Shown here: positions 1 through 64,000 of the stretch, in pieces | Layout: the number at the start of each line of letters is the position of its first letter | Numbering within the stretch: position 1 is the stretch's first letter | Source of the DNA: Candidatus Helarchaeota archaeon | GTDB lineage: Archaea; Asgardarchaeota; Lokiarchaeia; Helarchaeales; RDOG01 | DNA length: 64,000 nt | Direction: 5' to 3' | Assembly (NCBI GenBank): GCA_019058315.1 | Contig: JAHPZH010000003.1 | Span: 137,669 to 201,668, forward strand | Notes under the pieces: generated by a model | The model's input: the letters and a program-made list of their open reading frames with translations, nothing else | Told to the model about the DNA's origin: nothing | Database searches by the model: none | Position numbers and translations under genes: made by a program

Positions 1-566
1 ATTAAAGCCATCCCTTTTCCCGTAAATGCAATAGGGAACATAAAAGTAATTATTGTTGCTGCTCCTGCTGCAGCAACATTAAAAAAGTTCATATACGCGG
101 AGACCTCTATCCGCTCATGTTCTTCTGTTAGTTCTGGCATCCAAGCTTGATAAGGAGTTAAAAGAAATCCATAGAAAAAATTAAAACTACTACTAAAAAT
201 AAGTAAATAGATAAATAATGAAAGATCATCCCCTGAAACAGTCATTCCAAATACTTTTACTATATTTAAATTAAAGATATGAGGGATAAAAAGCATAATA
301 AATGTAAATGCAAGACAAGGGGCTCCTACGAGTATAAATGGTTTCCGTCTGCCCCACCTCGATTTTATTTTATCAGAGATATATCCCATATGAAACCCAG
401 AATATGCAATTACTAATTTTGCAATAGCATTAGCTACTCCATTCAAAAATGGATTTAGAAGAAAGATTTCAAAATAGAGATAAAAACTAAGAAAACCAAC
501 TAATTGAAGTAAAATTGAAGAACCTAATCTGCCACTACCATAAATTATTTTATCTCTTTTCTTCAT
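1..566 (-). CDS. MFS transporter, glycoside-pentoside-hexuronide (GPH/MelB-like) family; 3' end truncated by window edge
   Basis: Manual translation from ATG at 566: MKKRDKIIYGSGRLGSSILLQLVGF...GYISDKIKSRWGRRKPFIL...PYQAWMPELTEEHERIEV. The GxxSD..SRWGRRKPF and P..A..PELT...ER motifs are typical of MFS_2. Absent from the ORF track because it has no stop in the window. Confidence 0.85.
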   Translation of the reverse strand, partial: MKKRDKIIYGSGRLGSSILLQLVGFLSFYLYFEIFLLNPFLNGVANAIAKLVIAYSGFHMGYISDKIKSRWGRRKPFILVGAPCLAFTFIMLFIPHIFNLNIVKVFGMTVSGDDLSLFIYLLIFSSSFNFFYGFLLTPYQAWMPELTEEHERIEVSAYMNFFNVAAAGAATIITFMFPIAFTGKGMAL

Positions 567-594
567 TTTTTTACCATCCTATATAATAAAAAAG

Positions 595-1455
595 TCAAAA
601 TTTTAAATCGGGATAGTTTTCCCTAATTAGTTTTACAGATTTTAAAGCATCTTTAAAAGTTAATTCAAAAACAAGGGGGCCTTTAAAACCTTCATCTCTG
701 AATAACCCAATCGCGTCCATGGGAAAACTGCCGTCCCCAATTGCAATATGGTCGTCAGGTCGTCCATCAACAATATGTCCATCATTTAAATGAATTTCTA
801 TAAGTCTATCCTTATGTTTTTCGAAGAATTCTTGAACAGAAAGCCCAGTATAGTCGTAGCCGCAAATTAGATGTCCTGTATCAAAACAAATAGAGAGATC
901 ATACTTATCGATAATTTTTCTCGTAGCTTCAAACGGAAATTCTATATTTTCAACCGCTATTTTCTTGGGATCTACATCTACGTTCTTTAAAATTTTTTCC
1001 ACACTTTCAGAAGCAAAACCGTTCATTACATGAGTAAGAGCACTTTTAAATTCAGGCGGAATTTTCTGTATTCGGGAAAATTCTGCAGCTAGGGACCCAG
1101 TTAGATGTAATACATATGCTACAGGATCTAGCATCTTCGTACGTTCTATACATTCCACCATACACTGAACTGAGGCATCCCTTATTCTAGCATTAGGACC
1201 TGCAAGCTCAGTTGACCATAAAGGTAGATGAACGGAATATGTTATTCCAGTATTATCTTGTTTAATTTTAAGTAATTTTTTTATTATTCTTTTCGAAAGC
1301 GACGTGGGAAGAACATATTCTAAGTCCATTGTAATTTCTAGATGTTTAAAACCAGCATTTATTGCTTTTTTTACAAGCAAAGGGAATTTAAGGTTCCTTA
1401 AATCTAGGTCTGCATCGATTACATCAAAATTTATTGGTGTAATTCCAAAAAACAA
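595..1455 (-). CDS. Xylose-isomerase-like TIM barrel / AP endonuclease 2 family protein (possibly CbiR-like phosphodiesterase)
   Basis: Metal-binding motifs SVHLP, VLH, VENI, CFDTGH, IHLND, DDH..IGDG, VFE. Confidence 0.75.
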   Translation of the reverse strand: MFFGITPINFDVIDADLDLRNLKFPLLVKKAINAGFKHLEITMDLEYVLPTSLSKRIIKKLLKIKQDNTGITYSVHLPLWSTELAGPNARIRDASVQCMVECIERTKMLDPVAYVLHLTGSLAAEFSRIQKIPPEFKSALTHVMNGFASESVEKILKNVDVDPKKIAVENIEFPFEATRKIIDKYDLSICFDTGHLICGYDYTGLSVQEFFEKHKDRLIEIHLNDGHIVDGRPDDHIAIGDGSFPMDAIGLFRDEGFKGPLVFELTFKDALKSVKLIRENYPDLKF

Positions 1456-1492
1456 AAAAAAAACTCCTTCAACACCATATTAAATTTCATTT

Positions 1493-2323
1493 TTATGAAG
1501 AATATGCCAAATTTTTACCTAAATGATAGAATAAGATACTTGTTAAAGGTATTCCTAAAAATAATGAGAAAAAAGTAGAGAAAAATTCGAATAATCTTTG
1601 AAAATCTACAACATATAAAGCAAATCCTAAAATAATAAAACAAGACATAGAAATTATAAAAATTCTTTTTTTCGTAGATTTGTCAATTTTTTCCTCTAGA
1701 AATGTATAATATTTATTAAAAAGTAGAGTTACATAACATAGTAATATGAAAACGAGAACTCCCATGTAGAAACCAAAAACTCGATAATCCTTTGATTCTA
1801 CTTGTAAAAAATCTCGCCAAGGAACGAGGTCATAGTTACTATCCCATCTTTGTGTATACCAACTCGTTTGAGTTCCGCACCATAAAAAATCGTGGAAGAA
1901 TGAACCTGCTAATCCTAACGCAATAAGTGAAATCAAAATAATAAATAAAAAACCTTGTTTAATATTTGTAGAATATTTCATATAAGCAGAAGTTCCAATA
2001 AATCCCAAGCCCATAGGTAAAAATATAAATGAAAACAATGAAAAAAAGAGAAAATAATTAATTTCATCCACTTGAGATGAAAATTTTAACCCTAATATAT
2101 GTGGATTGTAAAAGATTATTGATATCATTGCTATAATAACGATAGTGGTGCCACAATAAAGCAGAAAATTCTTCCAGAGTTTTTTATATGTTATGACTTT
2201 TTCATTATAATAAAAAACCAAAGATTTCCATTGAGGTAAAAATAAAGGCAGACATAATATACAACCCACTATTCCATAAATTAATAATACGTGATAACTT
2301 CCATCTAAAAACAATAAATACAC
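1493..2323 (-). CDS. Multi-pass membrane protein, unknown function
   Basis: About 7 hydrophobic segments; co-oriented and closely spaced with neighbours. Confidence 0.7.
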   Translation of the reverse strand: MYLLFLDGSYHVLLIYGIVGCILCLPLFLPQWKSLVFYYNEKVITYKKLWKNFLLYCGTTIVIIAMISIIFYNPHILGLKFSSQVDEINYFLFFSLFSFIFLPMGLGFIGTSAYMKYSTNIKQGFLFIILISLIALGLAGSFFHDFLWCGTQTSWYTQRWDSNYDLVPWRDFLQVESKDYRVFGFYMGVLVFILLCYVTLLFNKYYTFLEEKIDKSTKKRIFIISMSCFIILGFALYVVDFQRLFEFFSTFFSLFLGIPLTSILFYHLGKNLAYSS

Positions 2324-2324
2324 C

Positions 2325-3419
2325 TTATAGATCTACTAATTTCCTCGAGTTTGAAGATCTATAAGCTGCTTCTACAATTTCATGTGCTCTTAATCCTATT
2401 TCTAAACTTGGTTGAGGGAGGGTTTCCTCTATAAGAGATTTTATAAAAGCAAAATTTTCATAGGTATATATACCAGCCCCAGTTTTAAGCCTTGGAAGAT
2501 TTTTGGATTCAATATATAGATTATTTATTTCCCTATAACTTGATGATATTTCTATTTTTTTTCTTTTTATTTTTCCTTTTAACGATTTAAAGGAAGCACC
2601 GGTATATTTTTGCAAAATTATATTTCCATTTTCAAAATAAAGTTCAAGATGTCGAAAGTCTCTCCTAATTTTATGCCAAATGCTTGTTAAAACACCAGTT
2701 CCACCATTTTGAAATTCAAAATTTAGAATTGCAAGATCTTCTAACCCTGCTTGGGCTTCTGGTGAAACATATCTAATTTTTGAAAATAAATTCTTCATAG
2801 AACCAAAGAGAAATTCTAAAATATCAACATCATGTATTGAATGTTCGAATAAACATCCTGCATGTGCAACTGTCTTATCTTTTCTCCAATCAGAAACATG
2901 CGTAGAACCTGCAATTGGCCACTCTTGATCATCAATCATAATTGTAGTTAGTAATTTCCCTAATGCTTCTTTATTATCTTCAATATATCTTTTAATATAC
3001 CAAAAAATTGGACAAAATCTTAGTACTAAACCAACTTGAGCAAAGATATTATTCCTATCCCTCGCTTTAATCATTTCTTTGATGTCAGATAAAGTAAAAG
3101 CAAGTGGTTTTTCACAAAAAATATGTTTTCCCTTTTCTGCTGCGGAAAGAAAAAACTCCTTATGATATCTAGTCGGAGTTAAAATATAGACTACATTAAT
3201 TGAATCATCATTAATAATATCCATTGGATTTGAAGTTGTTTCCTTTGTTCCAGTTATATTACAAAATCTTTCAATGGCCTTTTGATCTATATCTGCTACT
3301 TTTTTTAAAGTTATAGAAGTATCCTTAAAAAATGGATTATTTATTAGACTCTTTACGGAAAGTCCGTGAGCAAGAGATATTAATCCAGTTCCAATAAAAC
3401 CAATGTTGAGTTCTTTCAA
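2325..3419 (-). CDS. Gfo/Idh/MocA family NAD(P)-dependent oxidoreductase
   Basis: IGFIGTG Rossmann start, GKHIFCEKP, HSIHDVD. Likely start is TTG at 3419 (ORF track extends to 3467). Confidence 0.9.
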   Translation of the reverse strand: MKELNIGFIGTGLISLAHGLSVKSLINNPFFKDTSITLKKVADIDQKAIERFCNITGTKETTSNPMDIINDDSINVVYILTPTRYHKEFFLSAAEKGKHIFCEKPLAFTLSDIKEMIKARDRNNIFAQVGLVLRFCPIFWYIKRYIEDNKEALGKLLTTIMIDDQEWPIAGSTHVSDWRKDKTVAHAGCLFEHSIHDVDILEFLFGSMKNLFSKIRYVSPEAQAGLEDLAILNFEFQNGGTGVLTSIWHKIRRDFRHLELYFENGNIILQKYTGASFKSLKGKIKRKKIEISSSYREINNLYIESKNLPRLKTGAGIYTYENFAFIKSLIEETLPQPSLEIGLRAHEIVEAAYRSSNSRKLVDL

Positions 3420-3591
3420 ATAATAGACCAACCATAATATTATAACTAATGTTATAAATTCAAACACATTATAAGATTTAATCCTTTTTATGCAAATTTA
3501 ATTTGGAATGTTATAAAAATTGCTAATTTCTATAAATTTAAATTGTTAGATTTTTTATATCATAAAATAGAATGTAGTTTGATGAAAATTA

Positions 3592-4440
3592 TTGAATATT
3601 GAAGATTTAATATTTTTGATTTTAATTTGGATAGGAAATTGGGATATAAGCGGAACAATAAATTGTTGGATAGGATTTTTAATTTTTGGTACTATAACTG
3701 GAACGCTTATTTTAATTGGATATATTATTAAAAATAAAGAAGCGAAATTTTTGCTAAATATGATGGCATCTGTCTTTTTATTAGTACCAAACATATTTGC
3801 ATTTAGTCTAGTGGCTCGAAATTATATATTTAATATTTATATTGCTTTAATCCTTTTTTTCTTATCCAATGGGTTTATAATTTATACTATAATCCAGGGT
3901 AAGAAGGTGTATAAAGAATTAATATTAGAAGGAAAAATATTTCCTTCTAGGTCACAAATTCAAAAATTATCTCGCAGTGATGTCTCTAACTTGGAATTAG
4001 CAAGTAGAATTTATGAACGGAAGGGTAGCTCTAATCCAAAAATTTATGAAAAAGTAAGACTAGGTGATGAATTTGAAATTCCATCTAAGCAGTTGATATG
4101 CTCTATTTGCGATTATAAAAACCCAAGTGATTCTAGAATATGTAGATCCTGTTATAGTAAATTTTTAACCTGTTTAATTTGTAATAAACCGATTAGTAAG
4201 GACGAAGAAATATTTTGTCCATATTGTAGTGCTCCTTATCATGAAAGAGAATTTCTTGAATGGTTAAAAATAAAAGCCCATTGTAAAAATTGTAAAAAAG
4301 ATTTAGATTTATGGGAATTTCAAAAATATTTGGAAGAACGCGAAAAAGATAATGAATTATATTCAAAATTATGTATAAAATGTAAAAAATTTATTCCAAT
4401 AGATGCAAATTTTTGTATTTATTGTGGAGAAAAAAAATAA
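3592..4440 (+). CDS. Membrane protein with C-terminal zinc ribbon, RING-like (C4H-E-C2) domain and zinc ribbon
   Basis: 3-4 N-terminal TM segments; CSIC..CRSC; CLIC-x11-CPYC-x4-H-x2-E..LEWLK..CKNC; CIKC..CIYC. Confidence 0.8.
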   Translation: MNIEDLIFLILIWIGNWDISGTINCWIGFLIFGTITGTLILIGYIIKNKEAKFLLNMMASVFLLVPNIFAFSLVARNYIFNIYIALILFFLSNGFIIYTIIQGKKVYKELILEGKIFPSRSQIQKLSRSDVSNLELASRIYERKGSSNPKIYEKVRLGDEFEIPSKQLICSICDYKNPSDSRICRSCYSKFLTCLICNKPISKDEEIFCPYCSAPYHEREFLEWLKIKAHCKNCKKDLDLWEFQKYLEEREKDNELYSKLCIKCKKFIPIDANFCIYCGEKK

Positions 4441-4471
4441 TTATGAATTAAAGAATAAGGAAATTTATTAT

Positions 4472-5257
4472 ATGCACGTATATACTCCAACAATTACTCA
4501 AGAAGCTTTACTCCAGACTATGATATTAATAATTGGCATTTTATCTATAGTAGGTTGTGTTAGATATTTAATCAGAAAGCAATCTTCAACGGGAAAGAAA
4601 ATTTTTGATATAATTTTATTATTTTGGTTATTAGGAGAAAATTTTCCAATAATAGGTTACTTTTATCAAGGAGGTATTTTGTTTCTATTTGCTCTTGGAT
4701 ATTTAACATTTTCTATTAGCATTTTATTGTATTTAATAATATTTAGAAAAAGAGTGTATCCAAAAAATGTTGATAAAATAATAGAATATTATGGAACACA
4801 AGGAAATGATCTAGATCATTTAACTTCTGCTGAAACCGGAGAATCATCAGAAGAAAAAATTCTTCCTAAGGTCAAATTAGGTAAAGGGTTTTATAAGCTC
4901 TATAAGTATACCATTTGTCCTGTTTGTAATAAGAAAAATTTACTTACTTCAAGCACATGTAAATACTGTTTAACTAAATTTGCACGATGTAATCTTTGTC
5001 AAAATTACATAGGAAAAGAAGATGTTGTTTATTGTCCTTCTTGTAAAGCCACGTATCACAAATTAGAATTTCTAGAATGGTTAAAAGTTAAAGCTTTTTG
5101 TGTCAGATGTAAGAAAGAATTAGATTTATGGGAATTTCAAAAATATTTGGAAGAAAATAAACAAGAAGGTCAATTACCTTCAAAATTCTGTATAAACTGC
5201 GGAAGATATATTCCAATAGATGCAAATTTTTGTATTTATTGTGGATTAAAATTTTAA
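4472..5257 (+). CDS. Paralogous membrane protein with zinc ribbon, RING-like domain and zinc ribbon
   Basis: 3 TM segments; CPVC..CKYC; CNLC-x11-CPSC-x4-H-x2-E..LEWLK..CVRC; CINC..CIYC. Likely start ATG 4472 (ORF track 4403 overlaps the upstream gene). Confidence 0.8.
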   Translation: MHVYTPTITQEALLQTMILIIGILSIVGCVRYLIRKQSSTGKKIFDIILLFWLLGENFPIIGYFYQGGILFLFALGYLTFSISILLYLIIFRKRVYPKNVDKIIEYYGTQGNDLDHLTSAETGESSEEKILPKVKLGKGFYKLYKYTICPVCNKKNLLTSSTCKYCLTKFARCNLCQNYIGKEDVVYCPSCKATYHKLEFLEWLKVKAFCVRCKKELDLWEFQKYLEENKQEGQLPSKFCINCGRYIPIDANFCIYCGLKF

Positions 5258-5272
5258 CAAGGTTTTTTTACG

Positions 5273-6871
5273 TTATTTTTTATGCTTTTTTATTTTCTTA
5301 GTTTTTTTAGTTTTAATAGAATTTTCAGTATCTTCTGCTTTAGTTGATCCCTCTAACATCCCAATAAAATTGTCAACTGCTTTTTTAGTAGTTATTAATT
5401 CATCACCTTCAATGACAAACCCAAACTGAACAGCCCAACTAAAAATAATTTTATCAAAGGATTCTTTTTCCATTCCTAATGCGTTTTTCATCATATCCAA
5501 TTTAACCCTTTTAGATACTTGAAGAATATTTTTCAATTGATTTATTCTATCTCTATATGCTTTAAAGGCCATTACTGTTTGTTCTTCTTTCCCAAAAATC
5601 ACGTTATTACCTTTTATTCGTCCTTCAATTGTTCCTCTTAATATCAAATTCTCGATTAAATCTCCAATTTCGTCTGCTTTATTTCCAGTCCTCTCGGCAA
5701 TTTCATCAAAGGAAATTTCGTCGAAGATTTGTGATATTTTCTTTATATCCTTGATAGTTTCTACTAAATGTTTTAATTTTTTATCTCTTAATTCTTTCCT
5801 ACGTTTTTCTTCAAATTTTATTTGCCGTTCTTCATCTATTTTACTTTGTTCTTCGGTTTCTAAAGATTTTATTTGCTCCTCTTCTAACCTTTCCCGAATA
5901 TCTTTTTCCATTTTTCTTTGAAATTCCTCTAATTTTAATTGCGATTCGATTTTTTCTTCAAGTTTTTTAACATCCCATATTTTTGCAGTACTATCCCATG
6001 AACCACTTATGATATATTTCCCATCGGGAGAGAAATTAACAGAGTAAACAAAACTATCATGTGCTAATAAAGTTGTTTTTAATTCTACAGTCTGAAATTC
6101 CCATAATTTTACAGTTCTATCCCAAGATCCACTCACGATATATTTTCCATCAGGAGAAAAAGCAACTGTCTGCACCTCGGCATCATGTCCTACAATAGTA
6201 AAAAGAAGTCTCCCAGAGATTAGATCCCATACTTTAATTGAATTATCTTGAGACCCACTAATAATGAATTTTCCATCAGGAGAAATATCAACAGATTCTA
6301 CATTTCCTTCATGTCCTTTAAGTGTGTTAAGAAGTTTTCCAGATTCAATCTCCCAAACCTTAATTTCATTTTCCCATGACCCGCTGATTATATATCTTCC
6401 ATTAGGAGTGATTGCAACTGAATTTACCGTGCCAACATCTTCTTCAATCGAAAGAATCAATTTTCCAGTCATTAAACCCCAAATTTTTATTGTTTTATCA
6501 TAAGATCCGCTAATAATAAAATTACCATTGGGAGAGATAGCAACTGAACGCACTTCATCTTTATGTTTTTTCAAAGAACGTATATGTTTCCCAGATTCTA
6601 ATTCCCATACTCTAACTGATGAATCTTCGGATCCACTAACTAGATATTTTCCATTTGGAGAGATCGCTAATGAAGTAACACAATCCCCGTGACCTTTAAG
6701 AGTGTGGATAAGTTCACCGGTTGTGCTATCCCAAATTTTAATGGTATTTTCCCCCGAGTGAGATTCTCGTTCTTTACCAGATCCACTAATAAAATATTTC
6801 CCATCAGGCGAAAATATTACTGCATTTACATGATCGGAATGCTCAATATGAATTTTTGATATTCTCTCCAT
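5273..6871 (-). CDS. WD40 beta-propeller protein with coiled coil and C-terminal PCI-like winged-helix domain(s)
   Basis: 7 GH..V.S...SPxG..I.SGS.D..IK.WD repeats; E/K/Q-rich coil; FDEISFDEIAERTG..IENLILRGTIEGRIKG. Confidence 0.85.
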   Translation of the reverse strand: MERISKIHIEHSDHVNAVIFSPDGKYFISGSGKERESHSGENTIKIWDSTTGELIHTLKGHGDCVTSLAISPNGKYLVSGSEDSSVRVWELESGKHIRSLKKHKDEVRSVAISPNGNFIISGSYDKTIKIWGLMTGKLILSIEEDVGTVNSVAITPNGRYIISGSWENEIKVWEIESGKLLNTLKGHEGNVESVDISPDGKFIISGSQDNSIKVWDLISGRLLFTIVGHDAEVQTVAFSPDGKYIVSGSWDRTVKLWEFQTVELKTTLLAHDSFVYSVNFSPDGKYIISGSWDSTAKIWDVKKLEEKIESQLKLEEFQRKMEKDIRERLEEEQIKSLETEEQSKIDEERQIKFEEKRRKELRDKKLKHLVETIKDIKKISQIFDEISFDEIAERTGNKADEIGDLIENLILRGTIEGRIKGNNVIFGKEEQTVMAFKAYRDRINQLKNILQVSKRVKLDMMKNALGMEKESFDKIIFSWAVQFGFVIEGDELITTKKAVDNFIGMLEGSTKAEDTENSIKTKKTKKIKKHKK

Positions 6872-7032
6872 GATTCCTAAATCTCGTAATTTTTATAGTT
6901 ATTAAAATATCATTATTTTGAATTTAAAAAGGTTTAATCATCAAATTTTTTTTTATAAATTAAAATGACTTCAGACATAAATTATTCACAAAAAATAATT
7001 TTTATATTAGAAATTTAAAGATTCTTGCCAAT

Positions 7033-7851
7033 CTATTTAATTAACTCATTTAATTTACAAAATTCCAAATCAATTTCTTCAAGCTTGTTTTTTACGTTAT
7101 TTTTTTGGTGAGAATTCATTCCTTTCCAATCTAATACGGCTAATTCGACTTTTTCCATGGTTCTTTCAATTGCTCTTTTAACCATTTGATCAATATTATC
7201 TAGTGCATACTTAGGTGCAATGTGAGAAGTAGCCACATCTGAATTGTAGATTAATCGGTTGAAATTGGGACAATAATGTGTCCCACCAAATCCTATAACA
7301 GTTTTATAACTATTTTTTGAAGATGCTACTTTCATAATTGCATTGGCTACTGCTTCTGCACCCACTTCATTCCTCCAATGCTCTTCATTACTGCCTAATT
7401 CAATAAAGACCAATGGTGTGGATAAATTGGTCGGCCCATGATGAGTAACTTCTAAACTTACTTCAAAATCAGATAAATCTAACTCTTCTTGTTGAATTTT
7501 TAATTCTAATAGTGCATCCTTAATAGCAAATGCAGGAGCTATTGCAAGTTGATGTGGATTCCCACCAAATAATGCCTCATTTGACCAATTTCCAGTAGAA
7601 TGAGTTAAAAGACTGGGGCGTTGTGATTCTGATTTATGTTTACTTCCAAAGATAAATAAATCAGTTTCAAATTTATCCAAATGATCGCAGAAAATTAACC
7701 TTTTATTTGTTATTATTAAATCAATATTTCTTATACGATATTTTGGATTGCCCTCGAATTTTCCATTTTCATTAAATTTATAATGCTTTAGAAGTTGACC
7801 TAATATGGTCTGACCTGCTAAATCTTGTTTTGAAATCACTATAGCTGGCAT
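7033..7851 (-). CDS. dtdA: Archaeal D-aminoacyl-tRNA deacylase (DTD2/GEK1 family)
   Basis: SKHKSES, LLTHSTGN, EVTHHGPT, FIELGS, GFGGTHY, LDWKG motifs. Confidence 0.92.
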   Translation of the reverse strand: MPAIVISKQDLAGQTILGQLLKHYKFNENGKFEGNPKYRIRNIDLIITNKRLIFCDHLDKFETDLFIFGSKHKSESQRPSLLTHSTGNWSNEALFGGNPHQLAIAPAFAIKDALLELKIQQEELDLSDFEVSLEVTHHGPTNLSTPLVFIELGSNEEHWRNEVGAEAVANAIMKVASSKNSYKTVIGFGGTHYCPNFNRLIYNSDVATSHIAPKYALDNIDQMVKRAIERTMEKVELAVLDWKGMNSHQKNNVKNKLEEIDLEFCKLNELIK

Positions 7852-7871
7852 GTCTAATCTTCAAAAATAAA

Positions 7872-8987
7872 TTATCTAAAAATTTCATTAATTAACGAAG
7901 GGGTTTCCTTTTCAAATTCCGAAATATTACCACAAAAATCCTGTAAAAGAGCATCAAAATGAACTTCAAATCTTTTACAAAATTCAGAAAGTGCTTGAGA
8001 TATTAAAGCAATTGGTTCCCCTTGTAATATTAAAGCTATCCGGACATATTTCCCATCTTCAATTTCTATTTCAAAATCATGATATGAAAGTTTTTTCATA
8101 GGAGTCTCCTTTTTTGTAATTTCTAATCCAAAACTTTGTATAGCGGTTAAAAATCCACCGATAAGATCTCCATCTAGTTCTTCATCAATAAAGCTATAAG
8201 CAGAAAGAACAACACCACTTGTTTTAAGAATTACCATTAAATGAGTTAAAATATTGGAGATATATTGTTTTTCGAATGACTTTAAATTCTCGTTGATTCT
8301 ATTACGACCCCAATCTATTTTTTTTACTATCTCTTTGCTACTATCCACAGTATTTGAATATAAATTTGCATTATTTTCAGCATAAGATAAAATTTGGTGA
8401 CTAAGCTTAATCATATTATATTGTAAATCTATCATTGTCCTTTTCGAACATGATTCTTGCTCTAAATCAATCAATTTTTGTTTAATTCGGTTTATAATAT
8501 CATAGTAGTCAGAATCAGGAAAATTCTTTTTAGCTTCACCGACAAGACTATCAAGAGAGGATAATACTTCATTTAAAGGATGAATTGAATCACAATATGA
8601 GTAAAAATCAAAAAGTGAGTTTATAAGATTAAAAGAATTATATATTTTACCACCAATTAAAGACATTAAAGATTGAAATGAAGATTTTTTAAGAGGTTGA
8701 TAACTCCCTTTAACTTCTAGTTTCTTAAATTTTGAAATTTTAATGGATGGAGCTTTTTCCTCTTTGATTTCAAATTCATTTATTGATTTTATTTTTAAAT
8801 CACTTCCATTATCAATTGATGAATTTGAAGATTTTTTTAATAATTCTGAATCAATTTCTTTTTCTACTTCAATTTTTAACCCCTTAAAATCCTTTATTTT
8901 CAATTTTCTGGTTTTTTCTTTGTTTTTTTCTACTTTAATGTCGAGACCTTTTATTTTTATACCTCGCTTTTTTTTTCTATCGGACGT
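7872..8987 (-). CDS. Protein with Lys-rich N-terminus and C-terminal longin-like domain
   Basis: C-terminal SGVVL..YSF....DGDLIGGFLTAIQSFG.E..F..RFE..F...L.DFCGNISEF pattern, typical of Asgard longin-like domains. The frame is open to 8999; ACG at 8987 follows GGAGGT. First canonical start is TTG 8903. Confidence 0.7.
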   Translation of the reverse strand, partial: TSDRKKKRGIKIKGLDIKVEKNKEKTRKLKIKDFKGLKIEVEKEIDSELLKKSSNSSIDNGSDLKIKSINEFEIKEEKAPSIKISKFKKLEVKGSYQPLKKSSFQSLMSLIGGKIYNSFNLINSLFDFYSYCDSIHPLNEVLSSLDSLVGEAKKNFPDSDYYDIINRIKQKLIDLEQESCSKRTMIDLQYNMIKLSHQILSYAENNANLYSNTVDSSKEIVKKIDWGRNRINENLKSFEKQYISNILTHLMVILKTSGVVLSAYSFIDEELDGDLIGGFLTAIQSFGLEITKKETPMKKLSYHDFEIEIEDGKYVRIALILQGEPIALISQALSEFCKRFEVHFDALLQDFCGNISEFEKETPSLINEIFR

Positions 8988-9136
8988 CCGGGTTACCTCC
9001 TAATTGTTTTATTATAATTATTCTAATAAAATATTTGTTTTAAATTAAATTTCAAATGGATTTAAATTAAAAAAAATTCAACTATACAATTAACTAGAAA
9101 TAATGATATTAGAAAATAGTAAAATTAGTCACAAAT

Positions 9137-10042
9137 TTAACTTAATATAAGTTCCATGTATTTTTTTGGTTTGAAGGGCTCCAAATTATCATAAGATTGA
9201 CCATTTCCTAAGAAAAGTATTGGTTTTTTACTGATATAAGCCACTGATATTATAGCCCCACCTTTAACATCAGCATCCGCCATATTTAGGATTGATGCAT
9301 CAACACCAACTTCTTTGGAGAATATCCTAATTTGTTCATATGCAGAATTTCCAACTAACAATGACGCTACAAAAATTCTTAAATCTGGTTCAGCTACCCT
9401 ACAAATTTTATTCATTTCTTGGATTAAATTCTTATTAGTTTCCATTCTACCTGCTGTATCAATCAAGACTACATTAATGTGTTTGCTTATCGCATGATTG
9501 ATTGCATCAAATGCCACTGAAGCTGGATCTGAACCATAATCGTGTTTTATTAAGCGAACATTTAAATTTTTGGCATGTTTTCCTAGTTGTTCAATGCTAC
9601 CTGCCCTAAATGTATCTGCGGCTGCTAATACTGATGTGTATTTATTATCCATAAAATATTTAACTAATTTTGCTATTGTTGTGGTTTTTCCGGTTCCATT
9701 AATACCTAAAAAGAGCAGAATAAGAGGTTCTCCGCGATTTTTCTTTTCTTCACATAATTTAAGTAAATCAATTGGATTTTCTGGTGTTAACATGTTAAGA
9801 ATTGTATTTTCTAAAGCTGAAAAACTGACATTTTTAATTTTTTCAAGTCTGCCTACTTTTTCACCAGATAAATCTTGTTTAAGGGAATCACAAATTTCGT
9901 CAGCTGCCGAAACAGCAACATCATTTCTAATTAGATTAAATCTGAGATCATCCAAATGTTTTTCTAAATTTTTTTCAGAAAGCATTTTAGTGGTAATTTT
10001 TTCATAAAATCCTTTAAAAGCCCCTTTTAATTTATCAAACAC
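9137..10042 (-). CDS. ftsY: Signal recognition particle receptor FtsY
   Basis: GINGTGKTTTIAKL, DTFRAG, DTAGR, KGG, GQSYDNL. Confidence 0.97.
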   Translation of the reverse strand: MFDKLKGAFKGFYEKITTKMLSEKNLEKHLDDLRFNLIRNDVAVSAADEICDSLKQDLSGEKVGRLEKIKNVSFSALENTILNMLTPENPIDLLKLCEEKKNRGEPLILLFLGINGTGKTTTIAKLVKYFMDNKYTSVLAAADTFRAGSIEQLGKHAKNLNVRLIKHDYGSDPASVAFDAINHAISKHINVVLIDTAGRMETNKNLIQEMNKICRVAEPDLRIFVASLLVGNSAYEQIRIFSKEVGVDASILNMADADVKGGAIISVAYISKKPILFLGNGQSYDNLEPFKPKKYMELILS

Positions 10043-10074
10043 AAAATTTCAACTCAAAAATGAAGAAATCAATC

Positions 10075-10521
10075 TTATGAGGAAGGCGGCGGACCTGGTT
10101 CTTGTCCCTGTTGTAATCTGCTGTATAATTCCTGGAATTTAGGTCTTAACTCATTCATTTGATTTGCATATGCTTGTAATCTTCCACCTAATGCTTGTTG
10201 TCCTTGTCTTAAATCGTTAATTCTTGAATCAATATTTTCTTTTGCGTTCGCAATAGTGACCTCTGCAAAATAATCGCTACCAAGATTAATAATTAATTTT
10301 TTTGTATCTGTAATTTTTGCCTTTAAATATGCAACTCCGCCCACAGGAATAAGGATCTCTTGCCCCTCTTCCACTGTTTTCAAATTTTCAATCGTAAAGT
10401 TGGAATTTTCTAAGTTCATAATTGATGTGTCGATTAATTGCAATTGACTTTGTAATCGTTCAATTTGTTCTTCTAAAAATTTAATCTGTATTGCCATTTT
10501 ATTTAAATCATTCATATTCAT
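10075..10521 (-). CDS. pfdA: Prefoldin alpha subunit
   Basis: Coiled coil, EILIPVGG..YLKAKI...LIINLGSDYFAE, coiled coil; adjacent to ftsY as in the conserved archaeal cluster. Confidence 0.95.
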   Translation of the reverse strand: MNMNDLNKMAIQIKFLEEQIERLQSQLQLIDTSIMNLENSNFTIENLKTVEEGQEILIPVGGVAYLKAKITDTKKLIINLGSDYFAEVTIANAKENIDSRINDLRQGQQALGGRLQAYANQMNELRPKFQELYSRLQQGQEPGPPPSS

Positions 10522-10857
10522 AATATAATTACTCCTTTATTTATCTTTTAAATTTACTTTCATTTGGTTCTTTTAACTCTTCTGTTGATTTATCTTAATA
10601 TCTATAAGTTTAAATTTAAGATGTCAACCAATAATTTGATATAATTATTTTAAAACAGCTTGTTCTCTAATAGCTAATAAAAATAATTGATATTATTGGT
10701 AATTTCTTAATTTTTTAAGATAATTAGTAAATCTTAATCCAGTGTTAACTTCTTATCCAATTCTATCGAGTACTTGGAAATAAATTTATCTATTATAATA
10801 TTAAATGTCTTTTTGAAATTGAAATTTTTAATTTAAATTTTAATAACAATTGGAGCG

Positions 10858-11463
10858 ATGCTAATTTTGGGAATAAATGATGCGATTCCTCCTCATGTGC
10901 GACAAAATATCAGCACAGGCGAAGAAATCATATCAACTTTTCGTGGGAATTATAAAAGGAAGTCTAAATCTTCTCCTAAGAATTGGAATAATTGTTTAAT
11001 GATTTTAACGACTGAAAAGCTGTTAATTGATTCTGAGAAAAAAAAAGCTATTGAAAAACTTTCTCTTTCAAATGTGCTCTCTGTTGAACGCTCAAAAGTA
11101 AATAAATTGAGAATATTTTATACTCCAAGAGAGACTTCCGAAGAAGAAAAAATAACCTTAGAAATAGAAAAAAATAAGGGCGAGAAAAAGGAAGATTTCA
11201 CTAATAGATTAGACGAAATAACCCAAAATATCGAGGTTTTTTATGATTCTGCTGAAGAGGACTCAGAATCTGAAGATAAGGGGACTTCTATTATTCCAGA
11301 TTTAATTATTAAACCCACAAGTCCTATGGGCATTCCATCTGAAGCTAAAGAAGTAAAAAATAAGAAGGCTATTATTACAGGAAGACGGTTTTGTCCCAAT
11401 TGTGGAGAAAAATTGCCACAAGGAGGTAAATTTTGTGCTGCTTGTGGCACACAAGTTAATTAA
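10858..11463 (+). CDS. PH-like domain protein with C-terminal zinc ribbon
   Basis: GEEII...LMILTTEKLLI...LSNVLSV PH/GRAM-like pattern; acidic linker; FCPNCG..FCAACG. Confidence 0.6.
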   Translation: MLILGINDAIPPHVRQNISTGEEIISTFRGNYKRKSKSSPKNWNNCLMILTTEKLLIDSEKKKAIEKLSLSNVLSVERSKVNKLRIFYTPRETSEEEKITLEIEKNKGEKKEDFTNRLDEITQNIEVFYDSAEEDSESEDKGTSIIPDLIIKPTSPMGIPSEAKEVKNKKAIITGRRFCPNCGEKLPQGGKFCAACGTQVN

Positions 11464-11480
11464 AAAATGGTGATTTTGAT

Positions 11481-12743
11481 ATGTTTTACACTAAGGTCCC
11501 TATAGCAATAGAGGGTATTGAAAAGTCTTTTACTGTTTTTAATCATACTTGGAAATATTTATTTGAACAAGTCCGTGAGAATTTAACTTTTGTATTTAAT
11601 AATCAAAGAGAGCAACTTTTAGATTATTTGAATTTTTTAACAGGTGAGTGTTGTGAAAAACAAGCAAATAACGAAAGTAAGATTGTATTTGCCGCTGCAG
11701 GGCGCTCTCTGTTTATGGGCGCAAAGCCCTTAGCACATCGATTAGCTCAACTAGATTATAATGTGGAATATCCATATCCAGAAATTAATATAACAGGACC
11801 ACCTTCCTCGAAAATTAATGAAGGGGATACAATTATTGCCATATCAACATCAGGAAGAACTGCAAGTGTTGTTCAAAAGGTTGAATATGGGAGAACAGCA
11901 AGTTGTGATATAATTATTGAATGCGGAAGGCCTGGATCAAAGATATCTGAGGGACCATATACAGTATTTATTCATGTTCCTGATAAATTAAATGAAGAAA
12001 AGTTAAAGGGAACACATGCAGATTTAATTTTTACTCCATTAGGTACAACTTCTGAATTCACACATGCAGTTTTTTCTGAATTGCTTGGAAGGGGTTTGTA
12101 CGAAATGAAAATTAATAATAAGGAAGCGGATGAATCATTAAAAATTATGGAGAAAAGTATGGAGCAGATGATCACAACAGGCGAGGCAGACCTAAATAAA
12201 TGTGTATTAGATTGTGTAGATGATATAAAAGAATTTATTGCTAATATGATCTTGAAATTCTATTCAAATCACACAATTCATTTATTTGGGCGAGGAAAAA
12301 TTTTTGATATGCAAATTGCCCCCTTTGAAATGAGATTACGTCAAATGCCACATGGTTTTATCACATCAATTATTGATTATGCAACTATGAATAGACCTGT
12401 ACGACCAGGCCAATTAGTAATATTAAGTTCTGGTTCGGGAGCACTTTCCATGACTGCAGAAAAAGTTAAAAAATTAGGTGCAATGATAATAGGTATCACG
12501 TCACAGAAGCAATCACCATTCTACGACTTATTAGATATTAAAATACATTTAAATGGGAGAAAAAGTATGAAAAAATATGATTGGGAACTAAGACAGTGGA
12601 AAGGTGGAACTAGTCAATGGGCTCCTGAAGGGTCACAATTTGAGATTAACGGGAGTGTATTCTTTGAAGCAATTTTTGCAGGTATTTGTAATTATGCAGG
12701 TGTAACAGAGAGCGATTTAGCTTATGGACATGTTAATTTATAA
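11481..12743 (+). CDS. Tandem double SIS-domain protein (6-phospho-3-hexuloisomerase-like)
   Basis: AAGRS..LAHRLAQL, AISTSGRT, PLGTTSE; second copy GRGK..FEMRLRQM, LSSGSG, PEGSQFE; C-terminal HVNL. Confidence 0.7.
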   Translation: MFYTKVPIAIEGIEKSFTVFNHTWKYLFEQVRENLTFVFNNQREQLLDYLNFLTGECCEKQANNESKIVFAAAGRSLFMGAKPLAHRLAQLDYNVEYPYPEINITGPPSSKINEGDTIIAISTSGRTASVVQKVEYGRTASCDIIIECGRPGSKISEGPYTVFIHVPDKLNEEKLKGTHADLIFTPLGTTSEFTHAVFSELLGRGLYEMKINNKEADESLKIMEKSMEQMITTGEADLNKCVLDCVDDIKEFIANMILKFYSNHTIHLFGRGKIFDMQIAPFEMRLRQMPHGFITSIIDYATMNRPVRPGQLVILSSGSGALSMTAEKVKKLGAMIIGITSQKQSPFYDLLDIKIHLNGRKSMKKYDWELRQWKGGTSQWAPEGSQFEINGSVFFEAIFAGICNYAGVTESDLAYGHVNL

Positions 12744-12800
12744 TTTAATTAAACCACGTTATTTTAAAAATGAAATAAAGAAAAAAAATAAAAAAAGAAT

Positions 12801-14894
12801 TTAAGCATAGATCAAGAACAGTTTACCTGCTTCAAAGAACGATAATAAAAGCGTAGAAATTATTATAGATGTTATCAGACTTTTTGATCGTTGATAAACA
12901 TATCCATTTAAAATAGACAAAGCAAAGAAGGCTAACATAACGACTCCAAATACCAAGAAAAACATAGCTGGGCTTACTATTGATGAAAATGATATAGACA
13001 TACCTATACCGAAGTTTAAACCAATAACAATTCCGCTAATTAAAGCATTAAATAATAAAGATTTCCACTGTTTTAATTTTCTCCGACCTTTATCCATTTT
13101 TGTCTGAATAAGCCCTCTAAAAGTTAATTCATAGACAATTGCTTGAAGACAAAGAACACCCATTAATACAAAGAAATCGGCATAAACCTCCGCCTCAAAT
13201 GGTCTGGGGAGCATTAATGGAACATGGACCGAATAAGCAAGAGGATTATATATTGCAATAGTGGGTAAAAATGCCAGAAATCCGATTACTAATCCACGAA
13301 GTGCTGATTTAGGAGAAAGTCCAAAATCTTCTAACTTTAACCCTTGTTTTTTCCATTCATATAGTATTATAGCAATAATAGCAGGGAGCTGGAAAAGCGC
13401 ACTAAATAATGTAAATAGATTCATTAAGTCCCACAACCAAAATCGGGTAAAGGAAGTAATAGGAAACACATATCTAAATAATGTAATTCCCAAAACACCA
13501 AAGCCGATAAATATAGAAGAATACATCAAAATTTTACGAAGTAATTGATTTTTTTCATAAGATTTTGCGATTTCTGATTTTGAGACTACTTTTTGCTTTA
13601 TCCATGAAGCTAGATAAGAGGTCATTACTGGAATAATTCCAATTGCGCCTACTAGGAGACAGATCCAGCCAGCCGATCTCTGGTACATGTCCGAGAAGTA
13701 TGTCGGAGCTAATAGAGATATTGCTCTTTCACCATTCCATGTAACATTCATTGCTTCATTAAACCACAACATAAGATTAATAGCTACTTCATCACCTAAA
13801 GCTTCTTTTATATGATCAGTTCCTGGAAGCAATACAAGTCTCCTTGCAGTTCCTCTTGTAGTATTTCCATAATCCCAAAAGAGTTTTCCAAGGATATTTT
13901 CAAGTATTTCAATATCCTCTACATTATAATGGGTAGCATTAGCTGTTGCATTTCTCATAATATTTATCTGGGCTAATGGATTAGTGAGTTGATCGTCCCA
14001 GCCGGTGATCAGGCAGTAATTTCTAATATTTGTGCTGTTAATAAAATTTACTACAGACCTTGCTTCCATTTGGTATGGTACTGTTAAAGGTTGATTGTTC
14101 CCTAACCAACCCCAAGTTCTAAAAAGCCAATTAATAGAGGGTTCCGAAAAAACAGTTCCATATTTTATTTCATCAGGCAGATAAATAAGAACAGGCGATA
14201 TATCGTTACTAAAGCGGCTGACCGAAGAAATAATAGTATCCAACATATCATCCCAAGAATAAATTGCCCCACATGCAGTTATGTTACCTCCAGTACCGAT
14301 TTTATTTCCAGTGACAGGATTTGTCCAATTATCGAAAATTCCAGCCCGTGTCGTTGTGATGCCTCCCATTGAATGTCCAGATACACCAATTTTACTCGTA
14401 TCGACATCCCAACACATATATTTTAAGTAATCAACTGCAGAATAGACTCCAGCAAGAGTTTGAATCCCCATATCCCATAACCCTCCTGAATCGCCATGAC
14501 CAGGGTGTGCAATCGAAAGAACTTTAAATCCAGCCATTGCTAAAGCTCTCGGAATATTATATTGGATTTCAGGATTAGCTATCATCCCATGCATAAATAC
14601 AACTGCAGGTAATTTATAATCATTTTCAGGGTGAAGAAGGTTGAAATAAATAGGTGGTGTATATAGATATCCAGAAACGGTGTAATCTTGAATATAATTT
14701 ATGGTTTGAGTTGAAAAATAGGTATTAAGTTCATAAGTGTATCGTGGATTTGTACGAAATGAAATTCTATCTTGTCGAACTTCGTTAAAAGTACCATTAG
14801 CAGCCATTAATGGACCTAATACACATAATAGTCCACAGATCAAGAACCAGATACGTCGATTAAAGACCATCCTTATGATGTCTAAAAATCGCAT
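12801..14894 (-). CDS. Membrane-anchored alpha/beta hydrolase fused to a multi-TM CPBP/Abi-like domain
   Basis: VFMHG, GHGDSGG, GHSMGG nucleophile elbow, GWDD, DH; C-terminal TM bundle with ELTFRG. Confidence 0.75.
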   Translation of the reverse strand: MRFLDIIRMVFNRRIWFLICGLLCVLGPLMAANGTFNEVRQDRISFRTNPRYTYELNTYFSTQTINYIQDYTVSGYLYTPPIYFNLLHPENDYKLPAVVFMHGMIANPEIQYNIPRALAMAGFKVLSIAHPGHGDSGGLWDMGIQTLAGVYSAVDYLKYMCWDVDTSKIGVSGHSMGGITTTRAGIFDNWTNPVTGNKIGTGGNITACGAIYSWDDMLDTIISSVSRFSNDISPVLIYLPDEIKYGTVFSEPSINWLFRTWGWLGNNQPLTVPYQMEARSVVNFINSTNIRNYCLITGWDDQLTNPLAQINIMRNATANATHYNVEDIEILENILGKLFWDYGNTTRGTARRLVLLPGTDHIKEALGDEVAINLMLWFNEAMNVTWNGERAISLLAPTYFSDMYQRSAGWICLLVGAIGIIPVMTSYLASWIKQKVVSKSEIAKSYEKNQLLRKILMYSSIFIGFGVLGITLFRYVFPITSFTRFWLWDLMNLFTLFSALFQLPAIIAIILYEWKKQGLKLEDFGLSPKSALRGLVIGFLAFLPTIAIYNPLAYSVHVPLMLPRPFEAEVYADFFVLMGVLCLQAIVYELTFRGLIQTKMDKGRRKLKQWKSLLFNALISGIVIGLNFGIGMSISFSSIVSPAMFFLVFGVVMLAFFALSILNGYVYQRSKSLITSIIISTLLLSFFEAGKLFLIYA

Positions 14895-15096
14895 AGAATA
14901 TCCTCCATAATTTAGGATATTATTTTGTTAATTGTGGAATTATTTAAATTTTTTTTAATATATCACACTACTAATTCTCATTTTCGACAAAAATAAGATA
15001 TTTAGATTTTAAATATCCGTTTATAATCGTGTATAATTGTAATTCTTAATTAAATCTCTTTGTTATTTTCTTTTGAATAATAAAAAAAGTAATATT

Positions 15097-16227
15097 TTAA
15101 GCACTAAAGATGTTCATGTCAAAGTTCTCAAGACCCAGTTTTTTTAAGTCAAGAGTTGGATCATCTCTTACTTTCTCCATAATAATCGCATTTTTAGTAC
15201 AATTAACTGCGCATACACCACATCCAATACAGATGTCATACTTTATGATTATCTTTTCGTCAGATAAATCTTCCTCGATCGGAAATTTATGAAATATTGC
15301 ATTCATTGGACATTTTTTAACGCAAGTTCCACATTTGACACATAGTTCATTGTTAATTTGTGGTTGAAAATTGCTTTGTTTGACTACAGGTACTCCGTAT
15401 TTCGCCGCTGGGTAAAGCCCTCCACAGTGGCAACTGCAACAATTACATATCAACATATTAGATTGGGGTCCTGAGATATTTCCTCCATTATGGACCAATC
15501 CAGCTTTTTCTGCTTTTTTAAGATAATCGATGGCTTCCTCTTTACTAAGTTTTCTTCCGATTCCCATATCTACAAGTTGCTTTGCAATAATTCCTGCAAC
15601 AAAACATCCTACATCTTTTGGTGCGACTTTACAAAGATCGCCTTCGTACTCACCTATAAGTCGACATTGACAAGGTAATGCTGCCCAATAATCGTTTTGA
15701 TTTATCATTTCTTCCACTAATTCATACGGTAGAATTTGAGATTCTGGTTTAATTGTTTCATCAATATTAATGATTTTCTCTCTTGCCTCATATGGAAGTT
15801 TCGGGCGAAAAACTTCTACTTTTGCACTTAGAAACATTGAAGGTAAAACTTGATCAATTATTTCACGAAAAACCTTTGCTCCCTTCTTTAGATTTTCCTC
15901 TGTATCTTTAGCAGTTAGATAATATAATTCAAAAATCCCAGGAGCAAGAGGTAATAAACCAAATGAATTTCCAACTTTTAATATAGTTCCTTTTCTTGCA
16001 CAATTGTTTAAAATTTCCTTGACTTTCTCCTTTTCCATTCCTGCTATTTTAGCTAATTTTCTAGGAGTAGTTAATTTTCTAACACCCTCCATATGACTTA
16101 AGACTTTTGCTTCTTCTTCGGTCCAAATTATTCTTAAAAATTCAAGGACTTTTTTATGTTTCGGAGCACCTATTGGACCAGCTCTTAATTTATTCCTCAC
16201 AATATCGTAATAATCAACTTCAGTCAT
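15097..16227 (-). CDS. 4Fe-4S cluster-binding protein with N-terminal HTH-like region
   Basis: CQCR, ICNCCSCHC, and two CxxCxxCxxxC ferredoxin motifs. Confidence 0.85.
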   Translation of the reverse strand: MTEVDYYDIVRNKLRAGPIGAPKHKKVLEFLRIIWTEEEAKVLSHMEGVRKLTTPRKLAKIAGMEKEKVKEILNNCARKGTILKVGNSFGLLPLAPGIFELYYLTAKDTEENLKKGAKVFREIIDQVLPSMFLSAKVEVFRPKLPYEAREKIINIDETIKPESQILPYELVEEMINQNDYWAALPCQCRLIGEYEGDLCKVAPKDVGCFVAGIIAKQLVDMGIGRKLSKEEAIDYLKKAEKAGLVHNGGNISGPQSNMLICNCCSCHCGGLYPAAKYGVPVVKQSNFQPQINNELCVKCGTCVKKCPMNAIFHKFPIEEDLSDEKIIIKYDICIGCGVCAVNCTKNAIIMEKVRDDPTLDLKKLGLENFDMNIFSA

Positions 16228-16311
16228 ATTTACTCAACTTGAACAGGTAATTATAATTAATTAGATCAAAAAATCTTAAAAAAACTAGCATAACTTGCTG
16301 ATATTAGTCAT

Positions 16312-16986
16312 TCAAACTATATCAAAAACTTGACCTAATCTCATAATTTCAGGACCTGTTGTATCATCCCCAACAACAGCACCATGAGAATTTGCAATAA
16401 CTCCAGACGCAATATATGGATATCCTGCATTTATTGTACCGATATCGACTTCCACCCTAAGGACCTCACCTAGCCATTCCAGAATTTCATGATTGGCATC
16501 AACATGAACTAATACACCTTTGTTTGTACAAAGTGCTTGCGATCCCACCAAACCAGGTTCTTCTGATCCGAGGATATTTCCTTTGACTATTTCTACGCCT
16601 AACGCATCCTCAATAATTTTCAATTGATTCCTTTCAAAGTCAGGATTTATAATTGCGGCTTTATCATTACAAAGAATATTATTTCCTAATGCAGTTAATT
16701 CAGTTCTAACTGTTGCTATATTGATATCCAATTGTTTTTGAAGTTTAATTTGCTCATTATCCGTTATAGTATGAGGGACTAGATATCCATTTTTATTTCC
16801 AATAGATAATGTATGTATGATGTGGGATTGTGCGATATTTATAGCAATACATGATACATTTAAGGTATTTTCTACTGTTTTTATTTCTCGTTTGGTTAAT
16901 CCTTCAGGAATTACACAATAATCATCAGTAGCAAATGAAAAAACGCCAATGTTTGGATTATTGAAAAAATTTTGCTTAATAATCAT
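16312..16986 (-). CDS. eif6: Translation initiation factor aIF-6
   Basis: [51 protein letters not shown]. Confidence 0.95.
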
Positions 16987-17102
16987 TTTTTTCTTTTTCT
17001 CGAATTATAAGATATTATTAAAAAAATGATACTCTTGATTATTTTAAAAAGAGTTTGAAAAAATTCTTTTATTATTTTACTACTTTTTTCTTTTGAAAAG
17101 CT

Positions 17103-18038
17103 TTGATTGAATTAAAAAATTTAACAAAAAAATTTAAGGAAACAGTTGCAGTTAATGATATCTCTTTAAAGATAGAAGATAAAGAAATTTTCGGTTTGTT
17201 AGGACCGAATGGGGCAGGTAAAACCACGTTACTCTTAATTATTGTTACCGTTTTGAGACCGACTTCGGGTACTGCAATAATTAATGGATTCGATGTATTA
17301 ACTCATCCAAATGAAGTTAGAAAGCAGATTGGTATATGTTTTCAAGATGTAAAATTGGATTGGTCTTTAAATTATAGAGAGATTTTAAATTGGCATGGGA
17401 AAGTTTGTGGTTTATCCAAAGAAATAAGAGAAAAGAGAATAGCTGATTTGACAAAGAAATTACGATTAGACGAAGCTGGAAAAAAAAGTGTATGGAAACT
17501 CTCGGGAGGTATGAGAAAAAAAGTTGAGGTATCTAAAATATTACTTCAACGCCCAAAAGTCGCTATTTTTGACGAACCTACCTCAAATTTAGACCCTGAA
17601 ATGAAAAACATAATTTGGGAATATATAGAAGCGATGAGAGATGAACATGGTAGTACTGTATTATTAGCAACAAATCAGATGGAAGAGGCAGATGAATTAT
17701 GTAAAAAGGATAGAATAGCTATTATTAATGAGGGAAAATTAATAACAATTGATTCACCAGTAAAACTTAAAGACTCAATTCCTGGGGGCGATATTATTGA
17801 AGTTAAAACAAATAAAAGTGCAGATGCAATTAAAGGAAAAATATTAAATATCGACCATGTTGTTGATGTCCAATTAACTGATAATGAGGCATATATTTAT
17901 CTAAATCATTCTGAAAAAATTGCGCCTCATATTTTACAGCTTTTCATAGAAAATGGGTTTACTATAAATAAGTTCAAAATGAGTGAACCTTCACTGGAGC
18001 AAGTTTTTTTTAAGTATACAAAACGGAGTTTATTATGA
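17103..18038 (+). CDS. ABC-2 exporter ATP-binding subunit (DrrA-like)
   Basis: GPNGAGKTT, LSGGM, FDEPT, PSLEQVF. Confidence 0.95.
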   Translation: MIELKNLTKKFKETVAVNDISLKIEDKEIFGLLGPNGAGKTTLLLIIVTVLRPTSGTAIINGFDVLTHPNEVRKQIGICFQDVKLDWSLNYREILNWHGKVCGLSKEIREKRIADLTKKLRLDEAGKKSVWKLSGGMRKKVEVSKILLQRPKVAIFDEPTSNLDPEMKNIIWEYIEAMRDEHGSTVLLATNQMEEADELCKKDRIAIINEGKLITIDSPVKLKDSIPGGDIIEVKTNKSADAIKGKILNIDHVVDVQLTDNEAYIYLNHSEKIAPHILQLFIENGFTINKFKMSEPSLEQVFFKYTKRSLL

Positions 18039-18805
18039 GTAAAGTAATTCTATATGTCGCAGAGCGTGATTTGAGATATATTTGGAGTAATTTAATTTTC
18101 TTAATGGTTCAATATATTTCATTCATTATCCAAATTTTTGTTTATTCTATAGTTTTGAATGCTCTAATACCTTTGTTAAATTATGTAACCTATTATGCAA
18201 CAGGAATGACAATTTTAACCTTATGGTCTATTTCCATGTATACAGTTTATTTTGTATATGGGGAAAAAACACACGGAATATTGCCATATATCTTAACCTT
18301 ACCGATTACAAGGAGAGATTATGTAATTGGCAGAGTTATTGGTTCGAGTATCAGAGTAATGATATATATTTTTCCATTGGTTTTAATAACCCTATTTGTT
18401 ACTGGAGTAGAAAATCCCATTAATTTATTGATGGTTATAGGGTTACTTTACTTATTTATATTTGGTGTTAATGGTTTAGCCGTTACTCTTGGTTCTGCGA
18501 TTAAAGGGGAACGTAAACTGGATATATTAATGGGTGTAATCGATGCATTCATGATTAGAATTTCAACAATTTATTATCCCCAATATGCTATGGATACTTG
18601 GATGCAAATAGGATCTCAAATTAATCCATTATCACACATTTCTACGCTATTTAGATGGTCTTTAGGTATGCAAAATGTTCTTTCCCCGCAATTTCCACCA
18701 GAATTAATTATATCAATAATATTTATTATAATTTTATCCACACTGCTCTTTATTTTTAGTTTGAAAATTTATGAGAATTCAATAGAGGGGGGAGAACATG
18801 GATAA
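18035..18805 (+). CDS. ABC-2 type permease
   Basis: About 6 TM, NPLS motif, 4-nt overlap with the ATPase. Confidence 0.9.
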   Translation: MSKVILYVAERDLRYIWSNLIFLMVQYISFIIQIFVYSIVLNALIPLLNYVTYYATGMTILTLWSISMYTVYFVYGEKTHGILPYILTLPITRRDYVIGRVIGSSIRVMIYIFPLVLITLFVTGVENPINLLMVIGLLYLFIFGVNGLAVTLGSAIKGERKLDILMGVIDAFMIRISTIYYPQYAMDTWMQIGSQINPLSHISTLFRWSLGMQNVLSPQFPPELIISIIFIIILSTLLFIFSLKIYENSIEGGEHG

Positions 18806-19616
18806 AGGCTATACTTCTAGATTTGGAATCCTTTCTGTTATTCTAGAAAGAGATTTAAGAAGCTTTTCAAAATACAGTTGGTGGATAATTGGTTTAATAA
18901 TGATGAATTTAGCCGATCTTTTTATTTTGGCAACTACATTAACGAAAATTACAATTGGTCTAAATTATTTTATTTTTTTCACTCCAGGAATAACTATGTT
19001 AGCTACATTTTCAAGTGCATTTTTGATGGGTAGAGAAGTTAATGAAGAAAAAAGATATGGTAGAGATCAATATTTACTTGCTCTCCCCATATCGAGAACT
19101 ATTTTTATATTTGGTAGAACTTTAGCTGGTGCAGTTAGAGGGATAATTTATAGTATTTCATTGTTAATAATGGCGTTAATTTTTACCAGCACTTCGAAAA
19201 TAATTTCAGATTTTTCTATAGGACTCGTTATAATTCCATATAGAACCTTTCTTGATTATTCAATCTTATTTTTCATATCAATAGGAGTAATTTTCCTTAC
19301 ATCTTTAGGAATGTCTGAATTCAGTATAGCAATTGGAACTTCTATTAAAAAATTTGAAAATTATTCTTTATCTCGAACTTTTGCTTCGCTTTGGTTAATG
19401 TTTGGATCTACAGTTTATTATCCTAGAGAGAAAATGCCAGGAATTATGGCATTTTTTTCAGATTTGAATCCTTTAAGTTATGGAGTTAATATTCTTAGAG
19501 GTCTCCTCTTTAATATGCCAATCAGAGTGTTGGATATTATTGGATTATTGGTTTTTACTGTAGTTATGTTCTTTTTATGTTTTTATTTCTACAATAAATC
19601 CACACAAGGGGAATAA
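18798..19616 (+). CDS. ABC-2 type permease
   Basis: PGI, LPISR..GR, YYP, NPLSYGV motifs. Confidence 0.9.
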   Translation: MDKGYTSRFGILSVILERDLRSFSKYSWWIIGLIMMNLADLFILATTLTKITIGLNYFIFFTPGITMLATFSSAFLMGREVNEEKRYGRDQYLLALPISRTIFIFGRTLAGAVRGIIYSISLLIMALIFTSTSKIISDFSIGLVIIPYRTFLDYSILFFISIGVIFLTSLGMSEFSIAIGTSIKKFENYSLSRTFASLWLMFGSTVYYPREKMPGIMAFFSDLNPLSYGVNILRGLLFNMPIRVLDIIGLLVFTVVMFFLCFYFYNKSTQGE

Positions 19617-19684
19617 AATTAGATAAATTAGATATTAAGTAAGTCTATTTAAAAAAGATTAAGAAAAAATTTTAAAATATAAGT

Positions 19685-19942
19685 TTAGACTTTTTTCAAA
19701 ATTTCAATTGCAATTACTTTACCATTTTTTATTAAAAGTCTCGGTGTGTAGTCAGAGCTAAAAATAAAACCTTCTGGTAGTCCAGAGGCTTTTTCAATAT
19801 CTTTTTTGATAACTTCTTTTCCAAGAACCATTACTTTCTTTTCAGTAACTGCATAAAAGACGGGGGGTATTACTACACCTTCCCGTTCATAACCTTCAGG
19901 CAAGTCATTATTTAAAACTTCATCTAAAATAGCTTGAGACAT
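19685..19942 (-). CDS. Stand-alone 'domain X' protein (paralog of the C-terminal domain of the upstream gelsolin-like protein)
   Basis: Aligns end-to-end with aa ~125-209 of 19958..20587 (PEGYERE/PDGFDRE, VLGKEV, LPEG/LPDG, LIKNGKVIAIEILK/LIKDGKVAAIEILK). Has its own AGGAG SD. Confidence 0.85.
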   Translation of the reverse strand: MSQAILDEVLNNDLPEGYEREGVVIPPVFYAVTEKKVMVLGKEVIKKDIEKASGLPEGFIFSSDYTPRLLIKNGKVIAIEILKKV

Positions 19943-19957
19943 AAAACTTACTCCTTT

Positions 19958-20587
19958 TTAAAGTCTTTTTAAAATTTCAATAGCTGCAACTTTCCCATCT
20001 TTAATTAGAAATCTAAGTCCATATGAATTATTAAAGAGAATCCCATCTGGAAGTTCTGTAGTTTTTTGAATTTCAGTGTTCACTACTTCCTTTCCCAGAA
20101 CTTTGGCAACACTTTTAACAACTCCATAAAAATCCTGTCCTAGAATGATCGCTTCTCTATCAAAGCCATCAGGAATTCCCTCTCCCATTAATGTATTTCT
20201 CATATCATCAGATAGTGTTTGAGTTATTACACCAACTTCTTCTTCAACTTCACCTTCAGCCATTGGAGGTCGTGCTTTGGCTTGGGGGTTTTCAGCAACT
20301 TCTTTCTCATAAATTGATTTAAATTCGTCAGGTTCTTCATCTTGATCAACGGGGATAACTTTATACATTAAACCCCTGCCACCTCTTACTTCTTGGGAGA
20401 TCCTTGCACCGATGAATTTCTTTGCTACAGAACATTTATTGCCCTTCCATAACCATATTAGTCTTGTATCATCATCAATTATAAGTAGTACTAACTCATT
20501 TTTTAGAGCTTCTTTAACAGATGGAGTTTTTAAGTATGTAGTTTCGCCCGTTTTGAGCACAGAAAAAATTTCCAAACTTTTCACCAT
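19958..20587 (-). CDS. Asgard single-domain gelsolin fused to domain X (1DGelX-type)
   Basis: LLIIDDDTRLIWLWKGNKCSVAKKFIGAR...VDQDEEPDEF gelsolin-domain signature plus C-terminal REAIILG...AIEILK domain. Confidence 0.85.
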   Translation of the reverse strand: MVKSLEIFSVLKTGETTYLKTPSVKEALKNELVLLIIDDDTRLIWLWKGNKCSVAKKFIGARISQEVRGGRGLMYKVIPVDQDEEPDEFKSIYEKEVAENPQAKARPPMAEGEVEEEVGVITQTLSDDMRNTLMGEGIPDGFDREAIILGQDFYGVVKSVAKVLGKEVVNTEIQKTTELPDGILFNNSYGLRFLIKDGKVAAIEILKRL

Positions 20588-20739
20588 TTGAGCTATTTAA
20601 TAGTAAATATACAATATTATCCTTCATTTTTATTTTTTCTGATTTAATGTTTATTTATTCATTATGAGTATTAAAAGTTTCCTTAAATTGAAGATTAAAG
20701 GAGGTGATTTAAACAGATATTAATTCGATTATAAAGAGA

Positions 20740-20867
20740 TGGTAGCCCCGCCCGGAGTTTCGGAATAATTTTTTATAATTATACTTTCGAACCGGGGTCA
20801 GAGGGTCCAGGGCCCCCTATGTATAGCCTTTTTTTATCTTAAAATTTGACCACTGCACCACGGGGCT
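20740..20867 (-). tRNA. tRNA-Gln(CTG) with encoded CCA and two non-canonical introns (21/22: 20845-20823; 59/60: 20785-20757)
   Basis: Minus strand reads AGCCCCG TG GTGC AGTGGTCAA [23 nt] ACAT A GGGGG CCCTGGA CCCTC TGAC CCCGG TTCGAA [29 nt] T CCGGG CGGGGCT ACCA. All stems pair after intron removal. Confidence 0.93.
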
Positions 20868-21021
20868 ACAGGGCTAATTTTTTAGTTATTTTATTCTTTA
20901 AATTTAAGTGGTATTAATAACTAATATATCTTTTAAAATTTTAATTCTATTTTAATTCTTAAATAAATCTATCAATAAAAGGAATAAAATTTATTAATTA
21001 AATATAATTTGATGACTTATA

Positions 21022-21831
21022 ATGACAGATAGCTTCGATTCTTCTAGATTCATAAAATTAACTAATTTTTCGGGTGGTTGGATCTGGGTTTCTCATGTAG
21101 ATGAACATATAAATAAATTACTTCCATATTTAGAGAAAATTTCAAAAGAAAAACTGAAAGAGATTTGGACAATTATTGGTGCTGAAGAAAAATCATGGAA
21201 ACCTTATGAAGATACAGAATTTTGCGTAATTATTAATCCGCTACCAGATTTTGTGTTGTTATTAGTCTATAATGAAGGAGATGAGGAGTTTCCTTCGGAA
21301 TTGAAGTATTTCTATGAAAAAAAATCATTAAGTGTTCCAACAGAAGATGCATATGTTTTTACAGAAATCTATCTAGAAATGATAAGACAGATTGCCAAAT
21401 CTGAAAATATTTTGATTATAGAGACACCTGATATAATTTCTCTTGGAGATTTAGCAGATAAACATCCAGATCTGGAAAGAGAAAAGATATTACATGATAT
21501 AATTGGACAAAGATTTGAACCTATAAAATATATTGATAGAAAAACTGCTAATACGATTGCAAAGAACTTAAAAATCGAGATTATACCCAATTGGGAACAT
21601 GAAAAATCTGAATGGGCACTAGAATTTGAACTTTTTCAAGATTTATCTATTTTTTATATAAAATACTTGGAGGATTCATCTCCAAATTTGAAAATTTACT
21701 TTCATGTATCCATCCTCAAGTATAATCTTGAAATTATCATAAATTTCTCTTGGTTATTTTTAAACGCAATTATTCGAGAGGGGAGGAAAATATTAGGAAA
21801 TAAGATGCCCAAAATTTCTGAATTTCTTTAA
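21022..21831 (+). CDS. DUF3786-like protein (two-domain)
   Basis: PLPDFVLLLVYNEGDEEFPSELKYFYE...PTEDA matches the DUF3786 motif from memory; a weaker second copy lies in the C-terminal half. Confidence 0.6.
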   Translation: MTDSFDSSRFIKLTNFSGGWIWVSHVDEHINKLLPYLEKISKEKLKEIWTIIGAEEKSWKPYEDTEFCVIINPLPDFVLLLVYNEGDEEFPSELKYFYEKKSLSVPTEDAYVFTEIYLEMIRQIAKSENILIIETPDIISLGDLADKHPDLEREKILHDIIGQRFEPIKYIDRKTANTIAKNLKIEIIPNWEHEKSEWALEFELFQDLSIFYIKYLEDSSPNLKIYFHVSILKYNLEIIINFSWLFLNAIIREGRKILGNKMPKISEFL

Positions 21832-21856
21832 AAATAGAATTTAATTATTCCTTAGA

Positions 21857-22465
21857 TTATTTATTCATATAATCCAGAAGAGTTTTCTTTTTCTTTCCGG
21901 TTTTTTTAGTTTCTTTTATCTTTTTTTGCGTTTTAGTTGTTTTAATAAGTTTTTTCTGTTTTATCTTTTCCTTTGTTTTTTTCTTTTCTTTTTTAATTTT
22001 TTTAGGTTTAATCTCTATTTTTGGCATTTCAGGTTCTTCTTTCTTTTTCTTTTCCTCTGCCTTCATTGCTTTAAGTAGATCTCCATCCAATTGAAAAGGT
22101 TCAACAAGGCTTTCTTCTTCATTAATTTCAAATGAAATTGGCTTTATTTCAAGAGGGGGAGTGTTAGGGGGAGGTTCTAATTCTATTTCTGGAACTTTCT
22201 CAAACCCCTTAAAATCTGGTTCCCAATTAATAGGAATTTCTAAAGCCCAAGGATCAAATTGAACGATGATTGAATTATTTATACGTTTTACCTTCTCTTG
22301 TTCAATAGCAAGATGTAGTATTTTTTTTGCGGTCGTAATATTGCAATTTTCAAATGCTTGGAAACTTAGTGTAAATACGAAATTATCGATATCGAGTTGT
22401 TTTACATTATATATACGAAATGGAAAGGCAATAATTTTTAAAATCTCACTACCTGATATAGACAC
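21857..22465 (-). CDS. DUF2240 family protein with Lys-rich tail
   Basis: IIAFPF, FVFTLSF, AKKILHLAI, FDP...IPINWEP. Confidence 0.7.
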   Translation of the reverse strand: MSISGSEILKIIAFPFRIYNVKQLDIDNFVFTLSFQAFENCNITTAKKILHLAIEQEKVKRINNSIIVQFDPWALEIPINWEPDFKGFEKVPEIELEPPPNTPPLEIKPISFEINEEESLVEPFQLDGDLLKAMKAEEKKKKEEPEMPKIEIKPKKIKKEKKKTKEKIKQKKLIKTTKTQKKIKETKKTGKKKKTLLDYMNK

Positions 22466-22493
22466 TTTTAATTCAACTACCTAAATAAAGAAT

Positions 22494-23129
22494 TTAAGGT
22501 AAATAATTTAATATTTTTCTAAGATCTGTACCAATTATAGTTACATCAGCAACCTTAGCAACCTTTTTATCTTGTGGATTTATTGCGATAGAGAGTCCTA
22601 CTTTTTTAAACAAATTAATATCATTTTCATTATCACCTACTGCAATGCATTGCGGAAAAGTGATATTTAATTCTTTAAGAAGGCCACTTATAGCCTCATC
22701 CTTGTTATTATATGCCACATTGCAAAATACTTCTCCAGTAAGATAACCTTGTTTATTTACTATTACCTCATTTGCGATTGAATAATCAAATCCAAATCTT
22801 TTTTTCAGTTTATTAGCGAATAGAGATATTCCCGAGCTTAAAAGTGATGTTTTCAATTTTCTTGACTGTAATATAGATAATGTTTCTTTTATACCATCAA
22901 TTAAAGGAACTTGATTTAAAATCTCTTCAATTCGGCTAACATGCACGTTTTGCCATAATCCTACATCTAGATCAGCCCACTTTTGATAACTAATTTCTTT
23001 ATTAAAAAACATTTCTCGATGAGTTTTCGCTTTTTCAAAAACATTTAAGGAGGTATGAATTAATTTCCAACTATTATTTTCTTTGGTTAATGTTCCATCC
23101 ACGTCAAAAATAACTAATTTAAACTTCAT
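22494..23129 (-). CDS. HAD-family phosphatase (phosphoserine phosphatase-like)
   Basis: FDVDGTL, LSSG, K, VGDNEND. Confidence 0.9.
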   Translation of the reverse strand: MKFKLVIFDVDGTLTKENNSWKLIHTSLNVFEKAKTHREMFFNKEISYQKWADLDVGLWQNVHVSRIEEILNQVPLIDGIKETLSILQSRKLKTSLLSSGISLFANKLKKRFGFDYSIANEVIVNKQGYLTGEVFCNVAYNNKDEAISGLLKELNITFPQCIAVGDNENDINLFKKVGLSIAINPQDKKVAKVADVTIIGTDLRKILNYLP

Positions 23130-23370
23130 TTTATATTATTCCAACAGTTTAATTGTTTTGAATTATTATAAAACTGATTTTTTTTGTTATGCTAAATTAT
23201 TTTATTTGGTTTTTAATTTGAATTAGAGAGTCTATATTATTATGTAAAATTTATTTCATACACTTGGATCTAATAATATTGAAATGTTTCAAAATTTTCT
23301 AAATTTATTCAAGGTTCTATAATAAACATTTATAAATAGTTTAATATTAAATAGTTTATAACATTAAAAT

Positions 23371-23392
23371 ATGTTAAAATTAATTTTAACAT
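23371..23392. promoter_or_regulatory. Perfect 22-bp palindrome (putative operator)
   Basis: atgttaaaattaattttaacat equals its own reverse complement; lies ~60 bp upstream of ATG 23452 in a divergent intergenic region. Confidence 0.5.
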
Positions 23393-23451
23393 TATATTTA
23401 AATTAAATAATTAATAGATTTATCAAACCATTTCCCCCGAGGGATGATAAT

Positions 23452-23934
23452 ATGTCATTTGATGAACGAATTAGTGACCTCCAAACTCAAATTGAAGAAG
23501 TTGAAAGTCAGAAAAACTCGGATTTGAGTGCAGCTGAATCTGAATTTGAAAGTAATAAATCAGCAATCAATACAGAGGGCGAATCTGAAAGAACAACCCT
23601 TGAAAGTGAATTAAACTCGGCAAATTCATCTTTAGACTCCGCTAACAATAAAGTTGAAAAAGCTACAGCTACCCTCGAAGAAGCAAAAGATGCCCTTAGT
23701 GCAGCAAAAGATGAACAAAAAGCAGCAAAAAGTGCTCAAAAAGATGCTGATAAGGCAGTTAATAACCTAGATAAAGAAATCGAAAAAAGAATCAAGGATG
23801 CCGAAAAAGAATACAATAATAAATGCAAAGACATTGAAAAAGAAGCAAAGAATAAGATAAAAGACTTAGAGAAACAAATCAAATCTATAGAAAAAGAAAA
23901 AGCACAAGCTGAAAAAGAAGCAGCTGCAGTTTAA
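23452..23934 (+). CDS. All-coiled-coil protein, unknown function
   Basis: 160 aa, no Pro, one Gly, continuous heptad/hendecad pattern. Confidence 0.85.
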   Translation: MSFDERISDLQTQIEEVESQKNSDLSAAESEFESNKSAINTEGESERTTLESELNSANSSLDSANNKVEKATATLEEAKDALSAAKDEQKAAKSAQKDADKAVNNLDKEIEKRIKDAEKEYNNKCKDIEKEAKNKIKDLEKQIKSIEKEKAQAEKEAAAV

Positions 23935-23949
23935 AAATAAAATACTAAC

Positions 23950-23966
23950 TTTTTTTTTATTTTTAT
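23950..23966 (+). terminator. Oligo-T archaeal terminator
   Basis: Long T runs just downstream of the 23934 stop. Confidence 0.5.
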
Positions 23967-24244
23967 TAAATAAATTTAATTATTTTTTTTTTATAGTTAT
24001 TTACAATTCTCCAATCTCATTATTTTAATAGATAGTAATTCTGCAATTAATCTTACTGTATATTTAGTTCCCTCATATTTAGAAAAATTTTAAGATTAAA
24101 TCTTATAAACTAAATAATATTATTTATTTAGTTACAAAAAAATAGGTCATAAGATCAGATTCAAATTTAATTAAGAAGTAAATAATGTGCATTACTTTTT
24201 GAGAGAGAATTTTTAATTTAGCATCTAATAGATTTAATTTTTAG

Positions 24245-25651
24245 GTGATGAAAACGACTGTAAATGAACAATTGGTTAATGAATTAAAGCATGTTATTCC
24301 TCCCGAATATATTGCAACAGATAAGGAAATTTGTTTTGCATATTCTATGGATTCTAGTCCTGTTCCTGGGCATATTCCAGATATTGTTATCCGTCCAGAA
24401 ACAACACAAGAAGTATCGGAAATTGTTAAATTAGCAAATAAATATAAAACGGCAATTTACCCTCGTGGTGCTGCGGCATCATTAGTAATGATGGGCGTTC
24501 CAATACAACCTGGTGGTATTTCTCTAGACATGACGAGAATGAATAAAATTATGGAGATAGATGAAGATAGTATGAGTGTGACAGTTCAAACTGGAATTAC
24601 TTGGGGAGAATTGGAATACGAATTAAAAAAGAAAGGTTGGTATACAGGAATGGTAGGACCTGGACCGGGATTATCCACAACAATTGGTGGGGCAATTAGT
24701 GTTGCATCGGTTTATTATGGTTCTGCTAAATATGGAACTGCTTGTGATATTCTACTCGGATTGGAAGTTGTTTTACCAACGGGCGAGGTCATTAGAACAG
24801 GTTCTGCAGCATTAGACACAGCAAAAAGGCATACTCGTTATGGTATTGGATTAGATTCTACAGGGATTTTTTGTGGAGATCAAGGAATCATGGGAGTCAA
24901 GACCGAAGCCACACTTAAATTATATCCAGTTCCAGTAGCAACAGGTTTTTTTGTTTATGGATATAATGATGAGGATCCTCTTCTCAAAGCACTTCATAAA
25001 ATGACATCTTTACATATTGCATCTGATATTGGATACACTGATGGAGCCTCAGGATTGGACATGGGTGGTGGTCCAGAACGGTTTATGATTCATGGAAAAA
25101 TAGAAGCACATAGCGAAAAAGAATTAGAGGTTCAATTAGAACTTTTTGATGAAATTGCAAATAATACTAATGGAATTAAAAAAGGTGATTCTTTAGCGAG
25201 GATGATTTTTCATGATTCTATATACATGGTATTCCCAATGGCAGGAATGAGCGGGAATTATGGAGCTTCTTGCAATAAAATGCCAATTTTTGAATCAAAA
25301 AAAGTACATGATTTATTTTTAAATTATCGTGAAAAGCATTTAGAAGAAATACAAAAACATAAGCTCGTTACAGTATGGTATACCTTTATTTCGGGTTCTA
25401 CAATAGATATTTTACCTCAAATACAAATTCCAGCACATGACCCAGAAGCGTTGAAATATGGTACTGAATTATGGAAAAATTTTATTAAAGAAGAATTGAA
25501 ATACGGTACAATTCATTATTGGCTTGGTAAAGTAATTGGGGACCAAGTAGTTGAACATTTTCGTTCAAATTATTTCGAATTTATTAAAAAATTAAAGGAT
25601 ACCCTCGATCCGAATGGAATTTTGAATCCAGGGTTATTAAAATTACCATGA
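24245..25651 (+). CDS. FAD-linked oxidoreductase (GlcD / D-lactate dehydrogenase-like)
   Basis: PRGAA, TIGG, KYG, GLEVVLPTG, G.QGIMGV, LDPNGILNPG. Confidence 0.9.
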   Translation: MMKTTVNEQLVNELKHVIPPEYIATDKEICFAYSMDSSPVPGHIPDIVIRPETTQEVSEIVKLANKYKTAIYPRGAAASLVMMGVPIQPGGISLDMTRMNKIMEIDEDSMSVTVQTGITWGELEYELKKKGWYTGMVGPGPGLSTTIGGAISVASVYYGSAKYGTACDILLGLEVVLPTGEVIRTGSAALDTAKRHTRYGIGLDSTGIFCGDQGIMGVKTEATLKLYPVPVATGFFVYGYNDEDPLLKALHKMTSLHIASDIGYTDGASGLDMGGGPERFMIHGKIEAHSEKELEVQLELFDEIANNTNGIKKGDSLARMIFHDSIYMVFPMAGMSGNYGASCNKMPIFESKKVHDLFLNYREKHLEEIQKHKLVTVWYTFISGSTIDILPQIQIPAHDPEALKYGTELWKNFIKEELKYGTIHYWLGKVIGDQVVEHFRSNYFEFIKKLKDTLDPNGILNPGLLKLP

Positions 25652-25660
25652 GGTTTTTAA

Positions 25661-26824
25661 ATGGAGTTAGGAATTAAAAAGCATGTAGAAGATATTTATA
25701 AATGCACCCGTTGTGGTTACTGCCGGGAAATGGTAAGAGAAGAAGTTAATACCTTCCGAGTTTGCCCTATACGAGAAAATACTCCGGGATTTGAGGCATA
25801 TACAAGTAAGGGAAAAATGTTATTAATGAGAGGAGTTTTAGAGGGCACTCTTGATTTAACTCCAAAATTATCTGAGATTGTTTTCACTTGTACAACATGT
25901 GGAAGTTGTAAGACACATTGTCCAGTTGGTATTGATACAGTAGGAATTTTTGAAGTCTTTCGTAATGATTTAATTCGTCAAGAATTGGGTTTACCTTCAC
26001 ATACGATGTATGGAAAATATGCTATGGAGAAAATGAATCCTTACAATGAACCTCATGAAGACCGAATGGCATGGTTGCCCGAGTCCGTTGAATTCTCCAA
26101 ACCAGCTGAAATTGCGTATTTTGTTGGATGCACTTCAGCATATAGACAACAAGAAATTGCGACTGCAACTTATAAAATATTAAAAAAAATAGGGGTTGAT
26201 TTTACAATTCTTGGTCCCGATGAATGGTGTTGTGGATCTCCTCTCTTTCGAACTGGTCAACTTGATCTGGCTACAAAATTAGCTCAACATAATATTGAAA
26301 AACTAAATGAATTGGGAATAAAACAAATTGTGTTTTCATGTGCAGGTTGTTACAGGACTTTTGCTATGGATTATAAAAATATTGGTAAATTGAAAGCAAA
26401 ACCAATCCATTTTACAAAGTTTATTTACAATCAGATTAAAGAAGGAAAGATAAAGTTTAAAGAAAGTCCTTTAAAAGTTACTTATCATGATCCATGCCAC
26501 ACTACGAGATCTATGAAAAAAGCAGATTATAAATCACCCAGAAGAGTTATAAATTCTTTACCTGGCGTTGAATTGATTGAGATGGTAAGTACAAAAGAAG
26601 GAAGCATGTGTTGTGGGGCGGGTGGTGGTTTAAAATCAGCATTTTCGGATATTGCAGTATCTGCCGCTCAAAAACGTGTTCAGCAAGCGAAAGAAACTGG
26701 TGCCACTCATTTAATTAGTACTTGTCCATTTTGTAGGAGAAATCTTATGGATGGAAATGAAAAAGGAAATTTAGGAATGAAGATAATGGATTTAACAGAG
26801 CTTATTTTAGAAAGAATGGAATAA
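25661..26824 (+). CDS. Fe-S oxidoreductase with CCG domains (GlcF/HdrD-like)
   Basis: CTRCGYC, CTTCGSCKTHCP, EWCCG, YHDPCH, CCGAGGG, CPFC. Confidence 0.9.
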   Translation: MELGIKKHVEDIYKCTRCGYCREMVREEVNTFRVCPIRENTPGFEAYTSKGKMLLMRGVLEGTLDLTPKLSEIVFTCTTCGSCKTHCPVGIDTVGIFEVFRNDLIRQELGLPSHTMYGKYAMEKMNPYNEPHEDRMAWLPESVEFSKPAEIAYFVGCTSAYRQQEIATATYKILKKIGVDFTILGPDEWCCGSPLFRTGQLDLATKLAQHNIEKLNELGIKQIVFSCAGCYRTFAMDYKNIGKLKAKPIHFTKFIYNQIKEGKIKFKESPLKVTYHDPCHTTRSMKKADYKSPRRVINSLPGVELIEMVSTKEGSMCCGAGGGLKSAFSDIAVSAAQKRVQQAKETGATHLISTCPFCRRNLMDGNEKGNLGMKIMDLTELILERME

Positions 26825-26869
26825 AAAAATATTATTTTTTAAATATTTTCACATCTTTCAAAAGAATTT

Positions 26870-27352
26870 TCAAAAATTTTTATCAATAGCCCTTATTTTT
26901 ACTCTATTAAGTTTATTTGGATCCACAAGAGCAGTATATTGCGATCCAATCTTAAAGAGACCTGGCATTATAGTCATCATTTCTATCGATCTTGTAATAA
27001 TATAAGGTTCTATTCCTTCTATAGGTATATCTATTCTAAATTTCAATTTAAATCTTGAATAATCTGGTCTTGTGAAACCACTAGATCTCTTAATTGAAAG
27101 TAGTGTTGCAGTTCCACGGATTCCTTTTTCTTTGAAATATTTACGTGTACTTTTTTTTGTATAATAATCCAAGCAGACTATTAAGTATATGAAAACAAAT
27201 ATAATTATTATAACAAAGAAAAATTCTGGTCTTATTAAAACATAGCTAGAATATGTAGGCATGGTAAAATAAATTATTGTAAAAATTGCCATAGATACTC
27301 CAAATAAAATGGTTATAACTAATATACCAATTTTAAAATATTTTTTCCGCAT
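26870..27352 (-). CDS. Two-TM protein with C-terminal beta-rich domain
   Basis: 2 TM segments, then GIRGTATLLSI...VDP. Confidence 0.65.
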   Translation of the reverse strand: MRKKYFKIGILVITILFGVSMAIFTIIYFTMPTYSSYVLIRPEFFFVIIIIFVFIYLIVCLDYYTKKSTRKYFKEKGIRGTATLLSIKRSSGFTRPDYSRFKLKFRIDIPIEGIEPYIITRSIEMMTIMPGLFKIGSQYTALVDPNKLNRVKIRAIDKNF

Positions 27353-27509
27353 TTTAACCCACTTTTAAAATTTTTCAAATTAAAAAATATTTCAATTTTT
27401 AATTATTAAATATGCTGATTTTCATTTACTAACTAAAATTTTAGAAATTACTTTCACTTAAAGGTTATTTTTAAGGAAATATAAGAAATAATTTCAAAAA
27501 GAAATCTCA

Positions 27510-27749
27510 TTAATCTTCTATAATTTTAAAAATAAAATAAAAAATACAGATTACTATAATAATAATCACCAGAAACCAATCCCATAAAGAAATTGGCTCA
27601 AACTTGCTTCTACCCCCAACATCATATATATACCACTCAATAACACTTTTAAGAAAATTCCAAATTTCATTTCGAAATATTACAATTAAAAAAATAGTTG
27701 CTCCAATAATTCCTATAATAATTATTTTTTTGTAAATATCTTCATCCAT
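27510..27749 (-). CDS. Small two-TM membrane protein
   Basis: Likely start ATG 27749 (MDEDIYKK); the longer ORF overlaps the upstream gene. Confidence 0.55.
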   Translation of the reverse strand: MDEDIYKKIIIIGIIGATIFLIVIFRNEIWNFLKSVIEWYIYDVGGRSKFEPISLWDWFLVIIIIVICIFYFIFKIIED

Positions 27750-27813
27750 TTTTAATGCTACATCTATTTTTATATTAGCGTATATATTGTTAGATAAAAT
27801 TACAAATTTAAAT

Positions 27814-28041
27814 TTATGTATATTGACCCATATCTTTTGTAGGTTCCTTTGCAATTTCTTTTTGTAATTCTTTTTGGATTTCTATAGATCTTTTTATAAT
27901 ATGTTTAGGATCCATCATCTCTTCAGTTTTCTTTTGTTGATCTTCAATCATTTTATTGAGTTGTTCCATATTTTCTTCAATTTTTTTCAATAGTTCTATG
28001 ATTATATCCAATTTTTTTGAAACTTGCTTATTATCCATCAC
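27814..28041 (-). CDS. Small coiled-coil protein
   Basis: AGGAG SD upstream; E/K/Q-rich heptads. Confidence 0.6.
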   Translation of the reverse strand: MMDNKQVSKKLDIIIELLKKIEENMEQLNKMIEDQQKKTEEMMDPKHIIKRSIEIQKELQKEIAKEPTKDMGQYT

Positions 28042-28134
28042 TTTCTTCTCCTAAAATTGATATAGAAAAAACAAAAATAAGTAATTTTCGATTCTATATA
28101 AGATTTTAGAAATAAATATCAAAAAAGTAATATT

Positions 28135-29379
28135 TTATTTTTTCTCCAAAATATGTACACATAAAGCTGCTTCGCCAGGACCTATATTACCGCCACCATT
28201 TTCAGCCAGCGCAATTTTTGCTTTAACTTGTCTTTCACCAGCTTCTCCACGTAGCTGAGTTACTAGTTCATAAATTTGTGCTAATCCAGAGGCACCGATT
28301 GGATGACCACGAGAAAGTAATCCCCCGCTAGTGTTAATAGGAATTTTTCCATCAAGTGCTGTAGCTCTACTCTCGGTAAATGGTCCGCCTTCTCCTACTG
28401 GACAGAATCCCATTTGTTCAATTTGATGAATTTCTCCAAAAGCTGTAGCATCATGAACTTCTGCCACATCTATATCTTTTGGACCTAAGGCTGACATTTC
28501 ATAAGCCGCTGCGGCAGCTCGTTTGGCTATATCGTCTTTCTTCCATGACCCAGATCTTAAAACCGAAGCTCTTACTAATATTGCCCTTGGATTTGGAAAT
28601 TCTTTTAGAAATTTTTCAGAACATAGAATTGCAGCCGCAGCACCATCTCCTACTGGGGCGCACATGGACCGGGTCAAGGGATAAGCAACTTCATAATCAT
28701 CCAAAACCTGTTCCACAGTCATAGGAAAAGTATACTGGGCTAGTGGATTAAGTGATGAATTAGTGTGATTCTTAGCTGCAACTACAGCCAATTGGCGTTG
28801 TGTAGTCCCATATTTTTTCATATGAGTACGTGCTGCCATTGCATAGAGATCCATAAAAGCAGAATGGCCTCCTTTTTTCCCTTTATTCACTTCAACTCCT
28901 TCTTTTTCTGCTTTCTTTTTCTTTTGCCTTTCGGCCCATTTCTTCAATTGTTCAATCATCCTAGTTGTGACTTCCACATCTGTTCCTGCTATAAATCCTT
29001 CCATCATTTTCTTTCGGTCTTCGTTATAGACTTTTTCAACACCAATAGCAAGAGTACAGTCATAAAGACCAGCTTTTATTGCAGTCCATGCTCCATGAAA
29101 AGCAGTACTGCCACTAGCACAAGCATTTTCCACATTTGTTATAGGTATTTTATCAATACGGTTAGCAGAAAGTGCTACTTGACCTCTAATTGAGTGCTGA
29201 TTTTCACTCATACCCCAACCAGAATTGGAAAACCATGCAGCTTCTATTTCTTTTAGACTTAAATCACAATCTTGTTTGGCGGATTTTAAAGCTTCACCTG
29301 TAAATTTTTTGATACTTTTTTCAAGAAATTTACCGAATTTTGTCATTCCAACACTATATATATAAACTTTTTCGCTCAT
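28135..29379 (-). CDS. Thiolase, SCP2/SCP-x type (copy 2)
   Basis: ENACASG, AEVHDA, NTSGGLLSRGHPIGASG. Start ATG 29379. Confidence 0.93.
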   Translation of the reverse strand: MSEKVYIYSVGMTKFGKFLEKSIKKFTGEALKSAKQDCDLSLKEIEAAWFSNSGWGMSENQHSIRGQVALSANRIDKIPITNVENACASGSTAFHGAWTAIKAGLYDCTLAIGVEKVYNEDRKKMMEGFIAGTDVEVTTRMIEQLKKWAERQKKKKAEKEGVEVNKGKKGGHSAFMDLYAMAARTHMKKYGTTQRQLAVVAAKNHTNSSLNPLAQYTFPMTVEQVLDDYEVAYPLTRSMCAPVGDGAAAAILCSEKFLKEFPNPRAILVRASVLRSGSWKKDDIAKRAAAAAYEMSALGPKDIDVAEVHDATAFGEIHQIEQMGFCPVGEGGPFTESRATALDGKIPINTSGGLLSRGHPIGASGLAQIYELVTQLRGEAGERQVKAKIALAENGGGNIGPGEAALCVHILEKK

Positions 29380-29405
29380 TTTTTTCCCTTTCTTATTTAA
29401 TAAGA

Positions 29406-30650
29406 TTATATTTTTTCCAAAATATGGACACACATGGCAGCTTCGCCAAATCCTATAGTTCCACCACCATTTTCAGCTAAAGCAATTTTTGCTTTGACTT
29501 GTCTTTCGCCAGCCTCTCCTCGTAGCTGAGTTACTAATTCATAAATCTGTGCAAGACCTGAAGCACCTATTGGATGGCCACGAGAGAGTAATCCCCCACT
29601 CGTATTGATAGGAATCTTTCCATCTAGTGCAGTAGCTCCACTTTCTGCAAATGGACCCCCTTTTCCTATTGGACAGAATCCCATCTGTTCTGTCTGATGA
29701 ACTTCGCCAAAAGCAGTAGCGTCGTGAACTTCTGCCACATCTATATCTTTTGGTTCAAGACCAGCCATTTCATAAGCAGATTTAGCAGCCCTCTTGGCAA
29801 TATCATCTGATCTCCATGAACCAGATTTTAAAACTGAAGCACGTATTAAAACTGCTCTAGGGTTAGGATTTGCTTTGAGAAACTTTTCAGAGCATAGAAT
29901 TGCAGCTGCAGCACCATCTCCGATTGGGGCACACATGGACCTTGTCAGGGGATAAGCAACTTCATAATCATCCAAAACTTGCTCCACAGTCATAGGAAAG
30001 GTATATTGTGCAAGAGGGTTAAGAACTGAATTATTGTGATTCTTGGCAGCAATGACAGCCAATTGGCGTTGCGTGGTTCCATATGCCTTCATATGATTAC
30101 GGGCAGCCATAGCATATATATCCATAAAAGCGGAATGACCTCCTTTTTTTTCTTTTTTTACTTCAGTCCCTTCCGCTTTAGCTTTCTTTTCTTTTTGCTT
30201 TTGTGCGTATTTTTTCAATTGCTCGATCATTTTAGTAGTAGCTTCCACATCTGTATACACCATAAAGCTTTTCATCGTTTTCGCACGGTCCTCGTTATAG
30301 AGTTTTTCAACACCTATAGCCAGCACGCAGTCGTAAAGACCTGCTTTTATTGCAGTCCACGCCCCATGAAAGGCAGTACTCCCGCTAGCACAAGCATTCT
30401 CCACATTTATAATTGGAATTTGGTCGATACGATTAGCACTGAGCGCTACTTCTCCGCGAATGCAGTGCTGATTGGAAAATATTCCCCAAGCACAATTAGA
30501 ATACCATGCAGCTTCGATATTACTTAAATCTAAGTTGCAATCTTTTTGGGTAAGATCAAGGGCTTCGCCTGTTAAATCCTTAATACTTTTTTTGAGATAT
30601 TTCCCGAATTTAATCATACCAGTACCAATTACATAAATTTTATTGCTCAT
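29406..30650 (-). CDS. Thiolase, SCP2/SCP-x type (copy 1)
   Basis: Same motifs; close paralog of the downstream gene. Confidence 0.93.
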   Translation of the reverse strand: MSNKIYVIGTGMIKFGKYLKKSIKDLTGEALDLTQKDCNLDLSNIEAAWYSNCAWGIFSNQHCIRGEVALSANRIDQIPIINVENACASGSTAFHGAWTAIKAGLYDCVLAIGVEKLYNEDRAKTMKSFMVYTDVEATTKMIEQLKKYAQKQKEKKAKAEGTEVKKEKKGGHSAFMDIYAMAARNHMKAYGTTQRQLAVIAAKNHNNSVLNPLAQYTFPMTVEQVLDDYEVAYPLTRSMCAPIGDGAAAAILCSEKFLKANPNPRAVLIRASVLKSGSWRSDDIAKRAAKSAYEMAGLEPKDIDVAEVHDATAFGEVHQTEQMGFCPIGKGGPFAESGATALDGKIPINTSGGLLSRGHPIGASGLAQIYELVTQLRGEAGERQVKAKIALAENGGGTIGFGEAAMCVHILEKI

Positions 30651-30712
30651 ATTTTTCAACTAGACAAACTTTTTTCTATATTTAGGATAAGATAATTTTT
30701 TTTTATTTTTTA

Positions 30713-32383
30713 TTAATCCCGTTTTAATTTATAACCAGCTTTTTCACGGTCGTAAGTATTTTCTGTTGCACCACGCTTTTTTAGTATTCTTTTTAGAATT
30801 CTGTGTACATCACTTTTTGGAAGTTGATCCATGAATTCTATATATCTAGGAATCATAAAATAAGCCATTTTATCTTGACAAAAATCTAGAAGTTCTTCTG
30901 GGGTCATTGTTTTACCAGGTTTTAAAACCACTGCGACCATTACTTCATCCTCCCCTAATTCAGATTTAACTCCAAAAGCTGCTGATTCTAAAATTTTCTC
31001 ATTTTGATTGATTATATTTTCAATACTATATGCAGCTATATTTTCACCCCGTCTTCGAATTGCATCTCTCTTTCTATCTACATAATAAAAATAACCATCT
31101 TCGTCATAATAGGATAAGTCTCCAGTGGTGAACCAATTTTTTCCATCTTTATCTTGTCTAATAAGTTTTTTAGAAGCTTCTACATTTTTATAATACTTAA
31201 CTTCTCTTTGTTTTGCTTCTCTATCTCTCCATTCAAAAACAAGCTCACCAACTTCATTAGGACCTAACAGATTTCCATCATCATCTAATATTGCTGCATT
31301 CCCTCCTAGACATTTTCCCATTGACCCTACACGTGGTTTCACAACTCCGAAATTAGCAAGAGCAAATCCACCTCCATCGGTTGCAGCGTAGAATTCCCTT
31401 ATTGTAATGTTATATCTATTTATGAATGCTTCCCACACCTCTTTAGGACATGCGGCACTTAAAACAATTTTAACATTATGTTCTTTATCGTTAGGTCTTT
31501 CTGGTTGTTTCATTAAAATAGGAATCATTGCCCCAAGCGTATTAAATTCAGTAACATTATATTTTCGACATATGGCGAAATGTCTGCTAGCACTAAATCT
31601 TTTAGCAAAAATTAACGGCACTTCATTAAGGTATGCTGTGAAAGTTGAAATGAATAGCGCATTAGCATGAGCTAAGGGTAGGGCAGTATAGATAACATCG
31701 TTCCCTTGAAGAATCATTGCTGCAAAAACTGCCTTCATTGTCGATATATTATTACCCCCAACCAATTTTCCTTGATAAAAAGTTACAGCTTTTGGCAAAC
31801 CTGTAGTACCTGCCGTATACATAAGTATTACCATATCTTCCAAGCTAATTTCAGTCTCAATATCGTCATCTGGCGCTTCCATTACTTCTTGAAGAGATAT
31901 TGTTCCTTCAGGCAATTTAAAATCGCTTGGAGCCTCTCTTAGATTGACAATAACATGTTTCATGTTTTTGACTTGATCTTTAATTTTCATAAAAGTCTCT
32001 AAATAAGCATGATTGATAATGATAGCTTTAGCATCAGAATGATTTAAAATGTAAGTTAATCCCTCTCCTTTTAGACTTGTATTAACTAATGGTGTAAAAG
32101 TTCCTAGTTTAAAGGTAGCAAAAACGGTAAACAAGAATTCTGGAGAATTTGGCTCCATTAATGCAATCCCATCTCCCTTTTTAAGACCTAAATTTAATAA
32201 TCCATTTCCTAAACGATTAGAAAATAAATGCATATCCTTATAAGAGTAAGTTTCATCCAGCCTTTTATCAAAATCAACAATAAAAGTTAACCATTTTTTA
32301 TCTCCTAAAGTCTCCGCCTTATTTTTTATTACTTCTCTAAATAAAGTCTTACTGCCCAATCTAAATTTTTTCTTTTTTGACAT
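30713..32383 (-). CDS. Acyl-CoA synthetase (CaiC-like AMP-binding enzyme)
   Basis: YTAGTTGLPK, FSASR, TGD, VDRKRDAIRRRGENI. Confidence 0.92.
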   Translation of the reverse strand: MSKKKKFRLGSKTLFREVIKNKAETLGDKKWLTFIVDFDKRLDETYSYKDMHLFSNRLGNGLLNLGLKKGDGIALMEPNSPEFLFTVFATFKLGTFTPLVNTSLKGEGLTYILNHSDAKAIIINHAYLETFMKIKDQVKNMKHVIVNLREAPSDFKLPEGTISLQEVMEAPDDDIETEISLEDMVILMYTAGTTGLPKAVTFYQGKLVGGNNISTMKAVFAAMILQGNDVIYTALPLAHANALFISTFTAYLNEVPLIFAKRFSASRHFAICRKYNVTEFNTLGAMIPILMKQPERPNDKEHNVKIVLSAACPKEVWEAFINRYNITIREFYAATDGGGFALANFGVVKPRVGSMGKCLGGNAAILDDDGNLLGPNEVGELVFEWRDREAKQREVKYYKNVEASKKLIRQDKDGKNWFTTGDLSYYDEDGYFYYVDRKRDAIRRRGENIAAYSIENIINQNEKILESAAFGVKSELGEDEVMVAVVLKPGKTMTPEELLDFCQDKMAYFMIPRYIEFMDQLPKSDVHRILKRILKKRGATENTYDREKAGYKLKRD

Positions 32384-32446
32384 TTTTTATTATCTCCTTT
32401 TTAAATTTAAAAAAAAATTGATGAAATATTTTTTAATTCAATTGTA

Positions 32447-33529
32447 TTATTTTTGTATTTCAGGTTCTTCCTTTCCTTCTCGGAACCAAGTTACGGGTCT
32501 GTATTCACGTGATACAATTCCTTTTTGCTTGAATTTTGGGTACCCAATACACAATGCACTGGCGATCTCCCAACTCTTTTTAATACCGAGTTTTCTCCTT
32601 AGAGGTGTTTGATTTAGCAACACACCTACAAACCCATTCCAACAAGCTCCAAGTCCTAAAGAATATGCCACTAAAGTCATATTCTGACCACATATACCCA
32701 TATTCATCTCTAATGATCCAATAGATCTTGTATCTCCAACTAATAGTATTATTACAGGAGCAAGTAGAGATACAGGTGAAAAAGGATATCCTGAGCTTTT
32801 TATTTCTTTATTTGCTAACCAATCATCCCATAGTGTCGATTGAGGGTCTAATTTGTTTTTAGCTATAGATCCCATTCCACCGAGAACAATACGTGGATCG
32901 GCATTACCAGGCATACCTTCGATTACTGGTGCTAATGTATTTACTATTTCATCATTTATGTAAGTATTATAAAAGAAATCAATAACCTTTGTAACTTCAT
33001 CATTCATCTCTTTGATAAGAGCTTTATTGGTGACTACAATAAATTTCCAAGGTTGACAATTTCCACCACTTGGAGCAAATCTACCAGCTTCTAAGATCCT
33101 TTGTATTAAAGTTTCTGGTACAGGTTTATCTAATTTGAAATTTCTCACACTTCGGCGATTAAAAACAGTTTTTTCAATCGTATTCCATTCTGTTGGATTC
33201 CCATCCTCATCCTTAGCCTCAAGAGGCTCTTTATAAGGTAGAGGATTAGGTAGGGTTTTGAAATACCCTTCGTCCACATGATATGTATCAACTATTTGAA
33301 CTGCTTTATTTGGACAAGCCACTAAGCAGTTCATGCAGCTAAAACACTCATGTATCTTCTTAACCACAGGGAAGCCGTTTGGACCTATTTCCCAGGCTCT
33401 GAAAGGACAGTTCTCCATAGCAAAGCAAACTTCGCATTTTTTGCACTTACTTTCATCGACTTTCATTTGTCCCATATGAACTTGTTCCATATCCGGACGT
33501 AAAATTTTTTGTAATTTTTTAGAAACCAT
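32447..33529 (-). CDS. Ferredoxin-nitroreductase fusion protein
   Basis: Two Cys clusters; RRSVRNF, APSGGNCQPW, LGLGACW. Confidence 0.9.
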   Translation of the reverse strand: MVSKKLQKILRPDMEQVHMGQMKVDESKCKKCEVCFAMENCPFRAWEIGPNGFPVVKKIHECFSCMNCLVACPNKAVQIVDTYHVDEGYFKTLPNPLPYKEPLEAKDEDGNPTEWNTIEKTVFNRRSVRNFKLDKPVPETLIQRILEAGRFAPSGGNCQPWKFIVVTNKALIKEMNDEVTKVIDFFYNTYINDEIVNTLAPVIEGMPGNADPRIVLGGMGSIAKNKLDPQSTLWDDWLANKEIKSSGYPFSPVSLLAPVIILLVGDTRSIGSLEMNMGICGQNMTLVAYSLGLGACWNGFVGVLLNQTPLRRKLGIKKSWEIASALCIGYPKFKQKGIVSREYRPVTWFREGKEEPEIQK

Positions 33530-33661
33530 AATTCATTCCTTTCCTTTTATAAATTATTAAAAATCCTTTATAATTATCATAATTTAGTTTGATTTTATTA
33601 AAATTTTTCATGATAATTGAGTTCAATAAAAGAACGTCTTGATGGTATTTGAGAATAGATT

Positions 33662-34243
33662 TTATTTGTTTTTTAAATAGAGATTGCCATATTGGTTAAG
33701 GTGTGTTACCTTTTTTAATTTATATCTATGGGTTGGGCTAGGATGCTCTGCTGGTCTTCCTATTGGAATTAAAGCTATAGGACGAATCCCATCTGGAGTT
33801 TTTAGAATTTCTGCAACCATTTTATCATCGAATGCACCTACCCATACTGCACCATAACCATTTGCATGAATTGTTAGTAAGAGATTTTGTATTGCAGCAG
33901 CACTATCTTGATAACAATATAGATTAACACCACGACTTCTATAAGTTTTTGAAGCACGTATTTGATTTGCACAAACTGCGATTACAACAGGAGCTTTTCT
34001 AACTGATGGCTGTCTTAAAGCTGCATTAGAAAGTTGTTCTTTTATATCTTTATCTCTTATTACAATGAATTCCCAATCTTGTACATCTCCAGCACTTGGA
34101 GCCCATCTAGCGGCTTCTAAAAATTTGAGAACTAGATCTTCAGGAACATCTTCATCGGTAAATTTACGGATACTTCTTCTTTCTTTTATTATTTTCATTA
34201 ATATTTCAGCTGAATCTTCTATCAATTTTTCAGTAGATTCCAT
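33662..34243 (-). CDS. Nitroreductase family protein
   Basis: RRSIRKF, WAPSAG..QDW, WVGAFD. Confidence 0.92.
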   Translation of the reverse strand: MESTEKLIEDSAEILMKIIKERRSIRKFTDEDVPEDLVLKFLEAARWAPSAGDVQDWEFIVIRDKDIKEQLSNAALRQPSVRKAPVVIAVCANQIRASKTYRSRGVNLYCYQDSAAAIQNLLLTIHANGYGAVWVGAFDDKMVAEILKTPDGIRPIALIPIGRPAEHPSPTHRYKLKKVTHLNQYGNLYLKNK

Positions 34244-34400
34244 AATAATACCTCATAATTCTATTTATTACAGTTATTAAAACTTTAGAAAGTTCCAATT
34301 TAATCCTTAAAATAATGAATAATTTCGATCAAATTAGTAAAAATATAATTTTTCATAAAAGATACTTATTAAAAAATCAAAGAAATTTGGGATATAAAAA

Positions 34401-34880
34401 ATGTTAGGCAATACTCTTTATAACAAAAAATTGATAGAAGAATTTCTTAAAGATGTTTTAGAACAGCCAAGTATACGAGAAAAATTTGAGTTCGATTATA
34501 AGGCTGGACATACATCCTTTCACGCCCGAGTCTACTTAAAAATAACTTACAACGAATTAATCTATAAATTTTTTCCGAGGGGAACGCCAATGAATCCCAT
34601 TGAAGAAGAAAAACGAGTACAAATTCAAAAAAGATCATTAACAAAAGAAGAAGCTATAAACTTCATTAAAGGACTTATTAAGAATTCGGTTTGGGATTTA
34701 TTAAATTGTATGGATATTGTTGAACCAGATACAGCTTTATTGACTTTTACTATTAAAAAGGGAGAAAATATTATTTTTAAAACACAAATTTGGGAAGAAT
34801 GTCGTCATCGGGTTGAAAATATTAAATCTATCTTAGATTTATTACTAGAAATATCCCCAAAAGAACCTATGCCCCCTTAA
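34401..34880 (+). CDS. Hypothetical protein
   Basis: 159-aa ORF filling the gap with protein-like composition; no motif recognised. Confidence 0.6.
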   Translation: MLGNTLYNKKLIEEFLKDVLEQPSIREKFEFDYKAGHTSFHARVYLKITYNELIYKFFPRGTPMNPIEEEKRVQIQKRSLTKEEAINFIKGLIKNSVWDLLNCMDIVEPDTALLTFTIKKGENIIFKTQIWEECRHRVENIKSILDLLLEISPKEPMPP

Positions 34881-34930
34881 TTTAGTGATATATACATTTT
34901 AAAATTGAAATATAAGAAACTATTATAGAT

Positions 34931-35416
34931 TTATTTCAGTTTTAATTCCAGTTCTATATGGTCAGGCTTAATAAAGCCGGCTTTTTTATAAATATTCATT
35001 CCATCTTCAGAAGGATGAAGGTTTAATAAGTTAATACCTAATAACTTAGCTTCTTTAATCAATTTTTTTAATAATTGGGTACTTATACCATTTCTTCTTG
35101 CTTCAGGGATTGTATACATATTAAGAATATATCCACGTTTTCCAGATTTAATATTATAATTGGCTGGAATTTGCCATACGACCATACCACTGATACCAAG
35201 TATCTTTCCATTGTATTCTGCTAACCAAGAAATAAAACTATTTAAAGGAATTTCTTTTGAGAAATATTGTTGTAACTCCATCTTTAGAATTTCAGTTTCC
35301 TCATCGTCTGAATGATTGAAAAATTCATTTAGAAATCGAACTCTATATTCAATTAAGATTTCAATATCATCAATCGTTGCACGACTATATTTGATTTTAT
35401 TTATCTCAATCTCCAT
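34931..35416 (-). CDS. GNAT acetyltransferase
   Basis: YILNMYTIPEARRNGI, IYKKAGF. Confidence 0.9.
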   Translation of the reverse strand: MEIEINKIKYSRATIDDIEILIEYRVRFLNEFFNHSDDEETEILKMELQQYFSKEIPLNSFISWLAEYNGKILGISGMVVWQIPANYNIKSGKRGYILNMYTIPEARRNGISTQLLKKLIKEAKLLGINLLNLHPSEDGMNIYKKAGFIKPDHIELELKLK

Positions 35417-35430
35417 TTTATCTCATAAAT

Positions 35431-36483
35431 TTATTTTAAATAATCAGTAAGAGATTTTGTTTTTTTACCTTTTATTTTTGACTGATCCATTAATTGATTT
35501 ATAATAGCATCTAAATTAGGATTTTGAATATTTAATGATTGTAAAGTCCTTTGGATCGTTTTTAATTTTTTTATATTTCCAAATTTCTTAATATCTAGTT
35601 GTTTATTAATTAATTTTTCATAAAAATTGATATTTATCAAAAAGTCATTTAAAATTTTAACCGATTTTTCCAAATCAGGGATTAGAACTTGATCTTGTGG
35701 AGTAAAATTGCTGTTTAATATTCTATCTTTTATTACATCAAGCTTTGGATATTTTTCATATCCAAATCCAGGAATACCAAGATAATGTGCAGCAGCTAAT
35801 GTACTACATGTTCCAGCAAACGGATCCAAGACATTATTAGCGTTTACTAATTTTATGCATCTAAATGGAATTTCAATAGGAAATGGAGCTTCATGCCCTT
35901 TTTTTATAGTTTTGCCAGTTGTTTTTGCATAATTTATCAACCAAACATTCCCTGCATCCCGTAAATCGTCTTCTGAATATCGACCAATGTTTGATTTATC
36001 TGCATATTTGATACCGATTGATTTTACATCAAGTTCATACTTTTCTCCTTTAGAAAATAGAAAAATATACTCCCAAATATTATTTAATCTCTTATTTCCC
36101 CCGCTTGGAGTATAATGACCTTTTCCTAGAATACTTTTTACCCATATAATTGATTGTATTCGGTTAAACCCAATATTTTCTGCTAATTTTGCAACATTTT
36201 CACTTTTTCCTTGATCATTTGCCGAATCACCTATGTTTAAAAAAAATACGGAATTATTTTTTAACACTCGATAACATTCAGAAAAAACTTTTTTTAGAAG
36301 CTCAAAATATTCAGATTCGGGCAATTTGTCATTATAATCGTCATCATAGTTTTTTCCTCGATTATAAGGTGGGCTAGTGACTATTGTATCTATTGATTTA
36401 TCAGTAATCTCAGTCATTAATTCTGAAGATTTAAAATAAATAATTTGATTAGCAATTTTAAGTTTATTAGATTTATTATCCAT
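35431..36483 (-). CDS. Orphan N4-C/N6-A DNA methyltransferase, beta class
   Basis: Motif IV VTSPPY precedes motif I VLDPFAGT; GNVW, HEAPFP. Confidence 0.9.
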   Translation of the reverse strand: MDNKSNKLKIANQIIYFKSSELMTEITDKSIDTIVTSPPYNRGKNYDDDYNDKLPESEYFELLKKVFSECYRVLKNNSVFFLNIGDSANDQGKSENVAKLAENIGFNRIQSIIWVKSILGKGHYTPSGGNKRLNNIWEYIFLFSKGEKYELDVKSIGIKYADKSNIGRYSEDDLRDAGNVWLINYAKTTGKTIKKGHEAPFPIEIPFRCIKLVNANNVLDPFAGTCSTLAAAHYLGIPGFGYEKYPKLDVIKDRILNSNFTPQDQVLIPDLEKSVKILNDFLININFYEKLINKQLDIKKFGNIKKLKTIQRTLQSLNIQNPNLDAIINQLMDQSKIKGKKTKSLTDYLK

Positions 36484-36581
36484 TTCTATTAATTTCCATT
36501 TTTAATTAGATAAATCTTGAAGTTATTTTTATATATAAATTTATGATAATTAATCAAATTAATTATTAAAAGAGTATTGGG

Positions 36582-37157
36582 ATGAATAACTTGACAGAAG
36601 GAATCCAAATTGCAAGTGAAGTATTTAAATGGATCAGTTTAGGCTTGGTTGCACTATGTATTCTTCTTTATCCATTAGCTATTGCTCGAATTGACGAAAT
36701 TTCTTTTCTATGTCTTACTTTGGCCGTTTTTGGTGCAGGAACAATTGCATTGGTAATGTTTTTATTGTTTTCACCTGTACTAGCATATGTTTCAATTGCT
36801 TTGCCAATAATCGCAGCGATATTATATGTCATATTTAATATAGTAGATAAAGAGGCATCGACTGCTGTAAAAACTTTAGACTGGATAGGAATGGCTATAA
36901 GTGGCGTAAGTGTGTTTTTTTCCTATTCCGGCTTTATAGCATGGGAAAATTTTCGGTGGACAGGATTTTTTATAGGAGTCATAGGAGATCGGGTTGCAAC
37001 AGTTCAGACGGCTGTATGGGCAGCGTTCTTGTTTATTTTCTACGGATTTTTCAAACCAAAAGTTGCAGTAATACTGACACAATTAATACTGGCAGGTGCA
37101 TGTCTTATAATGCTAATTGCTAGAATAATAGCATCAAGAGAGTTAAAATCGATTTAA
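36582..37157 (+). CDS. Multi-pass membrane protein
   Basis: About 6 TM segments. Confidence 0.7.
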   Translation: MNNLTEGIQIASEVFKWISLGLVALCILLYPLAIARIDEISFLCLTLAVFGAGTIALVMFLLFSPVLAYVSIALPIIAAILYVIFNIVDKEASTAVKTLDWIGMAISGVSVFFSYSGFIAWENFRWTGFFIGVIGDRVATVQTAVWAAFLFIFYGFFKPKVAVILTQLILAGACLIMLIARIIASRELKSI

Positions 37158-37182
37158 ATATATCTTAATTCTTTTTTTTCTT

Positions 37183-39147
37183 TTACTTCTGAAGTTTAGG
37201 AAGAATTTTTTCAAAGTAATCTAATGATTCTGGATTCATCAAAGCATCTCTATTTCTGACCGGTCTGCCATGAATAATGTTTGTAACTGAAATTTCCACT
37301 TTTTTCATGCTAAATGTATAAGGAATATCAGGTACTTTAATGATTAATGCTGGAACATGTCGAGGGGAAGCATTTTGGCGTAAAGTCTTTTTTATTTTAT
37401 TTTCTAAATCATTCGTTAAATCAAATCCTGGAGCAAGTTTAATAAAGAGGATAATCCGCTGATCTCCTTCCCAAATCTGGCCTATAGCTAAACTATCATC
37501 AATCTCTCTTAATTCTTCTACCACATTATATATTTCTGCTGTGCCAATACGTACTCCAGAAGGTTTTAAAATAGCATCAGAACGTCCAAAGAAAGTAATT
37601 CCTCCCGTTTCGCCATTTATTACTATGTAATCGCCATGTCTCCATACATTTTTATTGGGATAAAAACCAAAGTAAGCTTTATTATATTTTTCATTATCAG
37701 GATCATTCCAGAAATAAAGTGGCATAGATGGAGAAGGAGCTTCACATACAAGTTCTCCTTGTTGATCATTTATTGGATTACCTTTTTCATCATACGCCTT
37801 AACTTTCATTGCTAATGCTGGAGCTTGTAATTCACCAGCATACACAGGTAATATAGGACATCCGCAAGCAAAACAACCATTAATATCTGTACCACCCGAA
37901 ATGGAATTAAAATGTAAATCCTTTTTAATACTTTGATATATATATTCGAATCCCTCAGCGGATAAAGCTGAGCCGGTTTGTGAAATTTCTCTTAATGATG
38001 ATAAGTCAAAATTCTTTCCAGGTTCGATTCCTTGAGTTCTAAGATAATTTATATAAGTTGCACTACAACCAAAAATGGTTATTTTTTCATCTTGAATTAA
38101 TTTCCACATCGCATTTGGATCGGGATAGTTAGGATTACCATCAAATAATAGAATAGTTGCCCCTACCCCTAACGAGCTAATGAGCCAGTTCCACATCATC
38201 CAACTGCAACTAGTAATATACATTATTTTATCCGTTCGTTTTAAATCAGTATGTAAAATTAACTCTTTCAAATGATTGATAAGGACTCCTCCAGCACCTT
38301 GAACCATACATTTTGGCTTTCCAGTTGTTCCAGATGAAAACATTATATAAACTGGATGATTAAAAGGTAATGATTCAAATTTTATTTCTGGTTTTTTATC
38401 AGGAGCCAAAAAATCGTTATATAAAATTGATTTTGGGATAGAATTAATATTAGATTTGGAATCTAAATGTGAAATTACAACAACTTTTTCTAGCGATGGT
38501 ATTCCTTTGACAACTTTTTCCGCTTTAGATAAAATATTGAAAGTTTTTCCTTTATAGAAATATCCATCAGCAGTGATTAAAACTTTTGGATTTAGCTGAC
38601 CAAGACGATCTAATGCTGCTTGTGCTCCAAGATCTGCACCACAAGAAGCCCATGTAGCACCTGTACTGGTAGCTGCAAGCATAGTTATAGGAGTTTCTAC
38701 TAAATTAGGCATATATGCACATACTCGGTCTCCGGAACCGATACCCATCTCACGTAATGGTATAGCTAATCGTGCTACAGTATTATATAGTTCTGAATAA
38801 GTCGTCTTAACCGATTTATGGTTCTCATCTTTAAAAACAAATGCTATATTCCCATCTCTGTATCTCAAGAGGTTCTCTGCAAAATTGAGTTTAGCACCTT
38901 CAAACCATTTCGTCCCAGGGAACTCATTTAGATCATCAACTACCTTATTATATCCCTTTTGAGCAATAATTTCTCCAAATTCCCACATGCATGCCCAGAA
39001 ATCTGAAATATTTTCAATTGACCAATTATAAAGTTGTTTATAAGAATTAATAGAAAGATTATATTTCTTATTGATTAAGTCGATAAATTTAGTAATATTA
39101 GCATGTTTTCTGCGTTCTTCAGAAGGTTTCCAAAGTAATTTTGACAC
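37183..39147 (-). CDS. Acetoacetate--CoA ligase
   Basis: LNFAENLL, FSSGTTGKPKC, WMMWNWL, SISGGTD, WRHGD, GVRIGTAEIY, SPRHVP. Confidence 0.95.
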   Translation of the reverse strand: MSKLLWKPSEERRKHANITKFIDLINKKYNLSINSYKQLYNWSIENISDFWACMWEFGEIIAQKGYNKVVDDLNEFPGTKWFEGAKLNFAENLLRYRDGNIAFVFKDENHKSVKTTYSELYNTVARLAIPLREMGIGSGDRVCAYMPNLVETPITMLAATSTGATWASCGADLGAQAALDRLGQLNPKVLITADGYFYKGKTFNILSKAEKVVKGIPSLEKVVVISHLDSKSNINSIPKSILYNDFLAPDKKPEIKFESLPFNHPVYIMFSSGTTGKPKCMVQGAGGVLINHLKELILHTDLKRTDKIMYITSCSWMMWNWLISSLGVGATILLFDGNPNYPDPNAMWKLIQDEKITIFGCSATYINYLRTQGIEPGKNFDLSSLREISQTGSALSAEGFEYIYQSIKKDLHFNSISGGTDINGCFACGCPILPVYAGELQAPALAMKVKAYDEKGNPINDQQGELVCEAPSPSMPLYFWNDPDNEKYNKAYFGFYPNKNVWRHGDYIVINGETGGITFFGRSDAILKPSGVRIGTAEIYNVVEELREIDDSLAIGQIWEGDQRIILFIKLAPGFDLTNDLENKIKKTLRQNASPRHVPALIIKVPDIPYTFSMKKVEISVTNIIHGRPVRNRDALMNPESLDYFEKILPKLQK

Positions 39148-39407
39148 TTATATTCACTCCTCATATATTAGGAATTAAAATTAATTTGAATTTTTTCTTA
39201 AAATTTTTTAATCAAGTTATACAAAAAATTCGCCTCTATAGTAAATTCTGTAAAAATTTTATGGCTTCCTACCTATTTCATTATCTTTTTCGAATATTTT
39301 CATTTAATTAGCTTAGGAATTTATTTTAAAATATATTAAAATTCGAAAATAGAATTAACTAATGTTATTTTATGATCAAATTAAAAAAGAAAAAAGAAAG
39401 ATTTAGT

Positions 39408-40310
39408 TTACCATGTTTCAATAATATCTCCGAAATATTTTATGTATGCCGATAAGCATCCCCAAGCTAATACAAATAAACCTATTGCCCAAAAGATAAT
39501 AGGATATACATAATAATAGTAGAAACGCATATTTGGAGGAATAAAAATAGGAGTAGTCCTTGTGTAGTAAAGACTAAAGTAAATTATCAGTCCACCTACA
39601 GTTACCCATAGAATACACCAAAGAGCATATAATGCGGCTTTACCATATGCTTCTTCCCAGGTTATTTCTTGAAATGTTATAACATCACCAAGTTCTTTAA
39701 ATTCAGCAGCACTTATTCCCAAGATCATCAGATAGAGTGCAGTTATTATTACTAATATAAGAATTGTCCATTTAGTATTAATATCCAAATAAACTCGTCC
39801 AAGGTATATATTGCTAAACCCTATAATGAATCCACCAACGAGAAGCCAGAGGAGACACCAGCCGAACATATGTCCTGAAGCGCTCCATGCATTTTTGCCT
39901 TCAATTTCGTCGCCTGTTACCATTTTTCCAAGCGTTTGATAGTATGATGCCCGAATTCCGATTAAACCTACTATAACACCAGGAGAAAATGTGAAACATA
40001 ATAAGCCCCAACCTAGTGCTTGACTAAAATAAGATGCCGATCCACTAAATGCTTCTCCCCATAACGTATCAGATTTATTGACTGCTCCGGGAAAGAATTT
40101 AAAGAAAGCAGTATTATAAGGTAAACCAAATATGATAAACCCAATAATAACCAATACGAAACGAATTGGGATTTCTCTTGAATTAGCGACTGGTGTAAAT
40201 AATGATGATATAATTATTGATCCGCCAAGGAAAATCCAGAGGAAACACCAAGCTACACAGATTAATGATGTAAGAAAAGCTTTTCCCCAAGAAACCATTT
40301 TTTTCAACAC
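39408..40310 (-). CDS. Membrane protein with internal repeats
   Basis: Repeated W..A......WC.LW...GG.II units. Confidence 0.7.
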   Translation of the reverse strand: MLKKMVSWGKAFLTSLICVAWCFLWIFLGGSIIISSLFTPVANSREIPIRFVLVIIGFIIFGLPYNTAFFKFFPGAVNKSDTLWGEAFSGSASYFSQALGWGLLCFTFSPGVIVGLIGIRASYYQTLGKMVTGDEIEGKNAWSASGHMFGWCLLWLLVGGFIIGFSNIYLGRVYLDINTKWTILILVIITALYLMILGISAAEFKELGDVITFQEITWEEAYGKAALYALWCILWVTVGGLIIYFSLYYTRTTPIFIPPNMRFYYYYVYPIIFWAIGLFVLAWGCLSAYIKYFGDIIETW

Positions 40311-40425
40311 CCATTATTTAATAGAATATAATAACTATAAATTTGATCTTCATATATAATTTTCGATTTTAAGTTGGGATGTTTAAAAAAATCAAAGTTT
40401 AAGTAATTCTTAGGGATATATAACT

Positions 40426-40953
40426 TTATTTGGACATCATTTGATTACCATATCGCTCCGAAAAAAATAATTCATTAAATTCCTTTCTTGGTCGGGCTGG
40501 TGGTGATTGATTCGGTATTCCAATTGGTAATAGAGCAACAATTTTTAAATTATCAGGAATTTTTAAAATTTCTTTTATTGATTCCTCATCAAATGCGCCT
40601 ATCCAGCAAGTACCATAACCAAGTTCAGTTGCAACTAAAACCATATGTTCCATAGCTATCGCAATATCTACTTTATACCATTTTTCTCGTATAGGATCCC
40701 CCAAACCTATGATTATCACTGCAGCTTTAGAAATAAAAGTCTGATAATTTGCCATTTTTCCAATTTGTTTCTTAATTTGGGGATCTTGAACGATTATGAA
40801 TTTATATGGTTGCATATTCGAAGCTGAAGGTGCTAATTGAGCACAACTTAAAATTTTTATAAGATCTTCATTTGGAATTTCACTTTTTTTATATCTTCGT
40901 ATACTTCTTCTTGTTTCGATGACTTTAATTACAGTCATTTTAGTTTTTAACAC
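40426..40953 (-). CDS. Nitroreductase family protein
   Basis: RRSIRRY, LAPSASNMQP, GTCWIGAF. Confidence 0.92.
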   Translation of the reverse strand: MLKTKMTVIKVIETRRSIRRYKKSEIPNEDLIKILSCAQLAPSASNMQPYKFIIVQDPQIKKQIGKMANYQTFISKAAVIIIGLGDPIREKWYKVDIAIAMEHMVLVATELGYGTCWIGAFDEESIKEILKIPDNLKIVALLPIGIPNQSPPARPRKEFNELFFSERYGNQMMSK

Positions 40954-41111
40954 CTCAAAACAATAATTTAAACCAATATTAAAAAGCTATTGTAAAAATA
41001 ATTTTCTAATATTTCTTATCTTCAAATTTATTATAATTAGGTTGAAAAACTCTTCGATATATTCAAATTAAAAATTATTAAAAAAAAGATTAAAAAGAAT
41101 GAATAGATACA

Positions 41112-41414
41112 TTATGGGAGTTCCTTGATTATGTCTATAGCTTTTTCGACTGGGATCGCTACTAAAGTTTCTGTACTTATCGTTCCAGCAATACCGATTG
41201 TTAATAGTGCTTTTATTGCTGCCTCATTGCTTGGTGCTTCAACTATTCCAACAAAATCGTAACGACCCATAGTAATATAAAGTTGTATATATTCTCCTCC
41301 TAATGATTTGGCTAATTTTTGCGATTGTTCCAATGCATCAGGTAATTTTTTAATGGTTTTAAGTCCTAGTTGAGTGAAATTGCCAAGAATTATATAAGTT
41401 GACATATATATCAT
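41112..41414 (-). CDS. GYD domain protein
   Basis: FTQLGLKTI, TMGRYDFV, TETL. Confidence 0.85.
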   Translation of the reverse strand: MIYMSTYIILGNFTQLGLKTIKKLPDALEQSQKLAKSLGGEYIQLYITMGRYDFVGIVEAPSNEAAIKALLTIGIAGTISTETLVAIPVEKAIDIIKELP

Positions 41415-41544
41415 CCTCCAAATTTTATGTAAAAATATCTATAATTTAACTAAAATAAAAAAATTATGAATTATTAAATAAATTAAAATAAATCTTTAGA
41501 AATTTAAAGAAATTTTAAATTTCAAAATTAAGATATGATTTCTT

Positions 41545-41976
41545 ATGGAGCTAAAACCAATCGGAGTAATTCATTCTCCATTTAATTTTTCAAATGTTCC
41601 TTATCAAGGTAAAATTAGTGATAAAATCTGCGAAGTTGAAATTTTTAAGGAATATGCAGATGGTTTAAAAGATATTGAGACGTTTTCACACATAATTTTG
41701 ATTTTTTTTCTTCATAAACATAGACCAAATCTGCCATTAATTCATCCGACTCGGTGGGGTCCTGAACTTCGCGGAGTTTTTGCTACTCGTTCTCCATTTC
41801 ACCCCAATCCAATAGGTATAACTGTAGTAGAGTTAATTAAAAGGCAAATGAATGTATTAAAAATTAGAGGATGCGATGCGATTGATGGAACACCATTAAT
41901 CGATATAAAACCCTATGTCTCAAGATTTGATTGTGTGAAAAATGCATCAAATGGATGGTTAGAACAAAAATTTTAA
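41545..41976 (+). CDS. trmO: tRNA m6t6A37 methyltransferase TrmO/TsaA family
   Basis: LKPIGVIHSP, GVFATRSP..PNPIG, DGTPLIDIKPY. Confidence 0.9.
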   Translation: MELKPIGVIHSPFNFSNVPYQGKISDKICEVEIFKEYADGLKDIETFSHIILIFFLHKHRPNLPLIHPTRWGPELRGVFATRSPFHPNPIGITVVELIKRQMNVLKIRGCDAIDGTPLIDIKPYVSRFDCVKNASNGWLEQKF

Positions 41977-41980
41977 TATT

Positions 41981-43429
41981 TTATTTTGTCAATTTTTGAA
42001 AATTTTTTGCCATTGAATTACTTATTCTAACCTCAGCAAAGGGGTGAAGTGGGTGGTCTCTAAATGCAAGTTGACGAGCCCATTGCATTCCAAATCTCCA
42101 TACATCTTGGTTTAGGGCTTCAGCAATTTCTGGTTCTTCCTTAATTAAATTATTTTTTTCCTCTGGATCATTGATCATATCATATAATTCATCCATGCCA
42201 CCTTTTTCACCACGATTATCAATAAATTTCCAACGAGGAGTTCTACAACCAGCTCTAATTTGAAATCCACCCATAAATATTATATCATGAACTGCATCAA
42301 TCTTTGAATTCCTATCAATAATTGCAGGATTTAATGAAAGGGATTGCATTTCTTTGCGAATTTTCATTTTACCTGTTTCTAAGAAGAATCCTGAAATATC
42401 TACAGTTGTAAGTAATGTATCCATTTTTCTTCCTTTATCAAATTCAGGACCTTTAACAATAAAAGGAATTTTTGCCAGTTCATCATAAATAGGAACACCG
42501 TATTTTCTTATTGTTCCATGTTCACCATAAGGTTCGCCATGATCACTGATAACAATAAAAACTGTATCGTCCATTAATCCTAGGTCATCAATTTTCTGAA
42601 CAATTTTTCCAACTTCCATATCAACTTCATAATTTGTTCCGTGAACATGAGCAAGCAAGTTCTGAATCATTCCTTTTGGAAGAAGCGATGCATTAGCTGG
42701 AGGGAGAGGGCAATGTCCGACTGAATCATCCATTAAATGCTTAAAAGGCTTTAGAAATTCTTCTGGAGCCAGCCAAGGTTCGTGAGGCTCGAAATGGTCG
42801 ATCCAAAGAAAGAATTTGGCATTATCTTTTTCTAATTGATTAAGCCAATCCAAAGCCCAATTGGTGACTAATTCTGCACGTCTTAAATCTTGTGACTTTT
42901 TTAAATATATTTCATTTCCCATAGTTCCTTTGAAAATAGCTTGTTCAACTTGCCTAGATAATCTTCCAAATTCTTGATCAGCATCAAGTTGTTCTTCTGG
43001 CCAGAAATATTTCTCTGTATTTACTGATTTCATATCAGCCCCTGGAACAGGTGCAGAAACTTTACCATATATAGAATGCTTAAAAACATCAAATCCAATA
43101 TGACAATTATAAACACTAACTGTCATTGGGCTATCCCCAAAAAGAGCTGTTTTATATCCTTTCTTTTTAAAGCGTTTAGTAATATGGAAATCATGAGGAG
43201 TCATTGGTTTCCAAGTTCTACTAGTATGTGTATAAATTCCCGCCAATAGAGCTGTTCTTGTAGGTATTGTAATTGGATACTCAGCATAAGCATTAGTAAA
43301 ATTTATCCCTTGCTCAGCTAATCTATCAATATTTGGAGTTTTTGCCACTTCGCACCCATTACATCCTAAATGATCAGGTCTAAGAGAATCCAGCATGAAA
43401 ACTATAATATTAGGGCTCCTATTTGACAT
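41981..43429 (-). CDS. Sulfatase-like alkaline-phosphatase-superfamily hydrolase
   Basis: PNII..DSLRPD, TPNIDRLA, TIPTR, PHEPW, SDHG, ELYD..DP.E..NL. Confidence 0.88.
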   Translation of the reverse strand: MSNRSPNIIVFMLDSLRPDHLGCNGCEVAKTPNIDRLAEQGINFTNAYAEYPITIPTRTALLAGIYTHTSRTWKPMTPHDFHITKRFKKKGYKTALFGDSPMTVSVYNCHIGFDVFKHSIYGKVSAPVPGADMKSVNTEKYFWPEEQLDADQEFGRLSRQVEQAIFKGTMGNEIYLKKSQDLRRAELVTNWALDWLNQLEKDNAKFFLWIDHFEPHEPWLAPEEFLKPFKHLMDDSVGHCPLPPANASLLPKGMIQNLLAHVHGTNYEVDMEVGKIVQKIDDLGLMDDTVFIVISDHGEPYGEHGTIRKYGVPIYDELAKIPFIVKGPEFDKGRKMDTLLTTVDISGFFLETGKMKIRKEMQSLSLNPAIIDRNSKIDAVHDIIFMGGFQIRAGCRTPRWKFIDNRGEKGGMDELYDMINDPEEKNNLIKEEPEIAEALNQDVWRFGMQWARQLAFRDHPLHPFAEVRISNSMAKNFQKLTK

Positions 43430-43574
43430 TTAAAATCTCTCATTTTCTTTTTCTTAAATTATTATCTAGTTTTTATTTAGTTTTTTTTGTAAATTCCTAA
43501 ATTTTTTTATATTTTAATTTAGCTTATAATTATATAACCTTATTAATAGCTTTAAATGAAGGATTTGCGGGTCT

Positions 43575-44462
43575 GTGGAAAAAAAATTTGGAAAATTATT
43601 TGAAAAAGAAAAGATTGACAGGATTTTGAAACTTTTATCTGAATATTTTGAAAAAGATGATGAAGAATTATTATTAGAAAATATAGAATATCTTGAAAAA
43701 CTATGTTTTACAATTAAAGAGAAAGAATGGGTCTTTTCGAAAGATATTATTGATATCATAATTAAAAATTTGAATAATAAATGGTGGCATGTTCGTCAAG
43801 ACCTAATTATTCTTATCGGTAAAATAACTGAACTTTTTCCCAAAGAATTAATTCAGATAGATTTAGAGCCTATTATTGCTCAATTAAAAGAGATTTTTAT
43901 TAGCGATAATGACGAAGATAACAGATACCACGCTCTCAGAGTAATTGGAAAAGTTGGACTTATCGCACCTAATAAGTGTTTGCAATTCCTACTAAATCAA
44001 TTATATGATCCCAATCCTAAAATACAAGTATATTCTATTAATGCTTTGACTGAAATCGCAAATCAACATATAGGAGAAGTTAAGGAAATATTACCATTCC
44101 TTACAGAAAGCCTTCAAAAAGAGAATAAAGATCCTTTTGTAGTTCCAATTTTAGAAGAAGCAATAAAAAATATTAGTGAACATCTTTATGATGAGAAAAT
44201 TACCGACTTTATGACGACAGAGCTAATATCTTGTCCTTATTGTAAGGAATTTTATCCTGCTAAATCCGATGTATGTACAAATTGCGGAAGAGAAGTAGCT
44301 AAGTGCATAATCTGCGGACAAAAATTACAACATGAAACAGATATGAAACCATGTCCTTATTGCAAAACAATTTTCCATAAAAGACATATTCTAGAATGGG
44401 TACAAGACAAACATAATTGTCCCTCTTGTATGCGTTCCTTGTTTGAAGAAGATTTGAAATAA
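43575..44462 (+). CDS. HEAT-repeat protein with C-terminal zinc ribbon and RING-like domain
   Basis: WHVRQ..IGKI, DNRYHAL.VIGKV, DPNPKIQ..ALTEI repeats; CPYC..CTNC; CIIC-x12-CPYC-x4-H-x2-H..LEWV..CPSC. Confidence 0.8.
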   Translation: MEKKFGKLFEKEKIDRILKLLSEYFEKDDEELLLENIEYLEKLCFTIKEKEWVFSKDIIDIIIKNLNNKWWHVRQDLIILIGKITELFPKELIQIDLEPIIAQLKEIFISDNDEDNRYHALRVIGKVGLIAPNKCLQFLLNQLYDPNPKIQVYSINALTEIANQHIGEVKEILPFLTESLQKENKDPFVVPILEEAIKNISEHLYDEKITDFMTTELISCPYCKEFYPAKSDVCTNCGREVAKCIICGQKLQHETDMKPCPYCKTIFHKRHILEWVQDKHNCPSCMRSLFEEDLK

Positions 44463-44522
44463 TCGATTCTTCTACATTCATATTGGATGATGTAATTAGA
44501 TTATTAAGGAGATAATGATGAG

Positions 44523-45068
44523 TTGAAACCTTTAGAAAGAAAATTATTTCCAAGTCGTGGTATATTTGAGATTATAATTGGAATATTTTGGTTAATGTTT
44601 AATTTCTTATTTTTAAGACAAAGATTCACTCTTCCATGGGATCCATTTTCATGGAAATATTTTATGAGCCTGCTTTTCTTTGGAGTATATTTTATATTTG
44701 AAGGGGTATTTAATCTAATTTATGCAATTCGCATATATTCCACTTATCAAAATTACCCAAGTGATGATTTGTGCGATCATTGTGGAGTTAAGGTAGAAAA
44801 TATTAAATTAAATGACTTTGGTGATATAAAAAAAATCCTTTGTAAAAAATGTCATATTAAGCATGAATTAATTTTTATCATAATTTTTGAGATTCTAGTG
44901 GTCGTATTTATTTTATTTTTAATATTTAATAATCCTCCAACTTCTAATATAAGTGAAATTTTATTTAACCTTTTTATAATTATAAGTTTTGCAATAGTTA
45001 TACCCATTTTATCTCTAATCCGTATAAAAAGAGGCGGGGCAATATTTGGAGAAAAGGAATTTGTTTGA
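44523..45068 (+). CDS. Four-TM protein with central CxxC/CxxC zinc finger
   Basis: 2 TM, CDHC-x19-CKKCH, 2 TM; paralog of 59317..59820. Confidence 0.7.
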   Translation: MKPLERKLFPSRGIFEIIIGIFWLMFNFLFLRQRFTLPWDPFSWKYFMSLLFFGVYFIFEGVFNLIYAIRIYSTYQNYPSDDLCDHCGVKVENIKLNDFGDIKKILCKKCHIKHELIFIIIFEILVVVFILFLIFNNPPTSNISEILFNLFIIISFAIVIPILSLIRIKRGGAIFGEKEFV

Positions 45069-45294
45069 TATTAATTATCAGGTTGCTTAATTTCTAAAGG
45101 AATATCTGGAATTTCATAGCAATATTGAAGAAGTATCCAAGTTGGAGAAGAGAATTGATAAATTAGAAAGAAAAATTATGAAATTAAATTAAAAAAAAAC
45201 TTCACTTTCTTATAGTTATATGATTTACACAATTTTCCTTCTTTTATACATTCTCTATTTGAAGAAAATTTGAACTGATTTGAATATTCCAGAA

Positions 45295-45657
45295 TCAACT
45301 AAAGATATTGTGAATCTTTCTAGAGTAACGAACCATGAGCCCCTTTAGAATTGGGCTTGCAGCATTATCAGTGATTGAAGCCAATAACATCTTTTTATTT
45401 GGAATATGCTTTATGTAGAGATTAACTCCATTTGTTAATCTGATTTTGGCTTCATTAGATTTAATCTTTTTGCTCATATGACGAAAAATTGTTGCTATAT
45501 GTGCAGAAATTTTTCTATTTTCGTATTTTTCACCTGGCAACTTTGACGATATGTGTAATCCATTGTCTCTTATTAAGATTGAACCTTTAATTTGCTTATG
45601 TTTATTCATTTTATTATGAATAATCTTCATTTTCTCTTCTACGTTTTTGTTATTCAT
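45295..45657 (-). CDS. Roadblock/LC7 (profilin-like fold) domain protein
   Basis: IKGSILIRDNGLHISS...ISAHIATI pattern. Confidence 0.7.
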   Translation of the reverse strand: MNNKNVEEKMKIIHNKMNKHKQIKGSILIRDNGLHISSKLPGEKYENRKISAHIATIFRHMSKKIKSNEAKIRLTNGVNLYIKHIPNKKMLLASITDNAASPILKGLMVRYSRKIHNIFS

Positions 45658-45732
45658 GTGTAAAAAATCAATTTTTAAATAGATATAGGGGAGGATTATC
45701 TAAATAGTACATAATCCAATTTAAGAAGTCAG

Positions 45733-46440
45733 TTAAAACAATCCAGATTCGAAATTTTTTCTAGCATCTTTAATTGCAGTTTCCAAAATATCAAAAATCT
45801 TAATTCCATCAGCTGAGCGAACGGCAAAAATAATTTCTGTAAAAGTACTGATAATATCTATTAATGTAATTCCACCCTGTGCTACTAAACCTGTTAAATA
45901 ATACATAATGCCAGGCACATCTACCATTCGAGGTGGAGTATTTACAATTAATATAGATAGATCATCTTCCTTTTGTAATATTTCACTCTTTTTATTTCCT
46001 AACTTATCTAGAATTAATTTTGCATTTTTTCGATTAAGCAGAACAGCAAGTTCTCCAGAGCTTTGAAAGAGATACATTCTTTCTCCTTTTGACCAATCGA
46101 TATTTTTATCATAAATCTCTGAAACAATTGAGTGATTTGAAAGATTGCGCCTTAGAGTAATAGAAACCATATCATTGGCTAGATTTAAGTCAAATTCTGA
46201 AACAATTTTTATAATTTCGTTCGATAAATGAGTATTTTTTAATTTTTCTGCATATCTATATATTGCCATAATTATAGCATTTAGATTTGGAGATTTTTGA
46301 TACTTTTTCTTTATTTCTTCTGAGAGTGTCCTAGCTAAATTTGAAAAATTAATAATATTATCTTTTAATAAATCTTTAATGAATGGTCTATAATCTAGGA
46401 TTTCATTAATTATCTTCTGAATACTTTTTGATTTTTCCAA
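45733..46440 (-). CDS. ACT-domain protein with N-terminal helical/HTH region (putative amino-acid-responsive regulator)
   Basis: RPFIKDLLKDNIINFSNLAR..AIIMAIYRY; C-terminal PGIMYYLTGLVAQGGITLIDIISTFTEI. Likely start TTG 46440 (the longer ORF overlaps dapA). Confidence 0.8.
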   Translation of the reverse strand: MEKSKSIQKIINEILDYRPFIKDLLKDNIINFSNLARTLSEEIKKKYQKSPNLNAIIMAIYRYAEKLKNTHLSNEIIKIVSEFDLNLANDMVSITLRRNLSNHSIVSEIYDKNIDWSKGERMYLFQSSGELAVLLNRKNAKLILDKLGNKKSEILQKEDDLSILIVNTPPRMVDVPGIMYYLTGLVAQGGITLIDIISTFTEIIFAVRSADGIKIFDILETAIKDARKNFESGLF

Positions 46441-46531
46441 TTTAACAAATTCCTTTATTTTTGTATGACCATTATCAAATATGTTAAATATTAATTTAAT
46501 ATAAAATTTTCTAAAATTCATAAATTGGTGA

Positions 46532-47440
46532 TTGAATATGGTTAAAGACGTTAAGCTAGAAGGTAATTTTGTTGCTTTAATTACTCCATTAGACAAAAAT
46601 TTAGAAGTTGATGAAGACGGAATACGTAAGCTTGTGGATCTTCAAATTAAAAATGGAATACATGGTTTAGTTCCTATGGGAACTACTGGTGAAAGTGCAA
46701 CCATGTCTCATCCAGAGCATAGAAAGATAATAGATATTGTTGTAGATCAAGCTAAAGGAAGAGTTCCAGTTATGGCCGGAACAGGATCTAATTCAACAGC
46801 CGAAGCTATTGGACTTACTCAATATGCATTAAATGCTGGAGCAGATGCCTCCCTATTGATTTCACCTTATTACAATAAGCCAACACAGAGAGGTTTGATC
46901 CATCATTTCACGAAAGTTGCAGAATCAGCAAAGGAATTACCAATTTGCATTTATAATGTACCTGGTAGAACTGGTCGAAATGTTGAGGCAGCAACGACTA
47001 TTAAATTATCAAAAATTAAAAATATTGTAGCAATTAAAGAAGCTTCAGGAAATGTTGGTCAAATCATGGATATTATCAATGGTACAGATGAAGATTTTAC
47101 AGTATTGTCTGGTGATGATTCTTTAACTTATACAATATGTACATTAGGTGGAAAAGGTGTTGTCAGCGTTGCTTCGAATGTCGCAACTAAACTTGTATCG
47201 GAGATGTGCGAAAAATTACTTGCAAACGATTTTATTGGGGCAAGAAAATTACATTATAAACTATTGGATTTGTTTGGGATTTTATTTATCGAAACTAATC
47301 CAGGACCTGTAAAAGAAGCTGCAAAATTAATGAACCTTGCTGGAATTTCAAATTGGTATTTACGCCCACCCCTAATAGCATGTACCCCAGAAAATTCTGA
47401 TAAAATTAAGAAAGTTTTACAAGATCTCAAATTACTTTAA
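46532..47440 (+). CDS. dapA: 4-hydroxy-tetrahydrodipicolinate synthase
   Basis: GTTGE, PYYNKP, YNVPGRTG, IKEASG, SGDD, ETNP. Confidence 0.97.
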   Translation: MNMVKDVKLEGNFVALITPLDKNLEVDEDGIRKLVDLQIKNGIHGLVPMGTTGESATMSHPEHRKIIDIVVDQAKGRVPVMAGTGSNSTAEAIGLTQYALNAGADASLLISPYYNKPTQRGLIHHFTKVAESAKELPICIYNVPGRTGRNVEAATTIKLSKIKNIVAIKEASGNVGQIMDIINGTDEDFTVLSGDDSLTYTICTLGGKGVVSVASNVATKLVSEMCEKLLANDFIGARKLHYKLLDLFGILFIETNPGPVKEAAKLMNLAGISNWYLRPPLIACTPENSDKIKKVLQDLKLL

Positions 47441-47455
47441 TTTAGGTGAGAAATA

Positions 47456-48268
47456 GTGATAAGAGTCTGCGTCAGTGGCGCTGATGGAAATATGGGATCG
47501 CTTGTAGTTAAATATGTAATTCAAGATCCGGAAACAGAGTTAGTTAGTGCTCTGACTATGCAAAATTCACCCAATATAGGCAAAGATGCTGGAACATTAG
47601 TAGGTCTTGAAAAAATTGGTGTTAAAATTTCCGATAAGATTTCTGAAGTGCTTGATGCTAAGCCTGAAGTATTTATTGATTTCACTGTTGCATCAGCTGC
47701 TGAGGCAATTGTTCCAAAAGTATTAGAAAGAGGAATTAATTGTATTATAGGTACTACAGCCTTATCTAAAGATTTTATAAAGAATTTCGAAGATACTGTA
47801 AAGAAAAAGGGAATTAAAGGAATGATATCTCCAAATATGTCATTAGGTGTAAATCTTTTCTTAAGTATTGCAGGAGTTCTCGCATCTAAATTGAGTGGTT
47901 ATGATATTGAAATAATTGAAGCACATCATCATCGTAAGAAAGATAGTCCTAGCGGAACTGCAGCTAAACTAGCTGGAATAATTGCTAAAGCAATTGAAAA
48001 AGATTTGGATTCTATTGTTAAATGGGGAAGACCTAAAGGAATGACAAAACGTAAAATTGGAGCAGAAGAAATTGGAGTTCATTCTATACGAGGTGGAGAT
48101 ATAGTCGGAGAACATACGGTACTTTACGCTGGACCTGGTGAAAGAATTGAATTAATTCATAGAGCTCACAGTAGAGAATGTTTTGCAGCAGGAACTGTTG
48201 AAGCTATAAAATTCATAATGGAACAAAAAAAACCCGGAATTTACCAAATGAGCGATTTGATTTCATAG
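47456..48268 (+). CDS. dapB: 4-hydroxy-tetrahydrodipicolinate reductase
   Basis: GADGNMG, IDFT, GTT, EAHHHRKKDSPSGTA, RGGDIVGEH. Confidence 0.97.
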   Translation: MIRVCVSGADGNMGSLVVKYVIQDPETELVSALTMQNSPNIGKDAGTLVGLEKIGVKISDKISEVLDAKPEVFIDFTVASAAEAIVPKVLERGINCIIGTTALSKDFIKNFEDTVKKKGIKGMISPNMSLGVNLFLSIAGVLASKLSGYDIEIIEAHHHRKKDSPSGTAAKLAGIIAKAIEKDLDSIVKWGRPKGMTKRKIGAEEIGVHSIRGGDIVGEHTVLYAGPGERIELIHRAHSRECFAAGTVEAIKFIMEQKKPGIYQMSDLIS

Positions 48269-48431
48269 GTTATTGCCAAATATTAAAAATATTTCTTAAT
48301 TTTTCTTTTTTAAGAAATAAAATTTGGTAAAATACTCAAATTTTTTTCTCAATTTTTATTTAAATTAATTTAAATTACATTAACTTATTAATAAGAATAA
48401 AATAAATCCTAGATTAATAGGAGCCTTCCAT

Positions 48432-49739
48432 ATGATAGAATTTTTAAAACAAAAGAATTTAGAAGTAAAAAAGAACCATCTATTTATTGGTGGTTGTGAT
48501 TGTGTTGAATTAGTAGAAAAATACGACACACCCCTTTATGTAATTAATAAAGACACAATAGTTCAGAGATATCATTCATTAAAAAATGCTCTACTTGAAC
48601 ATTATGATAAAATTGAAATCCATTATGCTGCAAAAGCCAATACAAATATGTCTATTTTAAAGTTATTAAATGAAGAGGGAGCCCATTTAGATTGTGTTAG
48701 CACGGGTGAAATTTATCTCGCTTTGAAAGCAGGATTTGCTCCCGAGAAGATTTTATATACAGGGAATAATTATAGAGATGACGAATTTCAATTTGCCTTG
48801 GAAAAGGGAGTTATGATAAATTTAGATGCTTTATCCCAAATAAAGAGGTTAGTTAATGTCTTAGATGCTGTAAATATGGAGAAACCATTGATTTCATTCC
48901 GTGTTAATCCTGAATTTGGTGGTGGATTTCATGATCATTGCATTACAGCGGGTCCAGATATTAAATTTGGTATTTTAGATAGTGAAATCATAGAGGCATA
49001 TAAAAAAGCTCAGCAATATGGGTTCACAAAATTTGGGATCCACACTCATATTGGTTCAGGGATATTAGATATAAGTACTTTTAAGGTTGCGGCTCAAAAA
49101 TATTTAGATATAATAAGTAAAATAAAAAAGAATCTTGATATTGATTTTGAATTTATTGATTTTGGAGGCGGACTTGGTATCCCCTATCGGCCATCCGAAA
49201 AGCCATTAGACTTGAATGAATATAGTACTTCAATTTTGGATCTATTTAAAAAGAAAATCGAAGAATTGAATTTAAATGGGCTAATATTTTCTATTGAACC
49301 AGGCAGATATCTCGTTGCTGAATCTACAATTATTCTTTCACAAGTTAATACTATTAAAGAAACACGAACTAAAAACTGGATTGGTATAGATGCAGGATTT
49401 AATGTGCTTGTAAGACCCACAATGTATGGAAGTTATCATGAAGTAGTTGTAGCTAATAGAGTGGGGGTAAAAGGTAAACAATTAAAATATGAAATAGCTG
49501 GGCCAATCTGTGAATCTGGTGATGTAATTGCCAAGGATAGAACCCTCCCAAAAATTGAAGAAAATGATTTAATTGCTATTTTAGATGCGGGGGCATACGG
49601 ATTTAGTATGAGTTCCTCGTATAATTCCAAATTACTTCCTGCTGAAATTATGGTAAGCAATGGAAAATCGCAAATCGTAAGAGAAAGACAAGTTTATGAA
49701 GATTTAACCCACCATCAACATTTTTACCAAGATTTATAA
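48432..49739 (+). CDS. lysA: Diaminopimelate decarboxylase
   Basis: YAAKAN, HIGS, DFGGG, EPGRY, GPICESGD, GAYG..M.S.YN. Confidence 0.97.
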   Translation: MIEFLKQKNLEVKKNHLFIGGCDCVELVEKYDTPLYVINKDTIVQRYHSLKNALLEHYDKIEIHYAAKANTNMSILKLLNEEGAHLDCVSTGEIYLALKAGFAPEKILYTGNNYRDDEFQFALEKGVMINLDALSQIKRLVNVLDAVNMEKPLISFRVNPEFGGGFHDHCITAGPDIKFGILDSEIIEAYKKAQQYGFTKFGIHTHIGSGILDISTFKVAAQKYLDIISKIKKNLDIDFEFIDFGGGLGIPYRPSEKPLDLNEYSTSILDLFKKKIEELNLNGLIFSIEPGRYLVAESTIILSQVNTIKETRTKNWIGIDAGFNVLVRPTMYGSYHEVVVANRVGVKGKQLKYEIAGPICESGDVIAKDRTLPKIEENDLIAILDAGAYGFSMSSSYNSKLLPAEIMVSNGKSQIVRERQVYEDLTHHQHFYQDL

Positions 49740-49789
49740 TTAAAGAATAATAAAAAAATTAATCAATAATAAAGAATAATCGTGATGTT

Positions 49790-50590
49790 ATGGAAGAATT
49801 AAAAAAACGATTGGAAGAGAGAGAAAACGAATTAAATATTAAAAATAAACTTATAAAGAGCAAGACTGAAGAAATCGCTGAATTAAAAAAGGAAATAGAG
49901 GATTATAAGGCTGCAAAAGATGCAAAAACCATCAGTCAATACGAATCCAAGTTTAATACGTTAGAAGAGAGGATTCAAGATAAAGATGCACGAATTACCA
50001 ATTTAGAAAAAAGTATTAAACAATCAAATGACTTACTTTCGGAATATAGAGATTATAAAGAAAAATTCGAAAAATTACAAAAAGAATTTGATGAACAAAA
50101 TTCTAAACTCAAAGATCTGGAAAATATTAAAGCTGAATTAGAAACAAAGAATCGTGATCTAACTTATAAAGTTGAAAATTTGGAAGAGAGATTAGAGAGA
50201 GAAATAAAAAGTCTTAAGGCAGTTCATCAAAAAGAAATTGAAGAAATTGAAACAGCACACTCAGAAAAGGTAAAATCTTTAAAATATAAACTAGCACCAA
50301 CACAAATTTTTCTGAAATATGCAAATAAACAATTTGTAAGAGCAATGACACGTCCAAATGAGGGAATAATTCTAATATTGGACGAAACAAAGCAAAAATG
50401 GATACTTGATTATTCATTGGAACCAAATTTAATCGAACGAAGAACTGCTGAACGACAAGCGCGTAGTATTGCAAAAACAGGATTTAATATCGGTGGAAAC
50501 CGTGTTGGAGTAAGATATCAATTAGAAATAGCTGAACAAAGCATAGTTCCAGAAAAACTCCTTCGAGATCAACATAAATATAATGTTTAA
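49790..50590 (+). CDS. Long coiled-coil protein with C-terminal globular (possibly gelsolin-like) domain
   Basis: aa 1-165 coiled coil; C-terminal ILILDETKQKWILDYSLEPNLIERRTAERQARSI. Confidence 0.75.
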   Translation: MEELKKRLEERENELNIKNKLIKSKTEEIAELKKEIEDYKAAKDAKTISQYESKFNTLEERIQDKDARITNLEKSIKQSNDLLSEYRDYKEKFEKLQKEFDEQNSKLKDLENIKAELETKNRDLTYKVENLEERLEREIKSLKAVHQKEIEEIETAHSEKVKSLKYKLAPTQIFLKYANKQFVRAMTRPNEGIILILDETKQKWILDYSLEPNLIERRTAERQARSIAKTGFNIGGNRVGVRYQLEIAEQSIVPEKLLRDQHKYNV

Positions 50591-50704
50591 TTTTTAACTT
50601 CTTTTTAATTTTCACCTAAATAAAGTTTATAAAACAATTTAAAATTATTAAGTCTTACAACTGTATATTCTCCTAAAAATGAATTATGTTTAATTGGTGA
50701 TTTA

Positions 50705-51877
50705 TTGAAAATATTTTCTAGTGACCGCGTAAATGCTATAGGATCTTATGCTTTTGCTGAAGTTGACAAGATGGTTGAACATTTGATAAAAAAAGGTATT
50801 AAACCATTGGATTTTGGAGTTGGTGATCCACAAGCTCCAACACCAGATTTGATTAGAGAAGCTTGTAAAAAAGCTATTGATAATCGAAAGACAAGTGGCT
50901 ATCCAACATATACAGGAAGTCAAGAATATAGAGAAGCGATTTCAAAATGGATGAAAAAAAGATTTAATCAATATTTAAATCCTGATACAGAAATTACAAG
51001 TTCACTTGGTGGGAAAGAAGCGGTTTTTAACTTTCATTTTGGCTTTGTAAATCCTGGAGATATTGTTTTTGTTCCAAATCCTGGCTATCCTCCAGGGGAG
51101 CGTGGTACTATTTTTGCAGGGGGAAAACCGATTCTTCTACCTTTGAAGGAAGAAAATGATTTTTTAGTCGACTTAGATGCAATAAAAAAGGAACATGTAA
51201 AAAAAGCTAAAATTTTATGGATAAATTACCCAAATAATCCTACAGGAGCTGTCGCAACAGAAGAATTTTTTAAAGAAGTAATTGATTTTGGTCATGACAA
51301 TAATATTATTATAGCATCTGATGAAGTATATTCCGAACTCTATTATAAGGAAAAACCAAAGAGTATTTTAGAATATGATCGTGAGGGAATTGTTGTTATA
51401 CAATCATTATCAAAGAGAAGTTGTATGACTACATATAGGGTGGGTTGGCTTGCCGGAGATGAAAATGTTATATCCATAGTCAAAAAAGTAAAAACAAATA
51501 TAGATTCCGGAACTTGTTGGTTCATTCAAGATGCAGCTATTGCAGCCCTCAGTGATGAAGAGCATGTTAAAGTGATGCAAGAGGAATACAAACAAAAAAT
51601 GGATATCATGATCTATGCCTTGAATGAAGTTGGATTAGAAACAAGATATCCCAAAGCCACCTTTTATATATGGCAAAAAACTCCAGATAATATGTCATCT
51701 CTAGATTTTGCAAAAAAATTATTGCAAGACAAACTCGCAATCGTAACCACTCCTGGAGCTTGGATATCAAAAGAAGTTGATGGAGAAAACCCAGGAGAAG
51801 GATTTGTTCGTTTTGCTCTAGTTTCTTCTATTGAGCAGACGAAAGAGGCTGCAGAAAGGTTGAAAAAATACTATTAA
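50705..51877 (+). CDS. dapL: PLP aminotransferase class I, probable LL-diaminopimelate aminotransferase
   Basis: FGVGDP, SLGGKE, INYPNNPTGA, SLSK, KTNIDSG, PKATFYIW; clustered with dapAB and lysA. Confidence 0.85.
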   Translation: MKIFSSDRVNAIGSYAFAEVDKMVEHLIKKGIKPLDFGVGDPQAPTPDLIREACKKAIDNRKTSGYPTYTGSQEYREAISKWMKKRFNQYLNPDTEITSSLGGKEAVFNFHFGFVNPGDIVFVPNPGYPPGERGTIFAGGKPILLPLKEENDFLVDLDAIKKEHVKKAKILWINYPNNPTGAVATEEFFKEVIDFGHDNNIIIASDEVYSELYYKEKPKSILEYDREGIVVIQSLSKRSCMTTYRVGWLAGDENVISIVKKVKTNIDSGTCWFIQDAAIAALSDEEHVKVMQEEYKQKMDIMIYALNEVGLETRYPKATFYIWQKTPDNMSSLDFAKKLLQDKLAIVTTPGAWISKEVDGENPGEGFVRFALVSSIEQTKEAAERLKKYY

Positions 51878-52285
51878 TTATTTTAATTTATAATTACAAT
51901 TATAACAAATGTCCGAATAAGGTGAATTGGTAACTCCACAATTTAGGCATTTATATTTTTTCTCTTGCTCTTTTAACCATTGCTCTAAGCCAATTTCTTT
52001 TATTTTTAATGAATTTTCAATCAAGTCTATTTTATATTTATTTTTATAACGAGTATCTAGATATTTTCGTATCTTACAAGGAAAATCTTTACATTCATAA
52101 CAAAATGTCAGTTTATTTTTCTCTAAACAGCATTTTCGAATTTTACAATTCCATTTTGATATGCGTTTTTGTGTTTTATTTTGGGAAGCGCACCCATAAC
52201 AAGTCCCCTTTTTGTAAGAGGGACAGCCACCACAATAAACTCCGCAAGCTGAAGCTAGGCTTTGTGATTCAGTTCTATTTTTCAT
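51878..52285 (-). CDS. DUF3795 Cys-rich protein
   Basis: CGVYCGGC, CYGC, C.IRKCC, CYECKDFPC. Confidence 0.85.
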   Translation of the reverse strand: MKNRTESQSLASACGVYCGGCPSYKKGTCYGCASQNKTQKRISKWNCKIRKCCLEKNKLTFCYECKDFPCKIRKYLDTRYKNKYKIDLIENSLKIKEIGLEQWLKEQEKKYKCLNCGVTNSPYSDICYNCNYKLK

Positions 52286-52376
52286 TTTCTTTCCAATTAA
52301 TTTAATTTATAACAAAAATTAAAGCTTAATTATTTTAATACAAATTACCATAATTTTTACGAAATGGTGATGGGCA

Positions 52377-54317
52377 ATGATTTTTGGAAATATGGGAAAA
52401 TATTTAAGGATCAATCTTTCGACTGGAGAAATTAAGCAGGATGATCTAAATGAAGATTTATATTTTAAATATTTAGGAGGATATGGGATAAATAATAAAC
52501 TTTATCATGATTTTAGAGTCCCGAAAATTGATCCATTCAATCCGGATAGTCCAATAATAATTGGGGTAGGTGCCCTAGTAGGCACAAAATTTCCCGGAAG
52601 TGGTAAAGTAGTTGCAACTTACAAATCACCGATTATTAGCAAACCTAAACAAAAAATTCATTTTATTGATAATGCAGTAGGTGGAAGTTTTTTATTTGGT
52701 AAAATGTTAAAAAAAGCAGGATTTGACCATATAATTATTACGGGGAAAGCAAAAAAGCCTACAACAATAAAAATTTTCGAAAATGATTTAGAGTTACTCG
52801 ATGCACGAGATGTTTGGGGATCTTTAGATTTATATGAAACCAGTTTTTTTTATAAAGATAAATTTCCGAATTGTGGTACAATTTCAATAGGTGAAGGAGG
52901 AGAGAAAAAAGTAAGATATGCTATATCCATAGTTGATTGTATGGCCACATTAGGAAAGTTCGGTTTTGGGGCAGTTTTAGGTTCGAAAAATATCAAATCT
53001 ATAATTACATATGGAAAAAAGAAAATTAAAATTAAAGAGAAAGATGAATTAACGAAATTAATAAAACCTATACAAGAAGGTGTTAAAAATATACCAATTT
53101 TAAGTCAATTTAGGAAATATGGTATAAATTCTGGATTTGATTTTCAAGCACCTTTAGTAAATGAAGGGAATTTTCCATTTAGGGAATGGAAAAAACTTTA
53201 TGGGCTCCGACAATTGAAAAAAGTAAAGGGCGATTTTAATATAGCTTGTAATGCTTGTCTTTTAAAGTGCAGAACAAGTTTTGAATTAAAAGATGGCCCA
53301 TATAAAGGATTAAAGAATTATTCTGGAAGTTTTTTTCTGCCAGCAAGGATTGGAAATCGTTTAGAGATTAAGGATGCAGATAGAATATCTAAAGTTGTAA
53401 AATTATATGATATTTGTAATAGGGCAGGAATTTGCTTTTTTACTGCAACTGGATTGATTAATTGGATTACAAGACTATATAATTCAGGTAAGATTGATCC
53501 GAATAAGATAAAACTTGATTTAAAAAGGGAATTTCCAATATATCTAAAAATTTTAGAAAAAATTTTACAGCGTTCGGATATTGGTGATATTCTTGCTGAG
53601 GGTTGGTACCCAACCGGAGAATATTTTAATGCAGATCCTGATTCTTTTGCCGAAGGCGTAGGCTTCTTTAAAGGAACAGACACAATTCAAGATGGCCGTT
53701 TCACCACCATAGATCCTCAACGTTTTACATATATTACTAATCCACGTCCCCATCATGGAGGAACACAATCAATATATACAATACCTAGAATGGGGATAAA
53801 GGTGCTTCAAGAAGATTTATTGAATATGGGAGTAACTAAAAAAGAATATGATAAAGTCTTCACTGAAACTCCTTATTATGGTCCATTTAATGTTGCTTTA
53901 TACGGAAAACATGCTGAGGATGTAATGGCAGTCCATAATAGTCTTGGAACTTGTATAGTCTATACTTTATTTAGTTTAATTTCAATTCAAGTCTTAGCAC
54001 CAATTTATTCCGCTATCACAGGTAGAAAAACATCCCCTAAGGAATTAAAGAAAATCGGTGAACGAAATTTCAATTTTTATAAGATGTTAAATATCTATGA
54101 AGGATTTTCTTCTAGAGATAAAAGCTCAAAAATTTGGTTAATGCCCCGGAACACTCCTGATGGAGCTTTTTCATTAAATAATTATTATAGGACGAAGGAA
54201 TTATCTTCTGAAGACATAGAAAATCTAATAGATGACTATTATAAAGAACGAGGTTGGGATTCAAACGGTAATCCTACAAAAGAAAAATTAAAAGAGCTAG
54301 AATTGAATTTTTTATAA
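52377..54317 (+). CDS. Aldehyde:ferredoxin oxidoreductase (AOR family, divergent)
   Basis: LRINLS, YLGG.G, KSP, GAVLGSKNIK, CNACLLKC, YYKERGWD.NG.PT.EKL. Confidence 0.9.
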   Translation: MIFGNMGKYLRINLSTGEIKQDDLNEDLYFKYLGGYGINNKLYHDFRVPKIDPFNPDSPIIIGVGALVGTKFPGSGKVVATYKSPIISKPKQKIHFIDNAVGGSFLFGKMLKKAGFDHIIITGKAKKPTTIKIFENDLELLDARDVWGSLDLYETSFFYKDKFPNCGTISIGEGGEKKVRYAISIVDCMATLGKFGFGAVLGSKNIKSIITYGKKKIKIKEKDELTKLIKPIQEGVKNIPILSQFRKYGINSGFDFQAPLVNEGNFPFREWKKLYGLRQLKKVKGDFNIACNACLLKCRTSFELKDGPYKGLKNYSGSFFLPARIGNRLEIKDADRISKVVKLYDICNRAGICFFTATGLINWITRLYNSGKIDPNKIKLDLKREFPIYLKILEKILQRSDIGDILAEGWYPTGEYFNADPDSFAEGVGFFKGTDTIQDGRFTTIDPQRFTYITNPRPHHGGTQSIYTIPRMGIKVLQEDLLNMGVTKKEYDKVFTETPYYGPFNVALYGKHAEDVMAVHNSLGTCIVYTLFSLISIQVLAPIYSAITGRKTSPKELKKIGERNFNFYKMLNIYEGFSSRDKSSKIWLMPRNTPDGAFSLNNYYRTKELSSEDIENLIDDYYKERGWDSNGNPTKEKLKELELNFL

Positions 54318-54343
54318 AAATATTAAGATGAACTGATAAGTAG

Positions 54344-55540
54344 TTACACTTCTTTTCTACATTTGGGACATTTATGTTGATCCCAAGCTAAAAGCCATCC
54401 ACAATGAGGACATTTATTTATAGAAGTATCTGCAGTCATTGAATCAAATTCAGTGCCTAGAATTTCAATATCCATTTCATCACGAATGTCACCAATTACT
54501 TTTTCTATAGCAGAATCGTCCTCACCAGTTTTTGTAGAAATTGGCTTCATGGTTGCTTTTAATGGTGTATAATCTGTGCCCTTAGATTCATAAGCTTTAA
54601 CTTTTGTCATCTTAAATTTAGGTTTCAATCTTTCTTCTTCTTCACGAAGGATTTCAGTAGCTGTTTTTTCTTTTATTCTTGGTTTTACTGCAACTTTGGG
54701 AGCTAATTTACTAGCTTTTGCTATTTCTTTTGTTTTTGCTGCGGGCGTTGTAACTGGAGTTTCAGGTTCACCTTCAATTTTAGAAATAGATTGTTTCTTT
54801 AATCGTGCTATATTTGGCAACAGTTCCTCGCCTTCTTCAGATATAGGCTGTTCTGATATAATTTCAGGTTTGGGTTCTGGTTTGATAATAGTAGGAATTG
54901 GTTTGGGCTTAAGTTCATCTTTTTTCTTTGGAATGGCAATAATTGGTTTTGGAACAGCTTTTTTTCCTGGTTCTGGAATACTTACTTCAGCTTTAACAAC
55001 TTTTGGCTCGGGTATAGCTATTTCTGGTTTGGCTGGCTTCGGTTCAGCTTTCGCAGGTTCCTTTTTCTCGAGCTCTGTAAATTCCTCTATTTTTGATTGC
55101 CATTGTTTAGCACTTTCATAAACTTTTTCTTTATTAGAAACCAGATTTTCTTCAAATAAAATGAAATAGAATATCTTAGAATTACTACTTATTCTTAATT
55201 TAGAGAATATTTGGTGTCTACGGCCAAATGTTTCATCATGACCAACAAAAATCTTATTAATTTTTGCCAAATCAATAGAATTTGTATATGGCTCTCCAAG
55301 TTTACATATAATTTTATCAGCAGGTTCTCGGATAGGACTCAATTCTTCAATATTAAATCCTTTAAAAATCATATTTTTATTTGTGAGGAAAACTTTTCCT
55401 AAATATTGTAGGTTTTGTGTCTTACTTCTCAATGCAGAGAATTCAAAATCATCAGCTGTTAGAGATGCAATGTTTGAGAGTAATATATTTTCGTCTTTTA
55501 ACTCTTGATCTTCTATTTTTACATTTTTTATTTCGTCCAT
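54344..55540 (-). CDS. PH-like domain, Pro/Lys/Glu-rich linker and C-terminal zinc ribbon protein
   Basis: GKVFLTNKNMIF...IDLAKI...AKQWQSKI PH-like pattern; PxP-rich middle; CPHCG..CPKC. Confidence 0.65.
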   Translation of the reverse strand: MDEIKNVKIEDQELKDENILLSNIASLTADDFEFSALRSKTQNLQYLGKVFLTNKNMIFKGFNIEELSPIREPADKIICKLGEPYTNSIDLAKINKIFVGHDETFGRRHQIFSKLRISSNSKIFYFILFEENLVSNKEKVYESAKQWQSKIEEFTELEKKEPAKAEPKPAKPEIAIPEPKVVKAEVSIPEPGKKAVPKPIIAIPKKKDELKPKPIPTIIKPEPKPEIISEQPISEEGEELLPNIARLKKQSISKIEGEPETPVTTPAAKTKEIAKASKLAPKVAVKPRIKEKTATEILREEEERLKPKFKMTKVKAYESKGTDYTPLKATMKPISTKTGEDDSAIEKVIGDIRDEMDIEILGTEFDSMTADTSINKCPHCGWLLAWDQHKCPKCRKEV

Positions 55541-55727
55541 TTTAATACGAACTCTCCTTCTTTAAATAACGTAAATAATTTTTAAAATCTTAATCGTATT
55601 TTCCTTAAATCCTATTTTAAAAATATAATTTGATTTAAATTAAAAAGTTTAGGTTATTAACAATAAAATTTTAATGATATGTATTTTTAATTTATTTTAA
55701 ATATAGTGTTTTGGAGGTTAGAATTAC

Positions 55728-56261
55728 ATGGATCAAAGCCATTTTAGTAATATGTTTAGATGTAAAAGATGCAACCAAGAATTCGTATTATATTTGATAA
55801 AGGCTGCAGGTAGAGTTCTTGTCATTAAATGTAGATGCCCAAACCATGGTAGTAAATCTATAAAGCTCCCGCTGGCACAAAAATCCCAATATATGTCAGA
55901 TCTACATTCAGGAACCTTTCGTTGTTATAAATGTGGTGCTCCAGCAAAACTTGACAAAATGAAACTTTCAGGACCATGGACATTGATTCGTATGGTTTGC
56001 GATATACATGGAAATAAATTACCAGTTCAAAAGATTTCAACTCCAATTTACAATGAGATGATGGCACAATCCATACCTCAGAAAACCATAACAACTCATA
56101 TTTCTCCTGGGGAAAAAGTTAGGGTTGTCGTCGATGTCCCATCTAGTTGTCCTTTTTGCAAAGCCCCAATTAATAGAGAGAATGTTCAATGGTCGGGTCC
56201 AATGAGTGTAAAATGTCCCTATTGTGAAAGATCAATTCCAGCTGCAGAAAGACATATTTAA
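55728..56261 (+). CDS. Triple zinc-finger protein
   Basis: Two FRCxxC-x21-CxxHG repeats plus CPFC..CPYC. Confidence 0.75.
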   Translation: MDQSHFSNMFRCKRCNQEFVLYLIKAAGRVLVIKCRCPNHGSKSIKLPLAQKSQYMSDLHSGTFRCYKCGAPAKLDKMKLSGPWTLIRMVCDIHGNKLPVQKISTPIYNEMMAQSIPQKTITTHISPGEKVRVVVDVPSSCPFCKAPINRENVQWSGPMSVKCPYCERSIPAAERHI

Positions 56262-56291
56262 TTATCTGTTTTTAATTTTTTAGGTGTATTC

Positions 56292-56924
56292 TTGAGATTC
56301 ATTGCTTTTTCTGACTTTCATGGGATGGAGTATAAATATGAACATGCAAAAACTACCGTAAATGAAATAATTCAAACAAAAAAGATTGATTTTATTATCA
56401 TTTGTGGCGATTTAACTACTAGAGGCGGTCCTAATGCGGCGCAAAGTTTATTAAAGGTTGCAAATTTTCCTGTTGATACTTACTTTGTTTTTGGAAATAT
56501 GGATTATTTTGAAAGAATTGATCAAGATTTAGAAAACGCAATTAATATCCATTTAAATCCTGTTAAAATTAATGGTTATGATATGTTAGGGATAGGTGGG
56601 GATACTCGTGATATTAAAAAAGATATCACAGCAGTCAGAGAGATTATAAAAACCTTAAAATCAAAAATTTTAATTCTAGTTTCTCATGTAGCTCCTCACA
56701 TGCATTGTGACCTAGCTTATAACGATAGACATATAGGAAGTAAACCTCTAACAGACTTGATTAAAAATATTCAAAAAAATAAGAAAATCCTTGTTTGTTG
56801 TGGACATGTTCATGAACAATGGACCTGTAATGCTAAATTAGGAAATGCAGAGATTTGGAATGTTGGACCTAATGGAATATTATTTGAAATTATTGATTCT
56901 AATATAACTGCTCAAATATTATAG
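56292..56924 (+). CDS. Calcineurin-like metallophosphoesterase (Icc-related)
   Basis: SDFHG, GDL, GNMD, SH..P, CGHVHE, NVG. Confidence 0.9.
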   Translation: MRFIAFSDFHGMEYKYEHAKTTVNEIIQTKKIDFIIICGDLTTRGGPNAAQSLLKVANFPVDTYFVFGNMDYFERIDQDLENAINIHLNPVKINGYDMLGIGGDTRDIKKDITAVREIIKTLKSKILILVSHVAPHMHCDLAYNDRHIGSKPLTDLIKNIQKNKKILVCCGHVHEQWTCNAKLGNAEIWNVGPNGILFEIIDSNITAQIL

Positions 56925-56936
56925 GATTGATTAAAA

Positions 56937-57545
56937 ATCGGACATTTTCAAGAATATGAGGTCAAAATTCGTATATTAAATCCTTCTAAACTAATTTCCG
57001 ATATTAAAAAATTAAATGGGCAGCTTTTAAAGAATATTATTCAATATGATACTTATTTTGATAATTCTGATCATGAATTAACAAAAAATGACATCCATTT
57101 GAGGATTCGTAGAGAATTTAATGAAGAAATGAACTATTTGAGAGGGGAATTTAGTTATAAAGGGGCACACAGGGGAAAATTAATTGAAATAAGACCTGAT
57201 ACATCAATTGAACTCCTTTCTAAAGATGAAATGGATACATTAGAGTCCATTCTAAATCGCTTGGGTTATTATAAATTAGTCCTTTTTATTAAAAAACGTG
57301 AAAGATGGAAATTACAAAATATTGAATTTGAAATAGATAAAGAAGTAATTGGTGAAGTTGGAAATACAAAAATTAATCTGGGAAGTTTTTGTCAAGCTGT
57401 ATTCGAAACAGATGAATATCTGACTGAAGATAAAACAACAGACGTTTTATGGGATTCACTTAAAAAATTTGGCTATAATAAAAAAGATTTTGAAAAAAAA
57501 AGTTATATAGAATTATTTGTCAATAAAAAAAATAAAGGAATTTAA
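56937..57545 (+). CDS. CYTH / triphosphate tunnel metalloenzyme (CyaB-like)
   Basis: In-frame extension upstream of the ORF-track start reads GHFQEYEVKIRI...QYDTYFD...LRIR, then KKRERW, FEID, KKSYIEL. No ATG/GTG/TTG precedes the ExExK motif; start placed at ATC 56937. Confidence 0.8.
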   Translation: MGHFQEYEVKIRILNPSKLISDIKKLNGQLLKNIIQYDTYFDNSDHELTKNDIHLRIRREFNEEMNYLRGEFSYKGAHRGKLIEIRPDTSIELLSKDEMDTLESILNRLGYYKLVLFIKKRERWKLQNIEFEIDKEVIGEVGNTKINLGSFCQAVFETDEYLTEDKTTDVLWDSLKKFGYNKKDFEKKSYIELFVNKKNKGI

Positions 57546-58021
57546 CCTCGCCATTCGCCTTCCTTATTTAACATTCCACCGATGAAAGCCAATCCAATAA
57601 CTAACCATATACCCCAGATCATTGACCCTGTGATTATAGCACCCAGATCATCCATCTTAAAAATGACTTCTCCTGGAATTGATGGTGCAAAAATCAAAGA
57701 TGCAAATCCTGAAATAATTAAAATACCTAATAGAGACCCAATATATGCACCAGCCCCAGCTATTAGACCATATAAAGGACCTTTAGCTATTAACCCTGCA
57801 AATAATCCACCGATAATGCATATAATTACCGAAATGTAAACATTCGCAGGAAGATGTTGATAATATGCGATTCCTAGTGCGAATGCTAATGCCCGTCTTT
57901 CCACTGGACTACCCCAATATTGTAATCCAACATTAACTCCAAATATTGTATCCAAAATTAAAATTATTAGTGCTCCAGCTATCGCACCACCAGTAAGCAT
58001 GTCTTTTCCCATAATTTTCAC
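57542..58021 (-). CDS. Gly-rich four-TM membrane protein (DUF5518-like)
   Basis: IGGLFAGLIAKG..G.IAGA; LAFIGG. Confidence 0.65.
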   Translation of the reverse strand: MKIMGKDMLTGGAIAGALIILILDTIFGVNVGLQYWGSPVERRALAFALGIAYYQHLPANVYISVIICIIGGLFAGLIAKGPLYGLIAGAGAYIGSLLGILIISGFASLIFAPSIPGEVIFKMDDLGAIITGSMIWGIWLVIGLAFIGGMLNKEGEWRG

Positions 58022-58109
58022 CTAAAATTTTAAAATCAATTTGTATAATATTATAAAGACTATTTATTTTTAAGAATTATTAATAAGGTCATCTAATGAT
58101 TTTTTTCTT

Positions 58110-59180
58110 TTATTTATTTAAAAGAAAGAGTCTTTTTTTAAAGAATAGGTGGAAATCTTTTGGTAGAGATTTATAATCCTCAAATTTTAATTTATTTACA
58201 AATTGGCTTAAATCTACTGAATTATATGTATTCCAAAATAATATTGGATCCTTATCTTTCTCTTTCTTAATATGATCTATCATTGCGGCACATGTTTTGC
58301 CTGTATATGTAGTGTCTAATTCAATATTTTCATATTTTTTCATAAGTTGAACTGCTTCTAGCCCTTCTTTTGTTATTTTTCCATACTCTCCACCATAAAA
58401 ATCATCTATTATTACACTTTTTTGAATTTGTATTTCTGGAATTTTATTAGAGAACATTTTGAGATTTTTCAGTGTTTTCTTTATGAGCCATTTAACAAGA
58501 GCAGGACTAGTGGTACTTTTATCAATTACTCGTACACCTATAACTTTAGTATCGATGTTAGCTAGTTTGATACCTATTTCTAGTCCTGCAAGTGTTCCAC
58601 CAGAACCTAAGGCTAAAAATATAATTTTTGGTATAGGTATTTCACCTTGCTCAATCTGATTTTTTAATTCAAATGTTGCATTAACGAAACCCAATATCCC
58701 AACTTGATCAGAACCTCCTCCAGTAATAAAATATGAATTTGGATATTGCTTTAATAGACCTTGATCCGCTTTAATAGTCTCCTCATAAAACATTTCTGCT
58801 TTAAAATATTGAAATAATAAAAGCTTTTTTTGGACATCAGGAGTTAAAGGTTGATTAAAGAGGATAATTGCGACTTTAAAACCTAGTTTTTGACCAAATA
58901 TTGAAGTGGCAAGACAATGGTTGCTCCCAAGACCTCCGATTGTAATGACTGGGTCTTTATTTTTTCTTCTGGCATCTGCAAATAAAAATTCTAATTTCCG
59001 AGGTTTATTTCCTCCATAAAATTCCGTAGTTTGATCATCTCTTTTAATCCATAGATTATCAGTCCCAAGATAATCTCCTAGAGCTTCTAATTTATGAACT
59101 TTTGTTTTTTTAATAAGCGGTAACCAAGCAATGGAATTTTCTAAATTAGGATAAACTTCAAATAATAATGGCTTTTTCAC
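58110..59180 (-). CDS. PLP-dependent D-cysteine desulfhydrase / ACC deaminase family
   Basis: WIKRDD, GGNKPRKLEF, SNH, GSGGT, LDTTYTGK. Confidence 0.92.
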   Translation of the reverse strand: MKKPLLFEVYPNLENSIAWLPLIKKTKVHKLEALGDYLGTDNLWIKRDDQTTEFYGGNKPRKLEFLFADARRKNKDPVITIGGLGSNHCLATSIFGQKLGFKVAIILFNQPLTPDVQKKLLLFQYFKAEMFYEETIKADQGLLKQYPNSYFITGGGSDQVGILGFVNATFELKNQIEQGEIPIPKIIFLALGSGGTLAGLEIGIKLANIDTKVIGVRVIDKSTTSPALVKWLIKKTLKNLKMFSNKIPEIQIQKSVIIDDFYGGEYGKITKEGLEAVQLMKKYENIELDTTYTGKTCAAMIDHIKKEKDKDPILFWNTYNSVDLSQFVNKLKFEDYKSLPKDFHLFFKKRLFLLNK

Positions 59181-59316
59181 TTTTTTCCCTTACCTATTTT
59201 AATTTGATAGTACACTAAGTTATTGTGTTTGATTATATTATTTAAATTCTACAATAAATTCACCAATAGGGTTAAATGACAATGAATAAAATAGGTAAAA
59301 CTAAGGAGGAAAAAAA

Positions 59317-59820
59317 TTGATTCAATTTGAAAGGAATTTTGGCGAAAAAATTTCGAAGGTTTGGGGAGTTCTTGCAATGCTTTGGATATTTAATATGTGG
59401 CTCAATTCTTTGTTAAAACAAAATTTACTTACAATATTTGGGTCATTTGTACTTTTTAGTAATGTTATTATATCCGTCTTTAACAGCATTTTTACATTTT
59501 TCTATGGGAGTCACTTAAAAAAGCATTATGAGCAATATACGAATAATAATGTGTGTGATTATTGCGGAAAAGATGTACAAAAAATTAAAATAAGGAGTTA
59601 TATTCATTTTAAAACTATATTTTGTAAAAAATGCCATATAAATATCAACCTTATTTTTATTTTTTCCATGGAATTGATTGTATTTATCAATTTTTTAATT
59701 TTCTTTCTTTTTATTCCCCCTTCAGCAGATGGAAAATATTTTCTATTGGGATTTCTCTTCTTCCTAATATTATTTTCTATAACCTCTCTTTATGGTATTA
59801 TTAGGATATTTAGATATTAA
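59317..59820 (+). CDS. Four-TM protein with central CxxC/CxxC zinc finger
   Basis: 2 TM, CDYC-x19-CKKCH, 2 TM; GGAGG SD; paralog of 44523..45068. Confidence 0.7.
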   Translation: MIQFERNFGEKISKVWGVLAMLWIFNMWLNSLLKQNLLTIFGSFVLFSNVIISVFNSIFTFFYGSHLKKHYEQYTNNNVCDYCGKDVQKIKIRSYIHFKTIFCKKCHININLIFIFSMELIVFINFLIFFLFIPPSADGKYFLLGFLFFLILFSITSLYGIIRIFRY

Positions 59821-59860
59821 TTTAAAAAATGATTAAAAATATAAGGAGATATTTAATCAA

Positions 59861-60997
59861 ATGTCCCGTATAATAATGTGTGTGGACATGGACTCATTTT
59901 ATGCTTCTGTTGAAATACGGGACAATCCAAAACTGGTGGATAAGCCTGTAGCCGTGGGAGCGGGGAATATAGAAATGAAATCTGAAGGAGTCAGGTTAGG
60001 AGATTATAAAGAAATCTCTGGAGCAATAACTACATGTTCATATGTAGCCAGAAAATATGGCGTGAAATCTGGAATGAGATTAAGTGCTGTTAGAAAGTTA
60101 TGTCCTGATTGTATTCTCGTTCCACCTAGAATGCAACGTTATAAAGAAATTTCTGATCAAATAATGGAATTACTTGAAAATTTTGTTGATCACGAAAATT
60201 TTGAGGTCCGAAGTATTGATGAGGCATTTTTAGATATAACAGAAAATGTTAAGAATTTCGAAGAAGCTGAGCAGTTTGGATTTAATATTAAGAATGAGAT
60301 AAAGGAACAAATTGGACTTACTTGTTCGGTTGGTATTGGACCAACAAAGTCAATTGCCAAAATAGCATCAGGAACGAATAAACCTGATGGTTTAACCATT
60401 GTATTTCCTCGAAATGTTGAAGAATTTTTAAAAGATCTTCCTGTTAAAAAGATACCAGGAATAGGAAAAAAAACTGCAGAGCGATTAAAAAAAGAATTGG
60501 GTATAGAAACAATTGGTCATTTGGCATCAATTAAAGATTTGCAGAAATTGAAAAAATTGTTTGGAAAAAATGCAATATATTTCTATTACGTTGCAAATGG
60601 AATAGATCAATCTCGTGTGATGCCGAGATCTGGAATAAAATCAATTTCTAATCAAAAAACTTTTAGCAAGCCAATAGCGGATGAAAAAACAATTAAGGAG
60701 ACTATTTTAAAATTAGCAGAAAGAATATACAAGAGGTTAAAAAAAGGAAATTTGGAATTCAAAACCGTAACGATTAATATTCCTTTTGATGTAAAAACTT
60801 TTCATTCTAAAAGTATTTCATTAAAACATTACTCAAATTCCTTAGAAACTATTATAAATACTGCGAATCAAATTTGGGATGAAAATATTGCACCCGAAAT
60901 TACTTCAATAAGAAGACTTTCATTAAAAATTTCAAACCTTAGAAAAATTCAAACAAAACAAAAAGACCTAACATATTGGTTTAAAAATAATAAATAA
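59861..60997 (+). CDS. dinB: DNA polymerase IV (Y family)
   Basis: VDMDSFYASVE, SYVARKYGV, SIDEAFLD, AKIAS..KPDG, IPGIGKKT; C-terminal PIP box QKDLTYWF. Confidence 0.96.
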   Translation: MSRIIMCVDMDSFYASVEIRDNPKLVDKPVAVGAGNIEMKSEGVRLGDYKEISGAITTCSYVARKYGVKSGMRLSAVRKLCPDCILVPPRMQRYKEISDQIMELLENFVDHENFEVRSIDEAFLDITENVKNFEEAEQFGFNIKNEIKEQIGLTCSVGIGPTKSIAKIASGTNKPDGLTIVFPRNVEEFLKDLPVKKIPGIGKKTAERLKKELGIETIGHLASIKDLQKLKKLFGKNAIYFYYVANGIDQSRVMPRSGIKSISNQKTFSKPIADEKTIKETILKLAERIYKRLKKGNLEFKTVTINIPFDVKTFHSKSISLKHYSNSLETIINTANQIWDENIAPEITSIRRLSLKISNLRKIQTKQKDLTYWFKNNK

Positions 60998-61191
60998 AAC
61001 TTAAAGATATTATTTAGCATAAGACTAAAAATAGCTCAATATATACCTATTTTTCTAAATTTTGGTGTCATAGGTACATTCGCTATAATTTAATATATTA
61101 GGAAACGATTCATATATTGATATTTTTAAGATAGAAAACTAATTAATTTAGTTTGATCTAAAAAAATTTATTAACTTAATTTAATATTTTA

Positions 61192-61245
61192 TTGACTTAG
61201 TTTAATTAATTTTAAACCCAAAGGGGGTTAAAAATTAATTGTCAA
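61192..61245. promoter_or_regulatory. Imperfect inverted repeat upstream of the surface-protein gene
   Basis: aattaattttaaaccc-aaagg-gggttaaaaattaatt (15/16 pairs), flanked by ttgac...gtcaa; ends ~10 nt before the GGTGA SD. Confidence 0.4.
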
Positions 61246-61268
61246 AAAACGTTTTGGTGAGATTTACC

Positions 61269-64000
61269 ATGAGAAAAATTAAGAGGATAGTAGTAATTTT
61301 AATTATATTACTTTTTCCGGCAATTTTGCAAAATTTTTTAAATAAATCACCCCTAATACCAAATTTTAATCATTTAACAAATCATAGAGAATCTATGAAT
61401 ATGTTAACTTGGGAAGATAATGGTACTGTCGTATGTAATGCAAGTAATACCCAAGCATTTTCTCGAATTTGTAGTGATGGGATAGGTGGAGCGATAATTG
61501 CATGGATGGATTTTAGAAATGGAAATTATGACATGTATGTACAAAGAATATTTGCAAATGGAAGTATTGCATGGACAACCAACGGTGTAGCAATATGTAC
61601 AGCGATAGATCACCAAGAGTGGGGTCAGATTTGTTCCGATGGGGCGGGTGGAGCGATAATAGCTTGGCAAGATGGTAGAGGGGGAAGTGATTGGGATATA
61701 TACGCTCAAAAAATACTCACAGATGGAAATGTTGCATGGACGGCTAATGGTATTCCGATATGTACGGCGATAAATGATCAAACAGCACTACAGATCGTTT
61801 CTGATGGATCTGGGGGTGCAATAATTACCTGGACAGATAGTAGGAGTGGGGCTGATATATACGCGCAGAAAGTATTCACAAATGGGACTGTTGCATGGAC
61901 AGTTGGCGGTACCCCTATATCTACAGCGAGTAATAACCAAAATTCTCCACAAATATGTGGTGATGGCTCAGGTGGAGCAATAATAACTTGGGGAGATACG
62001 AGAGATTTTACAAATGATGTATACGCACAAAAAATATTTGCAAATGGAAGTGTTGCATGGATAAATAATGGTGTTGTAATTAGTAATGCAAGTTATCAGC
62101 AATCAACCCCTCAGATTTGTTCCGATGGGGCAGGAGGGGCAATAATAACTTGGAGGGACAGTAGATTTGGAATCAATTTCGAGGTATATGCACAAAAAAT
62201 ATTTGCGAATGGAACTACAGCATGGTTGGCTAACGGATCTGAAATATGTACTTCAGTATATGATCAAGATTATCCTGAAATTTGCAGTGATGGGGCAGGT
62301 GGAGCTATTATAACTTGGAGGGATAATAGAAGTGGAATTACTTGGGACATTTATGCTCAAAAAATATTTACAAATGGAAGTATTGCATGGTCACCCAACG
62401 GCATCCCAATATGTACAGCAATTGATAGACAAGAACTTCCTCAGATTTGTTCCGATGGGGCTGGTGGGGCAATAATTACTTGGAGAGATAATAGAAATAG
62501 TAATTATGATATATATGCTCAAAAAGTATTTGCAAATAAAAGTACTGCATGGACAATTAACGGCATCACTCTATGTAATGCGAGTGATAGCCAAGATGGT
62601 CCCGAAATTTGTTGCGATGGAATGGGCGGGGCAATTATTTCATGGATGGATTTTAGAAATGGTCTTGATCATGATATTTATGCACAATTAATTGATGAAA
62701 GCATTCCCGTAATACTCGGTATAGAGCAAATCCCTATTTCACCAGATAATATAGATTCAGTGAATATAACTGCACATATAACAGATAATGTGGGTCTTAG
62801 TCTCATTACAATAATTTCAAACCACACCGGTATTCCAACAGATTATAGTATGGATTTATTATCAGGTTCAGCTCAAGATAGTTATTGGAACTATACCATA
62901 CCATCTGTAATTGCAGGAACTACGGTTACATATTCGATCTGGGCAAATGACACTTCTAATAACCAGATTATCGATGGACCATATCAATACACTGTGGGAG
63001 ATGGCGAGAATCCTAACATTATTTCCATTTCAAGAGAACCAATAAATCCAAATAACACAAACATAGTAAATGTTTCTGTCCATATAACAGATAATGTAGG
63101 AGTGAGTACTGTTTTATTAAATTCAAATTATACAGGCACTTCATTAGATTACGTCATGGAATTTTTATCGGGAACAGCTCAAGATAGTTATTGGAACTAT
63201 ACTATACCATTTGTAGTTGCAGGAACTACGGTTACATATTCGATCTGGGCAAATGACACTTCTAATAACCAGATTATCGATGGACCATATCAATACACTG
63301 TGGGAGATGGCGAGAATCCTAACATTATTTCCATTTCAAGAGAACCAATAAATCCAAATAACACAAACATAGTAAATGTTTCTGTCCATATAACAGATAA
63401 TGTAGGAGTGAGTACTGTTTTATTAAATTCAAATTATACAGGCACTTCATTAGATTACGTCATGGAATTTTTATCGGGAACAGCTCAAGATAGTTATTGG
63501 AACTATACTATACCGCCTATAGCTCTAGGAACTACGGTTACATATTCGATCTGGGCAAATGACACTTCCAATAATCCCGATACAGCAGGACCATATCAAT
63601 ATTTAGTAAGTGATAATGAGAATCCAGATATAGTTAGTACAACAAGAGTTCCATTAAATCCCGGTAACCTAAACACTGTAAATATCACGGCACATATAAC
63701 CGACAATATAGGCACAGATGTAGTTATAATAAGTTCGAATCACACAGGTAGTCCTACAAATTACAGCATGAATTTCCTATCGGGAACAATTCAAGATGGT
63801 TATTGGAACTTTACCATTCCTGCCATTGCTGTCGGAACGACGGTTGAATATTCAATTTGGGCAAATGACACTTCTAATAATTCCGATACAGCGGGACCAT
63901 ATCAATATTTAGTTAGTGATAATGAGAATCCGAATATAATTGGCATGTCAAGAGTTCCATTAAATCCCGGTAACTTAAACACGACAATCATCTCGGTCCA
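61269..64000 (+). CDS. Large secreted/surface glycoprotein: signal anchor, 8-repeat beta-propeller, tandem ~102-aa Ig-like repeats; truncated by window end
   Basis: Manual translation from ATG 61269 (GGTGA SD): MRKIKRIVVILIILLFPAIL...; 8x (S/G/C)DGxGGAIIxWxDxR..D/E-x-YxQ; then D.ENP.I...V.ITDN.G...WNYTIP...YSIWANDTSNN repeats; many NxT/S sequons; no stop to the window end. Confidence 0.9.
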   Translation, partial: MRKIKRIVVILIILLFPAILQNFLNKSPLIPNFNHLTNHRESMNMLTWEDNGTVVCNASNTQAFSRICSDGIGGAIIAWMDFRNGNYDMYVQRIFANGSIAWTTNGVAICTAIDHQEWGQICSDGAGGAIIAWQDGRGGSDWDIYAQKILTDGNVAWTANGIPICTAINDQTALQIVSDGSGGAIITWTDSRSGADIYAQKVFTNGTVAWTVGGTPISTASNNQNSPQICGDGSGGAIITWGDTRDFTNDVYAQKIFANGSVAWINNGVVISNASYQQSTPQICSDGAGGAIITWRDSRFGINFEVYAQKIFANGTTAWLANGSEICTSVYDQDYPEICSDGAGGAIITWRDNRSGITWDIYAQKIFTNGSIAWSPNGIPICTAIDRQELPQICSDGAGGAIITWRDNRNSNYDIYAQKVFANKSTAWTINGITLCNASDSQDGPEICCDGMGGAIISWMDFRNGLDHDIYAQLIDESIPVILGIEQIPISPDNIDSVNITAHITDNVGLSLITIISNHTGIPTDYSMDLLSGSAQDSYWNYTIPSVIAGTTVTYSIWANDTSNNQIIDGPYQYTVGDGENPNIISISREPINPNNTNIVNVSVHITDNVGVSTVLLNSNYTGTSLDYVMEFLSGTAQDSYWNYTIPFVVAGTTVTYSIWANDTSNNQIIDGPYQYTVGDGENPNIISISREPINPNNTNIVNVSVHITDNVGVSTVLLNSNYTGTSLDYVMEFLSGTAQDSYWNYTIPPIALGTTVTYSIWANDTSNNPDTAGPYQYLVSDNENPDIVSTTRVPLNPGNLNTVNITAHITDNIGTDVVIISSNHTGSPTNYSMNFLSGTIQDGYWNFTIPAIAVGTTVEYSIWANDTSNNSDTAGPYQYLVSDNENPNIIGMSRVPLNPGNLNTTIISV
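62694..64000 (+). repeat. 306-bp intragenic tandem repeat (units start 62694, 63000, 63306, 63612, 63918)
   Basis: 62911-63208 is identical to 63217-63514 (298 bp); other units are more diverged. Confidence 0.95.

Follow-up and report, generated by a model that had tools for sequence, protein, structure and literature searches.

A free-standing domain X gene conserved beside a short one-domain gelsolin gene in one order of Asgard archaea, a candidate two-gene actin-regulating module

Introduction

Why would an archaeon encode, directly downstream of a putative actin regulator, a separate gene for only the C-terminal domain of that regulator? The question is raised by positions 19,685 to 20,587 of a 64,000-nucleotide stretch of contig JAHPZH010000003.1 (the window) from a “Candidatus Helarchaeota” genome, GCA_019058315.1. 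Proteins that combine one gelsolin domain with a C-terminal domain X, termed 1DGelX, were described in Thorarchaeota (Akil et al. 2020, PNAS, PMC7444086) and have been counted in Lokiarchaeota (PMC9433394); they are among the few biochemically characterised Asgard actin regulators. According to Akil et al. (PMC7444086), Thor 1DGelX nucleates at sub-stoichiometric doses, bundles, and severs, with nucleation and severing independent of calcium, and X was proposed to be its filament side-binding module; X was modelled as a coiled coil by I-TASSER and could be neither expressed alone nor crystallised. As recently as 2025, the X of B35_GelX, a protein of GelX architecture from L. ossiferum that co-precipitates with Lokiactin, was called a domain of unknown function, and the available text of that work reports no free X protein and proposes no binding partner for X (10.1101/2025.11.30.690169). 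X has so far been a black box.

The original prediction for this locus was that a gelsolin-X gene (here GelX-A) and a free X gene (here X-only) form a two-component module in which the free protein could co-assemble with the larger one and titrate or scaffold its activity, and such a pairing was not known to have been described. In keeping with the latter, the 1DGelX and GelX literature considered here (the available text of PMC7444086, its preprint, PMC9433394, and 10.1101/2025.11.30.690169) makes no mention of X as a free-standing protein, of a partner gene in an operon, or of X domains pairing. The Asgard actin-regulator family is known; the conserved, lineage-restricted GelX-A/X-only variant is the new part.

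Layout and transcription of the two genes

The two genes and their parts all lie on the minus strand, at the following window coordinates.

19958..20587, minus strand: GelX-A gene (open reading frame call), 209 amino acids plus stop, encoding a short 1DGelX-type protein (P0001)
20303..20587, minus strand: gelsolin-fold head, GelX-A residues 1-95, identified by phmmer and by Foldseek to 7c2f
20216..20302, minus strand: linker, GelX-A residues 96-124, acidic and fast-evolving, with low pLDDT and high dN
19961..20215, minus strand: X domain of GelX-A, residues 125-209, identified by homology to X-only and its AF2 pattern, forming its own clade
19943..19957, minus strand: spacer of 15 bp, with a Shine-Dalgarno-like GGAG at 19951-19954, 8 nt before the ATG of X-only
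19685..19942, minus strand: X-only gene (open reading frame call), 85 amino acids plus stop, a free-standing domain X paralogue (P0002)
19664-19669 and 19651-19656, minus strand: two T6 runs just past the X-only stop, within 35 nt (sequence reading)

Both reading frames, the strand, the 15-bp gap, and the GGAG ahead of X-only are as originally reported. X-only had been described as a copy of the C-terminal domain of GelX-A, and indeed it aligns from end to end and without gaps with GelX-A residues 125 to 209 (BLASTP; 34 of 85 identities, or 40%; 68% positives; E 3e-23), a similarity far above chance. The four motifs said to be shared by the two proteins, PxGxxRE, VLGKEV, LPxG, and AIEILK, all fall within this alignment. 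Given the reading frames, the spacer, and the end-to-end alignment, the original observation was correct in every particular. X-only is made up wholly of a domain that it shares with its larger, multidomain paralogue. In the window, X-only continues the reading frame of GelX-A, and no further stop lies in the 15 nt between them.

The short spacing, the Shine-Dalgarno-like sequence, and the position of the T-runs suggest that GelX-A and X-only are probably transcribed as one bicistronic mRNA. Oligo-T runs are termination sites for archaeal RNA polymerase; within the 15-bp spacer the longest T-run on sequence reading is at most 4, and the T6 runs 3' of X-only would constitute an oligo-T signal of the archaeal terminator type. 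A weak hint of co-transcription comes from a wetland metatranscriptome, in which one 151-nt RNA-library contig (95 to 99% identity) spans 19906 to 20055 and crosses the gene junction, taking in the final 98 nt of GelX-A, all of the spacer, and 37 nt of X-only, at a depth of 2 at which DNA carry-over is possible. It is one of two 151-nt contigs from an RNA-library run, the only sequencing run to cover a small share of the stretch, and these contigs give no strand, level, or transcript ends; the uncovered parts are uninformative. No tRNA was found by ARAGORN at 20500 to 21100, a result that is neutral towards an intron-split tRNA there, and a scan for sigma-70 promoters and hairpin terminators, of a type ill-suited to archaea, was at or below shuffle expectation.

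The gelsolin-fold head of GelX-A

Against the Pfam Gelsolin family (PF00626), GelX-A scored 12.2 bits (E 0.17), under the gathering score of 21, and precomputed matches to PF00626 were present in three of its relatives (P0010, P0016, and P0018). Despite this sub-threshold score, the gelsolin domain originally claimed was upheld by two other comparisons. The first was a phmmer search of PDB sequences, which matched Thor ProGel (7c2f, E 2.6e-7), Thor 2DGel3 (7c2h, E 1.7e-7), Loki and Heimdall 2DGels, and villin, all over residues 10 to 92. The second was structural: the AF2 model of the head (residues 1 to 95) superposed on 7c2f_B with a TM score of 0.89 and an rmsd of 1.6 A (Foldseek, E 8e-7). 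Foldseek against the PDB gave 72 matches to the head at E<=1e-3, the best 50 of the 72 all belonging to the gelsolin superfamily, and Thor ProGel 7c2f is the nearest solved relative of the head. Conserved residues of the head are W47, G49, K57, F58, and A61.

The AF2 model of whole GelX-A (pLDDT 83, pTM 0.54) was folded at residues 1 to 95 and 127 to 208, with pLDDT below 50 in the linker at residues 111 to 123, and so depicts two domains on a flexible tether. No second gelsolin domain was found in GelX-A. Its order of one gelsolin domain (1-95), a linker, and a non-gelsolin X (125-209) bears out the 1DGelX architecture that had been assigned to it. The 1DGelX proteins of Thorarchaeota and Lokiarchaeota likewise have an N-terminal domain of gelsolin/cofilin fold followed by a non-gelsolin X and are restricted to Asgard archaea. 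In contrast to these, GelX-A is a short form of 209 amino acids, with a linker of about 30 residues, no C-terminal tail, and a separate X-only gene; its link to Thor 1DGelX is one of architecture. Its 16 relatives (50 to 92% identity) come from Helarchaeota/Promethearchaeota MAGs. Besides these, a bona fide actin (448 bits), a gelsolin with two domains, and additional proteins containing gelsolin domains are encoded in the same genome as GelX-A.

Conservation of the gene pair

X-only is not unique to this genome, having 31 relatives and 10 syntenic loci. The relatives are 83 to 92 amino acids long and 60 to 98% identical to it (mean column identity, 74%), and they derive from MAGs labelled Helarchaeota or Promethearchaeota or from unnamed metagenomes. 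The GelX-A/X-only pair, with gene order and strand unchanged, recurs across 10 distinct lineages, all of them Helarchaeota-type MAGs belonging to one order, the syntenic loci being the window, L001, L002/L003 (equal to L014), L004/L005, L010, L011, L012, L015, and L036. At every readable locus, a GelX-A of 199 to 213 amino acids lies directly upstream of an X-only of 84 to 89 amino acids with a gap of -4 to 24 bp; GGAG or GGTG precedes the X-only start at other loci too. The remaining neighbour genes vary between loci, save for a frequent eIF-6 gene.

Within the order, X-only orthologues (E 1e-34 to 1e-46; frames of 85 to 96 amino acids) were found in five of the seven species genomes, all five of which carry GelX-A as well, and four of them were found again in an independent scan of named records. 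The two genomes without X-only (82% and 93% complete, with the caveat that applies to MAGs) are also without GelX-A. In the rest of the class (154 genomes), X-only was absent and X occurred solely inside longer frames at E 1e-24 or worse; among the X frames found there at E<=1e-22, the shortest had 133 amino acids, one other had 216, and every remaining one had at least 250. The pair is specific to one Asgard order of the Helarchaeota type. The same pairing was not found in another lineage, where one candidate free X (P0129) had no adjoining gelsolin gene and the contig of another (P0133) was too short for neighbours to be read.

The surroundings of the pair have their own pattern. At related loci, eIF-6 lies directly after X-only. 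In this genome and at L001, a three-gene ABC transporter, consisting of an ATPase and two ABC-2 permeases, lies on the opposite strand between X-only and eIF-6 (window 16312-16986 and 17103-19616), and at L002/L003 ABC-2 permeases occupy that place without eIF-6. Separately, a typical GelX-A/X-only pair was found under a bacterial name, “Candidatus Deferrimicrobium sp.” (L025, DATKTP010000220.1), probably because an Asgard contig was mis-binned or mislabelled.

Selection on the module was gauged from pairwise comparisons of codon alignments from eight lineages. Mean dN was 0.213 for X-only, 0.321 for the gelsolin head, 0.319 for the X of GelX-A, and 0.862 for the linker, so that X-only had the lowest dN of all segments. 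Because dS was saturated (above 1 or undefined) in most pairs, omega is rough, and only relative dN and the closest pair were used; for the latter (window and L001), X-only gave a dN of 0.047, a dS of 1.34, and an omega of 0.035. The original prediction had named, as a sign against it, an X-only unique to this genome with a dN/dS near 1; X-only is neither confined to this genome nor near that value, its dN/dS being far below 1. On these codon comparisons, X-only is under strong purifying selection and is clearly the most constrained part of the module. That the pair is a real, conserved functional module appears almost certain.

Fold and family of domain X

An exhaustive HMMER search with X-only among 1.8 billion representative sequences returned 79 proteins. 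Most carry X after a single N-terminal gelsolin domain with a linker of variable length, as in the 1DGelX architecture; typical members are 280 to 320 amino acids long, often with a short tail. The X profile matched 364 of 400 Asgard genomes, and the family includes Odinarchaeum LCB_4. This architecture and spread lend indirect support to a putative homology between this X family and the X of Thor 1DGelX. The genome studied here encodes four X domains, namely X-only and those of GelX-A, GelX-B (300 amino acids, with a long P/Q-rich linker, the same long-linker type as B35_GelX), and GelX-C (284 amino acids, with a lysine-rich tail). GelX-B and GelX-C are encoded on other contigs, and neither has an X-only gene beside it. 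Some 3 kb separate GelX-C from a gene of the actin family, a 575-amino-acid frame with two Pfam Actin matches (G000:C5:148334-153134; L009 covers 151134-154358), and this may be a second actin-regulator neighbourhood.

From an input alignment of 103 sequences, AF2 predicted X-only with high confidence (pLDDT 94.4, pTM 0.80) as a helix at residues 2 to 11 followed by five strands, and the X of GelX-A shows the same pattern in its model. X is predicted to be a compact domain with an N-terminal helix packed on a five-stranded antiparallel sheet and not a coiled coil, whereas the Thor X model of PMC7444086 is a coiled coil; the new model (pLDDT 94) offers a confident alternative for a domain without a solved relative. 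Foldseek against the PDB gave no solved fold relative of X at E<=1e-3 (best E 0.08, TM 0.22). When X was compared with 48,161 chains by VIA-align, the highest Z was 4.4, too weak to assign a fold and not in itself proof of a novel one; the weak likenesses were to Cache/PAS/GAF-type sheets (up to Z 4.4) and to Roadblock (Z 2.7). In the ESM Atlas, only Promethearchaeota (Asgard) clusters exceeded TM 0.5 with X (0.69 to 0.80), the next best reaching 0.41. X fell in no Pfam family; its matches to YlqD and Urocanase_N (E 0.07 to 0.19) were dismissed as noise. Near-invariant residues across the X family are P56, G58, and R68.

Origin of X-only

In a tree of 75 X domains, X-only formed one clade (support 95/83) and the X of GelX-A its own (98/95). 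Both fell, together with a third group, in a joint clade (98/95) that leaves GelX-B and GelX-C outside. Branching among the three groups is a trichotomy, in which the sister group of X-only may be either the X of GelX-A or the third group. The third group comprises GelX proteins with SAP/HeH tails and two Gel-X-X proteins, P0066 (434 amino acids) and P0074 (442 amino acids). Gel-X-X proteins have one head and two X domains, the same parts as GelX-A plus X-only, but with both X domains in one polypeptide, whereas in the pair studied here the second X has its own gene and ribosome-binding site. Because the two X copies in each of P0066 and P0074 are mutual closest relatives, they arose by independent internal duplications, and with two fusions and one separate gene, duplication of X beside such a gelsolin head has occurred no fewer than three times.

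The two X domains of the pair have diverged unequally from the family. X-only keeps 32 of 44 family-wide conserved positions and the X of GelX-A 25 of 44, the latter having, among other changes, YG[IL]R in place of YTPR and LPDG in place of LPEG. Positions 26-27 set X-only apart from every other X domain, with PP instead of G-x.

Predicted pairing of X domains

One complex was predicted, that of the X of GelX-A (alignment A4) with X-only (alignment A2). Its ipSAE was 0.63/0.70/0.66 in the three values obtained, the best control reaching 0.00. The mark used for this score had been reached by 58 of 80 solved complexes and by 2 of 110 mismatched pairs, counts that hold only roughly here since our own alignments served as input. 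Runs agreed in at least 98% of contacts, with a partner pLDDT of at least 82. The predicted interface, of about 104 contacts, is reciprocal, in that position 60 of each chain meets position 69 of the other, and involves residues 53-61 and 65-77, that is, the LPEGxFF loop and the YxPR strand, including the near-invariant P56, G58, and R68. In the model, the interface is built from the most conserved motifs of the family. No solved complex of like kind was found.

The score expresses the confidence of a model and speaks more to the pairing of X domains as such than to the choice of partner. Because near relatives of a true partner reached the mark as well in calibration, the score does not distinguish the heterodimer from homodimers of X-only or of GelX-A, and pairing of GelX-B or GelX-C with X-only is likewise not separable by it. 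The model thus makes it likely that X domains pair, without indicating which pairs form in the cell, and it makes binding of X-only to the X of GelX-A somewhat probable. For the original suggestion that free X co-assembles with its 1DGelX partner, the outcome is mixed: pairing is predicted (ipSAE 0.66 against 0.00) and the Gel-X-X fusions fit it, but the heterodimer is not told apart from a homodimer. Alternatively, actin might bind at the conserved LPEGxFF/YxPR surface, which the model would then have buried in an interface.

Proposed mechanism and alternative explanations

The reading that we favour, with a probability of about 0.5, is that GelX-A and X-only are co-transcribed and form a heterodimer that fixes the valency of the regulator. 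In such a two-gene module, GelX-A would be a short 1DGelX-type actin regulator and the second gene would supply a free X. Two X domains would associate with two-fold symmetry, meeting at the LPEGxFF loop and the YxPR strand, and X-only would take up this surface on the X of GelX-A. One copy of each protein would then make up the functional heterodimer, in which an X:X' body bears a single gelsolin head; the fused Gel-X-X proteins found in other Asgard archaea would be its one-chain counterpart. By preventing or replacing the self-pairing of GelX-A, X-only would give a fixed number of actin-binding heads per particle; it might fix GelX-A as monovalent or else provide it with a different second surface. 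An ordinary 1DGelX, by comparison, would become bivalent through its self-pairing X, and if X does self-pair, this bivalence would account for the sub-stoichiometric nucleation, bundling, and severing that a lone gelsolin domain lacks. An effect of valency on actin is held tentatively, as somewhat less likely than not, and consequences for actin nucleation, bundling, and severing would follow from it.

We regard as more doubtful the wider proposal that X is in general a self-pairing module that makes 1DGelX bivalent, with X-only capping its interface as a microProtein-type control, an outcome reached independently elsewhere by Gel-X-X fusion. MicroProteins such as Id, which acts on bHLH factors, and LITTLE ZIPPER, which acts on HD-ZIPIII, have eukaryotic transcription factors as targets and are separately regulated. 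Like X-only, they are small proteins that consist only of the pairing domain of a larger paralogue, and a heterodimerisation of this kind, which for X-only is a prediction, could alter the number of functional heads. X-only, by contrast, probably shares an operon with its presumed target, which favours the role of a stoichiometric subunit over that of a regulated inhibitor. X-only may also cap all three GelX paralogues, switching them between bivalent and monovalent states.

The main rival to the pairing reading, which we consider rather unlikely, takes X to be a filament side-binding module and has X-only act on actin directly, competing with GelX for docking and shielding filaments from severing; an X-only homodimer could also cross-link filaments, and binding to GelX-A would not be required. 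It draws on published biochemistry, as Thor 1DGelX severs and bundles and the gelsolin domain alone (ProGel) does not (PMC7444086), and the GelX of L. ossiferum co-precipitates with Lokiactin (10.1101/2025.11.30.690169). The genome encodes a bona fide actin for such binding, and the retention by X-only of 32 of the 44 family-wide positions, against 25 of 44 in the X of GelX-A, is what would be expected of a copy that preserves an ancestral binding function. On the other hand, the putative binding of X to actin concerns a domain that Akil et al. could not produce alone (PMC7444086), and the X:X' prediction passed with controls at zero. The operonic coupling to one GelX paralogue, the co-absence of the two genes, and the recurrent Gel-X-X fusions are better explained by X-X pairing, although side binding and X-X pairing are not mutually exclusive.

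An improbable alternative makes X-only an independent small protein, for instance a homodimer or one with other partners, whose adjacency to GelX-A is the scar of a tandem partial duplication. X does occur free or N-terminally elsewhere (P0129 after Roadblock/LC7 genes, P0081 and P0092 with a zinc ribbon, and P0078), and the weak fold likenesses of X are to PAS/GAF/Cache and Roadblock-type sheets (Z 2.7 to 4.4); the position of P0129 beside Roadblock/LC7 rather than gelsolin means that a free X need not act with GelX. A scar would be expected to drift apart, however, whereas adjacency, strand, and a spacing of at most 24 bp have been kept despite saturated synonymous sites and changed neighbours, and GelX-A and X-only are jointly present or jointly absent within the order. 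The conservation of the pair makes both a pure duplication scar and a spurious open reading frame unlikely. Very improbable is the last explanation, that the 85-amino-acid frame is a non-functional remnant, a spurious call, or the end of a Gel-X-X protein produced when the single TAA is read through, as the shared frame and stop-free spacer of the window might suggest, in the face of 31 full-length relatives (mean column identity 74%), the lowest dN, and a Shine-Dalgarno sequence of its own. Read-through fusion of the two frames was ruled out, frame and stops not being conserved between loci: elsewhere the spacer is out of frame (gaps of -4, 17, 14, 5, and 1) or holds further in-frame stops (L001 and L015).

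On the favoured heterodimer reading, X gains a testable role, pairing through its most conserved motifs, to which three separate duplications of X beside one head lend support. If X pairing sets valency, it would explain how a one-domain gelsolin can sever and bundle, and it would offer a simple pre-eukaryotic route to multivalent actin regulators. Were X-only inert, the locus would still neatly illustrate how a domain can be duplicated and the order of the genes conserved. Being a naturally free and strongly conserved X, X-only is an obvious candidate for expression and structural work.

Other architectures of domain X

Several members of the family place X outside the usual gelsolin-X order. 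X is N-terminal in proteins of 167 to 168 amino acids with a C-terminal zinc ribbon (P0081 and P0092) and in P0078 (444 amino acids), where it precedes a C-terminal region of about 350 amino acids without a Pfam family. From these N-terminal placements, X is a mobile module and more than a gelsolin appendage. P0129, a distant free X of 91 amino acids, lies directly after two Roadblock/LC7-domain genes with no adjoining gelsolin gene (L027:1549-2776).

GFP-1DGelX expressed in human cells was concentrated near the nuclear envelope and the endoplasmic reticulum, according to Akil et al. 2020 (PMC7444086). A sister group of gelsolin-X proteins carries C-terminal SAP, HeH (LEM-like), or Rho_N motifs above the Pfam cut-offs, for example, HeH at 41 bits (cut-off 28.9) and SAP at 39 bits (cut-off 23.9); examples are P0088 (residues 338-375), P0095 (residues 186-266), P0075/P0128, and one ESM Atlas cluster. 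In eukaryotes, motifs of the SAP/HeH type bind DNA or mark inner nuclear membrane proteins.

Follow-up and report, generated by a model that had tools for sequence, protein, structure and literature searches.

Introduction

Gelsolin-type domains have been described from Asgard archaea in three arrangements – ProGel, 1DGelX and 2DGel – and nine InterPro-annotated gelsolin-homology proteins are listed for L. ossiferum (PMC7444086, PMC9433394, PMC13716822). ProGel (PDB 7C2F; Akil et al. 2020, PMC7444086) is a single Asgard domain of ~90 aa with the gelsolin/cofilin fold and without the extra helices of cofilin. It bundles filaments and docks on the G1/cofilin site of actin, its affinity for G-actin is weak (Kd ~337 µM), and ProGel, gelsolin G1 and cofilin all occupy the actin subdomain 1/3 cleft (PMC7444086). 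In 1DGelX a gelsolin domain is paired with a predicted coiled coil (PMC7444086), and the protein illustrates how added segments extend gelsolin function to severing and bundling (Akil et al. 2020). Published Asgard gelsolin inventories have been keyed on the WxG signature or on InterPro annotation (PMC9433394, PMC13716822).

The gelsolin-like domain of Sec23/Sec24 has the gelsolin fold and a non-actin partner (Sar1/Sec31), which shows that the fold can be repurposed. Cultured Asgard cells have dynamic, actin-filled protrusions. An oligomerising rod with two actin-binding heads is the plan of cortexillin, alpha-actinin and drebrin/Abp1, in which the heads are CH or ADF-H domains. No actin cross-linker or tether is described in the Asgard literature that we searched.

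Here, we analyse a gene for a 266-residue protein in a 64,000-nucleotide stretch (the window; G+C ~30%) of an Asgard archaeal genome of 5.8 Mb in 12 contigs. The C-terminal head of the protein is predicted to be, like ProGel, a single gelsolin/cofilin-fold domain without extra cofilin helices; ProGel is its best structural match, and most of its relatives are likewise stand-alone proteins of ~100 aa. ProGel keeps DWG/WxG and is recognisable by sequence as a gelsolin, whereas the head is without WxG, is ~10-12% identical to ProGel in structural alignments, has no PF00626 match and has invariant arginine and glycine positions of its own; the 266-residue protein also has an added N-terminal coiled coil of 165 aa. 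The ProGel class consists of stand-alone proteins of ~90 aa with DWG; the protein falls outside it, and its stand-alone relatives are without DWG too. 1DGelX resembles the protein in joining one gelsolin-type domain to a predicted coiled-coil region, but there the gelsolin domain is N-terminal, the X region is C-terminal, and the domain is a canonical gelsolin, 35% identical to ProGel. The order is reversed in the 266-residue protein, which stands outside the 1DGelX class as well. An earlier note on this DNA knew of no such architecture among described Asgard gelsolins, and a rod with a WxG-less head indeed lies outside ProGel, 1DGelX and 2DGel (PMC7444086, PMC9433394); neither the WxG-less family nor the N-terminal-rod architecture is mentioned in the Asgard gelsolin literature searched (PMC7444086, PMC9433394, PMC13716822). 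Because its members have neither WxG nor a Pfam match, the family may well be missing from published counts.

Results

A complete gene in a lysine gene cluster

The gene is flanked by lysA and a DapL-like aminotransferase gene, all three on the same strand:

46532-47440, + strand: dapA, upstream of the 266-residue gene
47456-48268, + strand: dapB, upstream of the 266-residue gene
48432..49739, + strand: lysA, diaminopimelate decarboxylase (TIGR01048, 443 bits, above the cut-off)
49790..50590, + strand: complete gene (P0001) of 266 codons plus stop, with an ATG start, from the open reading frame list
50705..51877, + strand: DapL-like class I/II aminotransferase, the downstream neighbour

The sequence quoted in the earlier note is present exactly in this frame, and orthologues of the same length and with the same start are 88, 82 and 67% identical; the gene is real and under constraint. 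Depositors' names differ among near-identical proteins (Hod-, Hel- and Promethearchaeota). An overlapping antisense frame of 86 aa (50214-50474) was regarded as incidental to the AT-richness of the coding strand.

Spacers of 50 bp and 114 bp separate the gene from lysA and from the aminotransferase gene, respectively. The best NCBIfam models for the aminotransferase are those of LL-diaminopimelate aminotransferase, with 430 and 410 bits, under their cut-offs. In four genomes (that of the window, L002, L001 and L020) the gene still adjoins the orthologous aminotransferase gene; lysA and an aldehyde:ferredoxin oxidoreductase (AFOR) gene accompany the pair in L002, and the pair stands without lysA in L001. 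Family members in Loki-type and f10 genomes have other neighbours, and the aminotransferase adjacency is not kept there; an f10 aminotransferase was considered as an orthologue of that in the window and rejected, being only ~28% identical. The place of the gene inside the lysine cluster thus appears to be inherited, lineage-restricted synteny and not a functional link. The earlier description of the gene as inserted in the lysine gene cluster is correct as to position, given the lysA and DapL-like flanks, and does not extend to function, given that the adjacency is lineage-restricted.

Other genes in this part of the window include one for a Cys-rich DUF3795 protein downstream of the lysine cluster (51878-52285, - strand) and, beyond it, the AFOR gene (52377-54317, + strand) whose adjacency is kept in L002. 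On the other side, 43575-44462 (+ strand) encodes a 295-aa protein in which HEAT repeats precede a RING-type zinc finger, making it a candidate for a eukaryote-like E3 ligase.

A predicted coiled-coil rod

The protein can be divided as follows:

49790..50284, + strand: predicted heptad coiled-coil rod, aa 1-165 (AlphaFold2 helix and heptad score)
50285..50302, + strand: predicted flexible linker between rod and head, aa 166-171 (pLDDT <50 at residues 164-170 of the full-length model)
50303..50587, + strand: predicted divergent gelsolin-homology domain, aa 172-266, ~95 aa (AlphaFold2, Foldseek, VIA-align, ESM Atlas shape search, homologues, and homology through a bridge group)
50429..50479, + strand: predicted long helix of the head, aa 214-230, NLIERRTAERQARSIAK, where conservation within the family is highest
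50480..50587, + strand: predicted post-helix hairpin and tail, aa 231-266, with G231 (invariant), R238 (95%) and G240

AlphaFold2, run on a 14-sequence full-length alignment, predicts one unbroken helix from aa 2 to 165, with pLDDT mostly >90. Heptad periodicity was scored as core hydrophobics at a/d minus other positions, using the best register in each 28-residue segment, and gave 0.528 compared with 0.246±0.035 (maximum 0.357) in 200 shuffles, ~8 standard deviations above. The model and the periodicity together bear out the ~165 aa of continuous coiled coil proposed previously, and aa 2-165 have the true heptad periodicity and, as modelled, the long uninterrupted helix of a two-stranded coiled coil. 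The register falls into three blocks and is broken near aa 33, 76 and 127. Pfam and NCBIfam searches over aa 1-170 gave only sub-threshold matches to coiled-coil families, and a single-alpha-helix (ER/K) reading is ruled out by the clear hydrophobic periodicity at a/d. At ~0.15 nm per residue, the rod would by arithmetic be ~24 nm long; because a lone helix of that length is not stable by itself, we infer that the rod oligomerises.

Sequence features of the head

The family is represented by a 43-sequence alignment (A1), in which the conserved positions are F182, L195, D198, R218, R222, S226, I227, G231, R238, G240, P254, L257, H262 and Y264. Helix 214-230 is the counterpart of the long helix of the gelsolin fold, and within it R222 is conserved at 98%, R218 and S226 at 79% each, and I227 at 81%. 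A tail motif near the C-terminus, P254-x2-L257-L...H262-x-Y264, appears to sit in place of the EPxxF short helix of gelsolins. D198 is 84% conserved and, by our reading, seems not to lie at a calcium ligand position. The DWG/WxG at the end of the third strand is absent; D207-Y208-S209 occupy the W-x-G positions, in agreement with the earlier remark that the motif is lacking, and no conserved glycine is found in this column across the 43 members.

Searches with single sequences and family models pass the head by. It is not matched by PF00626 (gathering score 21 bits), aa 165-266 have no Pfam family at E ≤ 10, and no Pfam family matches ten other members of the family. There is no NCBIfam match to the head, and searches of PDB sequences (phmmer and profile) gave nothing meaningful, matches to PCNA (E 0.37) and Sap1 (E 0.04) being treated as noise.

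Predicted fold of the head

AlphaFold2 modelled aa 160-266 with a pLDDT of 77, with 41 residues at 90 or above. In the model, four strands lead into a helix of 17 residues, after which come three short strands and a short helix at the end, and this topology, E-E-E-E-H-E-E-E-(H), recurs in the full-length model (pLDDT 85). As modelled, it has the mixed beta-sheet packed on one long helix and the short C-terminal helix of a gelsolin domain.

The first Foldseek match in the PDB is 7c2f, Thorarchaeota ProGel with actin (E 8.2e-4, TM 0.66 by target), and the matches listed are gelsolin, villin, adseverin, fragmin, CapG and Asgard 2DGel, with ADF as the single exception. VIA-align, which is independent of Foldseek, was run against 48,161 representative chains and also places 7c2f first (Z 9.5, rmsd 2.2 Å, 73 of 88 residues); the background stated for the tool is Z 7-8, below this value. 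Ranks 2 to 32 are gelsolin or ADF-H domains, bar one Sec23a/24a chain, and the scores are 9.5 for ProGel and ~7 for gelsolin, against 4.0-5.7 for Sec23/24. ESM Atlas searches by shape and by feature led to Asgard clusters, some of which partly carry PF00626, and to eukaryotic villins. The predicted fold of the head is therefore that of gelsolin and cofilin, closest to Thorarchaeota ProGel, with ProGel ranked first by two aligners. A Foldseek comparison of the C-terminal domain had been suggested as a check, and a gelsolin/ADF-H fold is what it predicts.

The sixth row of the ESM Atlas shape search is a 387-aa Promethearchaeota cluster with Rho_N/SAP/HeH nucleic-acid-binding motifs, whose model matches the head with TM 0.60. 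This cluster may be a fusion of a gelsolin fold to DNA-binding modules.

Homology to canonical Asgard gelsolins through a bridge group

The window encodes a second gelsolin-type protein, which served as the comparison segment of the earlier note:

19958..20596, - strand: genuine Asgard gelsolin, its canonical gelsolin domain extended at the C-terminus

This protein has 209 aa and a 1DGelX-like layout, and phmmer matches it to Thorarchaeota ProGel (7c2f, E 2.6e-7) and to 2DGel3 (E 1.7e-7); the Pfam Gelsolin model gives E 0.17 only. The ungapped alignment that had been proposed between it and the head contains 5 identities in 40 residues and is not significant alone, but its register agrees with that of the hhalign and bridge alignments. 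Direct hhalign of A1 against the eight Pfam-verified gelsolin domains of the genome gave a probability of 20% (P 0.001), in the same register.

A stronger connection comes from a group of weaker A1 matches in the genome, proteins of 250-310 aa that we refer to as the bridge group. Their N-terminal domain combines the WLWxG of gelsolins with the RRTAxRQAxS helix of the family, for example VWLWYGSSQGLVARRTALRQAES. By hhalign, the bridge group matches A1 over 87 columns (98.0%, E 2e-13) and the eight Pfam-verified gelsolin domains over 61 columns (97.7%, E 1.8e-12); since the bridge sequences were chosen as weak A1 matches, independent evidence comes from the canonical-gelsolin match alone. In the fetched loci, an HMM built from the bridge group recovers canonical gelsolins as well as every family member. 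Homology of the head to canonical Asgard gelsolins is thus supported transitively at the level of sequence profiles and not by fold alone, and the description of the domain as divergent and gelsolin-like, made before these comparisons, agrees with both the predicted fold and the profile homology.

The bridge proteins (e.g. C6:118111-119064) have in common with the head family the long RRTAxRQAxS helix and the hairpin that follows. They differ from the 266-residue protein in keeping WLWxG, in having the domain at the N-terminus, joined by a Pro-rich linker to a small domain at the C-terminus, and in lacking a coiled coil. The small C-terminal domains of three groups with this domain, linker and C-domain arrangement were compared with one another, and a relationship among them is unsupported (hhalign probability ≤3%). 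Through the bridge group, sequences grade from canonical gelsolin into the WxG-less family, which helps to trace how gelsolin/cofilin domains diversified before eukaryotes.

Distribution and architectures

An exhaustive HMMER search with aa 160-266 against 1.84 billion representatives yielded 54 proteins with E ≤ 1e-3, of which 21 reach E ≤ 1e-10, and all named homologues are from Asgard archaea. There are three architectures: a coiled coil followed by the domain (250-420 aa), the stand-alone domain (~95-140 aa), and an N-terminal domain joined by a Pro/Ser-rich linker to a small domain at the C-terminus (180-300 aa). Matches to A1 at E ≤ 1e-5 occur in 262 of 301 sampled Asgard genomes, and in 83 of the 90 of high quality. 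With the strict family taken as E ≤ 1e-12, ~195 of the 301 genomes have members by our own count of the table, and the other ~65 have bridge-type matches. Most strict copies are open frames of ~95-140 aa, and two or three copies per genome are common. The head is no isolated case: its family is present in most of the Asgard genomes sampled, mostly as stand-alone proteins of ~100 aa, and the coiled-coil fusions are a lineage-specific variant of it. Annotation misses this WxG-less family, even though about two thirds of the sampled genomes carry members. A second coiled-coil member, of 384 aa, is encoded in the source genome at C5:321492-322646.

Co-absence of the family with actin was looked for and rejected, as five genomes without the family all have Lokiactin; the family is accordingly not an obligate actin partner. 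Lokiactin of the source genome is encoded at C5:296580-297686.

Neighbourhoods of family members in other genomes

In genus g44 (L049:6010-6858, L050, L059 and L060) a stand-alone gene is followed on the same strand, 28-56 bp downstream, by a Ras/Arf GTPase gene, which makes co-transcription of the two probable. Members in f31 and f29 (L029; L037/L066) likewise have a GTPase gene directly beside them, and in three further loci one lies within ~1 kb. With ~90 small-GTPase frames in the 5.8-Mb genome, adjacency by chance is expected at a few per cent per locus.

None of the 55 loci examined for strict family members has an adjoining profilin or actin gene. A bridge-type gene adjoins a profilin gene both in the source genome and in a distant Asgard family. 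The profilin gene at L007:908-1282 (Pfam Profilin, E 1.3e-4) precedes by ~150 bp the bridge-type gelsolin gene L007:1429-2382 (317 aa; the same as C6:118111-119064), whose product combines WLWMG with an RRGSMRAARS helix and a run of PPPPP; a distant 1.4-Mb Asgard genome (L072) has this pairing as well, in convergent orientation. These pairs may represent a module of profilin and gelsolin in which polyproline provides a docking site. In six f10 loci the stand-alone member has a canonical gelsolin gene at a distance of 3.6 kb.

A gene for a 592-aa protein with no Pfam match follows the stand-alone gene in f10 (L052:4141-5919, - strand, with equivalents in 10 f10 loci). Read from its sequence, this protein is SNAP/TPR-like at the N-terminus and coiled-coil-like at the C-terminus; the surroundings in f10 include a Cdc48/Vps4-like AAA ATPase, a GH38 mannosidase and the canonical gelsolin gene.

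Discussion

A candidate cytoskeletal linker

We favour the view that the 266-residue protein is a cytoskeletal linker, in which an oligomer of the coiled-coil rod presents divergent gelsolin heads on actin, and give this a probability of about 0.5. Each chain would consist of the rod, a short flexible linker and the head, and the ~165 N-terminal residues would form the ~24-nm rod of an oligomer, most simply a dimer. The head would bind Lokiactin through its long conserved helix, by homology with ProGel, gelsolin G1 and cofilin, and the oligomeric rod would make the protein bivalent, able to bundle or cross-link filaments or to tether them to a contact of the rod's free end. The protein is a plausible actin cross-linker or tether, as the earlier note had put it; the likeness to cortexillin, alpha-actinin and drebrin/Abp1 is one of function only, and there is no sequence relationship. 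Counted in favour of an actin linker are the adjacency of bridge-type and profilin genes, the proximity of canonical gelsolin genes in f10, and a second rod-plus-gelsolin protein in the genome (see below). Counted against it are the loss of WxG and the failure of PF00626 to match; the weak actin affinity of ProGel itself; the Lokiactin genomes that do without the family; and the positions R222, G231, R238 and G240, which are invariant in the family but lacking in canonical gelsolins, and are compatible with a changed ligand. A gelsolin fold is also no guarantee of actin binding, Sec23 being the precedent (PMC7444086, PMC10298408).

The changed ligand could be a GTPase. The head would then bind or regulate a small GTPase of the Ras/Arf type, a conserved arginine (R222 or R238) acting at the interface as the Sec23 gelsolin-like domain contacts Sar1, and the rod would scaffold GTPase signalling and not actin. 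The arginine finger of Sec23 is located in its gelsolin-like domain. Disappearance of WxG together with the gain of family-specific arginines and glycines fits this proposal, as do the GTPase genes beside stand-alone members in g44, f31 and f29 and close by in three further loci, where chance would give adjacency at a few per cent per locus; Sec23/24 gelsolin-like domains are among the fold matches, and the Sec23 gelsolin domain contacts Sar1p (PMC10298408). ProGel and gelsolin nevertheless score clearly above the best Sec23/24 value of 5.7, and Sec23/Sec24 is a five-domain COPII subunit whose other domains are absent here. No GTPase gene neighbours the window gene, its orthologues or the members in most f10 loci, small GTPases are numerous in Asgard genomes, and related genomes are non-independent observations. 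We consider a GTPase-binding head in place of an actin-binding one unlikely. GTPase linkage and actin binding are not exclusive, and an ARF GTPase was co-precipitated with Lokiactin in L. ossiferum (PMC13716822). Two further proposals take up other features of the locus. A nucleic-acid or chromosome-associated coiled-coil protein of the SMC/Rad50 kind, its arginine-rich head helix binding DNA or RNA, is suggested by NCBIfam SMC, ASRP and Rad50 models (E 5e-7 to 1e-3), by four arginines in the head helix and by a head pI of 10. The SMC/Rad50 scores, however, are 18-28 bits against cut-offs of 300-1000 and cover the coil only; the protein has neither the ATPase head nor the hinge of that class, the median head pI of the family is 5.9 with many acidic members, and no nucleic-acid-binding folds are found near the top of the VIA-align matches, all of which makes this proposal very improbable. 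A part in lysine biosynthesis, for example as a scaffold of the DAP-pathway enzymes of the dapA-dapB-lysA-dapL cluster, would account for the same-strand position, the short spacers and the kept aminotransferase adjacency; we find it scarcely credible, given the pair without lysA in L001, the other neighbours in Loki-type and f10 genomes, the location of the genome's paralogue elsewhere, and a coiled coil and gelsolin fold that suggest nothing metabolic.

If, as the actin-linker reading has it, the heads bind Lokiactin, the Asgard toolkit gains a class of small ProGel-like regulators, and the coiled-coil forms become candidate filament cross-linkers or tethers. The proteins of the family are small and soluble-looking, which makes the hypothesis directly testable. 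A bolder combination, which we regard as a long shot, is that the WxG-less family is an unrecognised branch of the gelsolin superfamily coupling small-GTPase signalling to Lokiactin, with the coiled-coil forms as the first prokaryotic bivalent cross-linkers or tethers. Stand-alone members would in that case act with the adjacent Ras/Arf GTPase through the conserved arginine, in the manner of Sec23 and Sar1, and actin architecture under GTPase control would then have an archaeal forerunner in this system.

Other gelsolin-domain architectures in the genome

The second rod-plus-gelsolin protein, of 411 aa, is encoded at C2:124922-126157 (- strand). It contains a coiled-coil stretch of ~220 aa and a CxxC...CxxxxC zinc ribbon, and at its C-terminus is a gelsolin domain of the canonical type (PF00626, 21.8 bits). 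As this is an independent rod architecture, the combination of rod and gelsolin arose at least twice. Zinc ribbons also occur at the N-termini of two other gelsolin proteins: one of 362 aa with three gelsolin domains (C5:760305-761393, + strand), and one of 222 aa with a single gelsolin domain (C5:1361784-1362452, - strand).
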